Position numbers and translations under genes: made by a program. Below the pieces are notes generated by a model that saw only the letters and a program-made list of their open reading frames with translations, had not been told where the DNA came from and made no database searches. Shown here piece after piece: positions 1 to 64,000 of a stretch of 64,000 nucleotides of DNA. Position 1 is the first letter of the stretch; each line of letters starts with the position of its first letter. This DNA comes from Moniliella sp. 'wahieum' (lineage: Eukaryota): NCBI GenBank assembly GCA_003971905.1, contig RSEE01000095.1, positions 124,001-188,000 of the forward strand, written 5' to 3'.

Positions 1-903
1 GTTTTTGCGGCTGGGTCGAGGTGGTAACAATGATCCCGTTGGTCTTTTGACGAGCCCAGAGGTGCAGGACGCCAGCCTCGGTGCCCCGGCTTGGCCTGGG
101 CAATGGCCGTGACCGCCTTGCGGATCGGACTGTCAGCCGACACGCTCTTGTGCGTCAACGGTGCCAGCGAGGCGTACACGGCAATTGTGATTCCGTGCGC
201 GCGCGCATAGTCCAACGTTGCACGCGTCTTGTCGTCGCCCCACAACAGGGGGTGGAACTCAATCTCGTTGAGCTCGATCGGGTACTTGGGGTGCGCGTCA
301 ACCACTTGTTGCAAATCAGGTGCAAGCCAGTTGCTGACCCCAATGGTTCTAGCACAGCACAAAAGTCAAATCGTTAGTCAATCGTTCGCCAATCGTTAGC
401 CAATCGTCCCCATCCGCTCCGCATCCCAGCGGGCGAAACGAATCCAGCACATTCTCCCCACATTCGCCCAACACTCACTTGGTCACTCCTTCATCGCGCA
501 GCGCCTCCAGCGCGTTCCAAGCCGCGAGGTTGGTGGGTTCGCCTCCCTTACCGCGCGGCGGGTGGTGGAGGAGGAAGGCATCGAGAGCCGAGACTTGGAG
601 GTCAGTGCGCTCCTTGCGGCCCGAGGCGAGGATGGCGTCGTGGCCGTCCTTGATGGGGTTGTTGACCTTGGACAAGACATAAATGTCGCTGGGCGGGATG
701 CCGCTGTTGCGGATCCCTTCGCCGTTGGAAGCCGAGTTGCCATAGACCTCGGCGGCGTCGACACTGCGGAAACCGAGCTGGAGCGCTTCGGCCACAATGG
801 CGCTCGAGGGCTTGTTGTAGAGCGCGGTGCCGCTGCCAAACGATAGCACCGGGGCGGGCTTGGTAGGGTTGGAGGCGAACGTGATGGACGGGATGGAAGG
901 CAT
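1..903 (-). CDS. Aldo-keto reductase (3' end runs off the window; one intron ~349-478)
   Basis: Exon 1 has FGSGTA, GFRSVDAAEVYGN, IYVLSKV and DAFLLHHP. After a GTGAGT..TAG intron the frame reads IGVSNW...NEIEFHP...GITIAVYASLAPL, which are AKR signature motifs. Confidence 0.9.
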
Positions 904-1434
904 GGTCAGTGCGATGGGAGCAAGGGGTGGTGGAGGGGAGACACGAAGGAGGTTGCGGCGTATGGACGGAAACCACCCAGCCGAGCACATGACGCCATGG
1001 CCACCAACCAATCGCACACGCCCAATTGGATCTAACCCTGCCAGCATGATCAGGGCTGCCGCTACTGCGCCAATAAGTCCGAGTTGCTGACTAGCCCACT
1101 AGTCAGGCGAAAGACGCTGGCGCTGACGCGCTGACGAGCGTCTGTAACGTGCTGCAACCTGCGGCAACACCCGAGCTCTCAATCTGATCAATTGGACTGA
1201 ACGTATTTCAAAGTGAAAGAGCTTGGGCCGGTTAAACGTTAACAAGTCTGTTAATGTTGTAACCCCGGTAACCCGGCAACCCCGTGCCCTCGTCTCGTTC
1301 GCTCTCGCACCTCTCGTTGCCGGCCCCCGACTCCTACCAACAGGCTCCTCTCAAGCAATCCTAAACTTCGGGGAGGGGGGGAGGTAACCTAGCGCCTCTG
1401 GGTGCAGCACACCTTACAGACACCAGTCATGTTA

Positions 1435-3465
1435 CTAGTTACTGGGGATGATTGATGATCGATGAGGCTGGATGCAGTGAGACATCCTATGAATTGCTCT
1501 TCTGTGTCGACTAGAAGGCCGATTATGCATCTGGATCGCTCTGGCCAGGAGAGGAGGCGAATTGGACCGCGCCCGAATCGCCGGTCCCCACTTGTAAAAC
1601 ACAAACGGAATGGGCACAATGAGGGTGGTAAGTGCCGCAACAAAGCAACCAGCGCCCACTGTGCCCATCCGCTCGTACATTTGTCGTCCAAACGTGCCAA
1701 TCCCGCCCGCTGCCACACAGCGGACAAACGCATTGGCAGCCATGCCCGACGCGGCCATGCTGCGGTACGCATCGGCGGTATAGGCAAAGTTGCTAATGTA
1801 GCTCAAGCTAAACCCGGCGCCAAACAGCACACAGGCCAAAAGTGGCACGATCCAGTGCACCCCTTTGAAGCAGACCAGAGCAAACCACCAAAGACCTACA
1901 CAGGTGAACGCCGTTCCCCACATGGACGGGACCAGTCGGACTTCAGGGGGTGGAGGCGCATTGTACTTGGAACTGCTTCATATACTGCGGCTCAAAAAAG
2001 ATCGGTACCGAACACAGAGCAAGGCACATGCCGATAAAGATGGCACAAAATGCCTACCAAGGGCACCGCGTACGAGAGGAGGTAAGGTCAGATGCCCTAG
2101 CGGGACCGGAAGAGTACGTACCATGCCTTCTTGCCAAAGACTAAAGCCATGGTCTCGGATAAAGACCAAGGGGAATGCCTCCAAGAACAGGTAAATGACA
2201 CTCAGTGTGATCGCGGACCATACGCAGAGACAAAGCATCATGGGGTCCAGAATGAGGAGGAGAGGAATGCGCTTGATAACGTCCAAACAGTGTGCGCCTT
2301 GCTCACGCCTCGCAGGGCAATTTCCTGTTTGCTCAGCCACGTGTCGTCCCCAGTCTCTTTTCGTAACTTGGCCGATCGAGCACGCAAAATCTTGGGGTGG
2401 TAGGTTTCTGGTACAAAGAAAACAATCAGATCCATAGGACAGTAGCCCAGATGATCAGGGCATAGAAGCTCCAGCGGTAGCTGGTTTGGTACTGGTTGAT
2501 AAAACCCGAGTACATTGGGGCGATCACAGCACCAAAAAATGGAGCAGGAGAAGCAGGAGAGAGGGAGGTAGACTTCTTGGGGGACAAACAAGTCCGTTAC
2601 CGTACCGCCAGCAACCGAAACTGTGAGAAGCGGGGGAGACAAAAACAGAAAAGGAATAGAAAAAGGTAAGTGAACTGAAGCAGAGCAAAATCAGAAGCCA
2701 AATGACATACCAAAGCTGCTAACGACCAAACCTGTCAGAAAGCGAAAGATAAAAAGACGGCGGGATTGTTGGCCAAGGCTACAGGGAGGTTCAGGAGCGT
2801 GTAGGCGGCCAGGCTGATGATGTAGATCATTCGTCGCCCATAAAACTCGCTAAAGGGCGCCCACCAGATGCCACAGCCCAGTCCAACCAAAAAAGTGGTC
2901 ACGCCCAACGTTGTCACCTCGCGGGGAATGTTAAACTGATGCATCAAGTTTTCTTGACCAGTATTGGTCAAACTGCTTGCCGTCGTCCCGCACGTGCACG
3001 CCGTCACAACCGATCAGGACGATGAACCATCTTTGGCCTTGCTCCAGCTTGGGGGGAAACCAGGATCTTGGTAGGGGTCAGGAGAGACGGTTTTGATCGA
3101 GTCTTGGGGTGTGTGCACGTTCCAAGTCACCACGTTGAATGCTTGTGAGGGGTGCTGCGGAGAGAGGTGACGGTACGGCGGATGTCCAAGTTGGTTGCGG
3201 CGTGCATCTCTTGGAGGGACGCAATGTCAAGCTCTTGTTCCTCCGCATGGCTCATCCGCATTGATAGGTCGGTGCCTTCTGGAGCATCGAGGCTCGTCCT
3301 TATTGGCTCGGTGGGGTAAAAATTGGGGGGGTTTGAAAGGGGCCGAATCATCATCTGATTCGCCCCCAGCCTGCTGGTGTAGACGATGAGCCATGCTGGC
3401 CTCGTTGGTGCCCGCTGCGGGGACAGAGGCGCGGCGAGGCGGCTTCTTGGGCTTGTATCCGTCAT
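1435..3465 (-). CDS. MFS transporter, DHA1 drug:H+ antiporter family (frameshifted, intron ~2641-2708)
   Basis: Motifs WAPFSEFYGRR, GGTVTDLF, VPETYHPKIL, PEVRL, YTADAY..MAASGMAANAFVR and YKWGPAIRARS appear across frames. Confidence 0.9.
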
Positions 3466-4714
3466 CGGGGGGGGGGGGGGGGGGTCTGATATCCAACCTG
3501 ATAGTCAACCAACTGCACTCAGAGATCGCGAAGAGTTCAAACGAAAGAAGTGGGTAATGGGATAGTAAGGGTGTTGGATGTACTTTTCGCAGTGCTTGCT
3601 GGGATGAAAACAATTAAGCGGACTTGACAGACTAGGGTATGGGGCCTGTGGCCTGAAGGGAGCGGACGGACGAGGCGGGGGGGGTGGTGGACAAGAAGCA
3701 GATATCAAACAAAGCTGAGAAGGGCTGATGCGCTTATGAGCGAGATGGAGCGCGTGCGCTGGTGCGAATTGTCCCCAAGTGCGGAGATGGGCACACTGGT
3801 TGTGGAGCGGACGCAGCACGGGGTCTGTGTCGGCCGGGGTGCATTCGGTTGATCCTTTTTACCGGGCATCGGTGCATCGGTGCATCAGTGCATCAGCACC
3901 ATCAGTGCATCATGCATCCAGGCATCAGTCCATTTATGGCGGCAGTGTTTGAAACCGCAAATGACTGCCCTGGTTGCCGGTCGGTACACTCCGTCCTCCG
4001 TCGGCGTACAGGTCACTCAGTACTCAGTACTCACCGACCACCAAAGCTATCTACGCCCATAGTGCACCACGTGACTTGCGACCTGCTGAGATCTGGGAGC
4101 GGCTGAGGCCCACCTGGCCATCGAACGCGACGGCCCACAAACCCACACCCTCCCAACGACCACCACCACCGTCTTGCGCTTACATGCCACACATTCATGT
4201 CCAACTCCACACTACCACTGCTACGATTTCGATGCAATTGAGAAAACTCATTTTGCCCCACTCACAGTACTCACTCAGTCCACACCCAACAAGAAACGCC
4301 AACAGCATGTGCAGCTGCTCTCAAACGCGCGATCCCCGCCGCACTGCTGTTCCACAGCAGTCTTGACTAGAATAAGTTAGAGAGCTGAGAGGCTGAGCTG
4401 AGGGTTGAAAGCTGAAACGAACGACGGTAGAATGGTACAAGGAAATCAGGTTGGCCATATTTGCGCCCTCAGCACGCCCTCAAAACTCAACTCAAGCTCA
4501 ACTCAGGATGATCAACAACTACGAGCAACTGTCCATGCTATCATCCGAAGCAACAAGCACAGAATGACGTATACAGAATGATTGTTAGATGTGAGAAGTG
4601 GAGCAGAGGCTTGACACAGTGACGTTGGAACGAGTCGTAGCGCAAGGATGCGCATCATCAGTTTTTTGAGCCGCTGAAGTGAGGAGGGAGTCCTTAGGTC
4701 TTAGGACTTAAGGC

Positions 4715-6721
4715 TTAGGCGGCGTTGTTGGCAGCGGACAGGGCGGCCTGGCGCTTAAGAGCTGGGGGCGAGTCGCCACGGGGGAGGAAGACCTCAACGA
4801 CGTGGGCCTTGTCGGCCTTGTTGAACGACGGGTCAGTCAACAGCTTCTCCAGCTCAGCCTTGGTGTGGATGGCGTGGTACTGCGTCTTGGACATGACCGG
4901 GTCCGTGGCGTGCGAGGGCACGTTGGGCTTGGTCCAGGTAGGCGGGGGCGTGAGGAAGTCAATCAACTTGGAGTGGTTCCAGATCGCAATGTCGTTGTAG
5001 AACTCGTCGGGCCAAAGATTTGGCGCTCAATTTCGTATCCGTCGTTGTTGAGGATAAAGATAAGGGGCGTCAAACCGTGACGGAAGACGGTGCCGAGTTC
5101 CTGTGCAGTAAGTTGCAGCGACCCATCACCAATGAAGTGCACCGTGCGCCAGGACGCTGGGGGTTGTGCTGCTGCAGCTGGCGCAGACCAAGGGCCGCAC
5201 CCAGAACAGCGCCACCAGTGAAACCAATGGAGCCCCAGAGCATTTGGGCAATCAGCTTAGCGTTCTTGGGGAACGTCACGTCGATCAGACCGAACGAAGA
5301 GGTACCGGTCTCACCAAGCACAACGTCGCCCTCCTGGAAGAACTGGCCCATCCGGGGCCAGAAGTAGCCCTGGGTGATGACGTCGTTGGCCTTGAAGCCC
5401 TTCGCGCCGCCAAGACGCGAGAGGGTAAGCTCATCCAGCTCCTGGATCTGCTCGTCCACAGAGGGAAGAGCGTTGAGGGTAAGGGAGCGGACAGGCGCCA
5501 GAAGGGACTTGGTGATGGCCAGGCGCTTCTCAGCCATGCCAGCGAAGGCAGCAGTCAGCTTGGGCAGGAGCCACTTCATCTTGATGTCCTCAAAGACGGC
5601 ATAGCCAATCTTGGTGTGGTCCGAGTGGAGCTCGATGGTGGCCGTGCGCTTGGTACGGTAGGAGAAGGAACCCGTGTTGTAGTCCGAAAGGAGACCACCA
5701 ATCGAGAGGATCAAGTCGGAAGCCTCGACGATTTCCTTGACGGCAGGCTTGCTCAAGCTGCCAAGGTAGACACCACCGAACTGGGCGTTGTTGAGCTCAG
5801 TCACGACCGTCTTGCCCATGGGGGTGGTGAAGACGGGGAGGCCAGTGACCTCGGCAAACTTGCGGGTCTCCTCAACCACGTTGTGGCGCGAGGCGCAAGC
5901 GTCGACCAGGATGATCGGCTGGGTAGCAGCCTTGACACGCTTGATGATCTCGTCAAGCACGTTGCGCTCAATCTCCTCGTTGTTGGGCGAGACCGTGGTC
6001 TGGAGCTTGTACTCTTGCAGGCGCTTGGCAGCCGTAACGGGCAGGGGGAGGACCATGTTGGAGGGGTAGCCAATGTAGACGGGGAGGGAGCGGGACACGC
6101 AGAATTCGAGGATCGAGTCAATGGCGCGGCAAGCGTCAAGGCCAGTGGTGATGTCCTCCGCCTTGGTGCCCTTGGGGATCAGGGGCAGACGGCCCTCACG
6201 GTGCATCTGGTACAGGTCAAGCTGCGCACCCGTGATCTGGCGGGCCATGTTGAGGAAAGCGTCGAACTTGTGGTCACCTAGGAGGCACAAGAGGTCAGAT
6301 GAGAATCCAGCAATGAAAAGGAAAAGGAAAAGGAGGCAAACATACCCAGGGTGTGGTGAAGCAAAAGACCCTCATCCTGAGCCTTGGTCGAGGGAGTGCC
6401 GACAATGTGGATGACGGGCAAGCGCTCAGCCATGCTGCCACCAAGGGCGTTGCAGGCGCTCAGCTCGCCGACACCGAAGGTGGTGGTGAGCACAGCAGGG
6501 CGCGGGTGGCCCTCAGAGAGCACACGGGCGAGACCGTCGGCCGAGTAACCGGCGTTGAGCTCGTTGGAGTTGCCAATCCAGCCGAGACCGCACTCACGCC
6601 AGCGGGTGAGCATGGCGAGGGTGAAGTCGCCAGGAAGACCCTGGACAAACTCGACCTCGAGCTGCTTCAAGCGCTCGCAGAGGTAGTCGGTGAGGGTGAT
6701 GGTGCCAGCAACCGGGGCCAT
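4715..6721 (-). CDS. PDC1: Pyruvate decarboxylase (intron ~6279-6346)
   Basis: YLCERLKQL..GLPGDF, NELNAGYSADG, TTFGVGELSA, LLHHTLG, GETGTSSFG, QMLWGSIG, the TPP motif (IGDGSLQLTAQE...NNDGYEIE) and a C-terminal VVEV. Confidence 0.96.
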
Positions 6722-9700
6722 TGTGGAAAAGGTGGGTGGGAGTACGCAAGAGGTACTGGGGAACGATGGGGAGGGATTTTTTGGGGCGCGGGGAGGGGGC
6801 TTCTTATACTGCTACGGCGGGAATGCCAGTGTGGGTGCATCATCCTGGCCATCGGCAGCAGAGCAGGGAGCCGGCGTGGGTGCTCAGGCTGAGCGGGGAG
6901 GCCGGCGGAGGATTGTGCAAGAGGCAAGTGCTGGATGCTGGCCAGAGCTGGCGATGGTGGGTCGACATTCGCCTTGGCCGCTGAGCCAGAAGGAGCAGTT
7001 TAATTGGGAGGTTTAACTTCAGCCGGGCATGGCGCCAGTGTCACTACCCCTCCTCTTCCGGGCACAGGGGCACTCTTCGGTCCGTGCATACACCCTAGGT
7101 TGTGAGCGCACCTGTGCGGCCGGCGCTACCAGGCACTGGCTGCCCATCATATGATCGGCCATCGATCCATCCTGCCTCCCCATCTTGCCAGATCAGCCAG
7201 AGCCACACCGGGCACCATCTGCCATCACTAGATCACCTATCATCTTCCCTTCCATTTCTTCTGGCTCGAGCGCGTGAGCTAACCTCGCCCCTCCTCGTGA
7301 ATATCAAACTGCGTAGCTCAGCACACGCACCACTGGGCAGCTGCCTACCGCAGCCAACAGCTATACCACGCCAAATTTCAACCCAAGTGGGCGCAGCTCC
7401 ATCGGAAACCCAAACTTCCGCATTCGAAGGGCACACCTCATGGTTGACATGTTGACATTCACAATATTCAATGACCTTACTTCTCTCGGGCCTCGCCTTC
7501 AGGTCAAAACGTTGCAGGGACCGTGGAACCGACGAAGAGCTCGCTCTCAAAAGCACTGGCAGCAGGCTTAACTGTGCCTCTTGGAACTTAGTCTCAGATC
7601 TCAGTTGTCACGGGCCTAGCTAGCGAGGCGGCGATGAGGAATGGAGATGGTATTCCATTCAGCTATACTAAGGAGAGCCAGACCTATGGGCCGTGATATA
7701 TAGGCGCCGGGTTCGGAGGGCAGTGGAAGCTCGTGGAAGGTCCGGGACGCACTGTCCCTCCGGTGCACTGTGTGTATCGGGCCACGTGTCACTAATCACT
7801 GAAGGCCGATGGGCTCTGGGCCACTGGGCGTCAACATCAGTTGGGAGTATGTGACAGTGGGGAGAGCATCGAAAATAGCCACATCCCTGGATGTGTGCTG
7901 CGCGAGAGTATATGTGAGCCCCTCAATTCTCTTCCTGAGGTCTTCCAATACCGTAGAAAAGCCTTCCCATATCGGTCTTCAAGCTTCAACTGCTTTACAG
8001 AGACGAAGATCGATCCGATTATCAGGGATTGTCGCTTGTCAACATTATAGCCTAGGTACACACACGCCAGATAGTTGATCACTGTGCCACAGTTATATCG
8101 GCTAGAATCTTGCTGTTGTCGAGGAAAGAATTTGGAAGGAATGAGACTGCACAGTGGCCGCGCAGCAAACCGGCTTGGGTCTACGGGTGCGACTAACTTC
8201 CAGTGCGACACCATCCCAGCCCTGTCTCTTGCGTGTAATTATTTGATTCCGGGCGGTGGATTCTTCTCCCTTTGGGGCTTCTGGGTGAAGCTCGAAGTGC
8301 GATTACTTTCCTGGGAAGAGATGGAACTTATGCGGAGATTGTGATCAGCTTGATGGTTATCGGTTATCGGTTATCGGTTACCGGTTATGAGATGTCTTGC
8401 AAACCCACCCACACAACAGAAGGATCAGATTGATCACAACATCAGATGTGCTATACCCCAGATTCAGGAAAATGGCATCGTCTATAACTGGTATCGCCAT
8501 ACTTCTCGCATAATCCCACGGTCCACTACTAGCCTCATAACCGACGTGGTAATCTCTCTCTGTAGTATCTCTGGGGGGTAGGCACCCTTAAGCGGGACCC
8601 CCCCCCCCCCCGATGTAGACTTGAGGCTGAACGGATGGGTACTTGGCGTACTCAGGCCTGTTGTGGAGGCATGATGGAGAACCACCGCATTTCAGACCCA
8701 AAGGTCCCTAGCACTAAGCTGGTTGGTGCGTGGCGGCGATCATGAGTGAGGCCTAAGGCTTGTAAATGGATAACACCTCGTCTTCTGGCCGTGGTCGGCG
8801 CTGTTGAGGCACGAGGCTTTTGAGAGATGGACGTAAAAGATGTGGGTTTTGTTGTTTCTCCCTAGAGACAACAAGGGCATGAAGTAAGTCGATCGAGGTG
8901 TGGATCTGCGGTGGCCGTTGGGATGGAGGCGAGCAATACCAAGAAGAATAAGGGTTAGAGGGGGGAGGGTGCCTACAGCGGAAGTGGCTGGAGAAAACGA
9001 TCAGAGAAGCGAAGAGAGGAGATGATGAGGTTTGATGGAAGACCACATATGAGAGACGAGGTACAGAAATAATGTGGATCGACAGAAAAGAGTAACTGCC
9101 TGTGACACGTAAGAGGACGGCAGGAAAGGGAGTGAGCTGTGAGAGCTCACATTCGAGCCTTGGGCGCTGACCGTCATCCCTTCGCTTCCCGCTGTAGGGG
9201 CCAGCATGTTGAGCTTGTCTGGGTGCCTTGAAGCCACCCTTATAATGAGGCATTTGCTGTTCGCTCCATCATTCTTTTCTCATGTGCCTCACTGGCCACA
9301 TATTACCTCTCTTCATCTTCGACGCTGTGATTTGGCTTTTCTTTCCCCTATGCTCTGCCTCGTACAGGGTCGCTCCTCTGTTAGTATGCAGTACTGCCAC
9401 CTCTCCTTTGTATTGCCCTGTTTGTTGTTGTTGTTATTTCAGAGCGACCGTCGCGTCGTCGACAAAGGACGGGTTGGCGGAGTGGGTGGGAGGAGGTGGG
9501 GGCCGCCGTTGATGTTTTTTGTCGATCGCATCTCTTGCGTGGTTGGCAGGGGCAGAGGGCGGAAGGAGTGTGAATGTTGAACGTTTGAACATGCGGCCTC
9601 GCCACGTGACTGGCACAGGTCACATGACCCCTGTCTCTGGGCTGGAGGATGCGTGATGTGTGATGTGTGATGGATACGCACAGCGGCAGATTCCGCAACG

Positions 9701-10058
9701 CCGCACTCCCGCACGGCGCCACACTGGCTGCACGGGCACTCAGCATGCGCACAGGCCATTTGTAATTGGCGCCCAGCCCGCCGGCCCGGCGCCTGTCTTC
9801 CCGCCTCGGTGCGTCACCCATCCCCCGATGCGCTGCTCAGCGGGTGCGGAGGCCACGGGGGCAGTATGCCCCTGCGGCCAGGCTGCCTCCCTCACCGGTG
9901 GGTCATGGCACTGGTTGAACGCTAAACGCATTCAGGCTGAACACGTTGAACCGATGACCGTCGCCCATTGAATCGGCCAGCCTGCTGGCCAGTACTTATC
10001 GGCGTGATAACCGCCCTCTCTCCCCCTCCCCCCCCACCATCCCCAGCGGAGTGTTGCC

Positions 10059-12528
<2,470 letters not shown>

Positions 12529-13198
12529 AATGCACCCCGCCGAGACCCCCTCGGGGCAGGTAAGTTCGTCTTCTACTATAGGATTCGTCTTCTAGGATGC
12601 TATCGATCTTATTTTGTGTGTTGAATGTGGTTGCTGGTAATATAGTGCACCGTAGTTGGCTAGTCTGTTGGATCCGATGGCGGAGGTTGCCGTGGCTCTT
12701 GCGTTTACGCAACAACAGCTTGCAATGGGCGCTCGCCAGGTGTGTGCGGGCGCAGCGCAGCCCAAAGGGACCAAACAATTTAAGAGGGGTGTGTTGCAGG
12801 GGACGACCTCCTATCGGCTATCTAGCGTCTGCCAAGGCAACAACCCCTCCCTTCAAACTTCATTCGTCTGTCGGGAGAAGCACAAAGACCACAGCAAGTG
12901 GGATGACCTGCGCCCGGGAACGAATAATAAGTGACGCCGAACCAGCCAGCACCAGCCAGTACTCGACTAATAATACGACTTGGTCATGGAATGGTGGTCC
13001 CAAGCGCCGCGTCGCGTACCCAGAGCGACCCGTGACCGATCGATGATCGACCGTCCACCGCGTTCGGATCATGCTATTCACCTACAGACGCACAGCCATC
13101 GATCATCGATCAGGCGATCAGGAGCGAGAAAAGGCCCAGGGACGGATGCGAAATTAGAGCGGGCTTAATTAGTCGTCAAACGGTGGTCTCTGCGGTGT

Positions 13199-16100
13199 GT
13201 GGCCACCTGCCGGCCTGAGCAACAGGAACCAGGCGGCATTGCGGGAGTCATCCACAAGTGGGGCAGCATGGTAGGTGCGCCCTCCACCCCCCCCCCCTAC
13301 GTTTCTTGCTACCACCTCTTCGCACACGAGACGTGCAGAAGAGCCAACCAAAGCCCCATCACCCCAGCCCGTCCCGTTCAACGAGAGCGATCCTACCAGG
13401 CCGATAAAATGGACTCGCAGCGAGACTCTGCCGCCGACCCCTGGTCTGGCCTGCCCAGCGAGCCTCACTTTAACCGCCGTGGCAGGGGGGTACCCGCTGC
13501 GTTGGCCGAAGGCCAAACAACCTGGCAGGAGGAGGATGATGTGTTCCCCGTGGACGATATGCTGCTGCTGTGCCACTCCGACAACCCCCACAGAAGGCGT
13601 ATGTTTTTTGGGCTTTTGGCACAGTTTTGCGCGTCAACGGCGAGCGGGGTTCCGTCCAACGACGGAACCGTAACCGAGCTTCAGGATGGTGAGGATGTCC
13701 CGCTGGCCGACGTATGGGATGTCTTGATCGGCAAGCACGTTGCTGTCCGTTCGGTTGCTGTTGCGGGAAAGCAAATTGACCATACCGTGGTCTGGATCCG
13801 GACCGCTGCGCTTGACCTCTTGGTAACCGCCTTGAACGTGCTTCCTCTTCACGTTGCCGCTCTGGACAAGAGCTCTTCGCCCTGGGCTAAGCTCCCTTCC
13901 GCCCCAGCTGCCACCGAAATCACAACTCCCGCCGAGGCTGCCCAGGCTCTCCACAAGCTTGGTGTGGTGTCCAAATTGAGTGCCAACGTTCACTATGTCC
14001 CCAATCCGGATCAAATCTACTCAGTGCTCACTTTCCTCAGCAGTCACAGCGCTGCGGCTGCAGCCGCAGTGGCGCCTCGCCCATGCCTACTTTTGCCTTG
14101 ACAGCCGCAGCCGACCCAAGTGGGGACCATGACCAGCTTGCCCCCTTGGCTCTATTGGACGCGCTGGTCGGCTTCTCCTCCAAGACGGCGAAACAGTTAT
14201 TGGAGGCCCAACCTCTGGGACTGCAGGATGTGTTACTACGGATCTTGACCAGCGTTAACGTTACCACCATCGTGTCGGATCCGCACGACCAAGCACGTGC
14301 CCTTGTTGCAATCCGGATCCTGCACCGTCTTGCCTTGTACGCCTTGGCGACCAGCTTGGCTCACCGTCTCGGGACCGTGTGAGTGCGCTGCTTGTCCAGC
14401 TCACTGCTCATCCCTCTGCCGCCCCATCTCTCTTGAGCGAGACCCTTGCCTTGCTTACCACTTGGACCATCATCTCTACCGACCCTTACCTCCCCGCCGC
14501 CGGGCAGGAGGTGCACTTTGACACTGTGAGCGCATGGCCCGCCTTCAGTTTGGACGTAATCCGTGGAGCAGCGGGGCAGACAATGGTGAATGATGCGGTT
14601 CTGGCCGCTGCCTGTGGCCATGTACACGCCGCTCTTCGTTTAGTGGACGAATACCCAGATGCCCCTTTGCCTCCGGCCGCCTCGCCCTTCGACTCGGACC
14701 GCGCCATTTTACTGCACCTCCTACCTTCTTTGTCTGACCGTGCCCTCGCTACGTTCCGCTCCTTGGCGCACACACAGGCTTTGTACACACAGGCATTTGC
14801 GCCGGCGGCCCATGCCTTGCAGGCTCTCTCTTCGGTCCTCGCTCTGGCAGCGAAAATCGAAGCCTTACCCAGCTCGGTGGTGGAGGAAGCGCAGCGCGTT
14901 GCGCGTCACCTCCTGGACGCCAAGGACGGATGGGATGCCGTAGCCTCGGCTCCAAACTGGACATTTTCTGCGTCGGCAGGAATCATGTCCCCGCGCTTGG
15001 CGGCGGCACGCTACGTTCGCGTGGTATCGTCGGTTGGCCAAATCTGGGTCTGCACGTACTGTGCAGCGCCAGATCGTCCTGGACCTGATTTCCCGCTTGC
15101 TTCCCAATCGAGGCGAAAATGACGTGGCGGAGGATTTGGCTTGTTCCTTGGTGGATGGCGACCCGATGCTGGTCCCCTTTTATCAAGTCAAACTTCGTGC
15201 TCGTCATCAGGCTCCACAGGTCGAAGAAGAGGTAGCTGATGCGCCTGCCTTGGCGGGACCCAGCGTTCATACGACTATGTGGGGGGTGGTGGAGCCACAA
15301 GATGTACAGGCTTACCACGCACATCCATCTTCTACGACCTACCGCGCGACGAAACCAACCACGCTTCTCCTGGACAGGCACCCAATGTGGCCGGGAGAAG
15401 GGATACATTCTATCACCCTTACTTTAAGCCGGACCATATCGGGTTGCCCGCCTTTCCCAATTGGCCTTTTACACCGTTGGATCATCTGGTGTATTGGAAG
15501 ATTCGGAATTGCTTCAGGCCCCGGGCATGCTTCCACCCGACTGGAAGTTTACTCTGGAACAGGTTCTAGTAGCCACGCTGACGTTCGCGTGCGAGCTGTT
15601 TGGTTCGGTGCCCACCCAAGCGCCGCAGGACGGCGTGCCGAGTGCAGCGGCCATATGGTTGGCACTGATGCGAGTCTACGAACTGGATCGATTGCCCGAC
15701 CCGGCGGAGAGAAGCAAGCGAGCCTTGACTGCCGACCCGGGCATTGTAAGGTTGATCCGCAAGCTTGCCGAGAGAGCCATTGCGTCTGAGAAATGCGGTT
15801 GGGAGAAGGAAACGGCCAGCGATGTCGACACGAGAAAAGTTCGTCTTGCCGTCTCTGCGCGGTCCTTACCACCAGTTCCACCACCGTTACTTTGGTCTTG
15901 GGAACCCGATTCGGAGGGTGTCGATGATCCGCTGTTTGCATTGGTCATGTTTCACATGACCAGGGAAAGGGGGACGACGAACAACTCATCGATGTGGTGG
16001 ATTACCCCAATATGCTCTGTGCCGTTCCCGCCACCAAGGACGACGTGCATTTCGCCTCGTTTGTCCAGCCGTACGAAACGAACGAGGTTATGCTGGGAGT

Positions 16101-16452
16101 GTATGCAAAGACTCTGATGAATGGGCGCGTGAATCGGTCCCATTCCTTGATGTGGGCAATCGCAATGACCCACTTGGCTGCCCACGTGTTTGGCCCCGAT
16201 GCGCGTGACATATCTGATTCGGCTGTCGCAGTGACCAAGCTGATCTTTGCTCCGGCTGTTTCGTTTCCCTATGCAGCAGAGGTGCAAGAGGCCCTGCTGC
16301 ATTGGTCGGATGAGCCCGATTCGTCCGGGGTAAGTGAAGCTACCATCGAAGAGCGCGGCAGACCGTGTCGCGTAACCTCAGGTCTCCTTGGTGACTGGAT
16401 GCGTAAGACGGCACCAGGCGAGATGGGATGGGGCAGAGGGTCAATGAGATGA
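13199..16452 (+). CDS. Probable RPAP1/Rba50-like RNA polymerase II-associated protein (frameshifted; start uncertain)
   Basis: VDDMLLLCHSDNPHRRRMFFGLL resembles the RPAP1 conserved block (YTxxELxxLxRS..QR). GLPAFPNWPFTPLDHL and LPPDW..EQVLVATL resemble the basidiomycete RPAP1 C-terminal region. The body is long and helical. Assignment is from remembered family motifs. Confidence 0.55.
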
Positions 16453-17550
16453 AGTCGCTCGGCAAGGCGTTTTCAACGAGCGAAATAGATGGTAGGCCAA
16501 ACGGCAACGTACTCCACCTTCACATCAATTGGCAGGAAAACGACAAAAAGGGATGCATACGGTGAGCTTAGGTGCGTGGGATTCACGCTTGGCTAAGCGG
16601 GGGCAGACTGGACTCAGTACTCCAATGACCCGTTGGCAGCTCCTTTCCCTTTTCCTCCTCCGCCTCCTTTGGGCCCTCTTTGTCCGACGTGGACAGAGGG
16701 GCGGTTCGAAGACAGTTGCTAGGGGACGTGCCGAAGACAAGGCAGAAGGGAGAGCAGTGGGACGAGCAGGCTGGGCGCAGGCGGTGCATAGGCAGAGCAG
16801 ACCCAGCCTAGTCGCGTGGGGGTGCCCATCGGTCACGTGCGCGTGCGGACGCTAGAACGCATGTTTCTCTCCGTCGCATTCCGTCCCACACACGTGAACC
16901 CACGACAGGCCAGCCAAAGTTTCAAGCGGCCAGCCCGCGTGCAATTTGAAACAAGGCCAGCCGCCGCATGCATGCTGTGATGCATGATGCATGCATGCAT
17001 CACCCGCAGATAGGAGGCGTGGCCCCGGCCGCCACATGGCAACCCTACCGGGTATCTGTCGCTCGTGGGCGCCGCGGCAGGCACGGGCGCGGTGTGCGGG
17101 TGCCACGCCGATCGGATGACGTGAAAACAAACGCGCTTCCGGCGCTGCCCGACGACCGAGACAGCGTCACGGCAGCAGACACGCCTGCGCCGCCCAGCGC
17201 CGCCACCAGCCCGCAGCCGCCGCGGCTGCCTCGGTGCAGCCGCCGCGCTGCTGCCTGCCCGCCCCCCCCGCCGCTCCGCCCCGTGCCTGCGCAGATAGCC
17301 CGCCCCCACGGCGCCAGCACAACAGCACCCGCCCCCCCCCCGCACCGCGCCCGTGTCCGCTTTGTTTTCCACACTCCCGCCTCCACCGCAAAAAGGTTCC
17401 TCGCACCCCACCAGTGTCCTGCCCGGCCGCCCCTCCCCTGCTGCTCCCGGAACCTTCCTGCCCGAACCTTCCCGCCCCTCCCGCCGCCTTATAACGCTCT
17501 GGCTCCGCCCCCGCCCCTCCTCTTCCTCCACCACCTCCTCTTCTTTCACC

Positions 17551-18489
17551 ATGGGTGCCGTTGTCGACCCTGCGCAGAAGCCCAAGACGGCCTCGTCCTT
17601 CTTCACCGACTTCATGATGGGTGGCATCTCCGCCGCTGTCTCCAAGACGGCGGCTGCCCCCATTGAGCGTGTCAAGCTCCTCATCCAGAACCAGGATGAG
17701 ATGATCAAGCAGGGCCGTCTGGACCGCCCCTACAGCGGTCTCGGCGACACCTTTACCCGCACCTACAAGTCGGAGGGTCTTGTCTCCTTCTGGCGCGGCA
17801 ACACGGCCAACGTTATCCGTTACTTCCCCACCCAGGCCCTCAACTTTGCCTTCAAGGACTACTTCAAGGCCCTGTTCAAGGTGCCCAAGGACGCCCCCTA
17901 CGTCAAGAAGCTCAGCGCCAACATTGCCTCGGGTGGTGCCGCTGGTGCCTCGTCGCTTCTGTTTGTCTACTCGCTCGACTACGCCCGTACCCGTCTTGCC
18001 AACGACGCCAAGTCGGCCGGCAAGGGTGGTGAGCGCCAGTTCAACGGTCTCATTGACGTGTACCGCAAGACGATTGCCTCGGACGGTATCGCTGGTCTCT
18101 ACCGTGGCTTTATCCCCTCTGTTGTTGGTATTGTGGTCTACCGTGGTCTCTACTTTGGTGTGTACGACTCGGTCAAGCCGGTTATCATCACGGGTCCTCT
18201 TGAGGGCTCTTTCCTCGCTTCCTTCCTGCTCGGCTGGGTCGTCACCACCGGTGCCGGCATTGCTTCGTACCCGCTCGACACGATCCGTCGTCGCATGATG
18301 ATGACCTCGGGTGGCAAGACGCACTACAACGGCATGTTCGACGCTGGTCGCCAGATTGTCGCCAAGGAGGGCGTCAAGTCGCTCTTCAAGGGTGCCGGTG
18401 CCAACATTCTCCGTGGTGTCGCTGGTGCCGGTGTGCTGTCCGGCTACGACAAGCTCCAGGAGGTGCTGTTCGGCAAGGTCTACAAGTAA
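17551..18489 (+). CDS. AAC: Mitochondrial ADP/ATP carrier
   Basis: Intact intronless ORF with [32 protein letters not shown] and the RRRMMM signature. Confidence 0.98.
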
Positions 18490-19131
18490 ACCTGCCACCT
18501 TTTTTTGTCGCCTTGGTCTCCTTGGATTCCCAGGCCCCCAGGCCCGAAAAATGCACTGCCCCCTTTTGGGGGGCATCCACTGCCATCCCCCTCTGCGTGG
18601 TTGGATAGAAGACGTAGAATGCACTAGGTAGGCGTTGGGCTGATTGGTTCGGTCCACCCGAGATGCGAAGGAAGCGCCTTTTGGACGCACCGGCCGCGGC
18701 GAGCGTGAGGCCCCACTGGCCCGCCGCCTACGATTTGAGCTAGCAGCAGGGGCATGACGCGTGACGCCGAAGAGGGGGGGCTGGGCGGGGTTCGATAATG
18801 CCCCAACAGATGCCTGTCGATTACCGATTTCGATTACCAAGCGGACGCGGGGGAGCCGAGTGCGTTGCTGGCGGAGCCGGTGATGCATGGTGCATGATGG
18901 GGTGACGGGTGATCTGCATCTGAGTCACAACGGTGGGTCTGTGCGGGCGGAAATAGGGGGGGGCATTACGCATCACGTGATGCCCTGAGCACCGACAGCC
19001 CACAGCCCCGTGCAGATACGACCAAGTACGAATGAGTGCAGTCAAGCACGCCACGCGGTGAGTGCCATTCTGCTTCCACCACCCCTCGGCCCGTTTCTCG
19101 CCTCCTTGCCATCCATCCGCCTTGGTCCAGC

Positions 19132-20084
19132 ATGTCTCTTTCGCTGCGCATCCCCAACCTCTTGGCCGGCAAGGTCGTCCTGATCACCGGCGCATCCAGT
19201 GGCATTGGCCGCGCAACCGCTACCGCCGTGAGTACTTGAGTCCCATTGCCCGCGAGTGCCTGGGGATCGACCAGCCAGCGGCCCTTCTCCTTCTCTTCGT
19301 ACACTCGCCCACGCTGTACTGACATGCTTGTTGACGTCTGCAGTACGCCCGCGCTGGCGCCAGTGTCGTCCTTGTCGCCCGTCGTGCCGAACGTCTCGCG
19401 CAGGCGGTAGAAGAGTGCAAGGCAGCCGCGCTGTCGGCGCAAAAAGCTGGTGACTTTGGTACTCGCGCCGTAGGCCAATTTTTCCCGCTTACCCTCGACA
19501 TGACCAAGCGGGAGGAGGTGGGTGCGATCAAGTCCAAGCTGCCCCCCTGGGCGAGCGAAGTGGACATTCTGGTCAACAATGCTGGGCTGGTGTATGGCGT
19601 GGAGCACGTTGGTGCACTGAATCTGGACGAAGTGCAGACCATGTTTGACACCAACGTCCTTTCGGTCATCCAGCTCACCCAGCTCTTCTTCCAAGACTTT
19701 AAAGCGCGCAACCGAGGCCATATTGTTGTCCTCGGTTCCATCGCTGGAAGAGAAGCCTACCCCGGCGGCTCGATTTACTGTTCGACCAAGTTTGCCATTC
19801 GCGCCTTCTTGTCCGCCATGATGAAGGAAGCCGTGGGTACCAAGGTCCGCTTCACCGAGGTCGCACCAGGCATGGTCCAGACCGAGTTTAGCATTGTCCG
19901 CTACCGCGGCGACGTGCCAGCGGCCGATAAAGTGTACGAGGGCATCGAACCCTTGACGGGCGAAGACATTGCCCAGGAAATCATCTGGGCTACCAATCGT
20001 CCGGACAATGTCAACGTGGCAGAGACGGTGATTATGCCCGTTCACCAGGCGGGGCCCTACCACAATTTCCGCGGAGGCAAGTAG
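19132..20084 (+). CDS. Short-chain dehydrogenase/reductase, YMR226C/YdfG-like NADP-dependent 3-hydroxy-acid dehydrogenase (intron ~19228-19343)
   Basis: ITGASSGIG, LVARR, LVNNAG, GSIAG..YPGGSIYCSTK, PGMVQTEFSIVRYRGD, PLTGEDIA. Confidence 0.92.
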
Positions 20085-21324
20085 ATGTCCCCCCTCTGCT
20101 CACGGCTGGTCGCTGTCTCCGCTACGTTGCAGCCATTCCCTGAAATGAATACTGGTGCGCCTGCAGGAGAGATGGCATGAAACGTAGGAAGGGCGGCAAC
20201 CTATCGTAGCTGGTAGTTGGACGGAACGGATATGCACGGGCCTGTGCGCCACTAAGGAAATGATCAGCTCTAAAGACAGAAGGGTGCGGACGAAAGCGGC
20301 TACAGTGACTGGTGGATGCTAAATCGAAGCAAGCTGTCATGTACGGGGGATAACCATCTATTCATGTTCAGCGTCTGGAGTGGTAGTTCCAAGGTGAACA
20401 GGGCGCTATCGTTCATGCGCACCGCCTTTCCACATATCACCGCACCCTTTTAGGGATGGATGGTTACGATGTATTCCATGTCAGATTGGGGTACACCTTC
20501 TTGGTCCGATTCACCACCTTCTTGGCCATCTTGGCTGCGCGCTCGAGGCTACCGGCTTGCAACTGGGTTGATGAGCTCGGTGAGCAGATTGCGCACATCG
20601 AGCTCCGGGCAACGAACTGATCGAGCACAGCCTGTGCGGGCAAATGGCACAAGGCGCATGCGTGGTGCCGCCTGTGACGAACATTATGTGCTCCTCCTCT
20701 CCAACGACAGCAGGTGTCCCCATTGCATGTTCCTACGCAGCGTCCGTCCATTCCTGGTAAGATCCAACAAACACTTTTTAGGGTCGACACAAGTGATAGA
20801 TCCGTTGACAAGCCCGCTGATGGTCGACGTGACGCGTTGCAGGCCAGAACGTATAGGCGGGCTGATCTGTGGCGCCGAAAGGAGAGAGCGGGGTGAGTTA
20901 TGCGTTGAAAATGGCCCATTCGCCCACGCAGCCCGGTCAAGCGGGTTTGTAGAAGGGTGTTGAGTAGGGCTAGGATATATTGTTGAAAAGCTCCCCGCTG
21001 GGCTCGCCCGTCAGGGCATCGGCGTTGGAACTCATCGCTGGAATCTATGGCGAGGATGGCGGTGGTGGTGGAGCGTAGGAGGGGCTGTGGCTCCTACCTG
21101 CCTTCCCCTGCCAACCGATGTGCTTCCACCGGTGGTCACTCTTCGACGTGCCAGTCAGAGTAAACGGCGGTGGGGCCGACCTGACCGCAGCGGGGGCGCC
21201 ACAATCCACACTTGCAATTTGAAATGTTGGCTGGCGCATTGGAGGAAGGGTGCGAATTTAAGTGCGGGGCAGTCGGAAGACCACAAATAGGTAACCCGAC
21301 TTGTTTGCGGGGTAACGGGTAAGA

Positions 21325-22595
21325 ATGGAGACACAGCTTCAACACCATCACCGCTACCTCTCTCCTCCTCTCACCACCTCGGACTCCATGCCAACCCCTG
21401 CTTCCCCTACCACGCCTCTGCCGGGGAGACAGCCACAAGTGACGATGACCTATCGGGAGACGACACGTCAAGCACAACCTTCGCCACCGAGGACGGCGTA
21501 ACCAGCACAAAGACCATCCAGCTCAACAGCCCACCGTCAAAGTAATGGCACCATTTCCGACAATTCTGCCTCTCTGCCTGCGCTCTCCTGTCCAAGCAAG
21601 GCGCCGCTCAAGCGCAAGCATGTTTCGGTCGAGCTCAAACGCTACGTGGCCCAGTTGGTGGTGGAAAACCACGTGGAGCGCGGCAGGCTTGTAACAAAGG
21701 ACATTTCCTTGGCCACCATCAACCGAGCCGTCCGCTCATTTACCTTGACGGGAGCCGTGCCTGCCCAAGCCCACGCCAGCGGGCCCGACCATCCTGACAA
21801 CAGACGTGCAGGAAACCCTTAGGGCATGCCAAGACTTGTCCATGAAAGAGCTCCAGTCGGCCGTCAAGGCTAAACAACCTGTCGGTTAGCAAGTCCACCC
21901 TCCAGCGTTGGCTTTCCAAGCAAAGGAGAGTCCAAGCCCGCCGGGCCTCAAGTCACAACGAGAGTCGCACACCTGCCACCCAACGCCGCCTCCTATTACT
22001 GGAGACTCGCGCTTGGCTCACAGTAGTAGGGGTAACCCCTCCGCCCTCTTCTCGCAACATCGGCCAGCGTCGTCCTCCTATTCTTCAACCAACTCATCGT
22101 CGCTACTGCCATCCTTGCAACCCTCTTTTGAGACGCGTGGAGATCCCACCAGGCTGCTCAACCCAGATGCCGATTCAGATCATCGACGGCACAGCGTACC
22201 TCTCCCACCAATCTACTCTGCGGCCACCACTACGACGGCTCTCCCATCGTTGGTGCCACCTGCTCTATGGACCCCACCCCCACCCCACTGGCAAAAAGTT
22301 CCCCCCAACCGGCACCTCTTCACGGGACGAAGCAAGACTTCTTTCCTCCTCTCCCTCTTCTCTGCCATCACCATCACCATCTCCCCCGACCCGACTGCCA
22401 CCCATGAACCAAATCGAAATCGAACCCAGCACCAACAGTCCTGTGACGCAGCACAGTTCGAAGAGTTCGTCTTTCCCCGCCCCGGGTCCTTCATCCTCTC
22501 ACCATCCACACCTTACTCAGCACCGCTTTAGTCTTGTTCATTCGTCTACGCTGCCTGTCTTCGACCCCGATCCCCCACCTGGGGCTGGGTTGTGA
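21325..22595 (+). CDS. Hypothetical gene containing a Tc1/IS630-type bipartite HTH DNA-binding domain, no DDE domain (frameshifted)
   Basis: 21601-21920 translates across indels to KRKHVSVELKRYVAQLV..ISLATINRAVRSFTLTGAV..G(R)PTILT..DLSMKELQSAVKAK.NLSVSKSTLQRWL, flanked by S/P/T-rich coding-like sequence. Confidence 0.55.
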
Positions 22596-22737
22596 TCAAT
22601 TCAATTATATCCTAGTTGCACACCCATCCACACATCCATAGTCCAACCGTCTCCCTGAGAGCTTTATTGCCAACACTTAGTACTTGGTACTCATTGCACC
22701 TCTTCACAGATGGAGTATGTGACGTGTGACGTGAACC

Positions 22738-22805
22738 GCTGAGCCTGAGCGCTGAGCCTGAGCGCTGAGCCTGAGCGCTCTGAGCCTGAAAGATCTACGC
22801 TGAGC
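22738..22805 (+). repeat. (GCTGAGCCTGAGC)x3 intergenic tandem repeat
   Basis: Directly visible in the sequence. Confidence 0.85.
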
Positions 22806-23340
22806 CGCCGAGGTGTTCGTTCAGCGACTTGAGATGAGATCGTTGAGTATGCCTCAACACGTGGAGGCAAAAAGCGGGCAGGTGGACGGATGGATGGCTA
22901 CAGTTAGTGCGTGCCACATCCGCCTCTCGCAACCCCAGCCTCCCATCCCCACCAGGCACCCCAGCCCCACGCTGAGCCGCATCCGCCATCGCAACCGCGC
23001 CGCCTCTGCGTTGGGCCGATCCGGCCGGATTGGAATCTGATTGTTTTTGGTTGGCCACAAAATAGCACACAAAAGCGACGCGCCACACAAGTCGGAACCG
23101 ATGATGCCGATGATGTCCGCTACATAGGAATAAGCATATGACGTGCCCGCAGCCTTAACCCCGATAGAGGCCGGTAACCGGCAACTAGTAAGGCCTAAGG
23201 CTTTGAAGCTTGACTCGAGAGCTTGAGTAGTAGTGGAGTAGTGGTAGCTGGTAAATGATGTTCACCCCACACGCCCCCCCCCCCCTCCACCGGCTCTTGC
23301 CTTCTACCTCCATTTCCCTCCAGCCCCAACCCTCCCTTTT

Positions 23341-23400
23341 CTCAGCATCCCCCTTCCTCAGCATCCCCTTCCTCAGCATCCCCTTCATCAGCATCTCCCC
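23341..23400 (+). repeat. ~15-bp tandem repeat CTCAGCATCCCCTTC x4 in the NMNAT 5' region
   Basis: Directly visible in the sequence. Confidence 0.85.
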
Positions 23401-23498
23401 GGCCCAGAGCCTATCGGTGCTACGCATTCAACCATCAACCAACCTCTACTGCACCGACACCCTCAATACCCTCTCGTCCCATCCTACATTTCCACACA

Positions 23499-24877
23499 AT
23501 GGTGGTCACCTCCCCTCCCTCATTTGGTCGGCCCATGTCGCTCATTGCCCCGCTTAGCGTTGACTCGTACCATCTCGACAGTCCGCCTTTCTTTGGCTCC
23601 GCTGTTGGCTCCAATGGGATCAAGCACCGAGACTGGTCTCAGAGTCTTCCTCGTCCACCTCCGCATTATCCTCTAGGCCGGACGCGGGCTCTGTGGCTCC
23701 CCGCCGGCCACGCTACCATCCTTGGATGATGGCATTGATTCTACCTCTGCTGAATCGCCCTCCCAACCACCTACCTCACCCCCCACCAGCTCCGGAGGGG
23801 GCGATCATGATGTGATCCCTCTGGATCTGGACGATGCCGCTACCAACTTGGGCAGTCAACCAGCCTGTTGGGGAGGAAATAGGAGCGACCCTTGTTATCC
23901 TCTTCGACAACGATGTGCAAATAAGGGGAGAAGATGGGTCGGGGCCCAAGACGAATCCCATATCTACTTCCCTCCCCACCCTACCTGTCCCGTACCGATT
24001 CAGGCCCAAAGTATGGCAGAGTACCAGTTCCCTATGCATCGGTTGCCCCAGCGCATGCACGACGAAACCAAGACTCCCCTCGTGATCGTTGCTTGCGGAT
24101 CCTTTTCTCCGCCCACGTATCTCCACCTCCGCATTTTTGAGATGGCCAAAGATGCCATCCTTGAATCGGGACAGTACGAGCTGCTGGCGGGGTACTACTC
24201 GCCCGTCTCGGATTTGTACAAAAAGCCTGGCCTGGCACCCTCCACACATCGCGTGCGGATGTGCGAGTTGGCAGTGGAAAGACTTCGACGTGGCTCATGG
24301 TGGACGCGTGGAATCACTGCAAGACGAGTATCAGCGGACTTCGGTGGTGTTGGATCATTTTGACGAGGCCTTAACCAAGGCCCTCAGGGCGGCGTGGCCC
24401 TTCGTAATGGAAAGCGAAAGCCTGTGCGCATCATGCTGTTGGCGGGTGGCGACCTGATTCAGAGTATGGGCGAGCCTGGGTCTGGGCCGAGGCGGACGTG
24501 CGTCACATTCTGGGTCGGTTCGGATGCCTCATTGTGGAGCGAACAGGGGCCGATGTATCGTCCTTTCTTTTGTCCCACGACCTGCTTTGGGCTGAGCGAC
24601 GACACTTGCTCGTCATCAAGCAGACTATTGTGCGTCCCCCCCCCTCTTCCTAGCGAGCTACAATGCACCGCGACGGCTCTTCGTGACTTGCACCCACTGA
24701 CACGTTTTGGGAATGCACTCTCGACACGAACAGTACAATGACATTTCGTCCAGTAAGGTGCGTCTGTTTATCAAAAGGAACATGAGTGTCAAGTACCTCC
24801 TTCCCAACTCGGTCATCAGCTACATCAACCAGCATCGACTTTATCGCTTGCCTCAGCCACAGCCTCAATCCGAGTAG
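23499..24877 (+). CDS. NMA1: Nicotinamide/nicotinate mononucleotide adenylyltransferase (intron ~24630-24733)
   Basis: YQFPMHRL, VACGSFSPPTYLHLRIFEMAKD, SPVSDLYKKPGL, HRVRMCELA, MLLAGGDLIQSM, NDISSSKVRLF, KYLLP. Confidence 0.95.
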
Positions 24878-25263
24878 GAGGCCCACTTGCTTGTCCCCCG
24901 TCCTCAACTGTACTAGAGGTTGGGGCGTATTATGCGTTAAGTTAAACGTGTTCGCTGTTTACTTTGTCCTTTTCCGTATTAGGCTCTCTCCATAACTCAC
25001 CAATCGATATCCCTTCCTGAAGGGTCCTTTTTTCCTGGGCAGGATCCTTCTTCCTTATTGGCAGGGTAATGGTTGTATCTGCTTCTGCTTGCATAGCACA
25101 ATAGAAGCTCAGGGCTTGCGCCCGGTGGGCGTGTGCTTACATAACCAACACGCCTTGGGCATAGCAACACACGACGACCTCAATACATCCGATCCACTTT
25201 AACGCCCTCGCATTTTGCTCCGCCGCACGCAGCCTTGCCGTATTTATCCACATCGCACCCACC

Positions 25264-28200
25264 ATGTCCCGCATGGTGCGCGGGCATCGCCACTCGCCCC
25301 ACGCTGCACTCACGGCCCTCGTGCTCATGGCGCCTTCTTTCCACCCACCTCTGCGCCCAAAGAGGAGCAGGAGACGGAGGAAGACATCGGCCGTTCAACC
25401 AGAAAGTGGCAAGGCACCAGGACCTCTCTACGTCAGACACATGGACCTGTCCTGTTGCGCTCTGGCCAGTACGCGAAGAGCGTTTCACATTTCTCCCACA
25501 CTATCCGTTCCCCCCTCGGATCCATTGTACCGGAACCTTCCTGAACAAGAACACGAGCAGCACCAGGCATTGGGATCTTCCACCGGACGGAAGGCCGACC
25601 AGACCAGACCGGAGAACGGCGAATCAGTGGGACCTTCAGAGCCCATCTCACCTGCCGACACCAGTTGCACACTAACTGGTGGGACTGTTCTTGCACCGCC
25701 AGAGGACGGGACTGCCTCCAACCCAGTCCCCCCGCCTCTCCCCCTTTCGAATGAGGATGCTGAACCCACAAAGCCGGGACGACGACGGGGTCGGCCACGC
25801 AAGCTAAGTGCCCCTGAACCGACTTCCGTCCCGAGTTCATATCTTGAATCGGAACTGGGTGCGAGGACGCCCAATGAGCTCGACCCCGAGCCTGGCATGG
25901 GCAAAGTCCGCAAAACGTCGATCTCGGTCGGATGCCGAGAGCATGTCGGCCCAACGGGCTAGTGCCAAGAAGGAGGCGAAACCTGATAAGGAAGAAGATG
26001 AGGAAGATATGCTGGTGATTCGGATCCCCAAACGCAAGCGCAAGACAAAGAAGTCCAAAGCCGACCAACACCAAGAAGTTGTGGTACTGGAAGATCTGCC
26101 AACGACCCCAGGGTTCTATGGGTCCCTTGCCTCCGCTCAACCTCAAAGGACGGCCCCTTTCGCCTGAACAGGCCGAGACGAGGGCATGGGCCGCATCGTT
26201 GCTGCCCAAAGAGCTGTGGGCGCTGGAGAACGCACCCGAAGAAGGGTGGACGCCTCTGGTCCAGGAATTTTTGTCCAACATGGTAGCCCATCCTGGTTGT
26301 CTCCTTTTGACCCGCGTGGGCAGTTTCTATGAAACGTACATGACACAGCTCAGGAACTCTCTCGCTTGACTGGACTTCGGTGCGCCATGATGACGTGGCG
26401 CGGGCGCAAGGTGGAAATGGCCGGGTTTCCCTGTCTGCAGCTTCCCAAATTCGTTGACATTCTCGTTCGCTCTCATGGCCGCATCATTGCCCTGTGCGAC
26501 GAGTTTATCTTTCCCCTACCCCCGAGTCCAAGCAAGATGGAAAGGTGAAGTCGGGCTCGAAGTCCAAGAAAAAATCGGACTTGACCGGCCTGGCTCAGGT
26601 GCGCAAACCTCTCGCGTCTGTGAGGGAGCCTAGCCGGCTTAAGGCCGACGATACCCTGTTGCGTAGGGTGACCGAGATCATCAGCCCCGGCACATTGGTA
26701 GATGATTCGTTAGTATCCCTATGCCAATAACTTTCTTTTGGCCATCTCGGCTGCTCCTTCCCCCTCGTCCAACGCATCGGGCACCACTACGTCCACATAT
26801 GGACTCGCCTGGCTGGACCTTGGCACGTCAACTTTTTCCTCGACCGTATGCCCCGACGCTGAAACGCTCCGGGACGAAGTGGCTCGGATCTCACCTAGGG
26901 AAATCGTGTTACCCGATGGCGTCTTTGGCACGCCGGTACGCCCTCCTGCGCCTTCCCCTGGCCCCTTGGATGCAAATGGGTGGCCCACGTTCCCTCGCGC
27001 CGAGCAAGGGGCATACGGGCAAGAACTACCGTACCGACGGTTCGATCATCCCATTTGGGAAGTGGTTGGGGAGAGCAGGATCACATTTGTGTCTTCGTCC
27101 GTTGCACCCGGATCCGGTACCGCACTCGGCTACCACGGGACCCTCGGCGGAGGAAGTGGATGCGATTGGTCGGTTGAAAAGCTTTTTGAGCCGTCGTTTC
27201 CTCTACCGCCCCCGATGGTATGGGACGCATTTACCGCCCCGACCAGCACCTGTCGGAGAACCAGCAAGACGTGTTTTCTTACTTGGCCGTCCCAGCTGCA
27301 CAGCGCCAACATAGCGATATGCGGATCGATACTCATACGCTCGCTGCGCTCGAGGTACGCGGGTGGGGCGGGGGCCACAGGAACATGCCAAGTCGGTAGC
27401 GTCCAACGCCACTGACGGTTCTGTGTTCGTCCCGGTTCGGCCCCGCTACAACCGAGTGTGATTTTGCCTGCTGGATCGGGCAACGTCGGCAGCGTCGGCA
27501 GCTTGCTCCATGCCGTTCGTCGTACCATCACGCGCGGTGGGGCTCGTTTGCTCGAGCGCTGGCTCATCGCCCCGTCTACTAACGTGGATGAGATTCAACA
27601 GCGACACGATACGGTCGCCTTTTTTTTGCGCCATGCGTTTCTCAGTGCCGATCTGCGCTTGCTCTTCAAGGCCAGCACAGACCGTTCCGATTCGACTGAC
27701 GGAACGCGGTCCAAGTCGACCTGGGCCGGTACGGACGGCCTTGATCCGACGGACGAGGTGACATTGGACCGCACCGATGGTGGTGCGGATCCTATCCGGG
27801 CCATGATCAAGTCGCGCATGGCCAACTCGACGCCCGAGACGTTGAGCCACGTTCTTCGGTTTCTTCAGTTGGTAGAGGATGTTCGGTCGGCAATCTTGCT
27901 CGCCTTCCCGCAGGCTAAGCGCCTATTGGATGATGACTTACTCTCCTATCGATCCTAACCAGTCTACCGACGTTGATTTGGCCCTTGGCCTGGTGCGTGC
28001 ATTGGATCCCTTGCCGCACATTTCCGCATTGCTAGCAGACGCGCTCGTTTCCATGTCCCAGTCCCAGGAACCTGAGGAAACTGCTGAGACGGCGGTGACC
28101 ATTCCCCTGGAGGCAGAGGAGAATGGCTCGGATGCAGAGGAGGAGGCGGGTGACGCGAAAGATAAACTGCTCCAGGAGCTGGTATCCCACCCATCGTGCT

Positions 28201-29760
28201 TCAGCTACGACCCGAGTACGTGCCCGTCTAGAGTTTCCCCTGCCACAGCACGTTGTGACTGAGTACTGACTGTTGACCGTGACCGACCGTTTTGCTACCA
28301 TGACTGCGGCTGCGAAATGCAGGACCTTCTCAGAACTTGCTGCCCTCGCCGAAGAGTACAATCAACTGCGAACCAAGGCGATCCAATGGAAGCTGCGTTG
28401 CGTCGGCGCCTGCCCGATTCGGATCGACGACGCTTGGCACTTCGTTCGGTCCCTGGTCGAGGCCCGATCGTATGGTTGGAACGTTTGACCCCAGCGACGG
28501 TCGCCGCCTCGGTGCGAACCAACCCACGGCTCGAATTTGGATGCGGGTTGGGACACGGAAGCCGAAGCGGACGCCGACGTGACTTGGTCGACTGAGCCCG
28601 TCCACTTTTCCTCGCGGAACGTGACCGGTCTGCGCTCAGGTTCCGGAACGTTTATGCCCTGGACCAACTTGGCTGCCGATCTGGCTGCGGTGCGGGATAC
28701 CATTCGGTCAGCCGAGGAGGACATCCTGGCTAGGTTGGCTGAGCAAGTGTGGGATGAGATGCCCGTGGTGCGGGCCAACACCGAGGCGATGGACCGCTTG
28801 GATGTGTTGCTATCATTTGCCGCGTTGGCGTCCGAACGTGCCTTGGTCCGGCCCGAGGTGTATGCGCCGACGCCCGAGACAGGCGGGGGGACGAGACGGC
28901 GGTAGGGGAACTGGATGTGCGCGGGGTGCGCCACTTGGTGGTGGAAACGGCGCTGGAAGGTAGTGGCCGCACGTTTACTCCGAACGACGTTGTGCTCACT
29001 GGGCCAGTTCGGGCCGGGGTGATTACCGGGCCCAACATGGGCGGCAAATCGACGGTGCTACGAGCGGTGGCACATGCGGTCCTCTTGGCCCAGGCGGGAT
29101 CGTATGTGCCCGCGACGTTTGCGCGGGTGGGGGTGGTAGATGGACTGTATGCGCGCGTGGGCGCTCGTGACGCACTCTGGAACGATCAGTCAACGTTTAT
29201 GCTCGAGATGCTTGAGACGGCTCACTTTCTCACCCATGCCACCCGCCACAGCTTGGTCATCGCCGATGAGATTGGCCGTGGCACCGCCGCCGAGACTGGC
29301 GTGGCAATTGCGCATGCCACCTTGGCCCATTTGACCCACACCATTGGCGCTCGTACCCTGTTCGCCACCCACTTTCATCCGATTGTCGCCCTGCTGGGGT
29401 ACCCGGACTTATTGACCACCACCACCACCACCACCACCTCCTCCTCCTCCTCCTCCTCCTCCTCCTCCTTCTCTCCTTCTGCTGATAACGAGGACAACGC
29501 GCCGTCCACCGTCCCTACCGCCGTACCCGCCTGGTTGGCCACCAACACTCCAACTCAAGCGCCCGACCCAACAGTGACGTTCTGGTACACAGATGCCCAC
29601 GCGACTTCGACCGGCGTGCTGTTTGACCATCGGCTCCGCCCGGGCGTCAACACCCAGTCGTACGGTCTTGCCGTGGCTCGCTTGCAGGCGTACCCACAAA
29701 GGTGGTTCAGCAGGCGAACAGACGCTCGAGGCACTGATGCAGCCTGTCTCGTGACTGCTC
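25264..29760 (+). CDS. MSH1: MutS homolog, MSH1 (mitochondrial) type (many indels; 3' end approximate)
   Basis: HPGCLLLTRVGSFYE, VEMAGFP, RRVTEIISPGTLVD, GSLLHAVRRTITRGGARLLERW, ITGPNMGGKST, DQSTFMLEMLET, DEIGRGT, LFATHFH, SYGLAVARL. Confidence 0.88.
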
Positions 29761-30104
29761 CCCCTGTGACTAGTGACTGTTCTCATGGTTGTGCCCGTTT
29801 CGTGACTGCTGGCGTCGTTCCCCCTCTTGCGAGGGCTCCTCTCGTGACTGTTTCCCTCGCTCCATCCAAATCTCTTTTCTGTTACCCCAGAACAAGACGA
29901 AACCCCCCTCTTTTTTCCCCTCCTATATTCCCATTGTGTTCCTTCTGCCTCGCTCCCCCATTCCCCACATCCCCCCTCTGTCCCCCCAAAAGCATACCCC
30001 CGTATCTAACCACACTAACTGCACTTGGCATACCAGCTGTCCAGTCAGAAACCAGTGAACCACTGAAAGGAGGAAGAGAGCGCCAAGATGGGGGCAACGT
30101 GATC

Positions 30105-31670
30105 TTAATCATAATGTGACAGACGGTAGACCAGCACTTTACCCCTCGAGTTGCTTACCGCCAGCCCGCGTCCGGTCGGATCAAAGTCGACGCTGGATAT
30201 ATGGGCCAGGGGCGTGTTGGCAGTAGGCCAATTGGCAAAGACGGAGCCCGACTGGGCGTGGAGGATGCGCAAAGCGTCCCGTTTGGGTCGGCTGGCCATC
30301 GCCATCATCTCACTTTGTGGGTACCAGGCTAAGGCGGTGATGGTGGTGGCAAGGTTATTGAGGGTGGTGCGGGGCTGAATGGTACGTACGGTAGCGAGTT
30401 GGCCAGCAGCCACAGCGGCAGCCTGCGCTTCAGCCGACAACAAGTTCCCTCCTCCGTCCGACAAGCCCGCCAAAGCACGCCATATCGTACAGCGACACAA
30501 TCCCATTGCTCGCGCCTACCGCTACCGTCGTACCGTTCGGCGAGACCGAGAGACTCTTGGGACGGAACAGGTCCGTATCCGTCGCTCGCACTGTCGAGGT
30601 AAGCATCCTCGTGTCCCACACGCCTACCTCGCCTGAACTCGTGAACGACAACAGACGCGGCGCCGTACCGAACTCCGCGCGGGACGTGATCCCATGCCAT
30701 GCCGGCTACCGGACCAGGCGCCTGCAGCGTGGCGATCACCGACGCCGACCCGGCGCCCGACCGCCCCCAATCCAACAAACTCATCTCGCCTTGTCGCCCG
30801 CGAATCGCAACCAGCGTATCTTTGCCGCCCCTGGCCTGCATGGACGGCGGCATGGGATTTGCGTAGGCAAGCGAGCGCAACTCGTCGTCGGTGCGTGTAG
30901 TTGCGTTGGACAAGCGCCAAGGGGTAGAGTGAACGATTTTTTGGCTGGCCAAGTCCCATGCATACAAGAACGGTCGGTCTCCCGATAAGAGCGCACTCGC
31001 ATTCGTCCCGACCGTAGCCCATGCGACGGTACGGATAGGCAAGTGGGGTACATGCGCTTGCAGTACCAGTTGTCCGCCTGGGTCCCGCTGGGCGGCTGAA
31101 GCCGATGCCGAGGCCGAGCGCGCCAGCGAAGGAAGTGACCATAGCCGCACACGTCGGTCCCGCGAGCCCGTCGCAAGTAATGGTGCCCCGCCCGTGGGCA
31201 GGGTAGAATTGCATGGCGTCAATCGCTGATCGTTGGACCTCTTCCATGTTTGCTGTCACATCGCGCACACGGGTCACGACGAGTTGGTGGGCAGGCAAGG
31301 GAGGTTGCTTGCCCCGCCCGTGCCCGGGGGAGAGCAAAGGCCGGTCACTAGCCAAGAGGGCCGACAGGGACGAGGACGCAGCTGCACCCGCACTGCCCAC
31401 CTCGTCGTCGGGGGACGACGGAACATGCGCGCGCAGGCGTCCACCGTCTCGCGTACTCTTCCCCGTCGACCGACATTTCCTCTGGGTACAGCCGCAGTTT
31501 CTTCAGACGTCCCGTCTCTGATGCACCTCCATCTGCGGCGGGCTAATGGCCTGGCGAGCGGAACGGTCAGCCGCTCGTCGTCCGGATCCACCCAGGCTGG
31601 CCGACCGTCAATCTGCTCTTTCTCCTTGGCTTAGCTTGATCTGAGACGGGGCAGGTGTGACAGGCGACAT
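30105..31670 (-). CDS. UTP18: U3 snoRNP WD40 protein Utp18 (start uncertain)
   Basis: AWVDPDDERLTV, RVRDV, WD repeats and the C-terminal NLATTITAL..MASRPKRDALR..VFANWPTANTPL..GKVLVYRL. Confidence 0.9.
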
Positions 31671-31940
31671 CACATGTGACACATGTGGTCGCCAGCAAGC
31701 AGCGGCGCCCGGCTGGCTGCTCCACTCCAACACACACTGGGCCAGTGCGGGCGGGCGGGCGCCGCGGCGGGAGCAAGGCAGCTGTGGGTGGGGGGCACGG
31801 GGGCAGCGTGCGGGCGGGCGGCGTGTGAGTGCATGTGCGCTTGCAGCTGAGCATGGCGCGTCACACCACCGTCTGAGCGTCTGGCCGTCTGACCATCCAG
31901 CGCATCCCTTCTCCTCTCCTCCTCCCGCCACGCCTGCCTG

Positions 31941-34900
31941 ATGTCCGCGCCGCCCACGCAGGCCCCGCCGCCCCCGGCAGCAGCACCCAGCAACACCGCC
32001 GCCATCACAGCCCACCCTCCTCTCTCCCACCGCCACCCCTTCTTCCCCCCCCCCCCCCCCCCCTTCCTTCCCTCCCCCCGCCCCCCCGCCGCACCGCCCC
32101 CGCCCCCGCGCCCCGCGCCTCCGCCCCTCCTACACGCCCCTCAAGCTCGCCGGCCACAACTCCACCCCCAGCGTCGCCCTCGACCCCCGCCTTTGCCGCC
32201 TCCCTCATCGCCCGCCCCCCAGTCCACCTCGCCCCGCCCGGACACCCAGCCCTCGCCCCGGCCCTCGCCCCGGCCCTCGCCCCCGCCCGTCGCCCCGGCC
32301 CTCGCCCACGCCCATCACGCCCCAGCTCAGCGCGTCGGCGCCCCGCCCGGCCCCCGCCGTCGCCCGTGCCCGCCACGCGTTCTCTCGCAGCACCTCCGCC
32401 CCGCCCAGCGCGGGCGCCTGGCCCCCGTCCCGGCCAACGCACCCCCCAATATACACCGCTCAAGCTCAGCGGACACAATTCCACCCCCAGTGTGGCCCTT
32501 GACCCACTCGCCTTTGCCGCCTCCCTCGACTCTTCTCGTCCTTCCAGCGCAGTCGAACCCGACCTGCCATTGGCCCCATCTCAAAAGCATCCCCTGGCGC
32601 GCCGCACCAGCCATCTTTGCACCCCAGCCCCATCCCTCCCGCTGTTACAGAGGAACGTCTGGGCCTCGCCCCTCCCAAACCCTCGTCCCTGCCCCCACAG
32701 CCCACATCCTGCCCAAGACCCAGCATGCCCGCACCCCCACCATGGCTCCGGGCGCAGTCCAAGTCCTCGTCCAAAACCCAAACCAGACTCGGAAACGGTA
32801 CTGTCAGCCTGCCGCAAACAAGCTGCTCGGCTGCCCCCTCCCCGCCTCCGCTAGCTCCGGCACCCCCAGTTCCAGTTCCAGGTCCGGCTCCGGCTCTGGT
32901 TCCGGTTCTAGTCCTGCTTCTTCGAGTGAGAGTGAACAAGGGGGCCCTTCCTCACCGTCTGCGGACGCATCGTCCTCGGATCCTCGGATCAATCAGCAGA
33001 AGACTTGCTGGAAGCGCACCGTGCGGCGGTGCGCGCTGCCTGGCGCCCTCCGCCCCGTTGGACAAGGGCATCGACTTTGTTCCCGATCCGCTCTTGCTGC
33101 CCTCCCCCACTTCGACCGACATGGCACCTATTGCAGCACCTATCGGACTGGTCGAGGCCGCGGCGGATGCAGTAGCAGCGGCCGAGGCAGCGCGAGCCTG
33201 CCACACCCAGCACCCCCATGCCGCGAAGCAGCGGCCGAGGCAGAGGCTGCTGCCGAAGCCGTGGCGGCGGAAGACGCACGAGGCTGCACTCGAAGCGGGC
33301 TTGGCTCAGGGCCGTTCGTCGTTGGCCGTGTACGAGACGCTGGGACTGCCCGAGACGATCGATATTTTCCTGCCGGGCCAAACAGCGTGGAACGAGTACC
33401 GTGCCGAGCGCTCGGCAGCGTTGGCGGCACAAGCTCAGTTTGCTCGCAGGCGGCGCAGATGGCCCACATGGCAGCTGGGTGTCTCGCCAATGGCATGCCG
33501 CCGCTGCCTTCGGGGGAGAATGCATTGTCTGTCCTATCGGGCATGCCCATCCTCTTCCTGCTGCGCCGCTCGCTGCCCTCCTCCAGGCTCGGAAGGCGGC
33601 CTGGGCCTCCCCCCTCGTGTTCGAAGGCCCATGAACCGTCCGCCCCCGATCGACGACGAGCCTGACCAGACTGACCAGGTGAGCATGCCTCTTCTAACTG
33701 CTACGTCGGGAACTGACCACCGTCCATCAGATGCGGCCTTCGTCGGCGCACAGCTCCAGCTTGGTGCCCAAATGGCTCGCCAGCGGGTGGTCTCGCCCAG
33801 GTCCGTCTCCCACCCCGTCCCAGGAACGCGACGCGGAGCAGCCCACGAGTGGGCCAGCAGTCCAATTGAGCGTCTCTCCTGGTGGTACACCCAACCCAAC
33901 TGCCGCCCCAGGAACGCTCACTTTCCTCCAACGTCTGTCAGGTGCAGCTAAGCGGGCGAGTCTAAGCTTGACTCACTATGGCGATGCTTCCTCGGCCGGC
34001 GACCGGGACGGCCTTCGTTCCCGCAGCCGCTCGCCCAACCCGACCGAAGAGGCATCGGAGCATAAGGGCACAACGGGCTCCATGTTGAATGCGCTCGGCT
34101 TCCGCCGCTCCCATCCGACCTCGCCCCAACCCGTCAACGAAAAGGGCGCGCGTCCGGCATGGCAAAGTCTCGGTGCCGGATTTGGGTATGACATTCCCCC
34201 CATTCGCTCGTCTTCAGGCTTATCGACGCAAGCGGATGCCGAGGCCGATCGATCGTTGTCCAAGAACGACGAGATGGAGGAGGTGGACATGCGCACCAAC
34301 CCATCCGAAGATGGTGACACGTCTTCCCTCGAAGAAGGCGAGCGTGGCAAGCTCGACTTGGACTTCCCACGGACGTGGAAACGCCTGCCATGACAGCGGT
34401 GCCTCAAGCGCCCTTGGCAAGCCTCGGCCACGGACGGCCGACAACATCCCTCGCCGGTCGCTCGGACCGTACCTCGTCTGCATCGAAATATGCCCCGTCG
34501 CATGACCGTGTAACCAGTGGCCTGCAACTCAACGCTTCTGCGCCCTCGTTCACCCCAGGCAGCCGGGCCCCCAGTGCCTCCTTCACCTTTGTCGCCCCGC
34601 CCACAGCACCCAAAATGGCCTCGCCCCCACCACGCGTCCCGGTCGTTGGGACGATGGCGAGCAAGGCAGGGAAAAACGGTTCCGGCCCACCATGCCCCCT
34701 GGCGCTGACCTCCGTCCCACTGGGCCCACGGGCAACTCGGCTCGCGCCAACAGATCCCATCCTGCCATCCCACCCTCCTTGTTTGCCCTCCCACCCGCGA
34801 CGCCACGCAAGCTAGAGATCCGAGCGCCGGCGCCCGATCCTCAGCCGCAGCCATCTGCTCTTGGCTCAGCCACCGCGCCTGCCACCCCTGGGCCCGAGCC

Positions 34901-37900
34901 CAAAGCGGATCAAACGAGTGCCCCTACTCCTGCTACTCCTGCTGCTCCTTCTGTCCCATCCGGCCTTGCCCGACTTTTGGCTGGGCGCGATGCCGGAGCA
35001 GAAAAGGAAGTGGCACACCCACCTCTCGACGCTGACGAGACGGCCGTGGCGTCTGATGAAGAGGATGGGTCGGAACAGGCACACCGACGGCGCCGGAGCC
35101 AAGCACCTTCGCATTCAAGTGAGCGGGCGGCCGCAGCAGCCAAACTGTCGCAGGTGGTGCGCACGGCGACCCAACGGCACGCCGCCACCTTATCTGCCAC
35201 CTCTATTGGTTCCCGCACGGGGCTGCCCGCAACACCGCGCGAGCTCGGCTGGCATCGGACTTACCTTCGTCCATTGGTGCTCCCGATCCAGTCGCTGCCG
35301 CTCTGGCTGCCGCACGGGCCGAAGCAGCCGAGGCAGAAGACATTGTTGACCAAATCGTCACCCGGCTCGATGCGAGCCTGGACAGCTGGGGGCAGCGCCT
35401 GCTTGCCCGGGTCGAAGCTGAGCGGTTGGCTTCGGCTTCGCTCGCGCGTGGCCGGGCAGCCAGTCCTCCACGTGCGCTACCCAGTCGGGCCAACGCATTG
35501 GTCACCCCCACGCGCAGCACCTTGCGTGGTACGCCCCTTTCGCTCCCGGCCGCCCCGCGGCCTGGTGAGCCCAACCCGTTCCCCTCGCCCTCTCACCTGG
35601 CTCGTTCCCACGCCCCCGCCTCGCTCTCGCTCTCTTCCACCTCGACCAGCCCGCCCGAGGTGCTTTCGCGCGTCGAGCAGGGCGTGCGCACCACCTTCTC
35701 CAACTACCTCAAGCGCCTTCCTGGTCTGGGTGCCCCCGCGTCCGGTTCGGACGGCAACCACGGTGCGCGTGCAACGCTCCCTGCTCGCCCTCCTCACGCG
35801 CCCGCCAGTCCTGACTCGCTCACCGACGCCCAGGGTTCCCCCGACTTTGATTATGTCGAGGAGACGCTGCGTGCCAAGGTGGTCGAGTTGGAAACGGAGG
35901 TCCTGGCCATTGTCAAACAAGGTATCACCCGCGCTGTGCAGCAGCAGCAGCAGCAGCAGCAAAACGTGCCCACCGACCCGTCGTCTGCTCCCGCTCCTGC
36001 TTCCGCTCCCGGTCCTGCTTCCGCGCAGGTCACGGTGACCATGTCGGCGGAGGAGATAGGTGCGTTGGCCGATACGCTGGACGAGCGGATGAGCAGCTCG
36101 TTCGAGGCGGCCCAGGCTGAACTGGTGCGCTTGCTAGGCCAGCCGTCGGAACCGGTGGTGCGTATCTTGCGCGAGACCGAGGCGGCGATCGAGGCGCATG
36201 CAGCTTCGTTCATGGCGACACAGCAGTCGGTCGAAACGTTGCTGCATACCTTGCCGGCCAAGTTTGATTTGGCGGCAGATACGCTTGCTGGTGCTGGGCA
36301 AGGCGTAGCCGCGCAGGTACAAGCGAGTGTGGTCAGTGCGCTGCAGCCGCAGCTGGAGAACCTGCGTGCCGAGTCGGAGCAGATGGATGGTGAGGTAGTT
36401 GCAGCGCGGGTGCTTGCGGCATTGGTACCCCTGCTTGAAAGCAGACAAGACGAGATGCCCGATCGGATGGCTGAAGCGATCGCGGGCCAGTTACGAGCCG
36501 AATTGCGCACCCAAATTCACCTCCAAATGCAAGCTCACTTCCACGACCAAGCGCACGAGGCCGAGGCAACGCGTACCGCCGCCTTGCGCCGCTTGGCCTT
36601 ACCGCCTGCCTCACTCGGTGCGCCCAGCTCAATCAGCACCACCTTGTCCTCGCCCCCCGGAGGCGCGATCGCGACCGCGACTCGGACAGTGGAGAAGCCG
36701 CTTCGACCACGGCGGCTACCACGGTGGCAGATACCGGGTCGGTCGGTGCCGGTGCAGCGCACGAGGAGGATACGACCGACCGCTCGCCACTCCTACTGAC
36801 CAGACCGAGGGGCAGGACAAGACGCATGAATCGAGTCTGACGGCGGAAATGGTGGCAGAGCTGGCCACGGCGTTGGCGAGTGAGCTACGGGCGTCGGGAG
36901 GGCTGAGTTTGGACCCGCTGCTGGAACGACTGGACCCGCTTGTGAGCACGCAAGAAAAGACATGGCAGTTGGGCAATGACTTGCTCACCGCCAAGCCGAA
37001 TTGGCCGGCACGTTGCGTGCGCTTCCGGCGTCGTTGGGGGCCAAGACGGATGTTCCTGACTGCGACGAGGGAGACGCACCAGACCCAGCAGCTCATCCTG
37101 GATCGTCTGATGCACGTGGCCGAGGCGGCGCAAGCAGCGCAAGTACGTATCTCGGAAGTGGAAGAAACTGCACGGAGTCGGACGGAGGCCATGGCCGAAG
37201 CGCAAAAGCGTCACGGTCAGATCGAGGTGGAGCTTAAAGCGGCCCAAGCCGAACTCGCTGCGACCAACAAGTACGTTGCTACGCTCAAAGAGGAAGTGGA
37301 GGATTTGGAAAGTCGATTGGAATCGGCCCAGACGACAGCGACGACGGCAACGGAGCAACTGCGGGATGCGCATTCGCGGTTGCGCGATGCGGTCGAAGCA
37401 CGCCATGCTGCTGAGCGGGGCAACGATGATGTGCGTCGACGCATGGCCCAGGCTGAGGCGGAGGTGGCGCGTGCCCAGTCGGCCAGCTCGCTGGCGAGTA
37501 CGCGTGCGGACGAGGCGCGTGCGGCGCTGGATCGGGAGCGGGAAGATCGGGCGGTGGAACGGACGCGGATGCAGGCCGAGGTGAGCGACTGGCGTACGCG
37601 CGCAGCTCGTGCCACCGAAGAAGCCGAGCAAGCTCATACCCGTCTCGACACGTTGGTCAACGATGCCCAGACGACCCGTACCAACGCTGCTTCCGACGTG
37701 GCTCGTGCCCAAGCCCAAGCGGCCAAGGCCGAGGGAGCGTTGGGCGTGGCACAAGAACGTGTCACCGAGTTGACCCTCCAAAACCAAGATCTGATCCAAG
37801 CTTTGGCAACCCAAAAGCACGCCGCTGCTTCGGCCCAGCAACGTTCGGCCGAGACAGAACGTCGGATGCAAGGCGCCCTGACGCGGTCTAACGACTTGTC

Positions 37901-38506
37901 GGCCCAGGTGGACGAGTTGAACAAGGAACTGACCACGAGTCGTGCAAATGAGAAGGTACGTGATCGTCTGCCCTGCCACTGCTACTTTTTGCGTCTGCCC
38001 CAATACTAAACTACATTGAACTGAACTGAACTAACCTGACACTTATCATCGACCCAGAACCTGCGCGACGAAGTGGGTCAGCTCACCACCCAATTCGCCG
38101 CCGTCGAGACGGAGTGGCGTCAATGAAGGAGACGTTGGTCAGCAAGGACGTGTACGACGATGCCTGCCGCGAAACCGAGCTGGCACGGCGCGAGACGGAC
38201 ACGCTACGTACCGAGCGGGACGAGTTGCGTAGGCAACTGGATGCCCTGCGCGCCGACTTGGCTCGCACCACCACTTTGGCCTCGACCTCCACCACGGCAC
38301 TCAAGGGAACCCAGCATACGTTTACGTCTCCGCGCGCTGTTCTGCACGAGGTGCAGGATGAGAACCTCGCTCCGGCCCAGACGGAACAACTGGACCAGCC
38401 CAAACTCTCCTTTGCATCCTTTGTTCCGGGCCGCGAACGTGCTCAGCCGTACGACTGGTCCACCGACCTTGTCGTGCAAGAAGATGACGATGGCTGGTGG
38501 AGCTGA
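31941..38506 (+). CDS. Large uncharacterised protein: low-complexity N-terminus, coiled-coil C-terminal third, ends DDDGWWS (introns ~33679-33752, ~37956-38057)
   Basis: Continuous coding-like frames, an IDIFLPGQTAWNEYR motif, a heptad-rich region at 37000-38270 and a canonical GTACGT..CAG intron. Confidence 0.7.
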
Positions 38507-39611
38507 GCCCCGGACCCCGGACCTTGGCCTGAACCTCCAAACGCCAATCCCCTCCCTCAAAACCTTCTCCAACAGCTTCAACCCTCAACCCTCGAAACCC
38601 TCAAAACTCAAAACTCTCAATTCTCAACTCTCAACTCTCAACCACCAACCATCTCATTCACAACCTTTTTAGTTCACCCACATATATGTTGATCCTGCCT
38701 TTACCCCCTCTCCTCTTTCTCCTGGCTACTCCTCTCCGTCTCACCAATTTTGACCGTTGTACCCGTTGCGCCTACCCCAAGAACGCCATTGGACCAGCCC
38801 GGCTTCCCCCCCCCCCCCCCCCAGGGCGAGCTGAGAGCTGAGAGCTGAGAGCTGAGCGCTGAGCGCTCAGCTGCGAGCTACTGGCTGGCTTCCATGGTTT
38901 CTTCCCCCTGCGCCTATCCGTCCTGTTCTCCCGAATCTCCGATGCTATGTGTGCTGTCTTTTCTCCCAAACTCCCAAAAGGAACTTTTGTCCAAACATAA
39001 GGTAAAGAAGAAAAAAACAAATGAGAATAGGGGTATGTATAGGAGGGGGAGGTTGTGGATCTGGTAAGTGGAGGAGCCTGATTTAGTTGGTAGGATGTAA
39101 CCCCCCCCAGCGGGACGGGGTGAAAAAAATAGTGCCTTCTGGTAAAAGCATCAAGATCAATGTTATCAACCGTTGCGGTCTCCAGTGCGGCGCATGAAAA
39201 CAGTGAGAAACGGGCCGCTGGCGCTCAGTGTTTGCGCCAAAAGGGTAAAACAAACGTATGCCATGCAGAATCGGCATGAAAATATGCAGCAAGAAAAGGG
39301 TAGATAGTATAGTTTGGAGAAAGAGATCAAGAAGTTGAGGATGATCGCAACCACGAGAAAGAACACGTCTCAGCTCTCGGCTCTCAGCCTGAGAATTTGA
39401 GAGGGTAAAAAAAGGGTACGATGGAAATAGAGGCCATAAAACAAGGGTGGGAAAGGTATAGAATCGCCCGCCGCGTGGGGATCACGAGCTGAAGGCACAC
39501 TGTGGTGCGGGCGAGGGGTATGCACAAACGCGGAGGAGGGGGTATAAACTCGGTATAGACGGAAGGGAGAAATGGTAAGAGAGGGGTAAAATGCGAGTGT
39601 TGGAATCGATA

Positions 39612-42143
39612 TTACTCTTGCATCTCGGGCACCTGATCCAGTTCGGAAGGTTGGCCCATATCAGAAGATGCCAGTGCCGTCAGTTGTTCGACCAAGGCCT
39701 TGGTGAACACTTCTTCAGTCAATGAGCTGCCTCGGGTCACACCATCCACAATCCGCACGTTTGCGTTGATGGGAGCGAGGGATTTGGGGTACAAATGGTA
39801 TCGTGGCGGGCCTGGATCAGTGTGAGTGGGATGAGCACCCCTGCCATCGAAACAGAGGGAAGGTGGGCTAGGATCGAGGCAGAATGGGAAGCGGAAGCCA
39901 AGGTTTCCTGTAGGTGTAACAGACTGGTGTGTCAATACCTCGGTGTCGTCCTTGAATAAAGCGGGAAGATACGTACCTCGTCGTTGGAAGTCAGGTTGGG
40001 CACGGAGCGGCCTTGAGCACGCTGCCAAGCGTTCCAAGCATGGGCCAGAGCCAGCTTTCCTGGTTGAGTTTCGTCCGTGGTGGGGTGCGCCAAGTTGGAT
40101 ACGACAGATTGGAGGACCGATTCGTACTCGTTCACCGTGATTGTATCTTCTTCCTTAGCGGGGACGAGATCAAGAGCGGCCCGGACCTGGCCCCACGCGT
40201 CGCTACAGCTGATGGAGGCTGCGGCCAAATCATGCGAGGTCGGATGACCAAAATCAACATCATGGGCCACCAGGGCTTTGGCAATTTTGGGGAAGGCAAG
40301 TGCGTACGTCCATGCGGGGACGACCCCCGTGCCTCTGGCAACGAGAATGCTCCAGTTGGCAATGGAGAGCCTTGAACGTAACGCCTCCAGTTGAATAGGA
40401 GTAGGAATGGCGTCGTTCGCCACAGAATGGGGGATGGTGACGAGCACAATTTGCTGATGCATTGTGTCGAGGACGGATCGCACGAAACTAGGTACCATTT
40501 CCGAGTCCGTCGCAGACTCAACCATGTCGGGAAGGTACAATAGGGGTTGATTCAGGGCATTGGCTTGGCCAAAAATTGAATAGTGCATCGCTTCCCCCCC
40601 GACAAAAGTGATCTCCCCAGACTCGAGCTCCCCACTCCGACCCCACTGGAACAAGGAAAATCGCGGGACAATCTTTTTGTGGGACTTGATTATCGCAGAA
40701 GAAGCCCCCACTCCGTCCCGAGCCAAGTCTGCACCAAGGTCGGTTGAGCCCCGGGGCGATCCGAGAAGAGAATGAGACGGCGAGGTGGGCGAGCGGAGGA
40801 TGATGGAGGCCGAGCGAGCATCGGTGGAAGCCAAACTGTTCAAGCGAGCGCGCCGCTTGCCCTCGCGCGACGCGACTGCCGATACAGACGTGGTTGCTGC
40901 GTGGGGATCTGTCGGAAGGGCAAACTCGCCTCCAATGTCGCCCATTTGCAAGCCTACCATGGGCGCAGCCGAGATCGGTTCGGCACTCACTACGGGGCGG
41001 GCCAAACTCGGAGCCCCCAATAACGAGTGTCGCGGCGTATGACTGCGTCCAGAGGCAGTAGACCACACGCGCATCCGGCGGTGCGTTGACACACTCATCG
41101 CAACACCCGGCGAGTCGAGAGGAGACGAGATCGAGGGCGACGACTCCAACGTACCCAAAGACAATTGTAGTCCTACTCCTTTGCCGCCCTGGGTACTGGC
41201 CGGGGCAGCCGGTAGAGTCATCGAGTCAGTGACTGGCTGTGCCCCCCAGTTTCAAGCATGGAGGTTGACAAGTCTACTTTTTTGGAGGGGAACAGGACGC
41301 CACCAGAAGCGAGCCCGGCGGTAACCACAGCTGTATGGGTAGTGGGATCCTTCGTCCCGGCCGCTTGAATTGGTTCAGTCGATTGGGGTTGGTCAATAAC
41401 AACCGGATCCGATCCGGTTTTGACGGTTTCAACAGGGTTGAAAGGTGGCGGGAAGGGGAGAGAAGCAGGTGCGGTAGGTGCAGGCTTCGGACATTGCTCG
41501 GTAGGAGCTATAGTGGCTGCTGTAGTATGCGAACGTGGACGAGACGGAGACGAGGCCCTAGGAGCGGGCCTAGACTGCGACACAAATGCCCCCGTGGTGG
41601 GACTTTTGGGAGGCGAGATTTGGAACGACGCAGGCCGATCTGTGTGCAAGTGCATACTAGCTGATCGCACGGCCGCGCTCATGGCGAGGGACATGCGTCT
41701 GGTGCGGGTACGCACCCGACTGACTGGAGACGCGGGCTTCTCAGTGGCAAGCGAGGTTGGAGGCGCACCTCCTGAACCCACCTCTTGAACAGGAAACAGA
41801 ACAGTTGCGTGCGCAGGCGCCCTCGAGCTGGCGGCTTTCTCGTCCATCATCTCCGTCTCACGGCGAGGCGAAGCGCCCAGAGCGCTAGCGAGGCTCATGG
41901 TGCGCAAATGGGAAGGGCGGGTGACATTGGAGTGGATATAGATGCGCGAGCGGAGTCGGCCAAAGCTTGTGCTCGTCAAGGACGGTGCTGGGGCGATGGA
42001 GGGATTGAGCAGGGACGCGTTCTCGTCCCCTGTTGCCCCCCCCAAGGACGGGAAGGGATGCAGGGGGGCTTCATCGGCCCGGACGTTTGACTGGCACGCG
42101 ACAAGGTGCGCCGTCGAATGGCCTCGGGAAAAGATGTCATCAT
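39612..42143 (-). CDS. Protein with a disordered N-terminus and a proline iminopeptidase-like alpha/beta-hydrolase domain lacking catalytic residues
   Basis: LEALRSRLSIANWSILVARGTGVVPAWTYALAFPKIAKALVAHDV aligns to the PIP consensus [44 protein letters not shown] matches PIP AxAWxxWE. Confidence 0.65.
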
Positions 42144-43288
42144 GGGGAGGGGATGGGGAAGAAGGGGAATAGAGGTGGTGGTGGTCGGGCGTCGAGCAAA
42201 TGCAAGGCCCTAGAGCAGAAGAATCCAGAGACGTCTCGTTGTGGCGCACAAAAACCCTGCCCACAGCAGGATTTAATATCGACGCTGGCGCTGGGCCGAG
42301 CAAAAGCCTATACATAGCACCCCCTGTAGGACGCCCCCCGTCCTCTGCTCTGCTGCCCTCCCCGACAGGTCAACCCGATCAACCTGATCAACGCGCGCAT
42401 CTCAGTCATCACATGCATCATCGACATCCGTCGCCATCATACCCACCACCCCACCGATCCTCTCGGTTTCGCAAAACCTTCAGTTGGTGTGATGTGGGGG
42501 TGATAGCTTGTCCAGGCTGGTGCCACGGCTCAGGGGCACTAGACCAGTTCATATGCCAGAGAATCGACGTGCTACTGCGCGCGCGCCCGCCTTTCCTGTC
42601 CTCCTTCTCTGCAGTTGGTGTCTTAGTTGTCTCTCTCCACATCACCGCTCCCCTCTTCGCTTCGGTCGTAGCCGCGTTCCCCCTCTCTGTAACTGATAGA
42701 CTGGCCATCTTTCCTGTAGACTGCTCGTCGGAGAGTGCCATGTTCTACGGCTCAACAACTTCTGCCAAAGAAGAGATAGATACATCAAAGCAAAAAACCC
42801 GAAAACATTTGATTGTTGCCAGGTTTTGCATCACCGTCTCGCGTCGACACCACCGCCCCGCCTCCACTGCCATGATCATGCTACTACAATAAGCGCTAAG
42901 CCCGCATCTGCACAACCGGCGCAAGCGCCCGATGTGATTGTAACTGTGGGATAAATTCAGCATATGTGCTACACAGAAGAGCCAGAGAGTGAGTTGTGTG
43001 GAGATGCCCGAGAAGTCGTTTTCTCTTATCATTCCGTTTACAACCTAGCCACTTTACCCACTTTGTGGAGGTCCAGGGTCATGCCCTTCGATTTCTCAAT
43101 AAAGTAGCTTACATCCTACTTTCCCACCGACTGGGCGCCATCATCCCCTTTGCCAACCAAAAAGAGAAGCAGGAGCAGGAGGTTCTTCCCCAACGTCTCA
43201 GCAAACAAAAGTGCCACAAAGGTCGAGTCGCTCTATCTTCCACACTGGAAAAAAGACCTGAACGAAAGTCCAATCGTCGTTGCCATCT

Positions 43289-43387
43289 GTTCTATTAGCT
43301 CAGTTGGCTAGAGCGTCCGACTGTTACACAGACGGCCTGTGCCCCTTTGGCATCGGGAGGTCGTTGGTTCGAGCCCAACATGGAACG
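43289..43387 (+). tRNA. tRNA-Asn(GTT) with a 25-nt intron
   Basis: Acceptor GTTCTAT/ATGGAAC, D arm AGCTCAGTTGGCTAGAGC, anticodon loop CTGTTA followed by the intron after position 37, T arm GTTGG-TTCGAGC-CCAAC, and a downstream T-run. Confidence 0.95.
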
Positions 43388-43407
43388 AAAACTTTTATTG
43401 CTTTTGC

Positions 43408-43602
43408 CGATGAGACCTAGAGTCCTGATGGTCCTCGAAGGTGATGCAATCGCACTGATGGTGGCGGTGGGGTAATCAGCAATGCCTATAGATGAACATC
43501 AAGCAGCGAGTCGCTATCAGGGGCTATAAGCTGCAGGGCAAAAGGAGGGAGAAAAAGGATAGATATAACTGTGTGCGAGTCAGCACCAGCTTTGGCTCAA
43601 AA
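43408..43602 (-). repeat. Degenerate LTR copy (related to 48810-49047)
   Basis: Roughly 85% identical by eye over ~135 bp to 48810-48950. Similarity starts exactly at GATGAGACC in both copies, and this copy ends CTCAAAA versus CTCAACA. Confidence 0.7.
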
Positions 43603-43734
43603 GACGCAGCCGCTCCTGTCACTGTAACATCGTTTGATCCCTGTAACCCCCGCCCCCCGTTCCTCCGTATATAACCCTCCTATCATCCTCTCCTCAGCTC
43701 TTCTTGTGCTCACACCACCACCACCACATCGCCA

Positions 43735-46235
43735 ATGGAAGGGCACGCCTCCCACACCTGTTCCCCTGCCGCCCGCCGTCCGGCTCGTCTGGCCCAATTC
43801 CGCCCCCGACACTTCCTGCAGCCAACAGCCCCCAACCCTGCCACCAGCCGCTTTACCGCCCCCTTCCTGCCCTGGGAATGGGCCCGTGTGCCGCATGAAG
43901 TTCTGCTGCAGATCATGGAAACGGCTGCCGCCATCAGCAGCGATCTGTTGTTCCCTTGCCTCCTCGTGTGCCGGACGTGGAGCGCGGCCGCAGTCATCCC
44001 GCTCTGGCATTCTCCCTCGTTTCCCCATCCGGCTACCTTGGACCGCTTCACCTCCGTCTTGGCCCAGGCCCAACAGACCCATTCCACTTTTTACCCATAC
44101 CCCATCTTGGTTCGCAAACTCGACCTTTCCGTCCTGCCCGATGACTTCCTGTCACCGAATGACTAAGCTCGCTCCAATTTCCAATTCCGCATCCTGTGTC
44201 TCTCGCTCTTCCCTTCCCTTTTGCTTCTGTTCTCTGCCTGATGCCTTCTGTTTCCTCCCACGAACGATCTTGCCTTTCCCCCCGCCTCTGACAGGACCTT
44301 GGTCTCCCTCGTTTAGCCCCGACTGTTACACTTCCCGCCGCTCCGAACCGTGCACGTGGATAGCTTTAAATTGTGCACGCGCACGCAAACACTGGTACTC
44401 AGCGACCGCGGGTGCGACTTGTTGACGGACGTCCAAGTCGCCGCTCTGATCCGAGCCTACCCTCGCCTCTGCCACGTGGGTCTCTTATGCATGGACAATG
44501 TCGGCCCATCGACGATGGAGGCCTTGACGTTGGCCCGTGAGTTGCAACATCTTGAGCTGAAGGACTGTACGTTCGTTACGAGCACCATGGTGGAGCAAGT
44601 GCTACTCAAGTGTCCCCTACTCAAAGAGGTCCACCTGGGCGGCACCCACAACATAATAGGCGACCGGGGGATTGGTGCTCTGGCCCGTCTCTGTCTTCAC
44701 CTCGAGCACGTCGAGCTAGACAGCCTTATCTACATTACCGACCAGGCAGTGCGAGCGCTGTGGACGCAGAATTCGTACGCACGCTGCGCATGTGGAATTG
44801 CCCTACGTTGACCTCATATGCGTTCCCCAACCGCGGCGACGTCCCCCTTCCATCAACAGGCATCACGGCTGCTGCCACCACAACCCGCGATCCACAGGGT
44901 TCGGGTCGGCCCTTTCTCGAAGATAGCAGCAGCTTACCGCCTCCGCACGACCTATCCCGGTCGGACGACGACCAAGCTTCCCCCGAGACTGCCGACCTAC
45001 ATCCTGCGTTAGCTCTGAGCTGTACCAAACTGTACCAACCGCTCCTGATGGGCAAGTGCTTGACAACGGTTTCCTTGATGGGCTGTAGCCAACTCACCGA
45101 TTCAGCGATTCAGGGACTCGTTGCCGCAGCGCCCCATTTTCAAGACGTAACGTTGGGCATGTGTCCGCAGTTGGGCGATGGAGCGCTGGACGCCTTGGCC
45201 CAGTTTTGGGCAAAGGCTTGCAGTTTGTCCTGTTGGCGTATTTGAGCCACATTACGGATGCGGGGGTGGTGCGGCTGACGCAACAGTGCACGGGCCTGAA
45301 GGGGTAACTTTGACAGAGTGTCCGCTGAGTGATCGGTCGGTGTTGAACCTGATGGTTCGTCTCCGCCAGCTGCGCGGGATTGCGCTGCACCGCATGCGGG
45401 GGTTGAGCACGATGAGTGTGTATGCGCTGGCGCTTTGTCAGTCACTGCAAAAGCGGTGCTTCTAGGCGGGTGGCAGCCGGCGTTCACTCCGTCGCCTATC
45501 TTTCATCTCCTGATTACGCTCCCGCACTTGCATAGCCTTAAGCTCAACGTCAATCCTGTGAATCAAACGAAGGATTCGCAGCAATCTTTCCAGCCCAATC
45601 CAGCCGACTCGCTTGGTCCGGCGTGGTGGGACCCAGCCAGCTCGCTCGGTCCGGCGTGGTGGGACCCAGCCGGTTCGCTTAGTCCTGAGTGGTGGGACCC
45701 AGCCATCTCGAGCTACGTTCGCCATCAGGGCGTAGTCGCGCTTAAAGAGTACATGATCAATTGTCTTTACCGCCCCGGCACTGTCCGGGTTGTCCTGTCG
45801 CTCCCGCTGTACGACAGGGATGGCTTTCTGGCCCAAGCCCTGCTCCCCTCTCCGCCCCCCTATCATTACCAACATAGAAGCACGTTCACCCTTCCCGATC
45901 CTATAAACTTTTTGGTGCCGCCAACAGCGGACTCGCGCCAGTGGCGGCAACAATACCACCACCAACAAAAACGTGAACAACCACAACCACAACCCCAACC
46001 ACAACCACAACCACAACCACAACCACAACAGCAACCACAACAACAACACGAATCATCACCGCCCCTTCTTCCTACCTTGCACCAACGGATCAAGGCGCGT
46101 CTGTCGCAACGGAACCGGCGCCGATCAATGAGACGCTGGACCCTGTTATGGCGCGCTCCGTTCATCTTCGGACACCGAGCCCCGCATTTCTTTGACCTCT
46201 CATCGAAGCACACGCCAGCCCCACGACACTTGTGA
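43735..46235 (+). CDS. Grr1-like F-box/leucine-rich-repeat protein, diverged paralog (probable intron ~44163-44294; indels)
   Basis: F-box VPHEVLLQIM..LFPCLLVCRTW...LWHSP, then YPYPILVRKLDLS, then Cys-containing LRRs (SLMGCSQLTDSAIQGLVAAAP, LGMCPQLGDGAL, HITDAGVVRL). TATATAA at ~43668. Confidence 0.85.
45604..45703 (+). repeat. Three 33-bp tandem units in the F-box gene (SL(G/S)P(A/E)WWDPA)
   Basis: TCGCT(T/C)GGTCCGGCGTGGTGGGACCCAGCC repeated three times, the third copy more divergent. Confidence 0.9.
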
Positions 46236-46599
46236 ATAAGAGTCAGCACGGGCAACTTGCCGCGGATACTTTCCGTGGAAAGCCAGGAAAGGACCGGACT
46301 TATTAAACGGTACGAAGCTTCGTATCTGCGGCGCCCGGTCTTGGTAGAACCCCACATCTACTGCGCCCAACGGATCGCAGTATGGGCATAACAGGCCGCC
46401 CTTTATCTCTTACTACTGTAGATTTCCTTCTGTTGATGCCTTCTGTTCTGATGTTGCGGTATATTGAAGCAGCCCTGTCTGTGAGGCTTGCTGGCGGTGG
46501 CCCTCACCGCCCAACCCCTGTCTTCCCCCCAACTTCCTTCTTCACTCTTCACCTTTACGCTTACGAATTTAGTACGACTTACGTGGACCGCTCTGCAAG

Positions 46600-48676
46600 C
46601 CGCGGTTACTAGTATGAGTAGGCTATCGACTTGCACTACCCGTCCATCTGCAAGGACTATAGGAGCGCGACTAGGACGTTAGTAGTGAGGTAAATGCGTT
46701 CTTATCCTTGAAGACAGACGGGCGCGCGCGCGAATCACTGATGTTGCGCAGGGAGGGCGGCTGGCGGAGGACTCCCCGCGCGCCCCTATTGCTGATGATG
46801 GGGAATAGCTGTGGATGCAGCAGAACTGCCCGCGCTAGGTGCCCGTCCCTGAGAGTTAGTCCCTTGTTGGTTGGCGGAAACGAGCGGCACGGCTCCACGT
46901 GTGCTCATATGGTATGAGGCAGCGGTAGAAGGGACAAAGAGACCGCAAGGGTTGGTAGCCCACTGTGCGGTACCGTGCGAAGGGGGGTAACCAAGAATGC
47001 GTTCAGCATTTCTGCCTCCATCCTTGCGCAAGACATTGCCACTTAGGGAAGCAGCATGAGCCGGGGAGGAGGTGGTACCTCGGGACGAGCGTTCACTTCT
47101 GGAAGACCCGCCACGGGACCTAGTGTTGGTGCGATGATCGTGTCCGCGAGCAGAAGATGGAGAAAACGACGTCGCAGAAGGACGAACTGCAGATGAGTGC
47201 GTTGCCACAAGGGTCAAGAGTTCCTCGTATGTTTTATCGACATATGGAATCAACATGCCGTTCTCCTGTATCGCGTTAATGACCGCTGTACGGAGGATGG
47301 TGTCTGGCAGAGGAGAGTCCAGTCAAAAGTTGGTTTTGTGTACCAACAAACGATGCTGCTGAACAAATTGGGCCCCCGTCCGAGAAACAAAGGAAAGACC
47401 AAGGAGTTCTGTCAGCGTGTCGATTTTCTCCGACGGGGAGATGTGACCGTAGCGTTCCCGAAGGAGAGCAAACAGGGACGATGCACGAGAATCCACTTCA
47501 TTCTCATGAAATGAATCCTGAATAGTGCGATGTAGTCGGACGTAAAGGGGATCAAAAAGCTTACGGTCCAGACCGGGCTTATAACCAGCGCCGGTAGGCC
47601 CATGCTCCACGATCTCCCGTGCCCCCGGGATTGCCCGATCCATAGCCGCAAGGGTGTGGTTGGCCCACGGCCAAAATGGTTGTCCGGCCTTGAACTTGCC
47701 GTCTTTGTCCACAGTGGTAGTCAGGGTTTTCAAAGCAGATAACGTCTCAGGATCCTTGCCTTCGTCACGGAGTTGCCGGAACAAAACCATTTGTGCTTGA
47801 GGTCCAAGGTCCTGACCATAGCGGCCAACGGCATATTCATGGATTCGTTTCCAAGGCGTTCCAACGTCAATGAAGACGGTGTGCAAGTAGTCGACTGCTT
47901 CATCCAAAGTGACGGTAGAGGGAGAAACAGGGATTGCATCTTTCAGGGCAGCCGCAGAATGCGTAGTGTCGGAAGGCAGTTGCTGTATAACCTCCATAGC
48001 AGCTGGAAGGCCCACGCCAGCACCCCAACGTTTCTCGGCTGCATCCAGGAGACGGTCCGCAGATACGCCGGAACGGAAAAGCTTAGGTAAAGTTGACACG
48101 ATGGTATCATCAATCGGAGGAGTCAGCGGCGGTATCGTTGTTACCACAGGAGTATCACTAATGGATTCGTCGTGAGGCACGGGTGACGCGACCGGCTGTG
48201 GAGTTGGGACGGGATCTGGAAGGTCAGGTGTTTCGGGGGAGTGTATATGGGAAGAGGAGGGGGGGAAATGGGAAGAAGAGGAGAACCAAGATGATGTGCA
48301 AAAGTCCAACATCACTTGACGAAAGGTGGTACGCAATTCGTCGAAGTGGCGCGCGACAGCAACAGACGTTTGGGAAGACCGATCGCTGGGAATCCGCTTA
48401 ATAGGATCATCAATCATTTTCTCGATCTTGAGGTTGAGGGATGAGATACTGCGGAGATGGACTTGAAAATCAGGCGTCAGGGTTTTCTACCAGAGGGGTC
48501 TGGTCCTGAAGAACATGGTAAAGGGTTTGGTATTGGTCCAGTTGCTCTTCAGCCATCTGAGACACGCGTTCGAAGGTGATGCCTTCTGTAGGAAAAGGAG
48601 ATGGAAGATGTTCGTCTGCCCAGTCCGGGTTCGAACCCAAGGGGGAAGGGGTATTAGAGAGCGGAGTGGCGCTCAT
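46600..48676 (-). pseudogene. Decayed Ty1/Copia-like gag-protease
   Basis: Gag-like ASSLFALLRERYG..EKIDTLTELL with in-frame stops at 47323 and 46786. A protease-like ISDSRARPSVFKDKNAFTSL..IVLADGRVV follows (compare the Copia consensus DSGA..F.D...F..L..I.LADG). Confidence 0.65.
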
Positions 48677-48809
48677 TGTTGACGAAATACGCCAAAGGGA
48701 GTGATTGGGAATGGGAATGGGTATGAGTATGGCAAAGGGATGGAATTGACGAATGCTGCTGGGTGATCACCGTTGCTCACTGGATGAGCGAAGAGAGTTG
48801 TTGTAACTC

Positions 48810-49047
48810 TGATGAGACCTGCGAGCTGGAGAGTCCTGATGGTCCTTGAGGGTGATGCAATCGCACTGGTGGTGGTGGTGTGGCAACCAGCAATGTCGAC
48901 AGAGGAACATCAAGCAGTGAGTCGCCATCAGGGACTAAGCTGCAGGACAAGGAGAACAACAGGATAGGGAAAACAACGGAACTCCCAGGCCTGTATGAGG
49001 AGGAACTGAAGGGACATTGGCCAAAGCACGAGCCACCCAGCTCAACA
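48810..49047 (-). mobile_element. 5' LTR of the Copia-like element (238 bp)
   Basis: The minus strand starts TGTTGAG and ends CTCATCA (TG..CA with a 6/7 terminal inverted repeat). It lies just upstream of the gag start, and a second copy is at 43408. Confidence 0.7.
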
Positions 49048-49631
49048 TTTACTTTTGCTATTTCTGAGTTTAAAACCCAGGTAACACTGGCATTCCACCT
49101 GATAAATGATTAACGATTGCACACGTAGAGTAAGTACCCCATCCCCTACTGGGAAAAGAAGCTGTATGATCGGATCCTCCTGTACATGCAGTACAGGTGG
49201 TATGCACGGCGGTATCACTCAATACATTTGTGGATGCCAACGCAGTGGTGGAGGGAGCCAAGGTCCATTGAAAAAGGAGTGAGGGTTGTGTTTACAGTCC
49301 ACATTGTAACACGTAATACTGGAAGAAGAAACGAGGGTATGCTCGGGCAAGAGAAGAGAAAAAAGGAGTGGAAAAGGAGAGGAGATTGTCCAAAGATCAG
49401 CAGATCAGCCAGCGATCTCGATCAGTATCAGTCTGGGGCCACAACAGAGAAACTTGTTTCGGTTCTGGAGCAACAAGCGTCCCAAAACAAAGCAGGCACA
49501 AGAGATACGATAGCCAAAAAAAAACGACAGAAAAAAAACAGGTGCCACAGCCCGGGTTCAGGACGTTCAGGGTAAATATCAAATCCCCACCCTGGCAAGT
49601 GCGACAGAGAAGAAGCGAAGAGGCAGCGCAA

Positions 49632-51950
49632 TCAAAACATCGGCATCTCCTCCTCCTCCTCGTCATTGTCCAGTTCGGGACAAGTCCAGTCCACTTGGAT
49701 CGCGACCAGGCCGGGAAACGCATGGTCGATTTCCTCGGCGCCGAGGCGGAGGGTATGCGCACCTGGACCGGACGCTTCGAAAGCAGGAACGAACCAAGCC
49801 CATGAAGCCGGGGGTAGCGTCGCCTTGCGCGGGAACGGGTTAGTGCGCGGGAGCCGAGCCACGGCGGCGTGGAGGTGGGGTGAGAACCGCCTGGACGCGC
49901 ACTTCCCGCTCAGCGTCCATAACGATGCCCGATCCAGGAGGCAAGAGTGGAGCCTCGTATACGGTGGGTTGGGCAGTGCTTTGGTTTTGGCGACACAGGC
50001 CAAGGTAGCAACCGTTTGAACTTGCATCTCTTTTTGGTTTTGGTTCGCACCGTGTCCTTTTCGTCCGGATGGCGGGGCGGACGACGGGGTCGGAGGCGCA
50101 GCTGACCAGCTAAATTGACGCACCGTCTCAGCTTCCGCATCGACATTGATGCCCCAAGCATTTTTCGCGCTGAGCCAGGTACGCAGGTCGGCGAGATGAG
50201 CGAGGCGCTGCCGCTCCGAATCGTCATTGACCACTTGGTCTTCGCTGTCCAGGCACCCTGGGTCCACATCCGGTCGACGTGGTGCGCCCAGGGGCAAATC
50301 GTACGCTTCGGCACTGGGATGGTGATTGCCATACAGCGCCCAGGTCCGCCGCGCTTGTCGTTCCCATCCACTCATCCGGCTTACCACCTCATCGTCGTAC
50401 CGGCCCAGCGTCACCGTCACCTCCGCTTCTGGGGAGCAAGACGAATCGAGCTCGACCCGCAAGCGCGTAACCACGATGGAGCGCGGTGCGAGCGGGAGCA
50501 CACTCCGCACCCCCCTGCGCGGGTCTTGAGACGCGGTCAGGATCCGGGCCCAGTAGGTGGCCCAGCGCATGTGGGAGGGAGGCAACGTGCTGGTCATAGG
50601 TAAGGGTGGGGCCTGGTGTGCTTGTGCTTGTGCGCATGAGCCCGGTTCGTTTGATCCCCAAAGTCGGGAGCAGGACAAGAGCCCGGAAGAGTTGAAGGAG
50701 CGACGGGCTCTGTGGAGACAGGCCAGCGTCTTGGGAAGACGAAGAGCGGGACCGGGCGGAGGTCAAGTCGGTCTCAGGCTCTGTGTCGGTGGAGGATGGA
50801 TCCGAGTGACTCGAAAGCACCTCGATGTGGTCGTCGGGGGGGATGGCGCGGCTGGGGTCGGGGGGACAGGCGAGATTGTCGAACGACTTTCGCCGTGCTA
50901 GGCCAGGCGAAAAGAGGGTGGTGGAATGGGCCGGGCGGACTTCGTCCATAGAATGGACAAGACGTTGGTGATAGGCAAGAGGTGACACTGACAAGAGTCC
51001 GTTGGCCACGGAGTAGGCGGGCGGAGGTTGGGTCCTGGGTCGTGAGGCTGATTGGGAGCGAGAGCGAGAGCGGGAGGGAGAGCGGGGGCGGGAGGCAGCC
51101 GCGCTGAGCTTGGCGGAGCCCAGGGAACCAAAGGAGGAAAGGCGCTCCCGAAAGGAAGGTTTGCGGCGCAGGGCGGGGGTATGCGTTGCGTGCAAGGCCA
51201 GCGCTTGATCCAGCCGATCAAGAGGTGTGGGATTGCTAGGAGCCTTGGTTTCTGCAGAGGGGGGCTGAGAAGCATCAGGCTCGGCTTGTGCCGGGCCATC
51301 AGGGGGGCTGCCGTACTAGTAGGCGGGGAGGGTCGTGGGCCATCGAAGCTAACCGAGGTACGAGCGGTAGAGGCGGTAGGTACTGGGCTGGTCGGGGAGG
51401 CGGACGGAGTGAGAGCGGAATGGAAGGATGGTCGGGCCTCTTCAATAGCCCGATGCTCTTCCCCAGGAAGCGCGGCAAGGCTAAGGAGGTAGCAGACAGC
51501 CATCAGGGCGGTGCGGCTGTCGGGACCGTAGAGGGTGGCCGAGCGGGCATCGCTGGCCAGCAGCGAGGGCGGAGGGGCGATCCAGGAGCGCAGATCAGCC
51601 ACAAACATGGCGATCATACTGAGCGGGGGCACGTGGCCCAGGGGGAAGGGATAGCGACTAAGGCCGTCGTCGGCGCCAGCGCGGGCCGAGAGGGCTACGC
51701 GCGGGGCAAAATCGTAGACGTGATTGTGTTGGGAATCGGGAGCATTCTTGCTGCTGGGGGAGAGAGACAAGGCGGCGCGGACGCCGCTTGCTGGCCGGGG
51801 TTGGATGCGCATGCCCGATGGCCATGCCATGGCCCCACTGGTGGTAGGGGGCGAGGTTGCGAGCGGCAGGGCGCTGCCGGTAGGCGTATTACTGGTACCA
51901 CAATGATGGCCATCGGGTGCGGAGGAGCCGTGCGGGTGGGCATGGGTCCC
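49632..51950 (-). CDS. PTEN/TEP1-like protein lacking the catalytic CX5R motif (frameshifted; start uncertain)
   Basis: MAWPS, YDF, SRYPFPLGHVPPLSMIAMFVADLRSWI, RTALMAVCYLL, PPSHMRWATYWARIL and a C2-like VTVTLGRYDDEVV. Confidence 0.75.
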
Positions 51951-52467
51951 GACAGAGACGCAGCGGTGGGTGGGGCGCGGCGGAGGGATGGCGGTGGTGG
52001 GGCGCGGCGAGATATAGGCGGCCAGAGGGGCCGACCAGTGGGGGAGCGACCTGGCGTGTGGGGGGGGCAGGGGCCACCCGATCACATGCGGGACGCGATA
52101 TAGACAGCACACTGCCCCGTGCGTCCGCCGCGTCTTTTGCCCGCAGGGTTGTCCTCCGCTGGTCTTAGTGTTGTCTGGTGCGGCGGCTCGTATGCTCGCC
52201 CAGGCGGTGTCAGAGACCGCCGCAGCAGGCCACTGTCCGCCTGGCCATCGGCTGTGCGTTCCCAGATGCCTGCACTGCGCCCCCGTGCCCGCGGCGCAGG
52301 CAGCTCGCTGTCTGACGAGCGCTGATTAATTGCTGATTGGATCGGTGATGCGGCGCCACGCAGGGCGGCAGAGGGTGGGGCGCCGCGCTGGGCTTGGCAC
52401 GCAGGCGTTCTAGAAGACACACCGCCGCCCAGCTCGGCTTCGCCCGCTCCTCCACCTCCTGCTCCCT

Positions 52468-54250
52468 CTACCACACACACCCAGCCCCACGGCCCACATT
52501 CCGCATTCCATTACAGTTCGTCATCGTCATCCTCCTCCCCCCCACATCCGACAGCAGATGCGCACGTGACGCGCCCTTGGCCTCGCCCCGGCCCAGCGCC
52601 GCCCCCAGCCGCCCACTCCGCTCCTCCACCTTGGACTTGGACTTGGACTTGGACTTGGACTTGGACTTGGACTTGGACGGCCGCCCTGGCTCGTCCGCAC
52701 TGCTCCCTCCCCCGGGCACCTTGTCCTTCTGGGAGAGCGAAGAGCGGGGTGAGCGGGACGAGCGAGAAGGGCGCGAGGGCTGGAGGATACGAAGGTCAAC
52801 GTGCTCCGATGCGCCTCCATCCGCCTCCTCGTCCTCCGACACGTCAAACAGCGTGGCACTCGTTGCGCTTTCGCTGCGTGTGTGCCGCGCCGGCTGACCC
52901 GGGGCGGAGCGGCGGGACCAACTGGGCCGGTGGCTGTGGCTGTGGCTGTGGCTGTGTCCGCCGCGCCTAGTAGGCACTCGGCGGCCGGGCGTGTCCATTG
53001 CTCTGACGCTCGGCCGGCGGGGACCCCGTGGCCCGTGACGAGGCTCATGCGTGCGTCTTCGGTGATTGGGTCGTAGAGACGGTTCATGTTCAAGAGGTAG
53101 ACGCCTACGAAGATGACCACAACCCACATAGTAGCGACACGGCGGGCGCAGCACCTTGAGTGTTGAACCCGCGAAAGAGCAGGAAGGAGGCGAGGATGGT
53201 GCTGGTGGTAAACATGACGTAGTAGATCGGGTTGACTACGTTGGTGGAGAATCTAGGTGGTGCAGCGAGAGGAGAGAGAGAGAAACAAGTACCATGTGTT
53301 GTCAGTTCTGCAAGCATTGGAACGGAGGGGGAGAAGGACGGAGGGGGGGGGGGGAACCTACTGGTCCAAAGCTTTGTTAAAGTAATTCATCTGCACCAAG
53401 ATGCAAACGACGACGATGGCAAAGCCATAAGTGGAGGGATGTGTGAACTGATTGGAGCCGTTGAGGGTGAGTTTGAGAGCGATGCCAAACGCTTTGACGG
53501 ACATGACCGAGATGGAGCCAACGGAAAGCAGATGGAGATGTAGACCAACGGTGTCCTTTTACCCCACCTCGGCACCACCCAAAAATCATTCCCACCGCAA
53601 ACACGCACACTGCGACGCAATACGTGCCAAATGGCAGCTGCATGCATCGCATACCCCAACATCTCATCCACCGTTCGGATCTCCTTATCTTCCGGCGCAT
53701 TGAGAATAATCAGCAGCGTACCGACCAGGCACAACGTACAGCCTACCCGGCCTAACCGGCCCAGCTCTTCATGGAGGATAAACGACGCCAACACCGCCCC
53801 AATCAGCACCGATAGGGCGCCCAACGGCGTGACCAAAATCGGTGGCGCAAATGTATACGCTGCAAAATTCGCAATCTCACCAATCACCATACATGCCATC
53901 CCGGCCCACCAGATCGGGTTGGCAAGGTACGTATGTTGTTCGCTCGCTAGCTCCCCCGCCGCATCGCCCGCATCAATCAGACCCTTCTTGGTGATGATAA
54001 GCTGGTGCCAATGGCGAGCGAACTGCTGATCGCCAGCCCGAGTCCAATCCACTTTTCCCGCCCGAGGTTGGGCATGTACCCGCCCCCGTCCGTCTCGTCG
54101 GCGGGGAGCGTGGCGGGGGGGAAGCAAGGGCGGCGGGTCGAGGGGCGTCTGGTCGGCAGGGAGCGGGGTGGGACAGGGGGGGCCGGGCGCAGGCCGCGCT
54201 GTGCCAGCGCGAGCGGGGCAGGGGCGGCAGGGAGGCAGAGACATACGCTT
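52468..54250 (-). CDS. NIPA/DUF803 magnesium transporter (intron ~53253-53360; ends approximate)
   Basis: KWIGLGLAISSSLAIG, IITKKGL, YLANPIWWAGM, GEIANFAAYTFAPPILVTPLGALSV, FSTNVVNPIYYVMFTT. Confidence 0.93.
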
Positions 54251-54528
54251 AGGCTGCACAGCAGCAAAAGCAGCAGGTGGGGGACAAGCCACCCATGCTC
54301 CTCATCCTTCCGAATGCACAACGAACGTGCCGAGGTTCAATGGAAGCCAGGACGCCGAGGCGGTGGTGGCGGTGGCGGCTGTCCATTCGGCCCCTGGGGC
54401 CTGACCCCACCCTTACTAGGTTACGAGTTGCTGCGCCTCGGCGGGGGCGTGGCGCCTCAAACCGTCTGAGATACAAATGTGAACGTTTCACTCACCTGCC
54501 GTTCGCTTTCCTCGCTCCTACTACAGGG

Positions 54529-54550
54529 CACGTGACACGTGACACGTGAC
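54529..54550. promoter_or_regulatory. Triple tandem CACGTGA E-box upstream of the NIPA gene
   Basis: CACGTGACACGTGACACGTGAC; matches the bHLH Cbf1/Tye7-type consensus. Confidence 0.55.
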
Positions 54551-54905
54551 CGCCAGACCAGCACGTGCTGTTCCACATCAGATGCGCCTAGCCAGGCCAT
54601 CCATAAAGCCCAGGGGGATGCTAGCAGCCAACTGGGCCGGCGATGATCGAGCGGACACCAGGCCGGCTCAGCTGGCCTCTTCACAGCGTGGAACACCAAA
54701 TCCTACCAGTCCAACACGAATGCAGGAAGAGGAGGAAAGAAAGGGATGTGGAAGGGGGGACCAAAAGAACAGCAAAGAACGAACAGCAGTGGGAGAGGGA
54801 AGCAGCAAGCAGCAGCGAAGGGGAAGCAGTTGAGGCGTTGGCAGGCAGACCCAAACCCCAAGAGACCAGGGGGCAGGATGCAAATATGAAAATTCGTCAT
54901 GACGG

Positions 54906-57900
54906 TCAGGCTTGCCGCGCAGCCTCCATAAAGAAGCTAAGCAAGAGAGAGAGAATGAAGGTCAGCAGTCTGGTCCCAGGCACACCATCACGAACACGAA
55001 TTGATTGAGCCAACGCGAATGGGAATAGGAATGGGAATGGGAATGCGCGAATGCGGCAAGACGTACCTGGTAAACCGTTGATCCGTTTCGTCTTTCCCAC
55101 CTTACGCTCGCCGTCCTCTTGGTGCGGGTGAGCCGAGGAGCGCCTTGCGTGTTTTCCTCCCGTTCAAGGGGGACGGTGAGCGGGCGAGACGGGCCGAACG
55201 AGACGGGGACCGAACGTGATCGGCAACACGATCGGAAGTGCGATCCGAGCCATCGGGTCCAAGTCCCATCGCCTCGTCATCCGTCACTGAAAGCGCATGG
55301 TCCGAACCTAAGATGCGGCTCAGCGCGCGCGACGCCGACTCACGATCACGGTCACGGTCACGTTCGCGGTCGCGCGAGGGGAGAGGGGTCTGCGTGCGCG
55401 CCATCGGGAAGCCGGGGTTGTACGTGGCGGGCTATTGAGTCCACTGGACGCAGGGGCAGTACTGGACCGCGTCGGTTCACCACGGAACCGTAATCGGTAA
55501 ATATCCACTCCGCGCGAAATCAAGTTCTGACCCCGCCCACCATTCATCTCGCTCTGCAGCGCTTCACCCTCCACCAACGCCCACTCTTCCTCGTCGCTGC
55601 CCCTCCTCCCGTGCCTCGGACGGATCGTGCGGATCGTGCACCGATAAGATCTTGACCCGTTTCTTGGCTGCTTTCTTCTTAGTCTGTGCCTCGTTGGGCG
55701 TCTGGGCGTCTGCGCCGGCGCCGGCACTGGCACTGGCACTGGCGACCAGGATCCCAGTACTTGCATCCGCATGAGTACGATCGGGTTCACCGTGCTCCCC
55801 GCGCTGCGCTGGCACCAGCAGAAGCGTCGGGAACAGGCACATCGGCCTCGGCCTCGGCCTCGGCCTCAGCCTTAGTGTCCTGGCTCGGCTCCGACGTGCT
55901 CTCCCGTTGCTCGACCGGCACCGCATCGAGGCTGGCAGGAAGCGGGGATCGTGCGGGCGTGGCAATGGCCGTGACCTCAGTGGTGGAGGTAGTGCTGGTT
56001 CCGGGCGCCGAGGCAACCAGCGCCGGTAGGCGCGGCGCCGAGGTGGACGGGGGCTTGACCGTCTCGCTCGCCGCCTCGGCTGAGGCGGTGGACGAGGTAG
56101 GCTGCGCCGCGACCGGGGGAGGAGGGACGTGCTGGTCGGCACTGGAGCCAGCGCTGCGTCGGGTGCTTGGTGCATGGCTGGGACTGGGTTTGTCCGTGTG
56201 CGTGCCGGGCACCAAGTCGCCCCCGGCCTCGGGCGGAGCCTCGGCCCCAGCCCCAGTCTTGGCCCCAGCCTCGGAGTTGGATTCCGATTCCGATTCGGAC
56301 GCCGCGTCGGATTCCGACTCCAAGTCTGACTCGGCACCAAACACGGACGACTCTCTTCGGCCGCGGTAGAGTAGCCATCAAATGGACTTGGAGTCGGCCT
56401 CGATTGGGTGCGGGTACCCATGGGCCAAAGCGTAGGCTGCCATACGGTCCTTTTTCACCAAGTTGGTCCGTGCCCTTTCTTCTTGCGCCAAGCGCTCTTC
56501 TTCCTCAGCGTCCACCTCGCCCGCATGGTCACTGACGGGTGCAGACGCAGGAAACAGTCTTCAAAGTTTTGTGTGTCGAGCTCGTTGAGCGGGTCAATGG
56601 GCGGTTGCCACGGTGGAATGTACCGCAGCGCAGCGATGCAGGACCAGTCCACCGCACTAAAGTATGCATGGCGTTTCAGCCGCGGTTCTTGGATCCGGAA
56701 CGAGGGGTCGCGCTGTAACAAGCCGCGAAGGATGGACTTGGTGTCCTTGTCCAGGACCCGATCTTCGGGGAAGACGAGCGGGTCATAGAGCACACGCGCG
56801 TACATGTCCGCATGGTTTTCTGCCCAAAACGGCGTGATGCCCATCAACATCTCATACAACATTGTCCCAAAGCTCCACCAGTCCACCTCGTAGCTGTACG
56901 GCTGTCCTAGAATCACTTCCGGCGCAAGGTACTCGGCCGTACCGCAAAACGTGGACGTTGTCAACCGTTCTTCGCGCCACGCGGAGCGGCCGCCCTTGCG
57001 CGCAGCTAACCCCGAGTCGTCCTCCACTGCCAACAGCCAGTGGGGCGGACGAGCACGAAGGGTACCGGACGCTTGTGACGTCTCCTGTTCGCCCGGCGTG
57101 AGCCAAAGCCCTTGCTCAGACCAAAGTCTGACAAGACAATGTGGCCATTGGCATTGATCAACACATTCTCCGGCTTCAAGTCGCGATAGATCACCCCGAT
57201 CCGATGCAGGCCCTCCATGCCGTCCACAATCTCGGCCGCGTAAAAGCGGGCGCGGTCGCGGCCCAGACGACCCCAGCGCGTGAGCTGGGTGGCTAGATCG
57301 CCGCCCCTTGAAAATCCATCACGAGGTAGAGACTGGCCGCATCATGGAAACTCCACCAGAGCTTGACCACAACGGGTTGGTTTGTTCGCTGGCCATGCGC
57401 TTGAGCACGGCCTGCTCCGTGATGGTATGCGACAGCTCTTGGTGGGCCAAAACATGGCGTTTGTGGATGGACTTCATGGCGTACATACCCTTGGTACCTT
57501 GTGCCGCACCAACAGTACCTGCCCGCACATCCTTTACCCAACACGCGCAGCACTTCAAAATCGTTCACTGTCACCTTATCTTGGTTGCGGGGCGCTGGGG
57601 GGTCGGGCTGGTGCTGCGAGTTGGGCCTTGGCACCGGCTCCACATCCACACTCATCGCGCGCGGCCCGTGCTCGACGTCATCCGCCTCGGCCATCTCGGC
57701 ATCCTCCGTGTCCCCCTCACCATGGGTTCCAGGTTCTTCCACAATCTGGCTTACCGGGCGCGGGCGCGGATGCGTTTGCGGGTGCGGGTGCGGCGCGGCC
57801 GCGTCGCTATCGGCCCCTCGTCTGCGCCTTCGTCCTCGGACGAGACGGGGGCAGCAAAGGACGAGTCAAAGTCAATGTCGTCGGATCGGTGATGATGTTG

Positions 57901-58387
57901 GTGTTGCGTGGGGCGACGGAGGAGAGCGGGTGCTCAGCGAGGTCGAGCGCATCTTGCGTACGCGGCGCTCGACACGGACCGACTGCAGGTCGTCGGGGCC
58001 ACGTGCACAACCGTTTCCACGCCTCGGTCTGGACCACGGCCGGGGTGGCAGCGAGGTGGTGAGGTAGGCGGCGAGGGCCGAGGTGTGGGCATGGGGGTCG
58101 TGGGCGGGGGGTGTGGGGGTGGGGGTGGGAGGCAGAGGGGAGCGACGGCGGGTGGAGGGCGGGGGGTGGGTGCGGAGGGCGTGGTCGAGGGTGGCGAGGG
58201 CGGTGGAGGAGCGGGTGAGAGTGAGGTTGTGGGTGGGGTTCTGGACGTAGAGGGTGAGGGTGTGTCGGCGGGGGCGTCGGGGAGGGGCGAGGGGGGCAGA
58301 GGCGGTGCGGTCGGCGGCGCGCTGGGCGGGTGACGAGGGCGACGCTGATGCTCCACTTGGGGGGCGGGGGGCAGGGAGGGTGCTCAT
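54906..58387 (-). CDS. AGC-family Ser/Thr kinase (Akt/Ypk-like, with a PX-like N-terminal region and a long disordered C-terminus)
   Basis: [58 protein letters not shown] and an AGC C-tail YIPPWQP..DTQNFE. Confidence 0.92.
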
Positions 58388-58899
58388 GGGGGTGGGGGGA
58401 GTGGTGGTGGTGGCGGGGGCGGAGGGGGGGGGCGCACGCGGGGCTGTGGCAGGAGGCGATAAGCGCTAAGCGGCGCGGGGGCGGAGCAGAGGCAGTGCGT
58501 GTCGGAGTGGGGTGGGAGGGCTGGTGGTGGTGGGAGGGTGGTGGTGGGAGGGAGAAAGGGGGGGCGCGTGGGAGGCGGAATGGTGGGCGATGGTGGCGAT
58601 GGGCGGGCGTGGGCGGTACGAAAGGGGGCTGAGGCGTTGGAAGGCAGCCCAAGACTAAGCCCAGCGTGGCGATATGGGCTAGCCAGCCCATCACCCATCC
58701 CAGCACACAAACGCCCCTGGCTGCCCACTGCCCCCGCCCGCCGCTCTCACGCACCCCCCCACGTGACCTCTCTCACGCTCACCCTCACCCCCGTCCGACA
58801 GCTACGCTTCGTCTTGCTTTGGGACCGCTTGCCATGCTGCTACTATGATGGCCTCCATTCCCGGCGCCTTCATGCCCTGACTACGTATTAATATAGATG

Positions 58900-59966
58900 T
58901 GCGCTGCCACAGAACAGCATCCAGGACGTTGCATTACGACAGTTAGCACTTGCTCCCCGCCGCCAGCACCGCCCGCAATCTCGCGGGTGGTCTTGAGCCC
59001 CGCAGTGTCCGCCTCGCCGGCCGAAGCAGAGTAGGCTTGCAACAACAACTTGTCGGCCAACTTGCTGATCGCTGGCACACGTTCCGGCGTCAGGCTCTGG
59101 CTCTCGGCGGCAGGTACTGTGCCCGACAAGAGCTGGGCCTGCACTGCACGAGGATGGAGACGTTTAGCATGAGGGGGCAAGGCAAAGGGCACGCCCAGTA
59201 CAGCACAGCACAGCACAGCACAGGGAAACGAAAAAGAGAAATAACGTACCAGTTTCAGCCCCCAGAGCGCGCGCAGTCGTGGACGCGGGGCTAGCGGGCG
59301 TGCCTTGGTCCGAGGGATCGACGTCCAACTCGAGACTTGAAGAAAAGTTTTGTAGGCGCGGTTGACGTTGCCCTGGGTATAGAGAGTCTCTGCCAACTGC
59401 AAAAGGAAGAAGAAAGAAGAAGCTGTTGGTAGGTTGGAGCAGCACGCATTCCTCCAACGCAAAGCACGCTCGGTCCCAGAGACCTGCGTCGGTGTACAAG
59501 CCAGCCAGTTCCAACCACGCTTCCGAGTCGGAATAAAAGTGGTCGAGCAACTGAACCAGGGCCTGGATCGCAGTTTCGGTCCGACCTAGCGCTTTCAGCA
59601 ACGCGATCCGCCGCTTGGCCACCAACGCATCCGCTGGCTCCTCCACCAACGCCGCATCATACAGTTTCAATGCCGCCTCGGGCTCAGGGCCCACCTCCAA
59701 CAACGCACCTTGCAAGCACTTGGTCCGACTCGAGTCAGGGAACTTGAATGCCACACGCTCAATGCACGCAATCGCCAAATCACGGTTACCACATCCAGCG
59801 CCGCATACGCCAACTGTTCCAGCGTCGGCCACACTTCGTCCCCAATCTTGGCCAACGCTCCGGAACTGAGCAACGCCTCGCCCACCGCTACCACCTTGGC
59901 GCTCTGGGTGCGGTCGGGCACGCGGCGCTGCTCAGCAAGAAAAGCAATTCCGTCCATGGCCGGCAT
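58900..59966 (-). CDS. EMC2: ER membrane complex subunit 2 (TPR protein; intron ~59145-59248)
   Basis: GDEVWPTLEQLAYAALD, KFPDSSR, KRRIALLK, LDHFYSDSEAWLELAGLY, FALEECVLLQP, RALWGLKL. Confidence 0.9.
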
Positions 59967-60312
59967 GTTCGCGCGAGGGGACCAGAAAGGCAGAGGCGCA
60001 GACGGAGGTGGAGGTGGAGGTGGAGGTGGAGATGGCCACGAGGGCTGGGGCCTTACTAGGTAAGATGGGGGGGAAGTGGGGGCCTTCGCAGCCAGCGGGC
60101 AGTGGGTCGCTGGTGGCTGGTCACCGGTCCCAATCATGCGTCACGTCCGAAATGGGCGGTGGCAGTCCGCATTACCTAAGACCAAAGTACAATGTTGCAA
60201 GCGCGCAGCTGTTGGGCTGGATTTCTAAGCCAAGCTACGCTCTGCTACGCTGCTGGTTCCTGCCCCCTCGGTCGCTCGCCGTCACCACCAGGGTTGCCCC
60301 CACGCACGACAC

Positions 60313-61068
60313 GATGGTACGTCCGGTGGTCTTGGTGCTATGCACTCAGACTCAGGCCCAACTGGGTGGTAGCTGCTCGGTCCCACCCCCCCCCCCCGCC
60401 GATGGAACGCTGACGATTGACTCCACTCCCCCCTGCTGTGCTTCTCAGGCGCACGGAGAAGAGAAACAAGGATACAGGCCTTGGACGCCTCTTGGCGGAA
60501 AACAACCAAGTGCGTACCCCCCCCCCCCCTCCTCCCGTACTTTCTTCCCTCCTCGTGCTCCGCGAGACTAACTTTTGCGTCCCAGCCCGGCACGGTGGAA
60601 GGTCAACACGGCGATCGGCATGGCCGGCCTCATCTTTATAACTACTTGCCTTCCGCATGGAGATGGGCGACCGGGTGGTACGTGTGTCCGTTTTGAGGTG
60701 GGGTGCTTGGGGTGCTACGTCCGACAGAGAGAGAATGTGTGTGTGTTGCGATATGACGCTCCCTTTGTTTCTTGTTTTCTTGGTAGACGTACCACCGTCT
60801 GCCTGTACGGTGGACGCCGTCGATGCTGTGGCACAAGCAGTTCACCTCGGGCGAGTACGAGGCGGATCGGTCGCTGTTGAGCACCGGCTGGCCACCATCA
60901 GGAGGAACACCATTAAGTCATCCAGTCGCGGTCGAGTGCATGAACGTTGAACCTGATCCTCCTAGCGTACGAGTACGGAGTACTGCGTGTGTTGCGCTGG
61001 GAACGAAGGTTGTCATAGCGCGAGACGCGGAGGATGGCGAGACCCGTTCGAGATACCAAATGTGCTGA
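60313..61068 (+). CDS. Possible small multi-exon gene of unknown function
   Basis: ATG directly followed by GTACGT, then three intron-like segments with branch sites (60316-60448 CTGAC..CAG; 60510-60584 CTAAC..CAG; ~60677-60785 ..TAG). No recognisable product. Confidence 0.35.
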
Positions 61069-61430
61069 GTAAGGCCTAAAGGTCGGATCGACGCGGGAGA
61101 CTAGAACGGCGTGGTGAGTTCCAGGGAAACAAATAAGAACAACAACTCAGCCCAGGCTGAGAGGAGCATACAACGGGCTAGCTAGCTACCGGGTTGGATC
61201 GTAAATGTCACCGCCAGGCAACTAACTGCCACGATGGGTGGATGACTACCCCCCAAGCCAGTTGCTAACTTCCAAACGCCTCTTCCACACATGACGATTG
61301 TTGCGTGCTTGGGAGATGGTGTATATCAGTGGTTGACGAGTACCAGGGTTTGAGTACCGCCTCGACGGAAAAGAGTAGGAAGGCAGAACAGGGGAAATTG
61401 AGGAATTTATGCCCGGGAAGAGAAAAAAAA

Positions 61431-61529
61431 CGTTCCATGTTGGGCTCGAACCAACGACCTCCCGATGCCAAAGGGGCATAGGCCGTCTGTGTAACAGTCG
61501 GACGCTCTAGCCAACTGAGCTAATGGAAC
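61431..61529 (-). tRNA. tRNA-Asn(GTT) with a 25-nt intron
   Basis: Reverse complement of 43289-43387 with two substitutions, followed by a T8 terminator. Confidence 0.95.
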
Positions 61530-61701
61530 AAGTATTGGGTAGTCAGCCTGTTAGGAAAAGGCGGCTGACAAGCAAGCATTCATCTCGTAGACATAGGTGG
61601 TTTATATTGCAGGCTGGCAATCAACGAGGGGACAACCACCTTCGTCTCCCCCCGTCTGCAGCATCCCTCGGGTGGCATTGGTTGGTGCGACTGTCCTCCA
61701 C

Positions 61702-63688
61702 GATGCCCACGGCCCCTCCGCTGCCTCGGATGCCCGCCACCCCTCCAGCTCGGCTCCCGTCTGTTGCTGCTCCCTACAACTCAGGCCGTCTCGCGGCCTT
61801 GGACCCTGGCATGCCCATCCCATCCCCCCCCCACCACCACCACCACCACTGCTCCCGTTTCCCTCGTGCCCCACGCTGAGGGCCATCCCTCGCCTCCTTC
61901 CCGGCTCCTGTGCCCGCTCCCGCGTGCGGTGTCTCTGGCTCTGACCAAGTAACGATCGAGCGGCTGGAGACCAATGTCAAGGACCTCGCCAAGCTTGTTC
62001 ATACCCTCGACCACGGCATGACCACTGTTCTCTCCAGGCTCTTTTCCCTTGCCGATATGCAGGATGTCGTGCAGACCGTCCCGCCGACGATTAAAGAGTC
62101 GGGTATGTATATGTTTGTGCTCTTTCCTCTTGGGTGCCATCACAATGGTCGAAGAGAGGGTGGAAAGGCTGACGACCTGAGGACGTGGTTTTGTATTTGG
62201 TGGCCTCTATCGGTCGGCATAACAGCGGACCAGCTGAGGGCTGAGCAGGCCAAGATGGCGCGTGCGATCGAGGGCCAGTTAGACAGCATCCAACAACACA
62301 TGTTAATGCAACAAGACGCAAGCAAAAACAGGTCCGTATATCCCCCCTCCCACCTTCCCTTTGCATTCCCTCCCTCTCTTTTTCTTCCCCCAAAAAGCAA
62401 CGTATGGAGAGGAAGCTGAGTCGCACCCCCCATTCCTTACATACACCAGCCTATGCCGGTCGCCGCGTGCCAAGTCACCGACCTTGCGACGCAAGTGGAA
62501 ACCGTACAAACTCACCTCCAAACCCTGCACACCAAGCTCGACACGCTCTACCCGCTTGTCTGCCCCCCAACCTGAATCCCTTACAACAAGCCGTCGATGG
62601 CGTGGCGCAGTCTCTGGCGCTCGGCATTGCGAGTGTGAAAACGCATCTGACACAGCTCGACGATACCGTTGCCACCGAGGGGAGCAAGTGGAAAACGGGG
62701 TTAGAAGCTGTACTCAACGCCCAGGCAGATGCCGTGCAGGCGGTACAGAGGATGCACCACACTCCTTTCCACGACCACCAACGTGGTCTGGATAACGTAC
62801 TTGACGCCATACATTCCCTGGCGGAAAAAGTTACGCTTCTCATGCCCTTGGTACACTCGGGTCCACCTCCCCCTCCAGTCTCACGTACCACCAACCCTCC
62901 ACTTCCTATTCCGACCACCCCCGTCGCCCTTCCTACTCTTCATCACACACAATGTCGTCCGACCAGACCGTCATACCTCCCTCCTCCCTCCCCGCCGAAG
63001 TCCCCGCCCACTCGCCTCGCCTACATCCACATCCACACCCACATCCAGACCCACGCCCACACCCTTCATCTTCCCCGCCGGCACCCGTTCGCCCTGCGAC
63101 CTATTTGCAGTGGTTCACCAGCGGGAACAAGTCCAGGTACTGGACGAGTCCCAGACGGATGTGGAGGTGGAGATGGAGATGAATTGTACCTCGGTCCCCG
63201 TTCCCAACACGCCCGAGATGCGGGGCAAGTTGCGTCCCCGTTGCGTGCCCGCTGCAACCGGGATGGACACGCAGCCTGCCACCCACCTCGCACGCCCACG
63301 TCCCCCGCCCCCTGCCAACAGCAAGGCCATGCGCGATCCGGGACAGAAGGCCAAGGCCAAGCGCGAACCGGGGGGGAACGCTAAGGTCAAACGCGACCCC
63401 GCTGGACACAGGAAAGTCAAACGTGAACGCGAACGTGAACGTGAACGCGAACGCGAGCCAGCTGGGCACGGCAAGGTCAAGCGCGAAGCTACAGCTACAG
63501 TGACCGATCACAAGAGCCGAGCTTCGTCGCCTACTGCACAAGCGGCCTCGCGCCGTCGTCGTAGGCGCATCCTGAGTACCACGGCCGGTCTGGGTCTGGG
63601 CAGGGCGATGCCCGCCATGCCAAGGAGCACAAGGCCACGCGAAGGCGGAAGGGAGCGGTAGCTTCAGCACCCACTGTAACATGTAATG
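61702..63688 (+). CDS. Hypothetical spliced protein with coiled-coil and K/R/E-rich C-terminal repeats (KVKRE)
   Basis: Coding-like frames TIERLETNVKDLAKL, LQQAVDGVAQSL and KAKREPGGNAKVKRDP; GTATGT intron donor at ~62103. Confidence 0.5.
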
Positions 63689-64000
63689 GTTTGTTGACGG
63701 TTCCCAATTCCAGGTATTACCCTGATTGAGGGGGGTATGGGTCTAAACTATAAAATAGTATGGTACAGAAGGCACGGTGTGTCTTTTGTTGGGGCGTGTT
63801 TTGTGTTCCCTTTGCGGGCTAACATCTTACATGGATACCGCACCATGTGCATGATGAGCGGGCCACTATATGATCCAAACTAGAGTCTGTGCTGCCAGGG
63901 ATGTTAGGAAGAAACTGAGAGATCTCTGGGCAGAGATCAAGGAGCGGATGCAGCAATGTGGAAACCCTACTAACGGAAGAGAGAAGAGTGGCCGAGAGGC

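Follow-up and report, generated by a model that had tools for sequence, protein, structure and literature searches.

Background

Reverse transcription renders the two long terminal repeats (LTRs) of a retrotransposon identical along their whole length. A length of 5,640 bp is usual for a copia-type element, and the Gag of Ty1 has no zinc knuckle. A Ty1-prime gag has reportedly been domesticated as Drt2, which is grouped here with Ty1 p22 among the restriction factors of Saccharomyces. LTR elements of plants are described, in the excerpted text of PMC7264820, as bearing additional antisense ORFs (aORFs) with their own promoter, placed between pol and the 3' LTR; gene23 of Grande is such an antisense ORF with its own upstream promoter. 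According to the same excerpts the aORFs coexist with pol and lack homologues in the host, and transduction usually involves host fragments in sense orientation. PMC3726574 makes no mention of orientation, intron or F-box.

The locus described here lies in a window of 64 kb, i.e. the whole stretch of DNA that was analysed. It consists of an F-box/LRR gene between two diverged, same-orientation LTR-like repeats, of which the right one still adjoins a gag-like gene, and of a tRNA gene beside the left one. The original prediction had taken the whole for a retroelement with a captured gene. Its retroelement part was upheld (LTRs with TG..CA ends, a correctly oriented gag with a predicted Ty1/Copia-like fold, no pol, an antisense FBXL gene); the capture as one unit is given a lower probability here. 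Two separate remnants around a resident gene are favoured, at about even probability, over one chimeric element.

The F-box/LRR gene

43735..46235, plus strand: F-box/LRR (FBXL-type) gene, assigned from PF12937, the FBXL2 and FBXL17 matches and Atlas
43668..43674, plus strand: TATATAA, placed 61 nt upstream of the start codon of the F-box gene, read from the sequence

An antisense F-box/LRR gene had been predicted between the repeats, and it was recovered. Its F-box-like domain matches PF12937 at E 2e-7 (31.1 bits, cut-off 24.3), and a phmmer search of PDB matched its FBXL-type LRRs to FBXL2 (1.1e-12), FBXL17 (5.8e-11) and COI1 (7.3e-7); LRR_FBXL15 clusters of Atlas score 0.95. Judged from these matches, the plus strand carries a genuine F-box gene with LRRs of FBXL type. 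A word-based search with the LRR piece, longer proteins included, returned no relative, and none of 168 pattern matches in metagenome contigs was related. The start codon lies 133 nt from position 43602, and the TATATAA upstream of it is likely the core promoter of the gene. An ARAGORN call of a "tRNA-Pro" with a 137-nt intron inside the gene (45166-45375) was taken as false.

The intron that had been proposed for the gene is plausible at about 44150-44316, an interval that is pyrimidine-rich, contains stops and holds CTGAC and TTTAG; by eye, the interval shows no canonical donor in the right phase. The coding sequence was followed in 6 register-tracked pieces, together 776 codons, with 0 stops, and by eye the LRR register is continuous across the frame changes. 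The GC3 is 0.67, compared with 0.71 and 0.77 in two host genes and 0.51 in the gag-like gene. Neutral decay at K/2 (K being the LTR divergence given below) predicts 6 stops in the F-box gene, with P(0) = 0.0025. The gene looks selected because its 776 codons are free of stops and its GC3 is host-like.

One-base frame changes are found near 44772, 45209, 45304 and 45453. The aconitase gene of the same window served as a control; it has 4 frame changes in 1.84 kb, leaves no room for introns, and changes frame at short base runs like those of the F-box gene. The four breaks in the F-box gene, and the single one in gag, have the look of indel errors made in assembly, and a pseudogene was rejected in view of the aconitase control. 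In the coding sequence of this assembly an indel error would occur about every 0.5 kb, so that intact genes resemble pseudogenes. Both results speak for a resident gene between two remnants: the gene behaves like a selected host gene (no stops, host-like GC3, TATATAA), and its frame breaks would not be decay. It is most likely a working host gene with its own TATA box, encoding an SCF substrate adaptor.

The gag-like gene

46789..48676, minus strand: gag-like gene, assigned from P0001 homology and the predicted capsid fold
48677..48809, minus strand: leader from the right LTR to the gag start, delimited by eye, with no primer-binding site recognised

The gag-like protein begins with a coiled N-terminus, continues through a proline-rich linker into a two-lobed capsid region and ends in an S/R-rich tail. 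Its 566 codons contain 1 stop, an in-frame TGA at 47323-47325 inside the C-terminal lobe of the capsid, and a one-base frame change lies at a homopolymer near 48470-48490. A phmmer search of 1.84 billion representatives gave 2 matches, P0001 and P0002, the latter a low-complexity repeat protein that was taken as spurious. P0001 was matched at 9e-5 by phmmer, 2e-12 by BLASTP and 3e-13 by tblastn, where the similarity runs across the TGA; it is a stand-alone protein of 507 aa without a pol domain, on a single contig of 5,549 nt. The N-terminal 68-aa ORF has no significant similarity to P0001, and the ATG at 48676 is therefore a putative start. Word-based searches with the ORF and with the alignment found no homologue, and the alignment had no related sequence among 89 pattern matches in metagenome contigs. 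Viral contigs yielded no related locus among 50. No Pfam family matches the ORF. In Atlas the best score (0.88) was to unnamed clusters, with gag families at 0.79-0.81, to be read as a lead only.

Confidence is low in both structure models (mean pLDDT 38 and 46). When residues 350-435 of the window protein were compared with 48,161 chains, the top three were all retroelement Gag capsid domains. With Z values within 1 of each other counted as ties, the matches of this model are the Ty1 Gag CA-CTD/Drt2 structure 9rxy (Z 8.9) and the Copia capsid 8vvw (Z 8.5), followed among Ty3-type capsids by PEG10 (Z 7.9) and dArc2 (Z 7.0). The model of P0001 is best matched by the Copia capsid 8vvw over 168 of 184 residues (Z 10.3, at a high rmsd of 10.5), with two-lobed dARC1 at 7.7. 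Foldseek against PDB yielded no match at E <= 0.001; Ty1-prime and Drt2 capsid domains rank high in it (9rxw, prob 0.92). On the predicted fold, the ORF next to the right LTR on the minus strand encodes a very divergent gag, and the locus appears to preserve genuine remnants of an LTR retrotransposon that is Ty1/copia-like and very divergent. The gag proposed at this position was supported by predicted fold (Ty1/Copia capsids) and not by Pfam.

That no retroelement is present at all, with the 160-nt repeat as a dispersed repeat of non-LTR kind and an unrelated helical protein encoded by the minus-strand ORF, is considered very improbable. The missing Pfam family, the Foldseek result, the low model confidence and the failure to find a primer-binding site or polypurine tract would fit it, but the three best chains are all Gag capsid domains and the top match of the P0001 model is a Copia capsid. 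Also against it, the right repeat shows TG..CA termini and a terminal inverted repeat, and it adjoins the ORF oriented as a 5' LTR should be.

The gag could also be a domesticated, gag-only host gene, i.e. a capsid-derived restriction factor like Drt2/Ty1 p22 that kept an LTR as promoter, with the second LTR as unrelated debris; such a gene is compatible with two remnants. In its favour, gag is nearly intact while pol is wholly gone, the sole relative P0001 also stands alone, and the best structural match is Drt2, the endogenised Ty1 Gag CA-CTD. However, the in-frame TGA cuts the capsid C-terminal domain and the P0001 homology spans it, the GC3 of gag is unlike that of host genes, and the single contig of P0001 is equally consistent with an element and with a gene. 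This explanation is regarded as unlikely.

The pol region

46236..46788, no strand: spacer between the convergent genes, without recognisable coding remnant

Integrase, RT and RNaseH had been described as missing, in agreement with the search result: 0 of 125 six-frame segments of at least 30 aa in 43390-49060 match a retroelement family at E <= 0.05. The protease remnant that had been placed here is unsupported, because no protease signal was found, the proposed motif having no family match in Pfam with the six-frame segments of 43390-49060. No six-frame segment of the spacer matches a family, and the spacer holds no LTR fragment. Other retroelement domains are lacking in all 139 ORFs of at least 150 aa in the window. 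Since pol is absent, the element is at best non-autonomous or truncated.

The repeats and their flanks

48810..49047, minus strand: right LTR copy (5' LTR in element orientation), 238 bp, TG..CA ends
43408..43629, minus strand: left LTR copy (3' or solo LTR in element orientation), about 222 bp, from BLAST, global alignment and MAFFT
43647..43666, minus strand: G-rich purine tract of the element strand, separated by 17 nt from the start of the left LTR; a polypurine tract candidate, but a weak one
43403..43407, no strand: left outer flank TTTGC, candidate target-site duplication, matching 49048-49052 at 4/5
49048..49052, no strand: right outer flank TTTAC, candidate target-site duplication, matching TTTGC at 4/5
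43288..43388, plus strand: tRNA-Asn(GTT) with a 25-nt intron (Rfam tRNA, 52.9 bits; ARAGORN with introns allowed)

The two same-orientation repeats of the original prediction were found by BLAST at 83% over 144 nt, as the only copies in the window. Global alignment of 43408-43570 with 48810-48975 gave 135 matches, 20 mismatches and 19 gap columns; the divergence is 20 of 155 aligned bases (13%, JC K 0.14), with three gaps of at least 2 nt in 163 nt. Only these 163 nt align firmly. On the U3 side the similarity is marginal, the observed score being reached by 134 of 2000 shuffles and by 5.9% of window controls, which agrees with the divergence already noted for the right halves. The right copy reads TGATGAG...CTCAACA; its TG..CA ends had been seen, and its terminal inverted repeat matches at 6/7; the left copy starts on the plus strand with CG, not TG. 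In element orientation both begin with TGTT (the left at 43629, by MAFFT) and finish with CTCATC(A/G). The left copy had been given as 43408-43602; its start and solid part (43408-43570) were retained, and its end was moved, as the LTR probably extends to 43629, with 43571-43629 as probable U3 with indels.

The tRNA-Asn at the left flank was confirmed by Rfam and by ARAGORN with introns; under default settings ARAGORN found none. The gene ends 20 nt from the left LTR. A second tRNA-Asn (61430-61530) was tried as a proxy for the empty site and discarded, its flanks being unrelated. The 4/5 match of the outer flanks was read in the sequence as reported; random 5-mer pairs and local ones alike reach at least 4/5 in 1.8% of cases (chance at fixed positions 0.018), and the sequence is T-rich. 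Some similarity is also seen between the first 11 nt from 49048 and the final 14 nt of the left flank (153 of 3000 shuffles).

Two separate insertions are favoured because the LTRs differ by 13% and by multi-base indels, though reverse transcription yields identical ones, and the two copies would derive from different insertions. The left remnant would be an LTR beside the tRNA-Asn gene, and the right one, downstream of the F-box gene, a 3'-truncated LTR-gag of the same family, in which the 238-bp LTR drives the minus-strand gag without pol. By simple arithmetic, the indel density of the LTRs predicts about a dozen frameshifts in 1.9 kb, and gag would thus be too well kept for the age of the LTRs. 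By eye, no TGG-type primer-binding site follows 48810 and no clean polypurine tract directly adjoins the left LTR, as had been stated before; this also counts for two remnants.

The alternative is one chimeric, non-autonomous LTR element (43408-49047), inserted once beside tRNA-Asn, with its pol replaced by a complete antisense F-box/LRR gene that has its own promoter and intron. The replacement would have preceded a transposition in trans or occurred in situ after insertion, and the antisense intron would escape splicing from the element RNA. The outer flanks support such an element and count against two remnants, as do the shared orientation of the repeats, with the same LTR starts and ends, and a span of 5,640 bp, as expected for a complete copia-type element. 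It is further supported by gag lying directly inside the 5' LTR and by the G-rich purine tract 17 nt inside the 3' LTR. The left LTR lacks a flank match of its own (TTTGC and TCGTT, 1/5 by eye); it would therefore not be a simple solo LTR, and two remnants need extra deletions. There is no other LTR, gag or retroelement domain in the window, so that two independent insertions 5.4 kb apart need a local hot spot. The gag stop count is also compatible with an age equal to that of the LTRs (P(<=1 stop) = 0.19 in a simulation, not significant). The plant elements with antisense ORFs offer a precedent (PMC7264820, excerpted text).

Against the chimera, the LTRs have diverged, with a U3 that is poorly alignable, yet gag is nearly intact, and selection would then have to keep both gag and the F-box gene. 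A cargo with promoter and intron needs acquisition at the DNA level, no primer-binding site or adjacent polypurine tract is seen, and the usual sense orientation of transduced host sequences (PMC7264820, excerpted text) is not found here. The chimera is rated as a substantial minority reading. The specific version of it, in which a Ty1/copia-like element swapped pol for a complete, selected antisense FBXL gene and was inserted as a unit 20 nt behind the tRNA, is put forward tentatively.

Significance

If the favoured two remnants are correct, the locus is ordinary genome debris around a host gene, and its main value lies in a very divergent gag family missed by sequence libraries, with no Pfam family and one distant relative. 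If it is a single unit, it would be a rare case in which an LTR retrotransposon bears a complete, functional host gene, antisense and together with its promoter and intron. Whole-gene transduction by such elements would then have a fungal-type example, and the F-box family may have grown by this route, in contrast to the sense-oriented transduced sequences and the host-unrelated antisense ORFs in the excerpted text of PMC7264820.

Comparison with known systems

Like Ty1/copia elements (Pseudoviridae), the locus has short LTRs bounded by TG..CA, flanks that are a candidate duplication of 5 bp, a gag directly after the 5' LTR and no zinc knuckle in that gag, and its predicted capsid fold is nearest to 9rxy, 8vvw and 9rxw. 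Unlike them, it has no PR, IN, RT or RH and hence no pol domain order to read, and its gag matches no Pfam gag family and has one distant relative among the 1.84 billion representatives. For the C-terminal lobe, the Ty3-type capsids of PEG10 and Arc are within about 1 Z of Ty1/Copia. With Drt2, its best structural match, and Ty1 p22 the locus shares a gag capsid gene left without pol; it differs from them in having a full-length gag with an LTR and an in-frame stop in the C-terminal lobe.

The F-box gene resembles the FBXL/Grr1 class in its N-terminal F-box (PF12937) and about a dozen cysteine-containing LRRs of about 26 residues, its closest solved relatives being FBXL2, FBXL17, COI1 and FBXL5. 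It departs from this class by a long loop inside the LRR array and a C-terminal tail with three 11-residue repeats and a Q/P run. As in Grande with gene23, in the excerpted account of PMC7264820, a host-like coding sequence, preceded by a promoter of its own, lies antisense in the stretch from gag to the 3' LTR. Unlike the plant aORF elements of that account, the locus has a whole, recognisable FBXL gene in place of pol, for which movement as a unit is a candidate reading.

Organization and assembly quality

The analysis was based on the window itself together with protein and structure libraries. The window is eukaryotic in sequence, rich in GC (content 0.60) and dense in genes, with housekeeping genes for an aconitase, a TPP enzyme, a mitochondrial carrier, a MutS homologue, a NIPA transporter and a kinase. 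The original prediction, a single Copia-like element with pol replaced by a captured antisense Grr1-like F-box/LRR gene, was largely right in what it observed (LTR-like repeats, gag, no pol, antisense F-box/LRR gene), but not in its protease remnant. The features are:

Ending 20 nt before the left LTR: tRNA-Asn(GTT) with a 25-nt intron
43408-43629, minus strand: left LTR (probable extent)
43735-46235, plus strand: FBXL-type F-box/LRR gene (F-box gene)
45600-45710 and 45948-46055: C-terminal repeat tracts of the F-box gene
46236-46788: spacer, 553 nt, no recognisable content
46789-48676, minus strand: gag
48677-48809: leader between gag and the right LTR
48810-49047, minus strand: right LTR

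Two separate LTR-family remnants around a resident F-box gene are given an even chance. A single chimeric unit, an LTR element carrying the F-box gene in antisense, is held possible but doubtful, and the rest of the probability is shared by a domesticated gag and a non-retroelement reading.

The aconitase gene (10463-12305) is interrupted by four one-base frame changes that leave no space for introns: over 1.84 kb its Pfam pieces adjoin or overlap at DNA level at four points (10792-10795, 11280-11292, 11492-11507 and 12156-12163), and alignment to the solved enzyme has two pieces meeting at residues 342-345 without an intron. Since a housekeeping gene is broken this often, the coding sequence of this assembly would contain an indel error about every 0.5 kb. 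ORF pieces of the TPP enzyme (4966-6811) overlap in different frames. The F-box gene has four frame changes (near 44772, 45209, 45304 and 45453), across which the LRR register loses no residues, and gag has one (near 48480, at a homopolymer); their density is not above that of the aconitase control, and by eye the sites in all three genes lie at or beside short single-base runs. The breaks in the F-box gene and gag look like assembly errors, not decay. Indel errors at short base runs appear to be frequent in the assembly, so seeming pseudogenes of this genome call for caution.

LTR-like repeats and flanking sequence

When each repeat region was searched by BLAST against the window, just the two copies were returned, at 83% over 144 nt. 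A single unit is favoured by their shared orientation, by a span that is copia-like at 5,640 bp, by a purine tract rich in G lying 17 nt inside the left LTR, and by the lack of any other LTR or gag copy in the window. Global alignment of 43408-43570 with 48810-48975 gave 135 matches, 20 mismatches (14 of them transitions) and 19 gap columns (JC distance 0.14). The two LTRs of an element leave reverse transcription identical over their full length, whereas these differ by 13%, show three or more multi-base indels within the 163 nt that align well, and barely align in U3, which argues against one element. Past 43570/48975 similarity falls steeply (local alignment score reached by 191/1000 shuffles), and the global score of 43571-43629 versus 48976-49047 was reached by 134/2000 shuffles and 5.9% of window controls. 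MAFFT on the minus strand placed both LTR starts together, each TGTT, so the left LTR, predicted as shorter, was extended to 43629; on this alignment it is probably about 222 bp long, with a far more diverged and indel-rich U3 side. The right LTR begins TGATGAG and finishes CTCAACA, bearing out the predicted TG..CA ends and inverted repeat (6/7). Half the LTR indel density would, by simple arithmetic, predict about a dozen frameshifts in the 1.9 kb gag, where one is seen, a further point against the single unit; a stop-codon simulation of gag (3 expected, 1 seen, P = 0.19) is alone not decisive against equal age.

The predicted 4/5 match of the outer flanks, TTTGC (left) and TTTAC (right), was confirmed and favours a single unit; among random pairs and among local flank pairs alike, 1.8% match at 4/5 or better. 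The left LTR's own flanks (TTTGC/TCGTT) match by eye at only 1/5, ruling out a simple solo LTR, which also favours the single unit. The 14 nt that precede the left LTR (43394-43407) are similar to the 11 nt that follow the right LTR (49048-49058), matching at 11 positions around a single 3-nt gap (score reached by 153/3000 shuffles). This resemblance exceeds a 5-bp duplication in length and may be mere T-richness behind a Pol III terminator. A second tRNA-Asn(GTT) (61430-61530, minus strand) shares the 25-nt intron but for one base; no LTR adjoins this second gene, and the sequence flanking it bears no relation to that around the first.

None of 125 six-frame segments of at least 30 aa in 43390-49060 matched a protease, integrase, RT or RNase H family at E <= 0.05. 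The last three had been predicted to be absent; the protease remnant, a motif-level resemblance without statistical support, was dropped.

F-box gene

The F-box/LRR gene proved real. Its first exon encodes an F-box-like domain (2e-7, exceeding the Pfam cut-off), and the following ORF matches FBXL2 (1.1e-12), FBXL17 (5.8e-11), COI1 (7.3e-7) and FBXL15-type LRR clusters (0.95); "Grr1-like" is a fair label for the class only. With the repeats kept in register, its six pieces hold 776 codons and 0 stops, a lack of stops (P = 0.0025 at K/2) that clearly indicates selection on the gene. This selection, a host-like GC3 (0.67 versus 0.51 in gag) and a TATATAA of its own 61 nt upstream of the ATG argue for a resident gene and against a single unit, in which an antisense cargo with promoter and intron would need DNA-level acquisition. 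According to the review PMC7264820, host sequences transduced by LTR elements are usually sense-oriented, again against the single unit, although the review also shows plant elements with antisense extra ORFs under their own promoter, which favours it. In the C-terminal tail of the protein, a 33-nt tandem repeat present three times encodes an 11-residue unit that contains a WWDP motif; the tail also has a Q/P run of CAACCA type. Inside the gene (45166-45375) ARAGORN, with introns allowed, calls a tRNA-Pro interrupted by 137 nt of intron; the call is probably false, as Rfam has no tRNA there.

The gag gene and its structural relatives

Gag had no Pfam match and no homologue in word-based searches. 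Exhaustive phmmer against 1.84 billion representatives gave two matches, one of them real: P0001, a library protein of 507 aa (E 9e-5; BLASTP 2e-12) and the sole detectable relative of gag, which aligns with gag over the full length at 25% identity. P0001 is a stand-alone protein whose only known source is a single 5,549-nt contig, and it has a faint Retrotrans_gag match (E 0.085). The family seems almost unsampled. The tblastn match of P0001 to the window (47754 to 47128, E 3e-13) passes across an in-frame TGA at 47323-47325, so this stop breaks what was once a continuous gene.

For the read-through gag (X at the stop) the AlphaFold model is poor as a whole, at a mean pLDDT of 38, with residues 350-435 at 56-74. 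The P0001 model (pLDDT 46) is not independent of it, as one two-sequence alignment is common to both; it matched the Copia capsid first (Z 10.3, 168/184 residues, both lobes, but at a high rmsd of 10.5), followed by Drt2 (Z 9.3) and PEG10 (Z 9.0). Foldseek gave no significant E-value and had Ty1-prime CA-CTD (prob 0.92) and, at prob 0.89, Drt2 among its high-ranking matches. Although Z values of the size found for both models are common among helical proteins, the top matches are specific, and the predicted fold thereby supports reading the minus-strand gene as gag, as first proposed. Among 48,161 PDB representatives, the best three chains for gag residues 350-435 are all retroelement capsid C-terminal domains: Drt2, an endogenised Ty1 Gag, at Z 8.9 with 83 aligned residues, then the Copia capsid of Drosophila at Z 8.5 and PEG10 at Z 7.9.
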